DNA of 64,000 nt, taken from assembly GCA_002269645.1 (NCBI GenBank), contig NIVC01001520.1:210884-274883 (forward strand), written 5' to 3'. The stretch comes from Macrostomum lignano (Eukaryota). Both the position numbers and the translations under genes were made by a program. The notes below the pieces were generated by a model. It searched no databases, was not told the DNA's origin, and was given only the letters and a program-made list of their open reading frames with translations. Below are positions 1 to 64,000 of this stretch, piece by piece. Numbering within the stretch: the first letter of the stretch is position 1; each line of letters starts with the position of its first letter.

Positions 1-468
1 GGATCCAGTCATGGAAAGTAATTGTAATTCCATACCAGATCAGGAAGCTATCCAATGTTGTCAAAATACTGACAATATTGATTTGGGTTTCGACGAGATC
101 ATTAACCATTAATTGACTAATGATTGATAGTTTAACTTTAATGCTACTTTCAGTTTCAGGTATTCATTCTGTGAAAAAATAATGTTGATTTAATTATTGT
201 TACATTTTTCTCTGTAGCGCCCCTCTGACTATAGACCAAGAGGCATTCTTGTTCAGTTTGCATTTTTTTCTAGTTCTGACAACAATGTGTTGGCTTCTTT
301 ATTTATTGTTAGCTGGACGCAGTTTCGCGTTTTATATATTCTTTGTTGTGATTTTATGAACGCTCGGAAATTCTCGAGTGTGTCCTGTGTGAAGCATTTT
401 TAATAGAAAACTCATCTTTGCCAAAAATCGGTTTGTAATATCTGCTTTGCAATTGGATAGGCCTAGCC

Positions 469-740
469 CAGGGGTCGGCAAACTTCGGCCCGCAAAGCCT
501 CTGTATCCGGCCCTCGGATCCTTTTAAATTTCACAATAGCAATTCGGCCCGCTCAAGGTTTGTCTCTCTTCTCAGCTCTTCTCTCTAATCTCCTCTCATC
601 TTTTCTCTCCTCTCCTCTCATCTCCTCTCCTCTCCATTCTCCTATCTCTCTTCCCTCTCCTCTCTCCCCTCCTCTGGCCCGCAATCATGCGCTATGTTCT
701 CTATCCTAGCCCTTGAAGTAAAAAAGTTTGCTGAGCCTTG
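469..740 (+). mobile_element. Non-autonomous hAT (Charlie-like) MITE
   Basis: Starts CAGGGGTCGGCAAAC and ends in the degenerate inverted GTTTGCTGAGCCTTG. Perfect 8-bp flanking duplication gcctagcc (461-468 and 741-748) with central TA. CT-rich interior. Confidence 0.85.
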
Positions 741-1755
741 GCCTAGCCTTTGTCTGCCCTGGTTTGCAATAAATCAGTTGTTAATTTTCAGTTTATTTTT
801 GTTTCTAATGCTTATGAGCTATTTGTTTTCGATCCAGTTTTGGATTAGTTGATATTGATATTGATAATATACCTCTATCGAAACATGATCAAACGTTAGC
901 CTTTTGCTAAACTGCTTGTTTCCGTTTTGAGTTAGTTTACCAGCAATCTTAGCCACTTAGCAGGCCAACAAAATGCCAATCATAAAAAGCTCAATTATAA
1001 TAGACTATATATTCTTTTTCTAGCACAGTTACCAAATAATCAGACAAACTTACAAGAGTCGCAGTTTTTTAGTTTGTAGTTTTCGAACAGTTGCCAACTA
1101 GCCAGCTAGCAACTATATATTTCCAATGAAAACAAAACTCTGTACGGTCAGAATCCATTCATATTTTTCTATCATTTTTTTCTGCCCGAGCCAGTGGGAA
1201 TGAACTTTATGGTCATTACTGAACACCATTAATCAGCATGGGAGTCATCGCGAAAGTTGACCTGAACTTGAATCAACGAAAAAATGCACTCTTCGCTTTT
1301 AATAAATGTATTAGCTTTTAATAAATAATAAATTTATTGTCCTTCGCTTTCCTTTTAATTGCTAATGCTTGATAGCAGCAGAAGCCATAGTCTATGGTCA
1401 TAACACCAGGATGACAATGTATGATTATCGAGAGGTTATCGAGTGATTATCGACACAACTGCCATAGCGTCAAGGCCGAGACGCGGTAAGGCAGTTGTGT
1501 GTGAAGCGTTACCTCTTGATAGTGGAATTGTGTCTATTTTCGTCCAAAAACCAATTCAAAACGGCTAGGACACAACTTCCCAGACGGGAATTGTTCACTA
1601 AGCGATTCTAGGGATTCGTGTAATAGGCATTTTCCACTTGGCGCAAGCCAAATGATGGCCATAGACTAAACGTCTGGAACGAAAAGTTACGCGGAACAGC
1701 CTGAAATTATCATAGACAAAACGTTAAATAAAGTTGTGGTCTTATAAGCTGGAAC

Positions 1756-2360
1756 CAAAGAGTATTGAGGTCGCCTAGTATAGAGTGCCAATAAAGATGA
1801 AAATCTGAAGCCGATTTTTAGAATCCACCCACCCCTCCGGTCACCAAGCTTTTTAGTCTATGGCGCAAGTTGTGGCTAGTACAAAGCCGATGCTCAGAAA
1901 TATACATAGAGTGCATGAGAAAAATACAAGTAGCTAATGTAGCTGGACGAATACCATGTATGCTTAAAACGTCCTCAAGACTTTATTTCTGTATCCATAC
2001 TGTAACCGTACGTACATTGATTGCATTGTGTAAGGAGAAAATAAGTTGAGCAGGATTCTTGCAGCAGAGTCGGAAAGACAAAAACATAAGTGATAAACAG
2101 GCAGAGTGAAGGTGCAGCAGAGGGAAAAGCAAAAAACATAAGTGATAAACAGGCAGAGTGAAAGAAAACAGTACTATGAGCAAATAAGCAGGAAGTAATG
2201 TAGCAAACATGTCAAGTGAGAGAGGAGATGAGTCATAGCCTCTATGTATATTTCTGAGCATCAGCTTTGTACACCATTCTAGCCACAACTTGTGCCATAG
2301 ACTAAAAAGCTTTAGTATTTATTATCTGTGCTCTATACTAGGCGACCTCAATACTCTTTG
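1756..2360. mobile_element. MITE with long inverted arms, P-element-superfamily-like ends
   Basis: TIR CAAAGAGTATTGAGGTCGCCTAGTATAGAG / CTCTATACTAGGCGACCTCAATACTCTTTG. Further inverted homology between ~1850-1912 and ~2240-2310. Perfect 8-bp TSD gctggaac (1748-1755 and 2361-2368). Superfamily is inferred only from the CAAAG terminus plus 8-bp TSD. Confidence 0.8.
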
Positions 2361-2422
2361 GCTGGAACTCTGCAGCAGAGGACACATGTTCCTGTTTCCT
2401 CCGTTTGCCCTAACCTCTATTC

Positions 2423-3105
2423 ATGCCACTCATACGAATGATAAATTGGTCGAATTTGCCGATTGAAAGCATTTACGGCTTGAATGGAAATGAGGTCAAC
2501 TTTCTCAGCGACTTGAGTATGGGTGGACGTGATGAGGCGGATGACAAAGAGTTGATGGAGTTCATCCGATTCATTGAATGCGGTAACGATGATGCTCTGC
2601 CACCACTGCCAAGCAAAGAAGAGGCTTGCCCCGAGGATCCCATGCGGAACAAACCATGCAATTCGGCCGATGTGAGTGTAACGTCTAAAGACATTTCTTA
2701 TATAAATAAGACATTTCTTATTATTTTTCTTTTCGTACATGTATACAATCTGTTTATTCAGCTTTGTTGTATTGAATAAAGAATATCCTCGCAAACGCAT
2801 TGATACAACAACAAAATACGTTGTCAAGATGGCAAAAGTCAGCGTCACAGGGCGCGCTTCATGGCTTGGGCGCGAACAAAGGCCGCGCCACCGGCAGTGT
2901 CCGGGGCGCCGGCGTCAGCCAGCAGACAGTCGACATAACGCCGAGTTCGCGCTTGACCTCGCCGGTAGGGTGCCTGCAGCGTGAGCAGGCATGGGTATAT
3001 CCAAATACGAGCTATAACCCGTTGGGAATATTCAAAGATGGGGGCGGCTTGACTATAGACTATTCGCAGATAAACAATCTGTTGTATTCCTGTTTCGATG
3101 CCTGA
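2423..3105 (+). CDS. Possible two-exon ORF of unknown function (2423-2671 joined to 2782-3105)
   Basis: Strong donor GAT|gtgagt at 2672 and an AG at 2780-2781 are both phase 0 and join the 2423 and 2800 ORFs. The acceptor is weak and I recognise no domain. Confidence 0.3.
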
Positions 3106-3893
3106 AAGGCGCGCAAAAATTTACTTAGTTCACAATTTCCGTCGACGCAGTCGTTTGTGGCCCAAACGAAACTAGGCACAATTGATCAAACAGGTAGTCA
3201 TGTGCGATCTAATGGAAAAGTTCATATGGCCTTCATTCTGCATGGTAGACGACTAGCATCGCTAAGTTGATTAGAAAGTAAGCAGAACTGCCAGCAAAAT
3301 GCTGTCTATGGTCAAAAGGGAAGTGACCGACTGCGCGAAAATGGCTTCACTTACTTTAGCTTTTGGCGATAGACAAGTATTTTGTTCGCACACCTGCGTA
3401 CTTCATGGTTACGCCGGTCATTGCCACGCGTAGCCTGTAAGATGTGCTGCAGCCAAATTCAACAGTCGCCGAAAATCTGCACGAGTTCCCTCTTTCGCCT
3501 TCTTGCCAATCGCTTTCGGAGCGATTCTGACCGAATAAAAATAAGATCGGCTTCACTTTCTCAGCACTTGTTGGAATTCTATAATAGCGCGCGATGTTCT
3601 CTGGGTATAGCGTATACGTTCGTCTACTTAGTTCTCTATGAGTGCATGAAGTACTCGTACTTAGAAGTAGACAGAGCATGATTCGAACCTGGCAATATAT
3701 TTTCTACTATTCGTTTACACAAAAATATTTAAGTAAACTTATACTACAGTAACTAATTCAGGTTTTCCCAACCGGTTTCATAAGTTGCGAGATATAGTTA
3801 CTACTCGACATAGCGGTACTAATAACAGTAAAAATAAGGAAACTGAATTCTCTACTGAAACCGAGCATTAATTACAGATCATTTTCTCCAACG

Positions 3894-4956
3894 CATAAGC
3901 GTAGGAACGTTTTAAAAAATGGGGGGGCAGGTTCAGTGGCGGATTAGGGGGGGGGGCGCACAGGGTGTACGCCCCCGTCGGGTTAGATTTTTTTATATGG
4001 AAAATGCACATTACTATGTACCAATTATTTTCAGAATCCGTCTTGTCAGCACTCATTTTATAAAGCGCCACAGGCACTCATTTTTGCGCCGCAGGCACTC
4101 ATTTTTGCGCCACAGGCACTCATTTTAGCGCCGCAGGCACTCATTTTAGCGCCACAGGCACTCATTTTAGCGCCACAGGCACTCATTTTAGCGCCACAGG
4201 CACTCATTTTAGCGCCGCAGGCACTCATTTTAGCGCCGCAGGCCCTTATTTATTTTAGCTTATTTTAGCGCTGCAGGCACTCATTTTAGCGCCGTAGGCA
4301 CTTATTTTACCGCCGCAGGCACTCATTTTAGCGCTGCAGGCACTCATTTTAGCGCCGCAGGCACTCATTTTAGCGCCGCAGGCCCTTATTTTAGCGCTGC
4401 AGGCACTCATTTTAGCGCCGCAGGCCCTTATTTATTTTAGCTTATTTTAGCGCTGCAGGCACTCATTTTAGCGCCGCAGGCACTCATTTTTGCGCCGCAG
4501 GCACTCATTTTTGCGCCACAGGCACTCATTTTAGCGCCACAGGCACTCATTTTAGCGCCGCAGGCACTCATTTTAGCGCCGCAGGCCCTTATTTATTTTA
4601 GCTTATTTTAGCGCTGCAGGCACTCATTTTAGCGCCGCAGGCCCTTATTTATTTTAGCTTATTTTAGCGCTGCAGGCACTCATTTTAGCGCCGTAGGCAC
4701 TTATTTTACCGCCGCAGGCACTCATTTTAGCGCCGCAGGCACTCATTTTGGCGCTGCAGGCACTCATTTTGGCGCTGCAGGCGCTATGTTTTGTTGCCCT
4801 GCAGCAAAATGCATTCATGCAAAGCAGCAAAAAGCAAAAATTAGCAAGAAGTCTACATTTTACATTTAAAATGGGGGGCCAGATACCATTACTGGCCCCC
4901 ATTTAAAAAGTGGAGGGGGGCCATGGCCCCACTGTCCCCCCGTTCCTACGCCTATG
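3894..4956. mobile_element. hAT-type MITE carrying an internal minisatellite
   Basis: TIRs CATAAGCGTAGGAAC / GTTCCTACGCCTATG. Perfect 8-bp TSD ctccaacg (3886-3893 and 4957-4964). Confidence 0.85.
4045..4785. repeat. 21-nt minisatellite (cactcattttagcgccgcagg)n
   Basis: Direct tandem array inside the MITE. It explains the ORFs at 3919-4128 and 4654-4902. Confidence 0.95.
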
Positions 4957-5034
4957 CTCCAACGGCTCATCGAATACCTACCGGTCGAGGACACACACAT
5001 GTCAAATTCTTGTGGATCACAGAGCTCGTATGCT

Positions 5035-5185
5035 CGTGGGCTTGTGTATGCTGGAAAACTGACCAGTGGGTTTTTCGTGCGATTCACAGCAATGAGGGCC
5101 AACCCCTCGAAACACAGAGTGCCCGACGATTCGAAAGTCGGAGCCGCTGTACACCCTGTGTGAGCGAGTGTATGAGTGAGTGTCT
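5035..5185 (+). mobile_element. 5'-truncated copy of SINE family B
   Basis: gtgcgattcacagc.atgagggccaacccc...ccgctgt.caccctgtgtgagcg matches the reverse complement of 62810-62930. Confidence 0.65.
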
Positions 5186-5493
5186 ATTTAGAGTATGGGC
5201 GCGCTTGCATGTGCTGAGGAGTCAGCGAAAGAATTCAGCGCTGGTTGCGGGACGATGTTACCGAAGGCGTTGCGCCAGGGTGCCCGGGCGCAACCCTCCA
5301 GCGACTATTAACTGGACAATCAGGACCCGGTCCAAATCGTAACCTGACGATTTTTAATCTACTTTATCACATAATTCATATGCTATAAAAGAGAAAATCA
5401 AGCAAACACCACGTTGCAAGAACCTGCACGGTACCTATACATGTATGTTACTGGAGTTTAATATTGTTGGTGCTAATAAACGGTCGAATTTGC

Positions 5494-6195
5494 TCATTTG
5501 AAATTCGGTGGCCGTCTGCTATAGTACACAGCGCAGCTGGGACTCTTCATAGCCAGCTTATTGCTTCCGTCGGTCAGTTGGCAGCAGGCCAAAAACGGAC
5601 GGACATCCACCGACCAGTGGCCGAAGATGTCCGCTCGTCGATCCGATGTTCCGGCGCCAACCGTCGGGTCCGTCAGCAGCTGACCATGATCGTCGTAGCA
5701 GCACTGCTGCCTGGCCGACGTTCCGTCAGGCAGCTCCAGCGGCCAGCTGCGCACGCAGAAGTCCGCCCCGATGTGGAAGCCGCAGTCTGGGCCGCCGCAC
5801 AGCCAGGACTTCAGCCAGCTGGGTGCTGCTAGCCATGAGCCTGCATTCGTCGAACTAGACGCGGCGCCACGGCAGCAAAAGTCGCTCCGCCAGGTTCCAT
5901 CGTTAACAGCAGCAGTAGCAGCGGCCGCATCGCTCGGACAAGGATAGCGGATGCGCAGCCGGTGTAGCCAGTCTGGCACAGTTTCCGAGGCGGCTTCGGC
6001 GCGGGCCCACTCGGAGCAACGATCAGTGGCGACGTCTGACTTGGGTGGAACTTTGTTGCAGTCGCTGTCGTCGCGGCTAGTACAGAAATCCTGCTGCTGC
6101 TGCTGCTTCTGCTCCTTGTGGAGGCTGCTAACAGAGGCTACAGACGTGGCTACCATGATGCAGCAAATCAGAATAGCGAGATAGTGCTTTGCCAT
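5494..6195 (-). CDS. Secreted AMOP-domain protein (isthmin C-terminal-like), 233 aa, single exon
   Basis: Hydrophobic N-terminal signal peptide. Motifs FCVRS, QQCCYDDHGQLLT, GAG, HWSVDVRPFLACC and YYSRRPPN match the remembered AMOP consensus (HCCYD..RLLT.GKGAG...H.K.D..PW..C...PPNN). Confidence 0.85.
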   Translation of the reverse strand: MAKHYLAILICCIMVATSVASVSSLHKEQKQQQQQDFCTSRDDSDCNKVPPKSDVATDRCSEWARAEAASETVPDWLHRLRIRYPCPSDAAAATAAVNDGTWRSDFCCRGAASSSTNAGSWLAAPSWLKSWLCGGPDCGFHIGADFCVRSWPLELPDGTSARQQCCYDDHGQLLTDPTVGAGTSDRRADIFGHWSVDVRPFLACCQLTDGSNKLAMKSPSCAVYYSRRPPNFK

Positions 6196-6494
6196 CGATG
6201 CAGACCGCCAGAGTTCTGCTGCGGAGATTCAGGCGGTTGTACAGCATTTTTTATTGAATTCATCAGAGATTTTTAACCGCCAGCCACTTTCCCATAGACA
6301 TAGCCGCTGCTGTTCCCGCTCAGCCCCATACAAGGGAGAATAAGCCAGTTAAAAATCAAGAATCCAGAAAATAGAGAAAATAGAGCCAGACAAAGAAACC
6401 CCTGAATTTTACCCGTAGACGACTGGTAGATTACTCTATAGATTACTATATATATTATTTGGTTGTAACAAGAGTTTCGAGCGTTTTTTTACTC

Positions 6495-6790
6495 AACTTT
6501 GAATTCATTTTTCCAATCTCATAACAGTTTCTATTCCAGGATATAATCACGATCCTGATCAATGACCTGTTGCCATCTGGCGATGAGATCGTGAATTCCC
6601 TTCTTGATAATTCAAGTGGCAGCAATTTGAAGTATTGCTCGAGCCAGGCTTTCACCTCCTCGTCTTTTAACGTCACGCCATTTATGTGGTTCTGCATAGA
6701 GCGGAACAGGTGCAAGTGGTAGTCTGATGGCGCAAGATCAGGCGCAAGTATGGAGGGCGGGGCATGACTTCCCAGCCCAGCTCGAGCAGC
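6495..6790 (-). mobile_element. Mariner transposase C-terminal remnant (frameshifted)
   Basis: APDLAPSDYHL..FRSMQNHINGVT..EEVKAWL..YF resembles the YSPDLAPSDY motif. GIHDLIARWQQVIDQDRDYILE* follows in a shifted frame. Confidence 0.9.
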
Positions 6791-9700
6791 TTCTGCAGTG
6801 TCTTTCCTTATTGAACTGCGCGAACCAGGCACGGCAGCGTTGCTCACAGTAAATATGCGCGAATGAGGTGACGTTGATCGTGTTGTTGCGTAGCCATTGT
6901 AGCTGAAGGTTTAGCATATCCAAGCGGATATACGCTAGTGCGCACACTCTTACGAGCGTAAATGCCCCCCATAGAACATTGTCGTTCTGCTGATTTACCT
7001 AATTGTGTCATTACTGTGCCAAATGTGCCGAAAAGGACAGCTGAGGACAATTAAAATGTGCTAATTGGCATAACTGGGGTAGTACAGTTGGCAGAATTGC
7101 AGATTTTGCTAGGACAATCATTTCCCGCCGGGAGTACGAAGTACATTTAAGTCGATGATGGTGCGCCCATCATACTAAATATAAGAGATAGCCAATTTTG
7201 ATTATATGAATCAGCAAGAAACTACATAGCTCGTAGATCAAGCGTTGTGCCCGCACCATACGAATGTGTACTTTTAAAGTTCAAGACTCATCAAAGCCTA
7301 ATTCATCTATCCAGCTAGCTTTATTAGTACATAGCATATGTTAGTTCATACACAAACGCCTTCTTTGCCGTAGGCGCCTTCCGTTGGATCTGATGATGCC
7401 GCTGATCGTAGAATCTTGCAGTTGAATTGCAGACTTGCCGCCCAGTATGTAGGATTTCGGCTGGAGATGGACGCCAACAGGCATTGTCTTCGCGAACAAA
7501 CCGACATCCTCAGGATTGTTTGCCACGTACTGGGTGCACAAGCTGCGTCGGGTGATCCGTTGCCCACCCTCGGACACCAGCCGACTAAATGCCTCACCCG
7601 ACCGGGTCAAAAAAGCCTTGCCTCCGCAGCAGCACGTGGGACGCGACTACGCTTTTTTATCTTATAACAAAAAAATGTCACGAAACGCGGCGATATCGGA
7701 GCACAGTCGATTTGGTAAGGTCAGGCTGGCGCATTCAATGGTGCCTGTCTTTTTGTGAGGCACCTCCCGGATGGGCAGGCTGAAATGCGACTTTGGCGAC
7801 GGCAGCGTCACTGCCACCAGAGGCGGGAACCCCATCCCAGCGATGCGGCGACGGACGATGGGGTCGTCAAAGTGGAATTGATGAAGGCCAATTCAATCAA
7901 TACTGCTGCTCCCATCGTTATTACCGCGCCTGATCGCGTCAGGCCGGAACCCTGTCTGCCCGACCACCAGCGGCATCCAGCAGCATGTCGCAGAAAGCCG
8001 GCCTCACAATGCATCCCTAACGATCGGCGTTCGGCGTCGTGAAGTGTCGCTTCTCGTAGGCTCGCTGGCGGGCAGCCTTGTCCAGCATGTACTCCGCTTA
8101 AAAGGCAAATTGGAGGTCGCCTGGCAGCGGTGCGCGGAGTCACCAGCTGACCACGAAGGGCAGCAATCATGGCCTGACGTTGGCGTTGTCCATCTGTCAA
8201 ATCGTACAGCGTCGCGATCCCGAGACTGCGCATGGCTATTGTTAAGCAGTTCATAGCGCCCTAGGCCGACCAGTCGCCGCCCCGCATGGATCCCGCGCTC
8301 TGACTTGCGGTCAATATACTCAATTAGTTTGCTATGCACCCTTGTAGCCAGCGTGGACTGGTTCCATCCCTTTCTGCCACTGCCGCAGCCGTCGCCGCCA
8401 TTGTCGTCGTCATCGGACTCGACGCTACTCGTCTGCTGTTCTGATGCAGCTGGCGCCAGACCCCTCCAGCACAAGCCGAAGGGTGCGGCAATGCTTGTGA
8501 AAGCGATGGGCAAGGCACAGAATTTTTCTGTGTGTGACTCCAAAGAGCCAACCAGATGATGCTCAGACTCTCTAAGCTCTCTTCAATTGTTTTTGGAAGC
8601 TGCTGCGAAGTCGCCGACTGCTCCTCCTCCGCTGCTGCAGCTGAACAAGCTGATCCTACTGCTGAGATGCCCGCGGCCAATGGGGCGGGAATGTGACTAG
8701 CTTCCATCGTCAGCCCATTCAGATTGCGCTGCGTTACCTGTGCGTGGGTGAGTATACGGGCACAGAGAAGCTTTAGCAGGGCTCGTGCATGCCTGCTGGA
8801 CTGGCTTACATGCACTCAGTCGGACACTCACCGGTAAAGTGTAAGCAGCGTCCACAGGCATTTGCTGCCCAACCATCTAAATCAGCGGTGGCCTCCAAGT
8901 GAGTGTAACTCATTCTGCATGGCGATGGTCCGCATGTCTGCCGCGGCTCTGATGACCATCGCATCCGGCGGTGTACAGAGCGAGACGCTCTGCCAAAATC
9001 TTTACCATCCCAACGAAAATGTACATGCACATTTTAAGATTAAAATCAATTAAAACTGCCTAAGCTGGAAATGAAGCTTAATACTCAGTGCTGCCAGTCA
9101 GCCAAGGGTATGGAAAACTTGAGGTTTCAGCCATAGACATTACTATACTGAAGAGCGTCTGTGACACAAACTCCAACCCATGGCTGATTGATTTAGTCGC
9201 ACAGGACAGGCTGCGAATTTGGGGTTTATACCATAAACTAAAAAGCAAGACTGCACCTGACATATATCCACTAGCGCTCGACCTCGGCCTCTGGCGTGGT
9301 GCAGACATTCAAGCGGAGAGTTTGCACCATTGACAAAAACCACTTTACCGATTGAGTTGGTAGAAAGTGGAGCCACTCGGGGCAAGCAAAAGGAGCCATT
9401 GACTCTTCTCGCAACTCTTTTCAGCTATACTATACTTCTGTGAGTGAGCGCGATTTGATGTTATATACTGTTACATTTGCTATACAACTATAGTGTCAAC
9501 TATGATCGAAAGTCCATTGCATTGCAGCAGTGGAGCTGTGCTACAGATTAATGGAATTGAAGCAGTTGAGAGGCACTTACTTGTCTTGAACTAATTAGTA
9601 CGAGTAAATGGTGTCATGAAGGCTGTAGCTACTCACTCATGCGCAATCAGCATCTCCTACCTAATTTGTGAAATTGAAAACACAAGCATTATCTAATTCT

Positions 9701-10890
9701 ATCGTTTTTGCTATGTTTAGTAACATGTGCCTTTAAGTTTTAGAAGGCCGAATTTTGAAGGGTAGAAAATATACTTCCGGATTCCGGAAAGTTTGTTGCA
9801 TAAATAATATACACGCGTGTATTCTGAGACTGTCTGTCAAGTAGATACAGTATATAATTAGTTGTTGAAATTTTAACATTATATACATGTACGTAGATGC
9901 GAGTGCAATGTAAAATACGACAATGCTTACTTTTTTAGCGTCTCAAAGGCCAGTCGTATGTTATAAATCCACTGTCAAATCAATATTTTGATAGTTTGAA
10001 GTGCTTTCTTCTTACAGCTTTGGCCTTGAATAGTGTTTTGTTTTACAGAACAAGCTACGACTACGAGTGTATACTTTTTTCTATGCACCAAAACTGTACT
10101 CTACATGTCGAAGGCTTACCAATAGACTATCTTGTACGCAGTAGCTGGCCCAGTGCTCTACAAAGCACAAGTATAGAGTTGGTCTGTACATTGGCATCTG
10201 CTTGCACACTGTCATAGTGCGATTTTGATAAAAAATGCATTTTGCATGTTACCTGCAAGCTTTCAGGTTGAACGGTAACTTATCTCTGCTGCTTTGTGGC
10301 TCGCTAAGTTTAGTTAACGTTTAGCTGATCAAAATAGCAGGGCCAGTCTTGACGCAGTTCCCATATCCATTTTTATGCTTTTAAATCTCTCAAAAAGACG
10401 TCACGCACGCAGTCTTGAAATAGAATTCAATTATGCCATTCGAAATTGACGTTCGGGATTAAATTAGTCTCCAGGCATCTCCTATTTTTAATGCAGTTTA
10501 AACCTCAGTCGAGGCTGAGATAAACAAGGGGCTAAAATTGAAATGTTTGATTTCCAAAGATTACTGAGTCTGTCTAGCAGCAGACTGCTAAACTTGTGGC
10601 CTCATCTGGCATGAGTTTAATAGAATGAAAAAATTCAAATCTGTTGAATAATCTGATTTAATCAACTTTATCCAGTCAGAACCGGGAGGCAGAGGCGGCG
10701 GATTTGTGTTTATATTCGGCTGGCGTCCGACTACCGCAAGAGATTCTTCGCGCCGCATTCGGAAACCTGTAGGAAAAAGCATCTCAGCCACCCTTGAAGA
10801 CAGAAGGTGAGTCCTACTGTAGCTTCTGCCGCACTGCTTTCTGCATGAAGCCCATTCACACAGTGAAACTCGTCCCTCCCACAGTGAGAC

Positions 10891-11859
10891 ATGACTGCCC
10901 AGCTGGTTCGTCTAACTTGGCTGATTGCAGTGGCGACCATTGCCGCCTGTGCCATTCTCTGCAGGGAAGCATCGGGGACAACAATGCCGGCAGCGTCGCC
11001 AAACTTGCATGACTGGGAGGAGCAGGCAGGCGTTGATACGGAGCTCGACTTTAATAAGCGCGGCTTTATCAACAAGCGCAGCTTTATCAACAAGCGCGGC
11101 TTCATCAACAAGCGCGGCTTCATCAACAAGCGCGGCTTTATTAACAAGCGCGGCTTTATCAACAAGCGCGGCTTCATCAACAAGCGCGGCTTCATCAACA
11201 AGCGCGGCTTCATCAACAAGCGCGGCTTTATTAACAAGCGCGGCTTTATCAACAAGCGCGGCTTCATCAACAAGCGCGGCTTTATCAACAAGCGCGGCTT
11301 TATCAACAAGCGCGGCTTCATCAACAAGCGCGGCTTCATCAACAAGCGCGGCTTCATCAACAAGCGCGGCTTCATCAACAAGCGCGGCTTTATTAACAAG
11401 CGCGGCTTTATTAACAAGCGCGGCTTCATCAACAAGCGCGGCTTCATCAACAAGCGCGGCTTTATTAACAAGCGCGGCTTTATCAACAAGCGCGGCTTCA
11501 TCAACAAGCGCGGCTTTATTAACAAGCGCGGCTTTATCAACAAGCGCGGCTTCATCAACAAGCGCGGCTTCATCAACAAGCGCGGCTTTATCAACAAGCG
11601 CGGCTTCATCAACAAGCGCGGCTTTATTAACAAGCGCGGCTTTATCAACAAGCGCGGCTTCATCAACAAGCGCGGCTTCATCAACAAGCGCGGCTTCATC
11701 AACAAGCGCGGCTTTATCAACAAGCGCGACTACTTTAAAAAGCGAGGATTTTTTGATAAGCGGCAGGACGATCTGCTTTTCCCGATGAAGGTGCGAATGT
11801 GCGTCGCCTACGGCCTGTTCTGCGATCGCATCCACGTCTGGCCGTTCCAGCAGGGATAA
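10891..11859 (+). CDS. Neuropeptide precursor, achatin-like tetrapeptides (36x GFIN, SFIN, DYFK, GFFD), 322 aa
   Basis: Signal peptide, acidic spacer, then 37 hexapeptide units ending in KR (11062-11727), DYFKKR, GFFDKR and a two-Cys tail. The 18-nt units differ almost only at synonymous sites (ttt/ttc, atc/att). AATAAA at 12252 and 12263. Confidence 0.9.
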   Translation: MTAQLVRLTWLIAVATIAACAILCREASGTTMPAASPNLHDWEEQAGVDTELDFNKRGFINKRSFINKRGFINKRGFINKRGFINKRGFINKRGFINKRGFINKRGFINKRGFINKRGFINKRGFINKRGFINKRGFINKRGFINKRGFINKRGFINKRGFINKRGFINKRGFINKRGFINKRGFINKRGFINKRGFINKRGFINKRGFINKRGFINKRGFINKRGFINKRGFINKRGFINKRGFINKRGFINKRGFINKRGFINKRGFINKRGFINKRDYFKKRGFFDKRQDDLLFPMKVRMCVAYGLFCDRIHVWPFQQG

Positions 11860-12723
11860 ATAGGCAATCCTGCGTCTGTCCTAGAGATCGAATCCCCCAC
11901 TTCTATCGCTCTCCGAAAAATACAGCGACCTTTGTTAAACAAAAACTGTGAACTGAAGGCTGAAGCGTTACCGATGAAATTCTTTCAATTTGAGCTGCTG
12001 TTTGACGATATTAACAGTGAAAAAAGTTATTTATCTACCTAAATCCAGTGACTATTTTACTGACTATAGTTGATGAAGATAATAATTAAGCTGGTGCGAT
12101 CCTAGAATTCCTGGAATTTTCATGTCTACTGACCAGTTTAGTCGGGATGAAGCTGTAAAATCAAACTTGGCTTTCTATAACCAATTCAGAGCTATGAGTG
12201 TTGGCAACACCAGCGCTAGCTGTTGTCTGGGAAATTTGCTATGAAGTAATTAATAAAAGAAGAATAAAGTTAAATATACCTTTCTGATATCGGACACGTT
12301 ACAGTTTCGTCAATTTTATTGTTAAAAAAGTGCACTTTTTCTGCCAACATTTTGTTTATTTGAAAATAGGCGGCTTATTAAAAATATTCCCAAAGATTAT
12401 GACTCAAATTAGTGTCACAGGCATCAGTTTCTCATATTTCTATAGCTAGCAGGGGCGGATAATTATTTGTTTAACTTTTGCAAACGATTTTCAATCCGAA
12501 GTTTGCGAATTTCTGAAAAACAGGGTTTGAGTCATTTTTAAAAAAAGTTTTCCTTACAACCTGGCTATTAGAGTTCGGTTTAGGTAGATATTGCGCTTTG
12601 CAACTGAAACTGGGACTTCAGGCTGCTTTTATAATAATTATGGTTTCGATCGTCTGAAAATTTGTTAATCTCCCAAATTCTCCCAAATAAATTCTCCCAA
12701 GAAATCTGAACAAGTCTTTAATT

Positions 12724-12930
12724 CAGGGGTCGGCAAACCTTTTTAACGTAAGGACCAGAAATAAAATCTAGCACGTGAGACAGGAGAGATGAGGGGAGGG
12801 GAGTGAGGAGGAGAGGAGAAAAAGAAGAGACACAAACCTTAAGCGGGGGGGGCGGATTGCTATTGTGAAGTTTCAGAGGACCCGCGTGTCGAATAGAGAG
12901 GCTTCGCGGGCTGGATTTTGAGGACCCCTG
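12724..12930 (-). mobile_element. Second copy of the 469-740 hAT MITE family, opposite orientation
   Basis: CAGGGGTCGGCAAAC...GAGGACCCCTG ends. The interior is the reverse complement of the 469-740 interior (cttcacaatagcaat..aaggtttgt.tctcttc). Imperfect TA-centred TSD ctttaatt/ccttaact. Confidence 0.8.
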
Positions 12931-13149
12931 CCTTAACTGCAAATGATAAACAAATAATTAAGAGCGACTGCTACCATCGTAGGGTGCGAAGCGACAAAAA
13001 ACAAACAGTAAAATTGTTGTGAAAAATTGTGAGAAGCGACGCGGAAGTTACAAAATAACTGGAAAGTATCAAAATGAAAATAGATTTCTGTAAAAAAGAT
13101 AAGCATCAGTCGGAACTTTCGAACAAAAAACGCTGGATCAACCTTCACT

Positions 13150-16100
13150 TCAGGCGGCAGAGTCGATGGCCTCACGCAGCTGGCGAGGAGAGCCCGGATC
13201 CACTGCCTCGGCACCAAGCCGGTCCGCGCTCGCTTCTTCCGCTTCTGCCCTGGCTTCGGCCTCGGCCGCCAGCCTGGCTAAGTACTGAGGCGTCTCGTTG
13301 CGCTCAGTCTCAAGCAGATCGCCGACCTGGGATTACGGGTGACTAATCTGTGTAATCACAGAGAATTTTTTTTTAAATGAACTTGAATCGATCTGTCCTC
13401 ACCCTGTAGTCATGCGTTCGTCTGCCTCGAGTTTTCAGCTTTGTTGGCGTGGGCCTGTCTAGCTGATCAATGTATTCCAGCACGCTCAGGTTGTTCTGGT
13501 GAATTTAGGCATTGATAGAAATGCTTTTCAAGTAAATATTCCACAATTTTTCGAGGTTTGTGAAGCATATGCAGCCAACTAACACTGAATGTCGTTGAAG
13601 GAAAATTTTATGCGATTATTATTCCAATAGGATTTGGATAATAATAAAATCTGCCGCAGCTATTCAGCTATCCTGGGCTGTTCAGTCCAAGGCCTGGGGG
13701 GGGGGGGTTCAGTCCAAGGCCTGGGGGGGGGGGTTCAGTCCAAGGCTGGCACCCATTTTACAACTGAGTGGACTGAAGCAATGCAGAGTTAAGTGTCTTT
13801 CTTGCTCAAGGACACAAACTGTTCCGAGTTTGGTCGAGAATCTAACCCCCGACCTTCAATTCGTGAGTCCGACGCTCTGACCACCAGGCTACAAGCCCCT
13901 AACTGGATAGCACACCTTCTATGATGGATCTAAATTACTATATTTTGAATCTAAAATTATTTCCCATTCTACTACTTACAGCATCTTTTGCTGACATGTC
14001 GACGCTGTTGGAAGTTGAGATCACAGATAGAGTGGCGCGCTGATCGCGGATGCAGACAGCGTAGTGCACAGGCGTCCTCAGCAGGTTGTCGCCTTTGTAG
14101 ATCATCTGAGGGAACTGCTCGCAGATGGCCGCCACCATGTCGTGGTTCTCCATTAGCACGGCCATGTGGAGAAGATTCCTGCCACGCCTGTCAACGCCGA
14201 GAGGCACGCGTTTCTCATTGGCGAACTTGACGAAGCCCTTGCGATCGTCGTTGATGACGGCCGTATGGATTAGCTCGATTTCCTCGTGGTACTTGGGCTC
14301 CTCATCCAGCAGCTCAAGCAGCTCTTTGTAGTACCGCAGCGTGGCCAACTCTTTTGCGGTCTTGTTTCGCGACGTGCCTCGAATGTCGTTGATGTGATTG
14401 TAGCCGTCGATGATCAGCTGCTCGATGGCGTCGATGTCGCCCACGTAGGACAGATTCAGGACGAAGTCATCGATGATCTGGCCGAGACGGGAGCCTCCAA
14501 CGACGCCTCCCTTGGTGCAGTAGTCGCGAGGCGTCCAACCGCGCATGTCCCGAGCGGCCACGTTGGCACCGCGGGAGAGCAGCTGCTCAACCACGCGGCA
14601 CTTCGCAGCCGGATTATCGTCCTTCATCACGGCCGCGTGCAGAATGGTCCGGCCAAGCTCGTCGCGCAGTCGGACGTCCACGTGAGCCGCGATCGCTTCA
14701 GTGACGTCGCTAGCGATGTCGTCTCTGAATGCCCAGAAGGCGACGGGTCCGCACGGCGCGCACTCCTCGTACTGGACGTCAAGCCGGGCGCCGAACTGCA
14801 GCAGGAAACTGGCAATCTTGGCAGAGCCGTACTCCATCACGCTAGCTATGAGCGGGCGGGGCACGAATTCGGCTCGCCAGTCGTCCGTGAAGCCAGCAAA
14901 GTAATAGCTGGAATAGTGACGACAGGGGCCTTTCAAAGAACTTTACACCACATGTTGTGTTCTTGAGTGTTACAAGAGTAAATCATGCTTTGAGAATTAT
15001 AAGCGCATAACTTATTGAGCTTATACCATTATATGAGTAGATGCGACCCCCTTGACTGCCATTGCAAGTAGTAGATGCAACCTACCGGTAGCAGGCGTTG
15101 ACCTTCTTTTCTCCCGCGCCCATAGCAATGTGGTGCTTCATTCGATCCAGGTCGCCGGCAATGGACGCGGCCGCGAATTCGCAGCCGTGCAGGCTGTCCT
15201 CCAGATGCTGCTGGATGGCTTCGTCGCCAATGTCGCGCGCCAGTTCGGCCAGGCTGCGCCCGTTCTTGGAGACGTTGACGCGGCACAGGCAGCCAAGCCA
15301 GTGGCGCACCCGCTCCAAGTCGCCGTCTTCAACTGCCACGTGCAGACCCGGCAGCAGGCGTCGGGTGTGTCGGCGCTGGCGTACCAGGTCGCCCCGGGTG
15401 GCGTAGGTGTTCTGCATGATCACGTGACCGCTGTTGGAGCGCACCGAAGCGTCCACGCCCAGGCAGATAAGATGGTCGAGTAGGATGCGGTCCGGCGGCT
15501 GACTGTAGGCTGCCAGAAGAACCGTCTCGCCTTTGTTGTTGCGAGCGTGAACATCGACACCTTCGAGAGCGGTCTTGTACATCAGGCGGATGAGTAGGCG
15601 CTTCAGCTGTAGCTCTTCCGTTGCCAGGTAGCTAGGAACAATTAGGGAATGGAGCAACAAGCATAGAACTTAGCTGGCTTGAATCGAAAATAGCTAGCTT
15701 GTAAAAATATGACTCACTGCTGCACCAAGAAGTACAAATAGGTGCCGCCAGTCTCAGGATCCGTGCAGTCAAGATCCACCCGGTGATTGTGCAACTGCTG
15801 CCAGGCGTCCTCCAGACTGTCGGCCGACATTTCTTCCACCAGGGCCACAAATTTGGCGGATCGAAAGGCATTCTTGCTGCTCTCCAGTTGCTCTGCGTCG
15901 GTATGAAGCACAAAGCAGATAAATTATATTTCTGATGAAGATACTTAACATCAACAGATTCCCTTTTATTTCTGTTGCCTTTGAACTTCAGAACTCACCG
16001 AAGTATTCTTCCTCGCCTATCGCACCGGCCGCTTTGAGCAGCTGATAGACTTTGTCAGCCTCGGCTATGCCAGACAGGGTCTTCACCTCGGCCAGCAGAG

Positions 16101-18696
16101 GCTTCGGCACCTTCTGCGACGTATCCTTAGTGCGCAGATTCGGCTTGTCTGGCGAAGCGGGACGGTTAAAATTTGTTCGAACTTTGCAGTGAGCTGCCAT
16201 CCCCTTAACAACCCGTAAATCCTGTAATATTTGTTTTCCTTTGGGAGCGCCTAGAGATTGTAGTGGCTGTTCCTCTTTGAGAACAACTAGACCTGCAGTG
16301 GCTGTTCCTCTTTGAGAACAGCTAGACCCTACCCTGCAGTGGCTGTTCCTCTTTGAGAACAACTAGACCCCACCCTGCAGTGGCTGTCCCTTTTTTCAGA
16401 ACTCTGGACTAAAGTACTGCTTGAACTCATGAGCTGTATAGCTAATTGAAATAGGGTATTTAAATCATAAACCTGAATGCAACGCCCTGTATCCAGGTTG
16501 CTACAACGAGCGCCCCATCTCACCGGACTTCAGAGCCAGCATCTGCTTCACCCGCTTGACGTCGCAGGCGAGCGCAGCGCAGACCAGCTCATTAGTGCTG
16601 GTGTACTTTTTCAACAGCTCAACAATCTCGTAGTTTCCCGTCTCGAAAGCCAAATCCATCAGGGTCTTGCGTCGTCGTCGACACTCGGTTCGAACCCAGG
16701 ACGTCAGGTAGCGAATCATTAACTCTTTGTCCTCTCGAGCAACTATTGATTGTTTATTTTACAAGCATGCGAGTGATAGATAGAAGCTGTAATTGATGTC
16801 CTAAGTAAAGTAAATTACTAGCTTGAAATGCACCTCTGTCCGATATGAAAGTACATGTTTCTACAGATAAAACTACCCGTATAATTTAGGTAGATAAGTT
16901 AAAACCGATTTTGAGACTAGAAGATCTTTTTGAGAGCATTCAAACAAAATTAAGTCAAATAAAGCTATATTTATAGCATTCAAAAATGCAGAACACAGGT
17001 TTTTTCTGTAATTAATGAGCCTGTAATCCTGAGCCTGAAAATGCGAGAATTCGATCACGTGACAGAAACCCGAAAGGAAAAACTGTGCGCGCTCGCGACC
17101 GTGAGTGGTGTGACTGCCAGATTCGAAAAGCTGCGTGCATGATTAGCATATATAATGAGCAACCTTCCTTTCAGTGGGGCATGCGGTTCGGCGACAGACA
17201 GTGTGTGAGCACAGAAACAAAAAGACAGAAATGAAAAAAACAAACAATACAATGAAATAGAGTCAAACAAACGTCAGTCGAAGAGTTCAATATAAATTTT
17301 CCCGTGATCAGTTTTGCAAATCAACAATAAATTACACCATTTTTACCTGCATACCAGATGCCGTCGCAGACTTGAATAAAAGTTTTTTAGGATTAATTTC
17401 AGTGTTTTGGACTTATAAAATACATGTTTAAATGTGCTGTTTGAATTTAAAGTCGTTATTCTGCTCCTGATCAATATTAAAATTTGATTTTTATAGGAAT
17501 TCACTTATTTATTGCGGAATAATGATGCGGCTCGATCAGCGTCTCTTCCGATGACATCACTCACCTGCGCTCCACAGGCTGCACTTTGCACCTTTCTGAC
17601 CTCGCACCAGCCAGGCCTTGTGCTGAGCGTTGTCGTGGATGACCCGCGAGTTCATCTCGTTCGTGATGCCCGGGTCGATGCCTGATTGGTTGGAGGTTTT
17701 TCGGATGCACTCTTTCAGCTTTTGACTTCGCGCGTATTTAATTGACTTTTGAAAACGTTACGAGTAGCTAACGGACTTGTACGGACTGCATTGATGCCGC
17801 GTAATGGATTCATACAGACTTAAACGTGTACTCAGATGAGTACCACCGATTCCAATATTTACTTTTATATATCCCACAGGCTCTACCAGACTTCACGAGT
17901 GTCTAACAGACTCTTAGACTTTGCCTATATCTAACAGACTCTTACAGACTTTACCTATATCTAACAGACTCTTACAGACTTTACCTATATCTAACAGACT
18001 CTTACAGATTTTACCTATATCTAACAGACTCTTACAGACTTTACCTATACCTAACAGACTCTTACAGACTTTACCTATATCTAACAGACTCTTACAGACT
18101 TTACCTATATCTAACAGACTCTTACAGATTTTACCTATATCTAACAGACTCTTACAGACTTTACCTATACCTAACAGACTCTTACAGACTTTACCTATAT
18201 ATAACAGACTCTTACAGACTTTACCTATATATAACAGACTCTTACAGACTTTACCTAAACCTGACATCCTTTTACAGACATGAAAACAGGCATATTAAGC
18301 AGTAAAGCAGTCAGAACCAATCGTTCAAAGAGATAGATAAGAAAACTGCAATAACTGGCGCGCACCCAGTCGGATCAGGTGTTGCACCAGCCGGTCGCCC
18401 AGCGGCCTGAAGCAGGCGGTGTGCAGCGCCGTGTTGCCCACTCGATTCTGCGCGTTCACGTCGCAGCCACGAAGTGCCAGCTTGTACAGCAGCGGCACCG
18501 CCGGCCGGACGTCGCCGCCGCACCTGCCGGCCAGAGCCTTTAGATTTAGCACCACCAAGTGCAGGTAGCTGTTCTGCTGATCGGTGGATCGACGCCGAAC
18601 CTCGGTGAGCTCGAGCTCGTCAAGCAGGCTGAGGGCTCGCGCGTAGTTCGCCCGGCTGGGATTGCAGATGAGGCGGTAGAGCTCTGTGTCCTCCAT
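13150..18696 (-). CDS. Multi-exon ankyrin-repeat protein with an internally duplicated module
   Basis: Hand-built exons 18696-18366, 17681-17565, 17370-17347, 16742-16524, 16193-15999, 15892-15718, 15631-15086, 14907-13980, 13495-13403 and 13326-13150. All junctions are GT-AG and phase-compatible. Ankyrin motifs DVNAQNRVGNTALH, DVHARNNKGETVL, DELGRTILHAAV, DRRGRNLLHMAV, DNLLRTPVHYA. The start may lie further upstream. Confidence 0.8.
13655..13898 (-). mobile_element. tRNA-derived SINE family A (CORE-like central domain), copy 1
   Basis: Reverse complement shows A box tggtcagagcg, B-box-like gggggttagattc and tgtgtccttgagcaag..acacttaac...gtaaaatggg. Homologous to the copies at 41883 and 60737. 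Confidence 0.85.
16280..16390. repeat. Short intronic tandem repeat (cctgcagtggctgttcctctttgagaacaactagac)
   Basis: About four degenerate copies in an ankyrin-gene intron. Confidence 0.8.
17904..18258. repeat. 30-nt minisatellite (ctaacagactcttacagactttacctatat)n, intronic
   Basis: Direct tandem array. It explains the 10-aa-repeat ORFs on both strands. Confidence 0.95.
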
Positions 18697-19248
18697 GGTA
18701 CACGACAGGCTCGAGAGCGTCTTGTCTGTGTCGTCTGTCTGCCCGTCTCTCCCTCTCTCTCTCGCCCTGTGTTTTGTGAGCCTTGGAAAGGTGTGGGGAG
18801 GCCCTTGGCAACCAAAATTGCTTAAAGATTTGCTCAAAAGAAGAGTACGAGATAGCGGGCTGGTGGTGGGGGTGGGCTGGACTGGCTTGTGCTCACGGCG
18901 ACTGGGAGAGAGGGTTGAGCTGGGAAGGAGGAGAAGGCTGAGGCACTCCTGATGTTGCACTGAAATTTCTTCCTTGCTTGTGCATCTCTGCTTTGTTAAA
19001 AAATGCTCATCTGCCCCCCTGCCTCCCCTGTCTCTCTGCCTGCTCTGCAGCTTGGCTTTTGAAAATGTGTAGAAATTTCACTATTGCTGCAGGGAGGGTG
19101 GCTGAGTACTGTGGGTAGTGGGGGAGGGGATAGATATAGGCGTCAATATCGTACAGGTGGGCCGGTGGAGTGCGGGGGGGGTCTGCTGCGAGTACCCGAC
19201 AACCACTGCTATGGTTTTTATCAGAAATGAAAGGAGGGAGAGAACTGC

Positions 19249-19285
<37 letters not shown>

Positions 19286-19804
19286 TGTTGCAAGGGGCGT
19301 GCGAGAGGAAGACAACGAGCTAACGAGAAATGAACAAAGCGAGACTACAATTATTGTACTACTACGATTCGATTAAAACTACGCTCAATATTGGCGACCA
19401 ATAAAATTAGCTGAAGATATCCGAAGCTTCTACTAAAAGTAGTTGATTTCTTGAGAAACGCAAATTTCAGTTATAATAATTTCTGTTCTCCTCTGTATGT
19501 AAAATGTTGAATAATATGACTTCGTATTACATAACTTTGCATGGTAATATTTGTTAAAAGTGAACCATTTTTATCTCGAATTCGAACTGGAACTGCGTCG
19601 ATTCTTGATAATTTTTCACCTGCTATCTGGCTGTCAATCACCCCGTGAGGCGTCTGCAGATTTCGAGGTCAAAAGCATTTTCGGGTTCAGTTTTTGTAGC
19701 TGAGCTTGTTCTGTTATTCACGTTTGGGGAAGACGATAACAGAAGATTGAAAGAATCAGCTGGAGCCCACTGAACCGTGAGACTTCTGAGCTAGACAGAA
19801 AGCA

Positions 19805-20110
19805 CTGACAGACACTGACAGACACTGGCAGACACTGGCAGACACTGACAGACACTGACAGACACTAGCAGACACTGACAGACACTGACAGACACTGACA
19901 GACACTGACAGACACTGGCAGACACTGACAGACACTGACAGACACTGACAGACACTGACAGACACTGATAGACACTGACAGATAATGACAGACACTGACA
20001 GACACTGACAGACACTGATAGACACTGACAGACACTGATAGACACTGACAGACACTGACAGACACTGTAATCAAATGACAGACGACACTGACAGACAGAC
20101 ACTGACACAA
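19805..20110. repeat. 10-nt minisatellite (gacactgaca)n
   Basis: Direct tandem array. Confidence 0.95.
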
Positions 20111-20117
20111 TGACAAA

Positions 20118-21180
20118 CTAGATGAGGTTAGATGAGGTTAGATGGGGCTAGATGGGTCTAGATGGGGCTAGATGGGGCTAGATGGGTCTAGATGGGGCTA
20201 GATGGGGCTAAATGGGGATAGATGGGGCTAGATGGGGTTAGATGGGGCTAGATGAGGCTAGATGGGGCTAGATAGTGATAAATAGGGTTGATGGGACTAG
20301 ATAGGGATAAATGGGGCTAGATGGAGATAGATGGGGCTAGATGGTGCTAGATGAGGCTAGATGGGGCTAGATGAGGCTAGATGGTGATAAATGGGGTTGA
20401 TGGGGCTAGATGGGGTTAGATGGTGCTAAATGGGGATAAATGGGGCTAGATGGAGATAGATGGGGCTAGATGGTGCTAGATGAGGCTAGATGGGGCTAGA
20501 TGAGGCTAGATGGTGATAAATGGGGTTGATGGGGCTAGATGGGGCTCGATGGTGATAAATGGGGTGGATGGGGCTAAATGGGGCTAGATTGTGATAAATG
20601 GGGTTGATGGGGCTAAATGGGGTTAGATGGTGCTAAATGGGGATAAATGGGGCTAGATGGAGATAGATGGGGCTAGATGGTGCTAGATGAGGCTAGATGG
20701 GGCTAGATGAGGCTAGATGGTGATAAATGGGGTTGATGGGGCTAAATGGGGCTAGATGGTGATAAATGGGGTTGATGGGGCTAGATGGGGCTAGATGGTG
20801 ATAAATGGGGTGGATGGGGCTAAATGGGGCTAGATTGTGATAAATGGGGTTGATGGGGCTAGATGGTGATAAATGAGGTTGATGGGGCTAGATGGGGCTA
20901 GATGGTGATAAATGGGGTGGATGGGGCTAAATGGGGCTAGATGGTGATAAATGGGGTTGATGGGGCTAGATGGGGCTAGATGGTGATAAATGGGGTTGAT
21001 GGGGCTAGATGGGGCTAGATGGTGATAAATGGGGTTGATGGGGCTAGATGGGGCTAGATGGTGATAAATGGGGTTGATGGGGCTAGATGGGGCTAGATGG
21101 TGATAAATGGGGTTGATGGGGCTAGATGGGGCTAGATGGTGATAAATGGGGTTGATGGGGCTAGATGGGGTTAGATGATC
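20118..21180. repeat. 10-nt-based minisatellite (agatggggct)n with higher-order units
   Basis: Direct array that shifts 3' into a regular higher-order unit (gatggggctagatggggctagatggtgataaatggggtt). Confidence 0.95.
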
Positions 21181-22100
21181 GAGGCTGAAAAAATCAATTA
21201 AGCAATAAAACAGACAATTTATGTAAAATATTAATAGATGATCATTTTCTCTGTGTTTCCAATAAAGACCTATAGAAGTATTTTTCGTGAGAAGCTAATT
21301 TGTAAACAGTTTCTTAGAAACGAAATGTTTCGTCCTTCTGCTACTCCAAGTCGTCCCTTCGTTAATAATTGAGCTCCAATGCAAGAACACTTCTTTCACA
21401 CTTGTTAACCTAGACGGCAGCGGCTCCTGATCTCATTACAACATGCTAGGTGGTGCTCAAGGCATCTATTCAGATTGCTCCAGCTATCTAATCTAGAAAC
21501 CTTATTTGTCCATGAAGTTGCCGCTAGCGTGTGCAGCTTGTGAGAAATCTGCTTTGCTGCTCAGGACTCTGCCTCTATCGGGCAGAATCAACTCGAGTAC
21601 ATGCGCAGGGCCTGAAACAGCAGGAAAGAAGAGGTAAAAAGCGCTCTGATAAATCAAACCGATTTCACAAGAGCCGGAAACTCTGAGAAGCAACAGAGAA
21701 TAATAGCGCTTCTGTTTTGATATCGGCACTGAGAAAGAACTCAAGAAGTACAAAGAAAAACTATCAGGAAAATTGCAGTAGGCAAGATTTCCATTGCTTC
21801 ACACAAGTGCACACAATTCTCCAGTGTCACCTTTGGCCTCTAAAGCAGAGTTCTGCCCCCCCCCACCGGGGTGGCGGTCATTCAGGTTACTGAAGTCTTA
21901 TCGAGTTCCCCACAGCAGTTTATCAGCACCCCGTGTGAGCTGAGTAGCTGGCCGCTCAGTCCTCACCCACACGCCGTGCCCTCGGTAAAACCCGCAGCGC
22001 CACAGGCTGTTTGCACAAGCTGAGACCCGCCGCCTGCTCTGCTCCCGCTTGCCTTGTCTTCACTTCTGTCAAAGTCAAGTGTTGAGAAGCCCCGAAAGAC

Positions 22101-22487
22101 ATGCGGCTGATCCCGTTGCTAAGCCTGTCGCTAATCCTTGCAATCGGAGGCGCTTGGGCCAGCTGGCCAGCCAATCACATCAACAGCCTGTCCGACATCC
22201 GCTGCCGCCAATGGTGCACCTTCCGGTTTCACTCGGGCTCGCGTCGCGTGTTTGTCGGTCCCGACGCCGAGCTGCGGCCGTTTCTTGTCAGCAACTATGT
22301 CAAGCGAATGCAGGACAGGCATCGGGCCGAGCTGACCGCCGAGATGCGCGACAACATGCGCCGGTTCCGCGAGTACTACTCGAGCCAGCGGGCGGGTGGC
22401 ACGGTCCGCGAGTCCGGTGACAGCACCCTGGGCTGGTTCAACCTGTACCACGATTACCTGCACTGTCTGCGGGACTGCTTCGACTGA
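22101..22487 (+). CDS. Orphan secreted protein, 128 aa, twin CX3C motifs
   Basis: Signal peptide MRLIPLLSLSLILAIGGAWA. Its only cysteines are CRQWC (35-39) and CLRDC (122-126). GC-rich codon usage like the other genes, single exon. Confidence 0.75.
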   Translation: MRLIPLLSLSLILAIGGAWASWPANHINSLSDIRCRQWCTFRFHSGSRRVFVGPDAELRPFLVSNYVKRMQDRHRAELTAEMRDNMRRFREYYSSQRAGGTVRESGDSTLGWFNLYHDYLHCLRDCFD

Positions 22488-22554
22488 GCGGTGTGGCTGC
22501 GCACCCTATCCTGCTGGGGACCGGCAGCAAGGCAGAGAAAATCTCAAATGCAAC

Positions 22555-24175
<1,621 letters not shown>

Positions 24176-26911
24176 GCTTGACTTGTACTGGCGGTTGGCT
24201 AAAACAACCAACAGCCATGTACTTTTCGCAAAATCCAGTCAGACATTTTTCCCAACTCGCTGCCATTCCCAGAGGCTCAGAGGTCCATGGACAAAGCCAG
24301 AGTCACACGCGCATGTATTCAAGTACATAGCAGTCTAAAGAATTGCGTGAATTATGAAGAGTCGCCCAGAAAATTCTTTGTTCTTTTACTGCATTGATTG
24401 GGGCAGTGTCTGGCCATCACAGAGGGAACTGCTGCTTCCCTTAGACTGGCCCCCGCTGTGAACCCCCGCCTTTCAATACTTGTTGCAGTACAATGCTTTT
24501 TTGCTTTCCCCCTTAATTTGTTTCAAGCTCAGACAATTTTCACTATACCTGCTACCGACTGATTCCTGCAGGGCAAACTGACCTGCTTGACAAGAGTCAC
24601 AGACAAATGCGAATTACGGATGAAAAATCTTTTTTAAGATTAAAAATTTATAGTTTTTTGTGTTTGTTTCTTAAAATTTCCATGAACTTTGGGGGTCCAA
24701 CCCCCTGTAAATGAGTGTAAATGCATGACGAGGACTTTTACTAGTTAAATCTGCCTCGGGACGCTTTTATTCAACCCTTCACGTTTCCATTGGCAACAAA
24801 AGTTTCTGGATAAAATTCCTTCTCACACGCTGATCAAACAGTGCTTGCCGTGGAGAAGCCTATCTATCTGCTGGTACGTCGGCTGATCGAAGCCCAGTCA
24901 AGCAGGACAGCAATAAGACCCTGTCACAGCCCATGCAGTCTGAATCCGGTCGATTGTTTAATCAGTTTGAACCTATATGGAACAGTTGCAGTTGTAATTG
25001 CAATTGGCAAACGTGAGAGTCATTTCTAAGAAAATCGAGTCTAACGTCCTTCTATTTCAGCAGTAGAAAGACGCAATTTTTGCTTTCATATTCCATCTTT
25101 ATCGAGAATGGAAGTTTTAAATTTTTGGCACTAAATTAACAATTTCTTACCTGATTGTGGACTTAAAATTTGCAAGTATTTCGATAAAAGCTAAATTTGC
25201 AAGTTGACCAATTTAAATTTTGAAAATGCATCGATTGAAGATTGGAAACTGTGAGTGATTTTTTCCTGTGTTTATATGCTTCTCATCACGGATTTTTCGT
25301 CACTTTTTACATCAGTTATGCGATTTGATTGCTCACTTGATGGCAGTGTGAACAAGTCCTCAGTGTTGTTATCTAATGAATGCTGTAATTATGCGGGAAT
25401 TACTGAGAGGTCAAGGCTCATGGGGGTTTTCTGAAATGCTGTGACTCATGTGGGTTAAAAGCTACATGTAGTTTATTCAAAAATTTTTACTCCTCTGTTT
25501 GTTGCCTCCCCAGCGGGGGGCAGATTGCTAGTCCACTATACTAAAATGGTTTGTCCGTATCCAGGTAGGTAGGTGGCTATGTAATTGATTTCAGAAAAAC
25601 GGTTCAACGGATTTTAATGAAACTTACTCCTCTCGATCAGAAAATTTCCTGCGAAATGCATTTTTAGCAAGATGGCAAGTTTTTTGCTTTTTTAAAGCAC
25701 AGAATTTCCAATATCTCACCTTCTGGACTAGTGAATTCCAGATGGAGCAAGCGTGTGGTTTTTTCAATATTGATGCATATGGTTGTCAAGATATTATTGT
25801 CTTTGTTTGTCAAGAAGGCGCTTGCCAGACAATCGTTATCACGCACTGGAACCGCTGATTATTTATCCATAGTTCAAAATTTCTATGGTAATTTACGTTA
25901 AGGCAATGACATTCAAGCAATGACCAGTCATTGTTTGAAATTAAAAATAAAGCAATTTACCGGGATATCATTCTAGAAAACGAACCAGTCTATGAGCTTA
26001 AAATAAAATAGTCTATGGTTGTAAGTAGGAGGCTTCGCCCCCACACCCCCATTCCCCCTTCCCACTCCTGATGGGGAGGGGGAATTTGATCCTGATGAAC
26101 AAATTGACCAATGAAGTTAGCTGTAAGTGAGAAAACATGGTAATGGCCAACCCCCTATTGCGTTCTAAGTTCTTTAGCGTAATTTTTCTAGACGCTGTTT
26201 TGTCTATGGTGAAACATGGCTCTGTATTTAAACTGTACATAGAGAACTTGGATCATCCATCTCGGTCAAAAGACATGATTGCTTTATTTGAAATACCGAA
26301 GTCGCTGCAATCTAATTATGACAAGCAGGCGGGGCTTTTTTCTTCTTCAGCAGCCCCCGAGAGGAAAATGGCATCTTGCTAGTTATAAGCAGCTTTGAGC
26401 CGGGCAGGACAAGGGCAGAATGGCAATTTCTCTCTTCTCTCTCCTCTCTCTAGTCCAGAGGAAACAATGGCTTAGAATAAAATTCAGCCCCATGCAGTCC
26501 AGTTGCCGGGCTGCGAGGAGGGGAGGATGGCGCCACGACTAGGTGCGGAAAAGCTCTCTGAAGAGCGGATAGGAGCGGGAAACGGGAGCCACTAGAAGAA
26601 TATTGGGGGGGGGGGGGACGCACTGACACGCTGCCCATGTGCCGGCCGTCTCCGTTGTCTCCCAGGCGATTCCAGGCTCCTCTCTATGCTATATAGGAGG
26701 CACATTTGCCAAGTAGTTGAAGGCTATGAAAATCCAACTCACCCTTTGCTCCTCACGAATTTGAGTCCGCGCTGATTGGTCAGGGTGATAAGTGGAGCAG
26801 ATCGTATAGCCCACCCGTTTTTGTCCCAAGCCCTAGCTATATCTCCAGGGCAATTGGGGATTCGGACTGGAAGGTCATCCAGGTCAGAGTGAGCTACCGG
26901 ATATTCTGCAG

Positions 26912-29233
26912 AGCTGCTTTGCCATACGAACTTCAAACTGGCTGAGCCGCCTGCTCAGCAGCAGCCGCAGCGGCCGCCAACATGCGAGGAGCTCCTAGAA
27001 GCCGTGGGCCGTCGCCGCGCCTACCAGGCCGGCTTTCTCTGCCTGATGGCGCTGGCGGCGGCCCTGCCGGCTATGCAGACCCTGTCAGTCAACTTCACTT
27101 TACTGCGCAGGCCGTTCGTGTGCGCGTCAGCGGCTGCTGATGACCCGGATATCCGGAATAGCTCCGGTGCAGCAATGGCTTACAACTTCACTGCTGGAGT
27201 CATGGACGCCTGCACAGCAAACTGGACTAGCACAAGTTGCCAACGGTTGGTCTTTAGCGATCGTCAGATGACAGAAACGGCGCTAGAAACATTTCAGCTC
27301 GTGTGCGACCGAGACTACCTAGCAACGGTTGTCAAGGTGATGTTTATGCTCGGCTTTCTGGCCGGCAGCACCTGCTACGGCCTGCTGTCGGACCGGTGCG
27401 GCCGCCGGGGCGCCTTCGCCGCGGCCTGCGCGAACCTCGCCGTCGCAGGCTCGGTGGGCGCAGTCTCCAAGGACGTCATCACCTACGCCGCCCTCCGCTG
27501 CCTGGCCGGCTTCGCCTCGGCCGGCCTGCTCAGCGTCAGCTACACCTGGCACGCCGAGACTCTGCACAATGGCGACCGGTTTCTGCTCAGCCTGCTGATG
27601 AAGAATGGCTGGAGTCTGGGCCTTCTCGCCCTGGCCGGGGCGGCCATGTGGACTCGCGACTGGCGAACCACGGAGCTTCTGGCGTCGGCACCTGCGCTGC
27701 TGCTGCTGCCCCCGCGTGGCTGTTCGCCGCCGAGTCGCCGCGCTGGCTGCTGATGCGCGGTCGGGCAGCAGCCGCCGAGGCGGCACTGCGCCGGATCGCC
27801 CGCGTCAACCGGTCGGCCGGCCGGCTGCAGCGCCTGTTGGAACAGCGCCCGGTACAGCGGCAAGAGGAGCAACAGGTGGAACAGTCCGAGCAGCCGCTCG
27901 CAGCCAGGTTGGGGAGCGGGGTCTGAAGCGTTAAATAAGTTTTATTATTGCTCCCCATAAGTTTCTTATCTACTCTACTGTACTGTGCACTACTCTATTC
28001 TACTCTAACCTAATCTACTCTACGCTACTCTACTCAAATTTTTCTTTAGACGAATCTACTCTACTCTACTCTACTATTATACTCTACTCTACTCAAGTTT
28101 ACCTTTCTCGTCTCTTTTCTGGTCTTTCAGCCTCGTCCATTCTATCCACTCCTCAAGAGTCAAATCAATTCATAATTGCGTCTTATTGTATAATGATAGG
28201 CTCTTTTTATGACAACAAAAGTTATTGCAATCTGGCTTTTCCAATTTTCAGAAGCCTGACAGCCCCAGACGAACCGAATCAGCCTGCAGAACAGAGCGAA
28301 CAGACTGCGCCGGAGCAAAAGTCTCCAGCTAACGCCACGGCGGCGCTGCCGCTGCTCAGCCTGCTGCGCCGACCGCCGCTGCGCCAGCTGGCCCTGACGG
28401 TCTGGTGCACCTTCGCCGTGGTCAGCGCCGGCTACTACGGCCTGGCGCTCGGCTGGTCCGACCTGCTCGTCCAGCGCAGTGGTGGCGGAGGCGAAACCGG
28501 CGCTTTCGCTGGTGCGGCGATGGCCGCCGGAGCCGAGGTGGTCGCCCGTCTGACCGGCATGGCAGCGGGCGGCTGCTGCGGCCGGGTATCACTGCTTCTG
28601 GCCGCCAACGGAGTCGGCGCTGTGGCGCTGCTTGCGCTAGCGGCCGGCGCGCCCGGGTTCGCCGGTCGGCTGGCCGCGGCGCTGTTCGGCCGGTTCGGCC
28701 TCCTGCTGGCCTTTGAGGCGGCCTGGCTGCACGCCAGCGAAGCTTTCCCGACGCCGGCCAGGAACTCCTGCGTCGGCGTCGCTTCGACCTCCGCCAGAGT
28801 CGGCGGCGTAGTCGCCGCTCAGCTGGGCCTCCTGGCCGGAGTCTGGCGGCCGCTGCCGCCGCTGCTGTGTGGCCTCCTGGCCACGGCCGGCTGCTGCCTG
28901 GCGCTGTTCCTGCCGGAGACGCGGCAGAGCCGGCCGCCGGACAGCCTGGAGGAGGCCGAGCAGCTGTGCGCAGGCAGCCGAATTGTCGATCGACTTTACG
29001 CCGCCGGAGCAGCCGGCGCTGACGCTTGTCGTCGGCTTTGTCGAAGTCGAAGTCAGCCGCGTCAACCGGCTGGCGAGGCAGTCGTCAAGGAGGGTGTGGC
29101 GGCGGATGCGACAGCGCAGTTGACGGGCGGCGCCGGTTCCAAGGCTGCGGGCACGGGCGCCGGCTTCAAGGTCCCGAAGCTTCGCCTGAACTCCGGCTCA
29201 GATCTTGGCGGCGCTGGCGGAACAGCTAACGGC

Positions 29234-29278
<45 letters not shown>

Positions 29279-29410
29279 TCAAACGACGACTCGAGCCGAC
29301 GCGTCTCCGACTTCGGGGAGGATTTCAGCGACCTGTCGGATTCGTCCTCAGTGTCCCATCTGGCGACGCGCGGCTCCAGCGATCCCCTAGAGATTGAGAT
29401 CGAGCCGTAG
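26912..29410 (+). CDS. SLC22 / organic cation transporter-like MFS protein (one frameshift; start codon not resolved)
   Basis: N-terminal CEELLEAVGRRRAYQ, then FQLVCDRDYL, GLLSDRCGRR, ESPRWL and SEAFPTPARNSCVG, all typical of SLC22. Exons ~26912-27907 and 28252-29410 join phase 2 to phase 2. The frame changes at the C5 run 27709-27713. Confidence 0.85.
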
Positions 29411-29458
29411 ACTTAGTTTTGGGTCGTTATTTGAAAAGATGCTTGGACTAGTCATCAG

Positions 29459-29945
29459 GGAAGTGATGGAGTGTGTTGGTGAGTGATTGAGTGTGTTGGT
29501 GAGTGATTGAGTGTGTTGGTGAGTGATTGAGTGCGTTGGTGAGTGATTGAGTGTGTTGGTGAGTGATTGAGTGCGTTGGTGTGTTGATTGAGTGTGTTGT
29601 TGAGTGATTGAGTGTGTTGGTGAGTGATTGAGTGCGTTGGTGAGTGATTGAGTGTGTTGGTGAGTGATTGAGTGTGTTGGGAAGTGATGGAGTGTGTTGG
29701 TGAGTGATTGAGTGCGTTGGTGAGTGAAGGAGTGCGTTGGTGAGTGAAGGAGTGCGTTGGTGAGTGATTGAGTGCGTTGGTGAGTGATTGAGTGCGTTGG
29801 TGTGTTGATTGAGTGTGTTGGTGAATGATTGAGTGTGTTGGTGAGTGATTGAGTGTGTTGGTGAATGATTGAGTGCGTTGGTGAGTGATTGAGTGTGTTG
29901 GTGAGTGATTGAGTGTGTTGGGAAGTGATGGAGTGTGTTGGAGAG
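29459..29945. repeat. 20-nt minisatellite (gagtgattgagtgtgttggt)n
   Basis: Direct array just 3' of the SLC22 stop. Confidence 0.95.
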
Positions 29946-30249
29946 TGATTTTTAAAAAGTTTAATCCAAAACTTTTTTGCGATTTAGCTGCCACAAAATT
30001 AGCTGATCTTCAATCGTCGTAACGAATTGACTCGAAAATTCACCGTGTGTAGCTCGTAGTTAGTTTTTTAACGGTTTAAGGTTTGTTTTTTATCTTTTTC
30101 TAAGTTCCAATCTTTATAATCTGTAAATTTCTGCTTGTCTTAATCAGTTTTCATACGTTTAAGAAAATTGTGTCTTATGGTACTCGAAAAAACAAATTGC
30201 ACTCTGAGAAACAGCTGATGATACTGAAAAGCATTGCCTGGTTTGTTTT

Positions 30250-30530
30250 CACCGCGGTTCACCGGTTTACTAGTTTAACGGTTCACTGGTTTACTGGTTC
30301 ACTGGTTTACTGGTTCACTGGTTTACTGGTTCACTGGTTTACTTGTTCACTGGTTTACTGGTTCACTGGTTCAGTAGTTTACCAGTTCTCCGGTTTACAA
30401 GTTCACCGGTTCACCGGTTGATTGGTTCATTGGTTCTCTAGTTCACTGGTTTACTAGTTCACCGGTTTACTGATTCACCGGTTTACTGGTTCACTGGCAC
30501 ACTGAGAGTTCACTAGTTCACTGGTTCACT
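30250..30530. repeat. Degenerate short-unit array (ctggtttactggttca)n
   Basis: Direct degenerate array. Confidence 0.85.
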
Positions 30531-31123
30531 TGTTCACTGAATCCATGCATGGTTCACTGCATGGATTCACCGGCTCACTGACTCGCTGGATTCTTTTTTC
30601 AGGTGAGGCTGAATCAAATGCACAATCACAGCGGTTGCTAGCAGGGACTAACCTTGTTTTAATTAGTGAGAGCGGTACCCGTAAACATGCTAAGTCAAAT
30701 GGCATTTTATTGTTTCATCAAGTAGACGCCGCGATTGAGTCCCGTATTTTCCAAACAATTTGCAATCTTAGCTTTGAGCCGTTTTCTCCTTTTAAAATCA
30801 ACGAGGTATGAAATGAAGATGGATCGAGGACAAAAGTGCATGAACTGGATGTACTTTTTAATTCGAAGTCAACAGCCATCCGGCTGTAGGCTGTTGCTCT
30901 AAAATCATTTTTATTCAGCTTTGATCTCTCAACGGATTGGAGTCTAATAGAGAGAGAAAGCAAAATTCAATTAGGCGCTGGCTAGAAAATCTTGTACTGG
31001 TCGGGCAGCGGGGAAAATACTCTGCAGTGGAGTCCATAAAATGACAAAACATCCATTATGCATCCCAGCTAGGTAAAAAATATATATACTGATAAAAATT
31101 TATACAGAGGCGCCCTAGTGACC

Positions 31124-31500
31124 TGGTGCGGAGTTGTCTTAGGGGTAAAGACTCACTGGGCCAACACCCACCATCCCATCTGGTGCGGACCAGTCTTAGG
31201 GGTAGAGAGACATTGCAGCCACTCACTGGGCCAACACCCACCACCCCATCTGGTGCGGACCTGTCTTAGGGGTAGAGAGACATTGCAGCCACTCACTGGG
31301 CCAACACCCACCACCCCATCTAGTGCGGACCTGTCTTAGGGGTAGAGAGACATTGCAGCCACTCACTGGGCCAACACCCACCACCCCATCTGGTGCGGAC
31401 CTGTCTTAGGGGTAGAGGGACATTGCAGCCACTCACTGGGCCAACACCCACCACCCCATCTGGTGCGGACCTGTCTTGGGTAGAGGAACATTGCAGCCAC
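31124..31500. repeat. 70-nt tandem repeat
   Basis: Units start at 31181, 31251, 31321, 31391 and 31461 (tggtgcggacctgtcttagggg...), with a degenerate first copy. Confidence 0.9.
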
Positions 31501-31964
31501 TCACTGCAGCCGACGCTAGGAGAATGTTATTTAGTTGGAATCCAGCTTCTCTATGACAAACTTACAGTGCAGTACAGTAAGTACAGTACAAAACTGGACT
31601 GGAAAAAATTGCAGCAGGCCACAGAGTCAGTTTACATAAATAGTCAAGTACAATACGAAAATAAATACAATGCGAATATAAGTACAATACAAGGTCTACT
31701 TGTATCAAATGCTACAATATTTTCACTAGAGTAGGCTGTTCAATCTAAACTAGAATAAGTAGTGTGGTGAGGCGGGAATACGAGTATACATGCGTTAGTA
31801 TCAGATTACTTTCTCGTAGCAGAAAGCAGCCGTGAAAACAGTTTTTACGCTGTCGTATACATGCACAGTAGAGTAGCTTAAAAGCAAACAATGTTTGAAA
31901 AATATAATAAAAAGCAATTTATAACAATAAAATAGTATTATGAGCATTTCTGCATCAATTCAGC

Positions 31965-34330
31965 GTTTAGATCACCTGTAACTAGATCATCTGTCACTGG
32001 ATCACCTGTCACTAGATCACCTGTCACTGGATCACCTGTCACTAGATCACTTGTCACTATATCACTTGTCACTGGATCACCTGTCACTGGATCACCTGTC
32101 ACTAGATCACCTGTCACTAGATCACTTGTCACTAGATCACCTGTCACTGGATCACCTGTCACTGGATCGAACCTGTCACTGGATCACCTGTCACTGGATC
32201 AAACCTGTCACTGGATCACCTGTCACTGGATCACCTGTCACTGGACCACCTTTCACTGGATCACCTGTCACTGGATCACCTGTCACTGGATCACCTGTCA
32301 CTGGATCAAACATGTCACTGGATCACCTGTCACTGGATCACCTGTCACTGGATCACCTGTCACTGGATCATCTGTCACTGGATCAAACATGTCACTGGAT
32401 CACCTGTCACTGGATCAAACCTGTCACTGGATCAAACCTGTCACTAGATCACCTGTCACTAGATCACCTGTCACTGGATCACCTGTCACTGGATCACCTG
32501 TCACTGGATCACCTGTCACTGGATCAAACATGTCACTGGATCACCTGTCACTGGATCAAACCTGTCACTGGATCAAACCTGTCACTAGATCACCTGTCAC
32601 TGGATCACCTGTCACTGGATCATCTGTCACTGGATCACCTGTCATTGGATCACCTTTCACTGGATCACCTGTCACTGGATCACCTGTCACTGGATCAAAC
32701 ATGTGTAGTAGGGGGGTTTAGTTCAAGCAGTTTTGCTAAGGGCGTTTGCCAAGGTTTCCGATTCGTCGAGTCAATTATTTAGTTTTCCGAAATCAAGATT
32801 AAGCAGTTTTGCTTTTACGCTGCTATTAGTAGTTCACCCTCGGGGAAATATCTGAAGTTGTGGGAATTCGAGTCTTAGCGGGTTCCTCTATTAGTAAAAG
32901 GCTGTTTAGCCTCGGGAAAGCATCCGTTCAGGACCGTCCATCAGGACAATATATATAGAGACAAAGATCTCAAATCTAAAATAGAAAATAAGGGAGTCTC
33001 CCTTTCAAAAAATTAAATACAGAAGCTTAAAAGAAATCAAGGGTAAGTTAAGGATAAAATTCTAAGGGGTAAAATAGGGAGGCTAAGAAGGAGTCTACCA
33101 CTTAGTCAAACGGAGTCTACCGAGAATAGGATTATAAATCAGGTATCATAAGAAAAGACTAAAGGAATCTACCATTGGTCTAAATAAGAAATCGGAGTCT
33201 ACCGAAGTGCAAAACATAGGGATTAATTGTGTACATTTCTTTGCATATTTGGTTTAATAATATTTCTTTTGTTGTCTGATCTAAATAATCTTATATGAAA
33301 TTGACTCTTGTCTGACTTATTTTAATTTAATTTAAATTATAAGGAGCATTAGTCTGGTGGCAGCGACCTACCAAATAAGATTACGTAATAACAGATTAAT
33401 AGAGCGAAGTATCCTAGACCATAGGAACTACTTAGCCAACCTGAAAGTAAATAGAAAAATCTTCCAACTTAGGCCAAGCCCGGAGTCTCCCGAGCTCAGA
33501 TTAATCAAATTAAAAGAAACCAGTAAACCAGTAGCCTAAACCGCAGGTACCACGCTTGTCCACATGTCACTGGATCACCTGTCACTGGATCAAACCTGTC
33601 ACTGGATCAAACCTGTTACTGGATCACCTGTCACTGGATCAAACCTGTCACTGGATCAAACCTGTCACTGGATCATCTGTCACTGGATCAAACCTGTCAC
33701 TGGATCACCTGTCACTAGATCACCTGTCACTGGATCACCTGTCACTGGATCGAACCTGTCACTGGATCACCTGTCACTGGATCAAACCTGTCACTGGATC
33801 AAACCTGTTACTGGATCACCTGTCACTGGATCAAACCTGTCACTGGATCAAACCTGTCACTGGATCATCTGTCACTGGATCAAACCTGTCACTGGATCAC
33901 CTGTCACTAGATCACCTGTCACTGGATCACCTGTCACTGGATCGAACCTGTCACTGGATCACCTGTCACTGGATCAAACCTGTCACTGGATCACCTGTCA
34001 CTAGATCAAACCTGTCACTGGATCAAACATGTCACTGGATCATCTGTCACTGGATCAAACCTGTCACTAGATCACCTGTCACTGGATCACCTGTCACTGG
34101 ATCAAACCTGTCACTAGATCACCTGTCACTGAATCAAACCTGTCACTGGATCACCTGTCACTAGATCGCCTGTCACTAGATCACCTGTCACTGGATCAAA
34201 CCTGTCACTGGATCACCTGTCACTGGATCACCTGTCACTGGATCACCTGTCACTGGATCACCTGTCACTGGATCACCTGTCACTGGATCACCTGTCACTG
34301 GATCAAACCTCTCAGTAGATCACCTGTCAC
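31965..34330. repeat. 15/16-nt minisatellite (gatcacctgtcactg)n, interrupted by an insertion
   Basis: Arrays at ~31965-32703 and ~33563-34330 share the same unit and variants. Confidence 0.95.
32704..33562. mobile_element. Candidate solo LTR (859 bp)
   Basis: Begins TG(TAGT) and ends CA. Flanked by the 4-bp duplication catg (32700-32703 and 33563-33566), which reconstitutes the satellite variant aaacatgtcact. TATA-like catatatata-type motif near 32947. Confidence 0.65.
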
Positions 34331-34504
34331 CCGATCACCTGTATTTCCTGTCACTGGAAACTAGACTACCTATCACTTGTTCATCGGGAGATCAGATCGC
34401 AATTATTATTAGCCGCCGTTCTCACAAATTAAAATGAAAATTCCAACAGCTGGACTTCTAAACCAGTTCTACAGTGCACCGCCAACCCCTATCCGACAGC
34501 TGAT

Positions 34505-46487
<11,983 letters not shown>

Positions 46488-47386
46488 GCCGAACTTTTGT
46501 CGATCGATCTGGCGATCTCTATCTAGCTCGGTTACTATTTGAAGAGACTCTCTCTACGTGCTGAAGCTGCTGTCCTTTGTGTGCTTGCACTTACTCCCAG
46601 GCCATGGCTCAGGCTGAGCAGGGGGAGGCTGAGAGAGGGGGCGAAAATGAAGCGGAAGCAAGAAGCGAAAATCGGTGCGCACTGCTGCTTCATTCGCGGG
46701 CAGGAGGGCAGCAAATCGGTCGGGACGCGGAGCTCTGGATGTAGCAACTGGACGGGGAACTGGCTGAGCCTGACACACATTCCCCAGTCAGCCACACTCA
46801 TTCAGGCTGATTGTTCAGCAAGTCATTAGTTTTAAAAAGTGCTTAATTAACCATCTGGCGTCAGAAAAAGATGAGATGAGATGTTTAAACGTATTCCAGA
46901 GTCTGTGAGACCTTTTGAGGTCAACTACTCGTATGTCAGTGTGGTGTGGTCAATAAGATCAAGGAGATCAATGCAAACAATCAGATCAATGAAATCAATG
47001 AGATCTATGAGATCTATAATATCAATGAAATCTATGAGATCAATGAGATGAAACGTGACCTGACCTGAGTCACGAACTTGAGAAACCCAAGTAGAAATTA
47101 GTAAGAAAACCTTTAGTCAGTCAGTTTCCACTCCAGATAGCTAATATGATTCTAGAAGTCCATAGCCTAGAGCTGGGGTTGGGCTTACACCAACTCAGAA
47201 GCAGCCACAGCCAGTGGTTTTTTGCTGATCGCGAGGCAGGCGCTGCCGGACTGTAGAAGAGCCGCGCCCAAGATTTCTTGATTCGCTGTACCTTTGGCAA
47301 ACCTAACCTAGCCTGCATGCCCTTCTGCCACCCAGTTACCGGCTGACTGGCTTCCATTCTTGAGAGTCCCCGCTAAGCCGAATAGC

Positions 47387-47387
<1 letters not shown>

Positions 47388-47479
<92 letters not shown>

Positions 47480-47957
47480 GGGGGAGAGAGGAAGAGAGGG
47501 AGAGAGGAAGAGAGGGAGAGAGGAAGAGAGAGAGGGGGAGAGAGAGAGGGGGAGAGAGGAAGAGAGGGAGATAGAGGGTAGAGAGGGAGAGAGAGAGGGA
47601 GAGAGAGAGGGGGAGAGAGGAAGAGAGGGAGAGAGGAAGAGAGGGAGAGAGAGGGGTAGAGAGGGAGAGAGAGAGGGAGAGAGAGGGAGAGAGAGGGGAA
47701 GAGAGGGAGGGAGAGAGAGAGAGAGGGAGAGAGAGAGAGGGGGGAGAGAGGAAGAGAGGAAGAGAGGAAGAGAGGGAGAGAGGGAGAGAGAGGGAGAGAG
47801 AGGGAGAGAGAGAGGGGAGAGAAGAAGAGAGGGTGAGAGGAAGAGAGAGAGAGGAAGAGAGGGAGAGAGAGAGGGAGAGAGAGAGGGAGAGAGAGGGGAA
47901 GAGAGGGAGGGAGGGAGAGAGGGAGAGAGGGAGAGAGAGAGATAGGGGGGAGAGACA
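47388..47957. repeat. (GA)n and GA-rich polypurine tract
   Basis: Pure-purine stretch on the + strand upstream of TRPC. Confidence 0.95.
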
Positions 47958-48809
47958 GAGATTTGGCTACTGGTTTCAAGCCTTTGTCTGGCCTCTTTGT
48001 CAGGCCCAAAAAATTGCGTACAATGCAATGCAAGTTTGTCTTTCAAGAGTATGATTTATAACAGTCTGGTAAAATCGATGAGCGGATGTTGATATCAGGG
48101 ATGTAAATCTAATGAACTGTTCTATCTACGAGCTAGCTCTACCTTGTCCCAGAGGCTTCAACCAGTCATTTTAATCGAAAGGATATTTAGTGTGTTAAAA
48201 AGTGTTTTTATTCAAAGTAAACAATTAAATGAAATGCAGATATCGAAGTGGGAGCACAAAAGTCAATGTTGCAAATACGAACGCGAAGTGTAAATAAAAG
48301 AGAGAGGGAGAGAGAAAGGGAGAGATAGGGAGAGAGACAGAGCAGACAGAGAGGTTGAAGCTAAGGATTTTCAGTAGACATTATTAATAATATTAGCAAT
48401 AAGGATAAACATAATTATAAGCACGATGGACTGCAGTACATAAGAATACTCGTATGTGTGTTGCTTCTTCATTTTCTGGTCACGCTATTCTCATATTAAT
48501 AGACAATAGCTGATAGACCTTTGTTGTGCACCGAAGCAGACCAACTAAAAAGGATCAAGCATTGTTGATCTTTATTAGTGCTTCGGTCCATTTGTATTTT
48601 TTTTCATTTACGGTGCCGCCTTTGCAGTCAAAGAGAGCGCGCATCAATGCAGCTGTTTGCGGACCGTTTTCTAGAGCTGTTTTTAGCGCGTGCTGAAACT
48701 TGAACGGAGAAAATTTTCATCAAGTAAAATTGTAATTGGTTTCTTGATATTGAAATTATTCAGTATCATATTATTGATCTATTTAAACCGTTACTGATTC
48801 CATCGATTT

Positions 48810-49340
48810 CATGAAAATCTTATTGATTTCATTGATCTCATTGTTATAATTGATCTCATAAATCTCATTGATCTCATTGATCTCACCGATCTCATTGATC
48901 TCACCGATCTCATTGTTATAATTGATCTCATAAATCTCATCGATCTCATTGATCTCATTGATCTCAGTGAACTCATTGTTATAATTGATCTCATAAATCT
49001 CATCGATCTCATTGATCTCATTGATCTCATTGTTATAATTGATCTCATAAATCTCATTGATCTCATTGATCTCATTGATCTCAGTGAACTCATTGTTATA
49101 ATTGATCTCATAGATCTCATCGATCTTATTGATCTTATTGATCTCACCGATCTCATTGTTATAATTGATCTCATAAATCTCATCGATCTCATTGATCTCA
49201 CCGATCTCATTGTTATAATTGATCTCATAAATCTCATCGATCTTATTGATCTCATTGATCTCAGTGAACTCATCGATCTCATTAATCTCACTGATTGTTT
49301 TGAAGTCATTATTTTGATTGACCGCATTTTCTCTCTTTTC
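48810..49340. repeat. 9-nt-based minisatellite (gatctcatt)n
   Basis: Direct degenerate array. A reverse-complement version occurs at ~46950-47050. Confidence 0.9.
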
Positions 49341-50152
49341 GATCTCATTGGCATAATTAATTGGATTTTGATCTCTGCATATTTAATTGATTTATTAACC
49401 GATAAATTGATTGACTGACTAATTTCTGCTAATCATCGGAAAGAAAATAATGCAAATTACACATAGATTTAATTGGTCTCCAGAAGAACAAATCGACAGG
49501 GGGGGGCATATATTTAGCACAGATAAACCCGAACCAAATAAAAAGTTTGTGTCGCACTTGAAGGCCAAAAATTAAGAGCACAGGCGGTGATAAACCCGAT
49601 GAGAAGAACGTTTGCACAATTGCAGTTCTGCTGGTTTAATAGCTCGATTATACATAGGAAAATATATATCAACAATTATGGCTGAAAAAAAAAATTTTCA
49701 TGATTTCTCCAATTTTAAAAAAAATTAAAAAATTTAAAATTTAAAAATTTCCCAAGAAAAGAAAGAAACTGCGGAATGGACGGATAAGTTGATAAAGGTT
49801 CCATTTTGGGTAAAGTTATGTGTCTATCAGAAACAGGCTAGTGTCTTGAAGTCATGCAAAAATATAATATTGGATTATTTTCCTTTTATCATGCAGAATC
49901 AAAAGGAAAAAACTTAAAAAATTGCACTACGAAAATGGGGAGAGTTTACAACGGAATTATTTTCAAACAGTGATGAATGTGTAGCTTGAGTTTATCTAAA
50001 AAATATTTCTCAATTTCAATTTCAATTTTCAATCTGCTTTAAAGTTTCAAATAAAGTTTGCTAACGATTTTTTAAAGGGAATAAGACTCTTGAAATCTAA
50101 GCACAAAAACCTCGTTTGCACTACTGACAGTAGCTAGTAGACGAGTAGTAAA

Positions 50153-51796
50153 TCAAAGGATGCTATCCCAGTTAAAGTCGTCTTCAACAACATCTTGGCC
50201 AGCATCGTGAGCCGGCCGGTGCGGCTGCTGCTGGCTTGGCGGCTGATGGTGGCCCCAGCGTGGCGGCAGCGGCGGCGGCGGCTGCGATCGAGCGGTCGCT
50301 TGGGCCTGACGCCGCTGCACATCGCTGCCGACAGTCGGCAGCGGGATGACGGCTGCCGTCGCTGCCGCTGGTCCGGCGCCACCCAGGCCGCCTTGATAGA
50401 CGTTGGACTCGGCAGCGGCGGGCGGGCGCGAGCCGGAGCGGCAGTGATCCCACAGGTCGTGCAGGGCGCTGTCCGACAGCTGGAAGCTGTCCTTCAACTG
50501 TGGCAGCATTCGCTGCACAAAGTCCAGCGTTGAAGCTGACAGGTCAGGTGGTTGGCAGGGCGCGCTAACGCCGCTGCCGCTGCTGCCGCCGCTGCCGCCG
50601 CTGCCGCCGCCGCCGCCAATCTCGATGCTAGCAAAAGCGCCGCTGCTGCCACCCGAGGAGGATTCGCCGAGCAGGGAGCGGCAGATTGTCTGCAGAGAAG
50701 CGCTCAGACTGAGCTGGTCTGTTGTGCCAGCCGACGGTGGTGACAGTGGCGGTGGCGGCGGAGTCAGACAGGGTGACGGATCCGGCCGGTTGGGAAGCTG
50801 CATTGTTGCTGACGGCGCTGGCAGCTGCTGGGGCGCCTGAGCACCGGCCGACTCGGGAGCGAAGGCGGCTCCGAGCACCTGGTCGCTCTGGCTACCCATG
50901 AGTGCGGCCAAAGCGCCAACGGTGCTGTCTGTCAGAAGTCCGTCTTGGCCAGAGACACCGCTGGCCGCTAGTGGGGCCTGTTGCGGTGCCTCGCTCATGA
51001 AGCTGGCAAATCCCGGGGAGGAAGTGTTGCCGTTTTTAACGGCGCCAAGATCGACAACTCCATGCTGAGGATGTTGGTCGCCAGAGTCTGTCACAGTTAT
51101 GGTTGGCATCCGCGTGGCTGAACTGGCCTGCGTGCTTTCGGGTCGGAATCCTTCTCTTAGACTCCAATAGCAGCCTTTACCCAGGTCGCCCTTGTCTCTT
51201 GGTACTTTGATGAAGCATTTGTTAAGAGACAGATTGTGCCGGATAGAATTCTAAAAGTTTATAAATATTTATTTTGGGTGGCTTCTGTATGCGAAACATG
51301 AATAGTTTTCTTTATAAATCTACTTGATCAAATTTTAATCGAATATGCAATCAAGTTGTGATCGTTTTCAGAAAATTGCAAATCCAGTTTTTCAATTAAT
51401 AAAAACGTATTTATGTGTTGCGTCAGTAGAACATTCAAAAAAGCAAAAAATCATTTATGTAAAAATTCAGTCAAAATATAACAATATACCTACCTTCCAA
51501 CCATTTCGAGCATCCTTATAATATGGAAAGTTGTCAGTGATCCATTTATATATTTGACGCAATGACATTCGCTTCGATCTGGTGCTTGAAATAGCAAATT
51601 TAATTAAAGTAGAATAGCTGTGGGATGGCTTCCCAGTCTCTCGCTCGATTGGTCGAAAATCCTCAAAGTGTTTCGAGCTTGATGGATTTGTGAGCGACAA
51701 GCTTGATTCCAGGAGCTCATTTTTTGCAGGAGTGATGTTTACATCGACTGCAGATAGCCAGTCCATTGTAGTTAGACTGTTATCACACTCTGCCAT
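50153..51796 (-). CDS. foxJ2/3: Forkhead transcription factor, FoxJ2/3 subfamily (2 exons: 51796-51494, 51250-50153)
   Basis: N-terminal SLTTMDWL. Forkhead [15 protein letters not shown]...[13 protein letters not shown]|[29 protein letters not shown] is joined by a phase-0 GT-AG intron. C-terminal DDFNWDSIL resembles the FOXJ3 terminus. Confidence 0.9.
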
Positions 51797-54700
51797 TTTT
51801 AAAGCTTATCACACGGTCTTTTAACGTAAAAGAATGTGTGAAATAAATAAGAACCACCAATCATCAATAAAATGAGCGCTTAAACAGAAGTCAAATATTC
51901 ATTCAAACAGTCATTTCCCATAACAGTAAAAAAATCTAGCTGCAAAAAAACTTAAAGCAGTTTTAAAAGCTTAAAGAAAAAATATTATGTGAAGTTATTA
52001 ATAAATTACTTTTTATTGTATATATTTTGTTATAAAAACTATTTTTTGCTTGTACCGGTTTTCCGTTTTCCGTGAACGTTAATGAAAATTTGCTTTTGTC
52101 GTTTTGATTCTCAGTCAAAAGCAGTCAGTCATAAGTCATGTCATGACATGCAGTAGTCATGCAGCAGGGCCTAGCACCTTTTTTATAAATATGTAAAAAT
52201 GATATTGGTTTAATAATAATAGGCCAATAGACCTATATAGGCTAAAATATAGCCAGGGTCATGGTAGGGCCTTAGGGTATGCCTAAGCCTAGGCCTACTA
52301 CACCTTCCTCTTCTAGGCCCTACACAGCCCTGGGCCCTATTGGCTAGGGCCTACATTTTTCCCAGGACCCAGGCATGCTGCATAATGCAGTAGCCAGTAG
52401 CCTCATAGCCTATGGTGTAGGCCTAGTACGGGGTCAATTTTTTGGCAAAGGCCTACTATGTAAGCTTTTGAGTATAGGCCTAGGTAGGCCTAGGGAGGGC
52501 TAAAGTTAATAAGTCTAGGCCTACCCTAGCTTTGTTGAAAAGATAATTTAAATGAAAATGGCATAGCCATAGGCATCTAGATTAAAGTTTATACTAGAAA
52601 AACAAATTTACTCATGATATATTAATAGGCCTATAATATGGTAATATGCTGGATATTATCAGAGGTGTAGGACCAAGACTGCCACATACCAAGACCACCA
52701 CACTTGGGGAGCTAAGGGAGAAATTTGAATTTATGTGTTATTAGATGGTGCTAGAGAGGAGATGAGTGGGTAGGAGAGCCAGCAGCGAGAAAGGAACCTA
52801 TGGCTATGAGAGGAATAGCAATGCTAGAAGATTGGTAGCTCTCCCTCAATATCAGTAGCCAGTAATAGCTGTGGTGGTCTTGGTGTGTGGTGGTCTTGGT
52901 CATGCGCCTTATCAGAAAAGTGTTGCAACAACAAAGGACTTTTTTTGCATTGCAACAATATAAGACTTTTTTGAATTAGGCCCCCTACAACATTTAAGTT
53001 TTTTGTATACCAATGGCTATGCCATATGCCGGGTTTATAGCTCAATTTTTTGGCAGACTTTGTATACCCAATATGGCGATACTTTATGCCAACCATTTTT
53101 TTATATCAATTTTATGTTAGAATTTTCTATTATACCATGTATATTTCTATTTTCTAGTAGACCTACTACTATTTCTATAAGGATTTAATTTAGCTTAGGA
53201 AGATTCTCCAAGATATATTATCAGCTTCTGTTAAAATAATATTTCTAGATAGTTTTTACTAATTTAGCTTATGCATATAGCATTAAAAAGTAGTAACTTC
53301 TTGGCTGACAAGTGACATTGTGAATGCCCAAGCAGTAGTAGGTTGTGACTTGTGAGTGTGCCTCTTCCACAGGCCAACAACTCCATGACTATGTCCACAA
53401 GTCATGTGCATTTGTTTTGGAATGTGCAGACTACTAGTGCTACTATATAGTATGTAATATATGTATATACATTTATATTGCTTTGCATAGTAATTTTCTC
53501 ACATTAGTCACATGATAAAAAAAGTAATTTGCAGCATTGTTATAACATATAAGAATGGTACAACAAGGATGATACTAGAAAAATATCAATCTCAGGATAA
53601 TCCCACAATCCCAAGATTTGACATTTCCTAATCCTGGGATCCTGGGATTGACAGAAACTGGGATTTTGTGACCCCTACTTTGAACCACTTTTTAACAACA
53701 AAAATTTGCCCCTTGCTCTATCATAACCCTATCCTAGTCTCTAGACATAAGAGCTCTCCCTACATTGAAAGTGAAATTATTCATTTTAATTTTAGCCTTC
53801 AGTTAACCTAGCTATAATATAACATGTTATGCCATATAATATGTGATATCAAAACTCTATTGTTAAAGTTTCTAAATCTATATAGAAACTTAATAGCTTC
53901 CCTTTGAAAATGGAAACATTTATCTTAATTTTAGTCTTATTACCTAATTACAATATAGACATGGTATTGAAATCTCTGTTGTTTAAATATTATATTCTAG
54001 TTTTAGGGACTTATTAAGAGTTCCTCTCACTTTGAAACTGGCAATATTCATTTATCTCTACCTATATCAGATCAATAGTTCCAATGGTTTTTCAAGTCTC
54101 AGTTACTGAGATATGGGAACTAGAGAAAATGTGTTCCTATATCTATATGCTTTTTCTAAAAACCTTTGTATCCATAACTTCCTATAGCCATATCTATAGC
54201 TAAGGTGGAACTCTAACAACAACAAAGTATGCAAGGTCATGGAGCAAGGTATATTAGATAGTGTGCTGCAGAGCCTGAGAACAGACTAAGTCTGCCCAAT
54301 TGGCAGTGTTGAGCAAGTGCCCCAGTGTTGCATAGTAGGCAGTCCATGTATTGACAAGTTTGGGCATGACCTTGCCTAAATGGGCCCTGCAAGGTGAGCA
54401 GCAGAATGTTTTGAATGGGTTTTGGGTGGGGTAATAGCCCTTGGCCCAGATCAAGTGGCTGCCAATTGAAGTCACCACTGGCACAAGATGATGGATAGGC
54501 CTTGTAGCTTGGCCCAATCATACAGAGCCTTGGTCCCGATGCTCTTGCCAGTTTGAATATTTATACAACAGTAGTTATTATATGAGTATTCAAATATCTA
54601 TGAATATAGTCTGGATATCAAAGAATCCTAATAGTGATAAAATCATAGATATGTTCAAATAAACTATGAATTATAGAAAGGAATTCTAAAATGTGTAAGT

Positions 54701-54849
54701 TAAACAAGCTAGGTGCCAATTTGGCATCTAGGGTCCAAATTCAGGATGCCAAAATTAGTTTGTCATCACAAGCTATAGTGCAAAAAACCTAGATGCTAAT
54801 AGTCTTATGTTAACAGCTTAAAATTTTGACCTACAGAATTGCCAGCAAA

Positions 54850-55386
54850 ATGTCGGACAACAGTGCCAGTGCAGGCAACGCCATTAGCAGTTTTGATCAG
54901 CTTCGCCAAGAATGCGAGCTGACTGTGCAGTCTGTGTGCGACAGTCTGGCCAACCGCCTGCCTGCTGATTGCGATTTAGCCAAGATGCAGTCAGCTGTGC
55001 TGGCAGATTTCACCGAGTTTTTAGCCAACATAACCGCTGGCGAGTCAGTTGAAGCTGGCTGCGCTAAACTCGATCAGGCCAATGCCCGGCCGCTTCCCGA
55101 CGGCCGGTTGGCATGGCGACCGCCGCTGGATCTGCCTGGACCAGATCGGCCCAGGGCTATCTGTCGCGACGCCACCTATGCCGACCTGCTGGCCTATCAC
55201 GACTGGCTGCGTCAGCACTGCGCCAGCCTGCTTAATGAGTGCCGCGATTTGCGCGCTAATCTACGCGCCGAATTGGCGCAAGCCGATGCTAACGTGATTG
55301 AATTGGAGGCGCAAGCCGAGGTGCTTAGCTGTCTGGCTGGGTCAGCTGATCAATTCAATCTGGATCCCCGGCTGCTCCCTGAGTGA
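54850..55386 (+). CDS. PMF1: PMF1/Nnf1-like kinetochore (Mis12 complex) subunit
   Basis: LDQANARPLPDGRLAWRP resembles the Nnf1/PMF1 LD.......AWRP motif, followed by a coiled-coil-like C-terminus. ATG at 54850. Assignment rests on a short remembered motif. Confidence 0.55.
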   Translation: MSDNSASAGNAISSFDQLRQECELTVQSVCDSLANRLPADCDLAKMQSAVLADFTEFLANITAGESVEAGCAKLDQANARPLPDGRLAWRPPLDLPGPDRPRAICRDATYADLLAYHDWLRQHCASLLNECRDLRANLRAELAQADANVIELEAQAEVLSCLAGSADQFNLDPRLLPE

Positions 55387-55429
55387 CAATGCCAACTAGA
55401 ATTTGTTCGTTTGTTTAATACCTTTGATC

Positions 55430-55710
55430 CTGCCGCTACTCCCTGTCTATCAGCGTTTAGACCTTGCCGCTAATCCCTATCTTATCGATCCTTTGATATT
55501 GCCGCTACTCCCTATCTTATCGATCCTTTGATCTTGCCGCTACTCCCTATCTTATCGATCCTTTGATCTTGCCGCTACTCCCTATCTTATCGATCCTTTG
55601 ATCTTGCCGCTACTCCCTATCTTATCGATCCTTTGATCTTGCCGCTACTCCCTATCCTATCGATCGTTTGATCTTGCCGCCACTCCCTGTTTCATCGATA
55701 CTTTAATCCT
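55430..55710. repeat. 35-nt tandem repeat (atcttgccgctactccctatcttatcgatcctttg)n
   Basis: Direct array 3' of the PMF1-like ORF. Confidence 0.9.
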
Positions 55711-56089
55711 GCTGCTATTATTATGTCACAGTATTGTTTACCTTTGGATCCCTTAATCAGCGGCTCATATACAATCTAACCCTGATTGTGTACTTGTCCT
55801 CCTGGTGTCAGTTAAAGCTTATTAATTTATTACCGCAAGCGTTTTTTCGCGTTAATTACTTTGTGTGCTAGTTAAGATGTTTTGCATTTTGCATCGCACT
55901 AGCGAGGAAAAATTTTTTGTTTTTAGCTTGTTCAATTTCTACTCATTTTTGCTACAGTTTTTGTTATCAACAACCGTTTATTTTCCGTTCATACATAAGT
56001 AAATTGTCTCAGCAGTTATTCTTTTTGCATCAATCGCACTGATTGAAAAATGAGTTACTTTTTGTTTAAACATACTTCTAGCTACCACC

Positions 56090-56750
56090 GCTCTCCCAGA
56101 TCCTCAGTTGCTAGGCCAGCCTCCCAGATCCTCAATTTCTGGGCCACCAGCCTCCTAGATCCTCAGTTGCTGGGCCACCAGCCTTCCAGAGCCTCAGTTG
56201 CTGGGCCAGCCTCCCAGATCCTCAATTTCTGGGCCACCAGCCTCCTAGATCTTCAGTTGCTGGGCCAGCCTCCCAGATCCTCAATTTCTGGGCCACCAGC
56301 CTCCTAGATCCTCAGTTGCTGGGCCACCAGCCTTCCAGAGCCTCAGTTGCTGGGCCAGCCTCCCAGATCCTCAATTTCTGGGCCACCAGCCTCCTAGATC
56401 TTCAGTTGCTGGGCCAGCCTCCCAGATCCTCAGTTGCTGGGCCACCAGCCTCCCAGATCCTCAGTTGCTGGGCCAGCCTCTCAGATCCTCAGTTGCTGGA
56501 CCAACCTCCCAGATCCTCAGTTGCTGGGCCAGCCTCCCAGATCCTCAGTTTCTGGGCCACCAGCCTCCTAGATCCTCAGTTGCTAGGCCAGCCTCCCAGA
56601 TCCTCAGTTTCTGGGCCACCAGCCTCCTAGATCCTCAGTTGCTGGGCCAGCCTTCCAGATCCCTAGTTGCTGGGCCAGCCTCCCAGATCCTCAGCTGCTG
56701 GGCCAGCCTCCCAGATCCTCAGCTGCTGGGCCACCCCCACCCCAGATCGC
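56090..56750. repeat. ~21-24-nt minisatellite (cctcccagatcctcagttgctgggcca[c]cag)n
   Basis: Direct array ending ~80 nt upstream of the RpL24 ATG. Confidence 0.95.
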
Positions 56751-56829
56751 CCCCAGTTTAACCTTGTTGCTAATCTGCCAATCGAACGGTCTCGCGCAAC
56801 CCTCCATTGCAGCTCAAAGCATCTCAAGC

Positions 56830-57312
56830 ATGAAGCTCGAACTGTGCAGCTTCTCCGGCTTCAAGGTTTACCCCGGCCGCGGCCGCTGGCTGATCCGCAC
56901 GGACGGCAAGACCTTCCACTTCCTGAACTCGAAGTGCGAGCGCTCCCACTTCCAGAAGAAGAACCCGCGCGAGGTCAGCTGGACTGTGCTGTACAGGCGC
57001 AAGCACAAGAAGGGCCAGGTGGAGGAGGCCGCCAAGAAGAAGTCGCGCAAGTCGCACAAGGCCATCCGCGCTGTGGCCGGCCTGTCCATGGCCGACCTCA
57101 TGGCCAAGCGGAACCAGAAGCCGGAGTTCCGCAAGGCCCAGCGCGAACAGGCGGTCCGCAACGCCAAGGAGAAGGCCAAGGCAAAGGAAGCCGAGAAGAA
57201 GGCGCAGAAGCAGGCCGAGGCCAAGCAGGCTCGGGCTGGCGGCGCCGGCCAGAAGCAGAAGGCAGCCAAGGTGGTGAAGCCGAGCGCGCCGCGAGTTGGC
57301 GGCAAGCGCTAA
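56830..57312 (+). CDS. RPL24: 60S ribosomal protein L24 (eL24), intronless CDS
   Basis: [18 protein letters not shown]...[38 protein letters not shown] ... [11 protein letters not shown]. True ATG at 56830. Strong codon bias. AATAAA at 57392. Confidence 0.97.
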
Positions 57313-58520
57313 TAGCAAGCAGACTGGCAGTACAATAGCATAACAATTCGAGGCTGGATTTGACATTGCGACATTTCTGATTATTGTCTATAATAAATTC
57401 AGAAATACACGATGACACACTGGGCAGTGTCAACCACAGATACTATAAACACTAGATAGGCCGCTCAGGCTAATTTTCTGGGCAAGTTTTTTATTCTACT
57501 TTCTGCTTAGTAGCAATGAAAGGAAGCAACAGTATTATTTGCTAAATTAGACAAATCGAGTGACTGTTTTTAAGACATCGTTTTGCTAACGCCATAAACA
57601 ACTAACTTGTTTTGTGCAGTAATGGTGTACATTAAGACGCGACAGACAGTGTGCAATGCCGCTATCTTTCAAAGTGGAGGAAGGGGGGTAGTCTGGAATA
57701 GGGTTAATATCAGTTTCGTATAAGGCAGGGTGAGTGGATCGATAATTTAGGCCTACTGGTGGTGGGATAGAAAATAAAGGACTGCACATAGCTAGCCTGG
57801 GTTAGGGGTGGGGTGGGGGTTGAGAGGTTGTGGGTTAGAAAATTTGGGGGTGGCGAATCGTGCTTAAATACAAGCTTATATAGATGAACAGGACAAGAGT
57901 CAGAGTTAAAGAAAGTTCGAGTGCATACTAGCTTTTCTATCTAATCTTGTACTCGAGAAATGTTTTGATTCGAACCACTGCTGTGCTCCCACTTGCACGA
58001 GCTTTGTACTAGTGCTATTAACATCCGAGAAAGAAAAATCCGTTGCGAATGCATAAATTACCAAAAGATGACACTGGCGAAGCGCTGGCAGCAGCTACTA
58101 CAGGAGCGTGGATATTGATCTTTATAAACAATTAAATCACGGGGCCTCCGTGTGTTCAGCTTGCACTTTATGGACGAGGCCTACTGCTGCCTTACAAAGT
58201 GCCACGGATGTGCAAGACATCTGTTTTCGCTGGGACGCAATCCCACACCAAGAGTTGATGCTGCCTCGGCTCGTTCAAATAGACCAGCTACCCTCTGTGC
58301 AAAGGACTGATAAACGATGAAGAGGCAGACGACATGTACCCTCCAGTGCTGGGGCCAATTAGCAATCTATCTGCAGCCGAGCCTGCGACTTGCCTGCTGC
58401 CAGTGCTGTGGCAGAGCAACCTTCGGCTACCAGATTCTGCGCCGAGAACAGCTGTTGCGGCTGAAAGCTCTCACCTCTGCAGCCGATTCGCGGGTTCCAA
58501 GCGCTAGAGGCAAAGATCAA

Positions 58521-58780
58521 GCGGCTGCAGCAACGATCCCGAAAGTGACAGGCGAATCAAGCGGCTGCAGCGGCAATCCCGAAAGTGACAGGCGAATCAA
58601 GCGGCTGCAGCGGCAATCCCGAAAGCGACAGGCAAATCAAGCGGCTGCAGCGGCAATCCCGAAAGCGACAGGCAAATCAAGCGGCTGCAGCGGCAATCCC
58701 GAAAGCGACAGGCAAATCAAGCGGCTGCAGCGGCAATCCCGAAAGCGACAGGCAAATCAAGCGGCTGCAGCGGCAACTCT
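58521..58780. repeat. 40-nt tandem repeat (gcggctgcagcggcaatcccgaaagcgacaggcaaatcaa)n
   Basis: Units start at 58561, 58601, 58641, 58681, 58721 and 58761, plus a degenerate first copy. Confidence 0.95.
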
Positions 58781-60383
58781 CGATGGTCAAGGCAAGTGCA
58801 GCGCAGTCGTGCATCCATGGACTGTGGAGGCGTGGCTAGCGCAGCTTCCAGCGGTCGACTGGGCGGCAGGGCGCTCGCAGTCAGGGGTGCTCTGGTCAAA
58901 GGATGTCATCTCATCAGCAGCTCATTGCAGCTGCACCACAAAAGTCCTGCTGCTTATCGGCTGCCTGTTACGAAACCACTGAGGATTGGCTCCATCGGAT
59001 ACATCCCTGGACCTTGAAGTGGCGCATTCGCCAGTTTTTTTCATCTGTTGGGCCGTTCTGAATGCTGCCTCTGAACAAGGGCGACTGGCGACCCTGTTCT
59101 TCGACAGCACGCTGCGAGTTTCACAAACAGATGAGCTGATTAAGATGAGAAATCTTTCTATTTTGCTTCACGAATATGGATTATGGAGTATATGATATAG
59201 CTCGTATTTGCTAAATATACAATAGTAGACTGCAATAATATAGCCTTCTATGCAATCTAAAGCATTCACAATGTTGCTTTGAATTGTGGAAAGTATAATT
59301 ATAAGTTTCTTTTTGCAAAAAATCAATACAATTGCTGCATTGCATTCATCTGTTTTTTTATTTTAAAAAAATATAAATAACGCTAAAATGTTTTTACTAC
59401 TACTAAGCAGAAAGTAGAGTAAACTGTCGTGTTGTGAAAATTGGCTGGAGTGGCCTATCTAGTGTTTATAGTATCTGTGGTGTCAACTGCCTGCGATGGA
59501 TGGCCGACTTTCGTATTGAAAGCTTGCTTTGGAAAGAAAAAAAAATATTGACTTCTGGTTTTTATTACAATGCGTCATATTTATATAGTAGCCAGAAATA
59601 AGCTAATCTGTACCGAATTTAAATTTACGCAAAATGGGAACATTGTAAAGCAATAATTGGGCATCAGAAATTGATTTATTATGCAACCAATTGTGTCAAC
59701 TGACGCCTGCATCAGCGCGCACTTTCTACTACTTGAAGTAGCAAAAGGCACAAGAGCTCACTAGTTTAGAATCCCTGCGTGATCTCAACCAGTGGCTAGT
59801 CCAAAATGCGAGTAGCAAGTAGCATAAGTCTACATGTGCAGTACAGTTATCACGGACAGCTGGATTAGAGGGACGCTGCACTCAATTTTTTAGTAGCCTA
59901 ATTTGTCTATGGCCAAACCCCATTCAGCGCTATGCGTTCGTTCCTTACCGGCCTCCAGCTTATTTCTAAGAAAACCTTCTCGAGCTGCGCGTTTGGATTA
60001 TTGGATTTTGCGCGCTTATACCAGTGCGCGCTTATACTATTGCGCACTTATGGCACTGCGCGTTTATACCAGTGCACACATACCAGTGCGCGCTTTCGTT
60101 AGTGCGCGCTTATACATAGCTATGTAGTTGAGTGCGCTTGCACTGGTTATGAAGGTGCCTCGATGATGATTCTCCACTCATATTTAGCCCACATTCGACA
60201 TTAATATTCTCATCATCACTGGGACAAACGGCCATGTATTTCTCTTATCCAAACCAGGTTATTTATCTCGCAAATGTATTTAATTAACACCTGAAAAAGT
60301 TGAGATCTAAAATTTTCTTTCGTGTCATAGTTATTGGTAACTCGATCCCTTCATTAGAAATGCTTTGCTTTATAACAAAGGGG

Positions 60384-60736
60384 GTTGCAGCCTAGATAGG
60401 GGATTGTAGCCTTAGATAGGGGATTGTAGCCTTAGATAGGGGATTGTAGCCTTAGCTAAGGGATTTTAGCCTTGTATAGGGGATTGTAGCCTTGTATAGG
60501 GGATTGTAGCCTTAGATAGGGGATTGTAGCTTTGTATAGGGGATTGTAGCCTTAGATAGGGGATTTTAGCCTTAGATAGGGATTGTAGCCTTAGATAGGG
60601 GATTGTAGCCTTAGAAAGGGGATTGTAGCCTTAGAAAGGGGATTGTAGCCTTAGAAAGGGATTGTAGCCTTAGATAGGGGATTGTAGCCTTAGAAAGGGA
60701 TTGTAGCCTTAGATAGGGGATTGTAGTTTAGTATAA
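60384..60736. repeat. 20-nt minisatellite (ggggattgtagccttagata)n
   Basis: Direct array abutting the SINE 5' end, whose first bases it resembles. Confidence 0.95.
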
Positions 60737-61020
60737 GGGGTTGTAGCCTAGTGGTTAGAGCGTCTGATTCACGACTTTAAGGTCGGGGGTTCGATTCCCG
60801 ATCCCCCAGGAAAAATTTGTGTCCTTGAGGAAGACACTTAACTCTTGCTTTAGTTCACCCAGCTGTAAAATGGGTGCCAGCATTAGCTGGGGTAATTGAG
60901 GGCGTGTGGCGACCCCCAGTCCTTGGACTGAACAGCCGTACGCAGCCTTCCGATGCGCCGCGCAATAGCTGCGGCTGAGCTGTCGGTTGGCCTATTAAGG
61001 CAGGTGAAATCAATTATTAT
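60737..61020 (+). mobile_element. tRNA-derived SINE family A, copy 3
   Basis: ggggttgtagcctagtggttagagcg (A box), gggggttcgattccc (B box), CORE-like domain and a shared 3' tail ending caattattat. Confidence 0.9.
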
Positions 61021-61940
61021 TTATAACGAAAACAAAATAATTTGATCGATTATTTTAGATTGTGTTGCTAGGCGGCCACAATAATCAAAAGTTCGTAATG
61101 CCCTTGGCACAATGTTTGCGTTCCGGAAAATTCGGAATCAAAATTCATTCGATTTATGACGGCAATTTATGACCTTCGTGGCCGCAATCGCTTGATGAAG
61201 ACTGAAATTCATTAAAATTCTGATTCCGTTATCAGAGTTTTGGATGGCCAAGCAAATCTCTTGAAGGGATTATCTGTAAGCTGCTGCCGCTAATGCTGTT
61301 AATCTGACTCACTAGAAGGGCTCTGACCTGCCTCCTCTCCTTAAATCCCGCGCGCAGCGCTTGTAATTAATGTCTCCCCTCTCGACTGGAAATGCCGGTC
61401 CAAATAAACAGTCCGCTTTACTTTGCATTCCCCCCAATGGCTGTAGGCAAAGGCTTCAATATATTGCATATTATATACTGCCTGCCTGCAATACTAGTAT
61501 TCAGGGCGGGACACTGCGAAGCTCTGATTTCAAGGAAAACACGGCAGCAAATAGAGGGGAGGATGGGGGGGGGTAAGTGGGGTGGGGGGAAGGAAAGGAA
61601 AGGAGCGATCGGTGAAAAATGCGAATACATTTAGCATAGGCCTTCGCCGCACCGGTTCAGCACTGCGGAGAGATTGAGATACAGCATAAGGCATAGCATA
61701 GAATATAACGGTTCGGCATTGAACAAAAATAGAGGCAGGAAGATGGCTTAGGCAAATTTTCTATTGGCCCATGGCCCCCATTGGATCGTATTGATTGCAC
61801 AGTCACCTCGCCTCTGTAGCGCAGTGCAGCATGCATATAAATGCATGCAACCGGCACTAGCCCGGCAAGCCTGCCTGCACACTGACTGTCCTGAATACCG
61901 CTTCATCGGCCAGTCTTTCTTTGTCAAGCAACTCTGCACA

Positions 61941-62621
61941 ATGCTGCTGTTGAGGGCCCTCATTCTGGCTTTGCCAGCTGCTGCGGCTCTGGTGACCTCT
62001 GACTCCAGCTGCAGACAGGCGGCAGTCCCGGCCGACTGCTCTAGGAGGGACCTGCGCCGCTGCGGCCGTCCGATAGCCAGCCGGTGCCAGTCGGCATCGC
62101 CGAGCATGCCAGGCCTCGGTGGTGCCGTTGCTGCATCGACTGCGACACCGCTAGACTTGGCGCCGATGCCGGCGCCACCGTAGGCGACAAGACCAGCTCG
62201 CGGCGCCAACTGCGACGGCGACTGCGTCGACTTGTGCGACGTCTCGGCGCTAATCGCGACGCAGCTGACGGTCGGCGGCTGCCAGCAGCCCGGCGCGACC
62301 GGATGATGGAGCAGCTGCTGGATCTGGAGCTGCGCCTGCTCAGCCTGAGAAAACGCAGGCGCAAAAAGTGCAAAAAGAGGCCGAAAGAAAAACACAAGGA
62401 ATGCAGCAGCAGCTGAGACTGCAGTCTCGCAGGCAAAAGCAAAATTGGAGGCGGCCGCGGTGCCTGGAGCCCTGGCAGTCTGGAGCAGCAATATTTTGTT
62501 GACAGACCGGCCTCTCAAACAGGTGCGGCCAACTCAGCTGAGAACGGCACTGAGGCCAGCTCAGGCCGGATTCTGGCTTTGATGAGCTATCTGGAGGGGC
62601 AGAGGACGGATAAAGTGAAAG
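61941..62621 (+). pseudogene. Frameshifted secreted Cys-rich protein-like region (gene fragment or pseudogene)
   Basis: Signal-peptide-like MLLLRALILALPAAAA, Cys-rich segments in two frames, and a strong donor AAAG|gtaggt near 62622. No continuous frame. Confidence 0.35.
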
Positions 62622-62809
62622 GTAGGTGGCTTGGTGTGTACTATAGGTTCCGGGTTCGATGCACGAGCAAAACTATTAAAGTACTTTCAAAAGCCCAAAA
62701 CTTGGTAACCTGAAACTTCATAATTCCTAGCCTATACACGGAGTGCTTTATTATAACAACCGTTTGGGGTTGCTGGGGTTGCAAATTTCTGAATCGCCCA
62801 AGTGGTTTC

Positions 62810-63030
62810 ACATTCACACGCTCACACAGGGTGAACAGCGGCCCTGACTTTTTAATTGTCAGGCATTTACACTCTGTGTGCCCTGGGGGTTGGCCCTCAT
62901 GGCTGTGAATCGCACTTCAACCCATGGGTCAATTTTTTCGTTCACGAAGCCCCAAGTGAATGAGTGTTTGCGCACGGAATCGAACCAAGGGATCGCGGCC
63001 CGAGAGTCAGGCGCCTTTGCCGCGAGCTGC
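62810..63030 (-). mobile_element. tRNA-derived SINE family B
   Basis: Reverse complement has B box ggttcgattcc, followed by a body homologous to 5035-5185. Confidence 0.65.
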
Positions 63031-64000
63031 TCTGCATTTCGAACCTATCGATCTACTCTCGTAATTAAAAAATGCAAAAAATTAAACAGTCTTCAGTGTA
63101 GAGAGTTAAGTGTTGAAACGCTCATCAACTGCTACACCTGTGTTGTTCGGATTTTAACTCGAGTTGAAAAAATTGGCGCAGCGACTCTGGCAATTTTAAC
63201 GCACTGCAAATTTCAAACCATATTTATAGTTACGCGTGCAGTCGGCGGAGTGCAGAGCGCGCAGTTGCGTCAATCAGGGCTTGCCATGCAATTTGGCCTG
63301 GCCAGACTATTTGCATAGCAACTAGGTCTGTCACCAAATCTATGTGAACCATTAATTAGATCTAGGCACAGTTTAGATTAGAAAACCATAAACTGGCCTG
63401 CGAAACAAGGACTGTCAGCTACAGCTGACCTGCCCAAAGTGCCATTAGGGGGGGGAAGTGAAGTTCAGTTCCTGATTAAGTGTAGTTGGGAATTTTTGTA
63501 GTGCTTCCCGTGATAAATTTGAACCGGAAATCTTGAGGAAAAAGTTCCAAAGTTTAAAAACCTAAACTATTGACTCAAGAAGACAGAGACAGAATGGATG
63601 GAATTCTAGCAAAATTTATCAAAGACATGACACAAGCCAGGTTGCAACTGCCCTGAAGGCTTCACATTTTTTTCTTTGAAATTTAATAATCTGCCCCCTC
63701 TCGTGCACATTTACTAATAGTAGTACATATAAAAAATAATATTCAAACCCATATTCGAGCTGTCAACCGTTCGCAATGCTAAGCAAAAAAGCAAAGCATT
63801 CAAAACGAAACAAATGTGGGTCCCGGTCGCATCTTTTAGGCTTGAAAATTTCTATACACCTTCCTGTGTATAGCTATAGGGTATTTTTATTGTGCACTAA
63901 ACAACAGGAAGAGAGCAATGATGCCAGTTCGCTGGGGCGAAAGACTGACTCCCTCTCTGCCTTTCTCTCTCACTGTACGAGCCAGCTGTTTTCACCCCCA

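Follow-up and report, generated by a model that had tools for sequence, protein, structure and literature searches.

A candidate achatin-type neuropeptide precursor with a tandem GFIN array in the flatworm Macrostomum lignano

Achatin signalling is one of approximately 30 peptide systems dating back to the bilaterian ancestor, which several spiralian phyla (brachiopods, phoronids) no longer have. To our knowledge, achatin is the best-conserved D-amino acid case among animal neuropeptides. Achatin-I of Achatina is GdFAD, and the achatin of Platynereis is GFGD. The products of Aplysia californica ALNP are GdFFD, GdYFD, and SdYADSKDEESNAALSDFA (PMC11277431, PMC4721866). Nemertean achatins include GFGD, GFGE, GYGE, GFVD, and GISD, each followed by KR (PMC8557429 supplement), and those of the oyster are GFGD and GFWD (PMC4200219). 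In Xenoturbella, nemertodermatids, Saccoglossus, Branchiostoma, and priapulids, achatin takes an Asn-ending form, GFGN (Thiel et al. 2018, PMC6188537), with precursors from Xenoturbella bocki, Nemertoderma westbladi, and Meara stichopi, as well as Saccoglossus, Branchiostoma, Priapulus, and Halicryptus (PMC6188537). The initial annotation of the locus described here was right in mentioning GFGN-type variants in xenacoelomorphs, and GFGN is the widespread and probably ancestral form of achatin. No report of achatin signalling in flatworms was found in the literature searched.

The stretch of Macrostomum lignano DNA analyzed here, hereafter the window, comprises 64,000 nucleotides; positions below that carry no contig name refer to it, and the features of the gene lie on its + strand. 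A complete single-exon ORF of 322 amino acids plus a stop codon is located at 10891–11859. Splitting its translation at KR yields 36 GFIN, one SFIN, one DYFK, and one GFFD, i.e., 39 tetrapeptides in an unbroken KR-delimited row, with a 55-residue N-terminal piece and a 31-residue C-terminal piece on either side. The layout first proposed for this ORF (signal peptide, acidic spacer, and KR-delimited GFIN ×36, SFIN ×1, DYFK, and GFFD) is exactly what the translation gives. A putative signal peptide of approximately residues 1–29 (MTAQLVRLTWLIAVATIAACAILCREASG, 10891–10977) was assigned heuristically: its n-region includes Arg7, residues 8–24 form a hydrophobic core (Kyte-Doolittle 11-residue means of up to 2.6), and A-S-G at residues 27–29 (positions −3 to −1) fits cleavage near residue 29. 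The acidic spacer (residues 30–55, TTMPAASPNLHDWEEQAGVDTELDFN, 10978–11055) contains six Asp/Glu and no Lys/Arg. It is followed by the first KR site and 37 tandem 18-bp xFIN-KR units (11056–11727), of which unit 2 is SFIN and the other 36 are GFIN; Tandem Repeats Finder described 11056–11728 as an array with a period of 18, 37.4 copies, 95% matches, no indels, and a score of 1164. Next come a DYFK-KR unit with a tribasic KKR (11728–11745), the same in all three homeologous copies of the gene, and a GFFD-KR unit (11746–11763), whose tetrapeptide is the ALNP-derived GFFD of Aplysia (PMC11277431). The 31-residue C-terminal peptide (QDDLLFPMKVRMCVAYGLFCDRIHVWPFQQG, 11764–11856), also the same in the three copies, has an N-terminal Gln, two Cys, and a C-terminal Gly.

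Such a precursor would be sent into the secretory pathway by its signal peptide and cleaved by prohormone convertases behind every Lys-Arg; a carboxypeptidase would strip the basic residues. The PC2 chaperone 7B2 and P-domain proprotein convertases are present in the genome. The expected output per precursor is approximately 36 GFIN, one SFIN, one DYF(K), one GFFD, and one 31-residue C-terminal peptide; that the last of these is a second product bearing pyroGlu, a disulfide, and an amide is speculation. No Gly precedes KR in any unit of the translated precursor, and because no unit thus carries a Gly amide donor, the tetrapeptides would be free acids, as all achatins are. The original proposal of free-acid tetrapeptides therefore stands with regard to the missing Gly, but it needs correction for DYFK: since KKR follows DYF, a carboxypeptidase would trim the Lys, and the product is more likely DYF. 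The consensus Gly1-aromatic2-x3-Asp/Asn/Glu4 describes the 36 GFIN and the single GFFD, while DYFK lies outside it; SFIN in the 10891–11859 copy and GLIN in one homeolog are one-step variants. Across the precursor copies, position 2 of every peptide is F, Y, or L.

Upstream of the ORF, the sole TATA-like match within 10600–10891, TTTATATTC at 10708–10716, is a putative core promoter element and sits approximately 100 nt 5′ of a splice donor, AG/GTGAGT at 10807, which is the only GTRAGT within 10600–10900. A putative non-coding first exon (5′ UTR) would span 10717–10806, its 3′ end being set by the donor and its 5′ end (transcription start) being nominal. The putative 78-nt 5′-UTR intron that follows (10807–10884) has a consensus donor and acceptor, running from GTGAGT to the polypyrimidine stretch TCGTCCCTCCCACAG. 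The same acceptor could instead serve SL trans-splicing, a process affecting approximately 30% of M. lignano genes (PMC8629364); the genome contains 30 exact spliced-leader genes. An in-frame TGA lies at 10885–10887, two codons before the start; therefore, translation can begin no earlier than the ATG at 10891, and the CDS is complete in one exon. On the 3′ side, a pattern scan placed the first canonical AATAAA after the stop at 12252–12257, i.e., 393 nt past it, as a putative polyadenylation signal.

A KR-tetrapeptide repeat alone is no proof of a gene in this genome, because 18-bp satellites mimic KR-tetrapeptides: they are abundant, many have several open frames, and one frame of some of them reads DYWN, GEGD, GAGE/GVGE, or GLNE between KR sites. 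Simple or tandem repeats account for 15% of the M. lignano genome (PMC5730564), approximately 25 tandem arrays lie inside the window, and the GFIN array itself is open in five of six frames. All of this would suit a non-gene 18-bp minisatellite whose GFINKR frame is open by accident behind a fortuitous upstream ATG. Yet, the ORF joins an in-frame ATG, a signal-like segment, an acidic spacer, diverged DYFK and GFFD units, a unique 31-residue tail, and a stop, and no inspected satellite is so built. The consensus splice sites and the in-frame stop just 5′ of the ATG also argue against a minisatellite, and the satellites that mimic the array are devoid of ATG, signal segment, splice sites, and CDS conservation.

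Comparison of the gene copies bears on the same question. The assembly contains three homeologs, at C1520:221774-222742, C1985:79708-80334, and C4529:20364-20864, with 37, 18, and 11 units, the 37-unit copy being the one at 10891–11859. Hence, the 36-fold amplification noted at the outset is true of this copy but does not extend to the other two. The non-repeat CDS, i.e., the N- and C-terminal coding parts, differs at 0 of 303 nt across the three copies, and the 153 nt directly 5′ of the ATG likewise show zero differences, whereas the flanks have accumulated 90 substitutions over 4764 aligned nt (1.9%). At the flank rate, approximately 5.7 differences would be expected in 303 nt (P ~0.003); of the 84 flank windows of this length, only 2 are free of differences. 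Among the 66 units pooled from the three copies, two variants are common (33 and 11 units), and of the five open frames only GFINKR makes them synonymous; the three amino-acid changes are each a singleton. Indeed, the unit types TTC-ATC, TTT-ATC, and TTT-ATT differ solely at synonymous third positions. These patterns do not fit an accidentally open frame, and the minisatellite explanation is, on balance, very unlikely; the region 10891–11859 is very probably a real gene for a secreted precursor. Unequal crossing-over may have changed the array length to 37, 18, and 11 units, with selection presumably holding the peptide sequence constant while the array grows or shrinks. Since so many 18-bp satellites mimic KR-delimited arrays, neuropeptide mining by motif in this genome needs signal-peptide, synonymous-variation, and homeolog checks.

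Across the 764-Mb assembly, the motif KR-GFx[D/N]-KR had 67 matches, 66 of them within the three copies of this gene; the 67th, which does not lie in an ORF, is a chance match, and a reversed control gave 0. The motif is far above chance. When the genome was queried with a nemertean achatin precursor, the three copies ranked 2nd–8th, with purine-rich satellites scoring similarly, and this query and the motif scan revealed no second achatin-like precursor in the assembly. Several other candidates were discarded on inspection. A KR-DYWN array (C1585) considered as a second precursor has neither ATG nor signal peptide and has stops upstream; a lone KR-GFLD-K match (C995) is embedded among stop codons; and the high-identity matches to the nemertean achatin on C94, C2159, C939, C3135, C290, C1009, and C28 are purine-rich satellites with five or six open frames. 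The precursor itself had 138 genome matches, and besides the two homeologs, all those inspected are unrelated period-6 satellites. Pfam matches to phage Pam3_gp59 and DUF5530 are artefacts that stem from the composition of the repeat. A bacterial origin or a RiPP precursor, considered on account of a GCGATCGC motif in the ORF, was also rejected: the 64-kb window contains only two such motifs and has a low coding density, and the neighbouring domains are metazoan.

Protein collections were less informative. Exact look-ups of the three protein variants and of the unique N-terminus returned no match in public protein collections, which is weak evidence against a gene because M. lignano gene models seem to be missing there. 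Word-based protein searches with the precursor gave no match either, and the best 150 phmmer matches among 1.84 billion representatives are generic period-6 repeat proteins. No similarity to achatin precursors outside the peptides was detectable in protein searches.

The initial annotation had predicted a matching achatin-type GPCR, and the genome bears this out with two paralogous genes, A (C3968:30904-32815) and B (C3067:60302-64085), each present in several intact homeologous copies and carrying the receptor motif GY[TS]xxWQRKxY. In a tree of 40 sequences and 371 columns (IQ-TREE, LG+C20+F+G4), A and B fall inside the clade of seven reference achatin receptors (support 97/98), as sister to Capitella 215 and Lottia 216 (support 100/99). 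The VP/OT, GnRH/CRZ, CCAP/NPS, GPR150, and GPR19 clades are separately supported and stand apart from A and B. Among 5.8 billion proteins, the best match of both genes is Lottia 94997, an achatin-clade receptor, and the relationship is reciprocal. The stem branch of the M. lignano receptors is long (1.03 substitutions per site). The achatin-receptor clade corresponds to 'b-unchar-3' of Mirabeau and Joly, and its Platynereis member AKQ62997 was deorphanised by Bauknecht and Jekely (2015). This receptor groups with Lottia 217, whereas A and B belong to the Capitella-215/Lottia-216 subgroup, so the ligand of that subgroup is only assumed. The retention of two achatin-clade paralogs in several intact copies implies a ligand. 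One or both of these GPCRs are probably the target of the GFIN-precursor peptides, the receptor genes being read from the genome and the pairing being proposed.

The likeness to achatins could also have arisen by convergence, in a lineage-specific secreted multi-copy precursor that acts through another receptor or has a non-neuronal role (gland, pheromone, or defence), in which case the achatin-type receptors would respond to some other ligand or to none. The tetrapeptide motif is very short, homology rests on four residues and the architecture, no similarity beyond the repeats was detected, none of the achatins retrieved for comparison has a documented Ile3, and the receptor subgroup is not deorphanised. 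Moreover, multi-copy peptide families evolve quickly and have arisen repeatedly, as illustrated by the 14 clade-specific families of xenacoelomorphs (PMC6188537), whose MxGFG peptides share GFG with achatin yet are not classed as achatins (PMC6188537). Against convergence, the precursor carries two peptides, GFIN and GFFD, that each conform to the achatin consensus, the latter being the tetrapeptide known from Aplysia. Its non-amidated units, set directly between KR sites, follow the arrangement of achatin precursors; two achatin-clade receptor paralogs are kept; and the assembly contains no other KR-GFx[D/N]-KR gene. Convergence is therefore considered unlikely, and the ORF is likely a real M. 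lignano gene for an achatin-type neuropeptide precursor, with the mechanism outlined here as a whole. The description of GFIN as a derived peptide is right in that position 3 differs from GFGN, but GFIN is less derived than was claimed, because the probably ancestral C-terminal Asn of GFGN is kept and position 3 alone has changed.

Whether Phe2 is converted to D-Phe is a separate matter. Judging from the achatins of molluscs, annelids, and hemichordates, conversion by an isomerase is probable. The neuronal isomerase of Aplysia is known as an enzyme activity only, with no gene (PMC11277431), and it accepts F, Y, and L at position 2 (PMC11277431). In the account of Bauknecht and Jekely (2015) given in a review (PMC5818035), the D-residue is conserved in achatins across protostomes and deuterostomes. 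The precursor may instead be a real achatin-type one whose peptides are all-L, with L-GFIN and L-GFFD being active or the receptor being indifferent to the form. D-isomerisation has been demonstrated in some taxa only, the L and D forms coexist in Aplysia (PMC11277431), and no isomerase gene is known from any neuronal system, so that a flatworm isomerase is not to be taken for granted. We regard all-L peptides as rather unlikely, since the D-residue is described in that review as a conserved achatin feature (PMC5818035) and position 2 of every peptide here is occupied by an isomerase-compatible residue (F, Y, or L). The fuller proposal, that M. lignano uses G-dF-I-N and G-dF-F-D as a high-output neuromodulator via two achatin-type receptors, is a tentative one. 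If true, achatin and D-amino-acid peptide signalling would extend to Platyhelminthes, and the 11-, 18-, and 37-unit homeologs would form a natural dosage series. With D-Phe peptides, RNAi and transgenesis in M. lignano, together with approximately 37 substrate peptides per transcript, would make a practical system for the hunt for the neuronal L-to-D isomerase.

The occurrence of both ligand and receptor genes in M. lignano fills a gap in the phylogenetic distribution of achatin, and the Asn-ending G-F-x-N form is seen to persist in a spiralian, alongside GFFD. The system is now available in a laboratory model amenable to RNAi and transgenesis, which could serve studies of achatin function and the isomerase search.

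Among the known systems, the GFGN precursors share with the M. lignano precursor a signal peptide, several KR-flanked free-acid G-F-x-N copies, and no Gly amide donor. The achatin layout claimed for the locus matches the retrieved GFGN-KR precursors of Xenoturbella and Nemertoderma, as well as those of nemerteans. GFIN and GFGN have Gly1, Phe2, and Asn4 in common and differ at position 3, which is Ile in M. lignano and Gly in the others. GFGN precursors contain three to five copies, with spacers in Nemertoderma, whereas M. lignano has 11–37 strictly contiguous ones; a GFFD copy is present in M. lignano but absent from GFGN precursors. Aplysia ALNP, in turn, has an identical GFFD, an aromatic position 2, and a bulky hydrophobic position 3 (Phe there, Ile in GFIN), and it also gives a non-tetrapeptide product, as is predicted for the M. 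lignano precursor. The C-terminal residue is Asp in the Aplysia peptides and Asn in the dominant M. lignano peptide, and D-Phe has been demonstrated by experiment in Aplysia, whereas the M. lignano peptides are predicted from sequence.

Contiguous KR-xxxx-KR arrays are shared with the lophotrochozoan GFxD/E achatins, Cephalothrix having at least 10 units. These achatins have an acidic C-terminal residue and no Ile3, in contrast to the Ile3 and Asn4 of GFIN, but because positions 2–4 vary among them, the GFIN variant lies inside the range of the family. The copy number of 37 exceeds that of any achatin precursor retrieved for comparison. A cautionary case is the glycine-rich Lingula XP_013387045, a false achatin corrected by Thiel et al. 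2021, which is repetitive and clusters with achatin precursors through composition; its M. lignano counterparts are the KR-GEGD, KR-GAGE, KR-GLNE, and KR-DYWN satellites. None of these mimics has the start codon, signal peptide, or canonical cleavage sites around each unit that mark the GFIN gene, nor its aromatic residue at position 2, its purely synonymous common variants, or its conserved non-repeat CDS. Collectively, the GFIN gene is apparently a member of the known achatin family, the first in Platyhelminthes.

The putative achatin-type precursor of M. lignano is encoded by a 969-nt ORF (window 10891–11859, +) with a product of 322 aa. From the N-terminus, it reads MTAQLVRLTWLIAVATIAACAILCREASG / TTMPAASPNLHDWEEQAGVDTELDFN / KR, followed by 37 xFIN-KR units, DYFK-KR, GFFD-KR, and QDDLLFPMKVRMCVAYGLFCDRIHVWPFQQG. 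Splitting the translation at KR yields GFIN ×36, SFIN ×1, DYFK ×1, and GFFD ×1, so that the initial annotation had described the precursor exactly, to the residue. The array was placed by Tandem Repeats Finder at 11056–11728, with a period of 18, 37.4 copies, 95% matches, and 0 indels. As read from the sequence, no unit of the precursor has Gly before KR; thus, there are no amide donors. Since KKR comes after DYF, the product of the DYFK unit is probably DYF after trimming of the basic residues. The C-terminal tail (11764–11856, +) comprises 31 residues and does not vary among the three gene copies. Its N-terminal Gln, Cys-x7-Cys pair, and C-terminal Gly allow the speculation that this 31-mer might be a further product, i.e., a pyroGlu, disulfide-bonded, amidated peptide.

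The window has a GC content of 46%, a low coding density, and metazoan exons. An ankyrin-repeat ORF of 332 aa (13938–14936, −; E 6e-13) follows the precursor at a distance of 2 kb on the opposite strand, and it may belong with a second, weaker ankyrin-repeat ORF (18325–18960, −) to one ankyrin-repeat gene, as its exons. The other exons encode an AMOP domain (5494–6195, −; E 2e-9), an MFS/sugar transporter (27004–27753, +; E 3e-8), and, in a large exon, a TRPC-type cation channel with ankyrin repeats and a TRP_2 domain (45036–46487, −; E 1e-29). A 579-aa ORF (38592–40331, −) matching the T4 Gp5_trimer_C Pfam family (E 2e-33) was rejected as a phage gene because it lies wholly on a 24-bp satellite (49 copies, 38663–39843), and a 586-aa ORF at 22506–24266 was dismissed as a (TAGA)n repeat artefact.

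M. lignano is a free-living, neopolyploid flatworm, in whose assembly duplicated blocks account for 180 Mb and tandem repeats for 15% (PMC5730564). Genome searches covered the whole assembly (764,410,778 bp, 5,269 sequences; contigs are denoted by C and a number). The 35-nt spliced leader, published with a GTAAG donor (PMC8629364), has, together with GTAAG, 30 exact matches across the full assembly (control, 0), compared with 8 reported for the deduplicated genome; the spliced-leader RNA genes are clustered with a spacing of ~11–19 kb (C1214, C3830, C1213, C4525, C4853, C1211, C1212, and C3672). Unrelated 18-bp-period minisatellites with 3–6 open frames (reading FTNYRN, TSQTID, MVCEVS, etc.) are strikingly abundant genome-wide, for example at C773:206000–216000 and C142:57000–60500 and on C1647, C257, C500, and C1100.

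Since 18-bp satellites abound in this genome, the main rival explanation is that the GFIN array is another of them and not a gene. The window alone holds ~25 tandem arrays, from which most of its long ORFs arise as artefacts, and the genome matches to the precursor are mostly unrelated period-6 arrays with several frames open. Some satellites even mimic KR-tetrapeptides in one frame: KR-DYWN/DDWN on C1585 (155500–158000), and KR-GEGD, KR-GAGE/GVGE, KR-GLNE, and KR-GVRD on other contigs (C94:670800–672900, C2159:18400–20200, C939:407100–407700, C3135, C290, C1009, and C28). Such mimics would give false positives in motif-based neuropeptide mining, as with the Lingula ‘achatin’ that Thiel et al. 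(2021) corrected. However, they have neither a start codon nor a signal peptide, 5–6 of their frames are open, and, unlike in GFIN, position 2 of GEGD, GAGE/GVGE, GLNE, and GVRD is not aromatic. By contrast, an in-frame TGA precedes the ATG at 10891 by two codons. From this ATG, the ORF opens directly with a segment resembling a signal peptide and continues through an acidic spacer and the array to two diverged units, a unique tail, and a stop codon. Just upstream of the ATG are a TATA-like element at 10708, a consensus donor AG/GTGAGT at 10807, and a polypyrimidine acceptor ending at 10884.

The GFIN gene is present in three homeologous copies, with 37 units on C1520 (the window), 18 on C1985, and 11 on C4529. 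Their 3-kb flanks are 97–99% identical and vary at 90 of 4,764 aligned positions (1.9%). Against this background, the non-repeat CDS shows 0 differences in 303 nt, compared with an expectation of ~5.7 (P ≈ 0.003); among 84 equally long stretches of the flanks, just 2 are without variation. Together, the three arrays comprise 66 units. Of the five open frames, GFINKR is the only one in which both common variants, TTC/TTT (33 units) and ATC/ATT (11 units), are synonymous, and amino-acid changes are limited to three singletons (SFIN ×2, GLIN ×1). The homeologs differ in how the three synonymous unit types are interspersed, which shows that the arrays are distinct, that they evolve by unequal exchange, and that they are not assembly artefacts. 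Collectively, the ORF context, the splice and TATA signals, the three copies, the invariant CDS, and the synonymous variation indicate that the encoded peptide is under purifying selection, with the unit number free to change. The GFIN ORF is, with high confidence, a real coding gene.

Processing machinery was found by genome searches, including several P-domain convertases and three copies of 7B2/secretogranin V. Each of the latter (C3187:56472–56897, C352:204648–205073, and C1233:118555–118977) contains one in-frame TGA within the Pfam match, most likely a short intron read through by the search. The precursor would be secreted and cleaved at every KR, the basic residues would be trimmed by a carboxypeptidase, residue 2 would be converted from L to D, and the peptides would act on one or both of the receptors described below. 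The isomerase of the Aplysia CNS, characterised as an activity only, isomerises GxFD analogs whose second residue is F, Y, W, or L (PMC11277431); every peptide of the precursor and its homeologs has a residue accepted by this activity at position 2.

The initial annotation had also predicted a matching achatin-type GPCR, and the genome does contain receptors of this type. Searching with the deorphanised Platynereis achatin receptor (AKQ62997) revealed two multi-exon achatin-type GPCR genes with identity clearly above all other matches: gene A (C3968:30904–32815; copies on C1072 and C2997) and gene B (C3067:60302–64085; copies on C4912, C3672, and C1199). The two paralogs share 61% identity and an intron directly behind the DRF/DRY motif; TM4–7 of gene A lie in one exon, and gene B has an extra intron in the third intracellular loop. 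Both contain GY[TS]xxWQRKxY, common to all reference achatin receptors. A tree (IQ-TREE, LG+C20+F+G4, 40 sequences, 371 columns) was built with references from the PMC8557429 supplement, comprising the Platynereis and other achatin-clade receptors and the non-achatin VP/OT, GnRH/AKH, corazonin, CCAP/NPS, GPR150, GPR19, and tachykinin receptors. Genes A and B group together (100/100) as sister to Capitella 215 and Lottia 216 (100/99), within the achatin-receptor clade (97/98). The VP/OT, GnRH/CRZ, CCAP, GPR150, and GPR19 receptors form clades of their own, each of them supported, and nine further M. lignano GPCR matches fall outside the achatin-receptor clade. Among 5.8 billion proteins, the best match of gene A is Lottia LOTGIDRAFT_94997, the reference ‘Achatin_94997_Lgig_216’. 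An achatin-type peptide is the presumed ligand of A and B, whose paralog subgroup does not contain the deorphanised Platynereis receptor.

Achatins are free-acid tetrapeptides, usually G-F-x-D/N, with a D-residue at position 2, KR-flanked multi-copy precursors, and a dedicated receptor clade (PMC5818035). The degenerate pattern KR-GFx[D/N]-KR has 67 matches in the 764-Mb genome, of which 66 lie within the three GFIN gene copies; the 67th, outside any ORF, was discarded as a chance match. Given this distribution, the assembly holds no separate canonical achatin gene. With the Cephalothrix achatin precursor as the genome query, the three GFIN copies rank 2nd–8th, the competing matches being KR-tetrapeptide satellites named above, which are purine-rich. 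Word-indexed searches of protein collections with the precursor gave no match, and phmmer against 1.84 billion representatives gave generic repeat proteins only among the best 150 matches listed; such an uninformative outcome is expected of precursors in which just four residues are conserved.

The searchable literature contains no report of GFIN as a neuropeptide, although an earlier description under another name is possible. The flatworm GPCR or neuropeptide papers ranked highest in the literature search (top 30) do not mention achatin, and the sampling of the spiralian survey left out platyhelminths. The GFIN precursor is apparently a new member of the achatin family and, for Platyhelminthes, the first one. 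The find is solid and useful, and it is in line with current thinking on how achatins evolved, which it does not call into question; interest in it would grow with a demonstration of D-Phe and with the use of M. lignano to identify the isomerase.

The GFGN-type variants that the initial annotation named for xenacoelomorphs are documented: GFGN is the achatin of Xenoturbella, nemertodermatids, Saccoglossus, Branchiostoma, and priapulids, and has been suggested to be ancestral (PMC6188537). Nemerteans have GFGD, GFGE, GYGE, GFVD, and GISD (PMC8557429 supplement), oysters GFGD and GFWD, and Aplysia GdFFD and GdYFD (PMC11277431). GFIN shares 3 of 4 residues with GFGN and differs at position 3, the most variable site of the family (G, A, F, W, V, S), where Ile is a new variant. 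The GFIN copy number is the highest among the achatin precursors retrieved. Their KR-xxxx-KR layout without Gly is identical to that of the GFIN precursor, and the GFFD of M. lignano is the same tetrapeptide as that of Aplysia.
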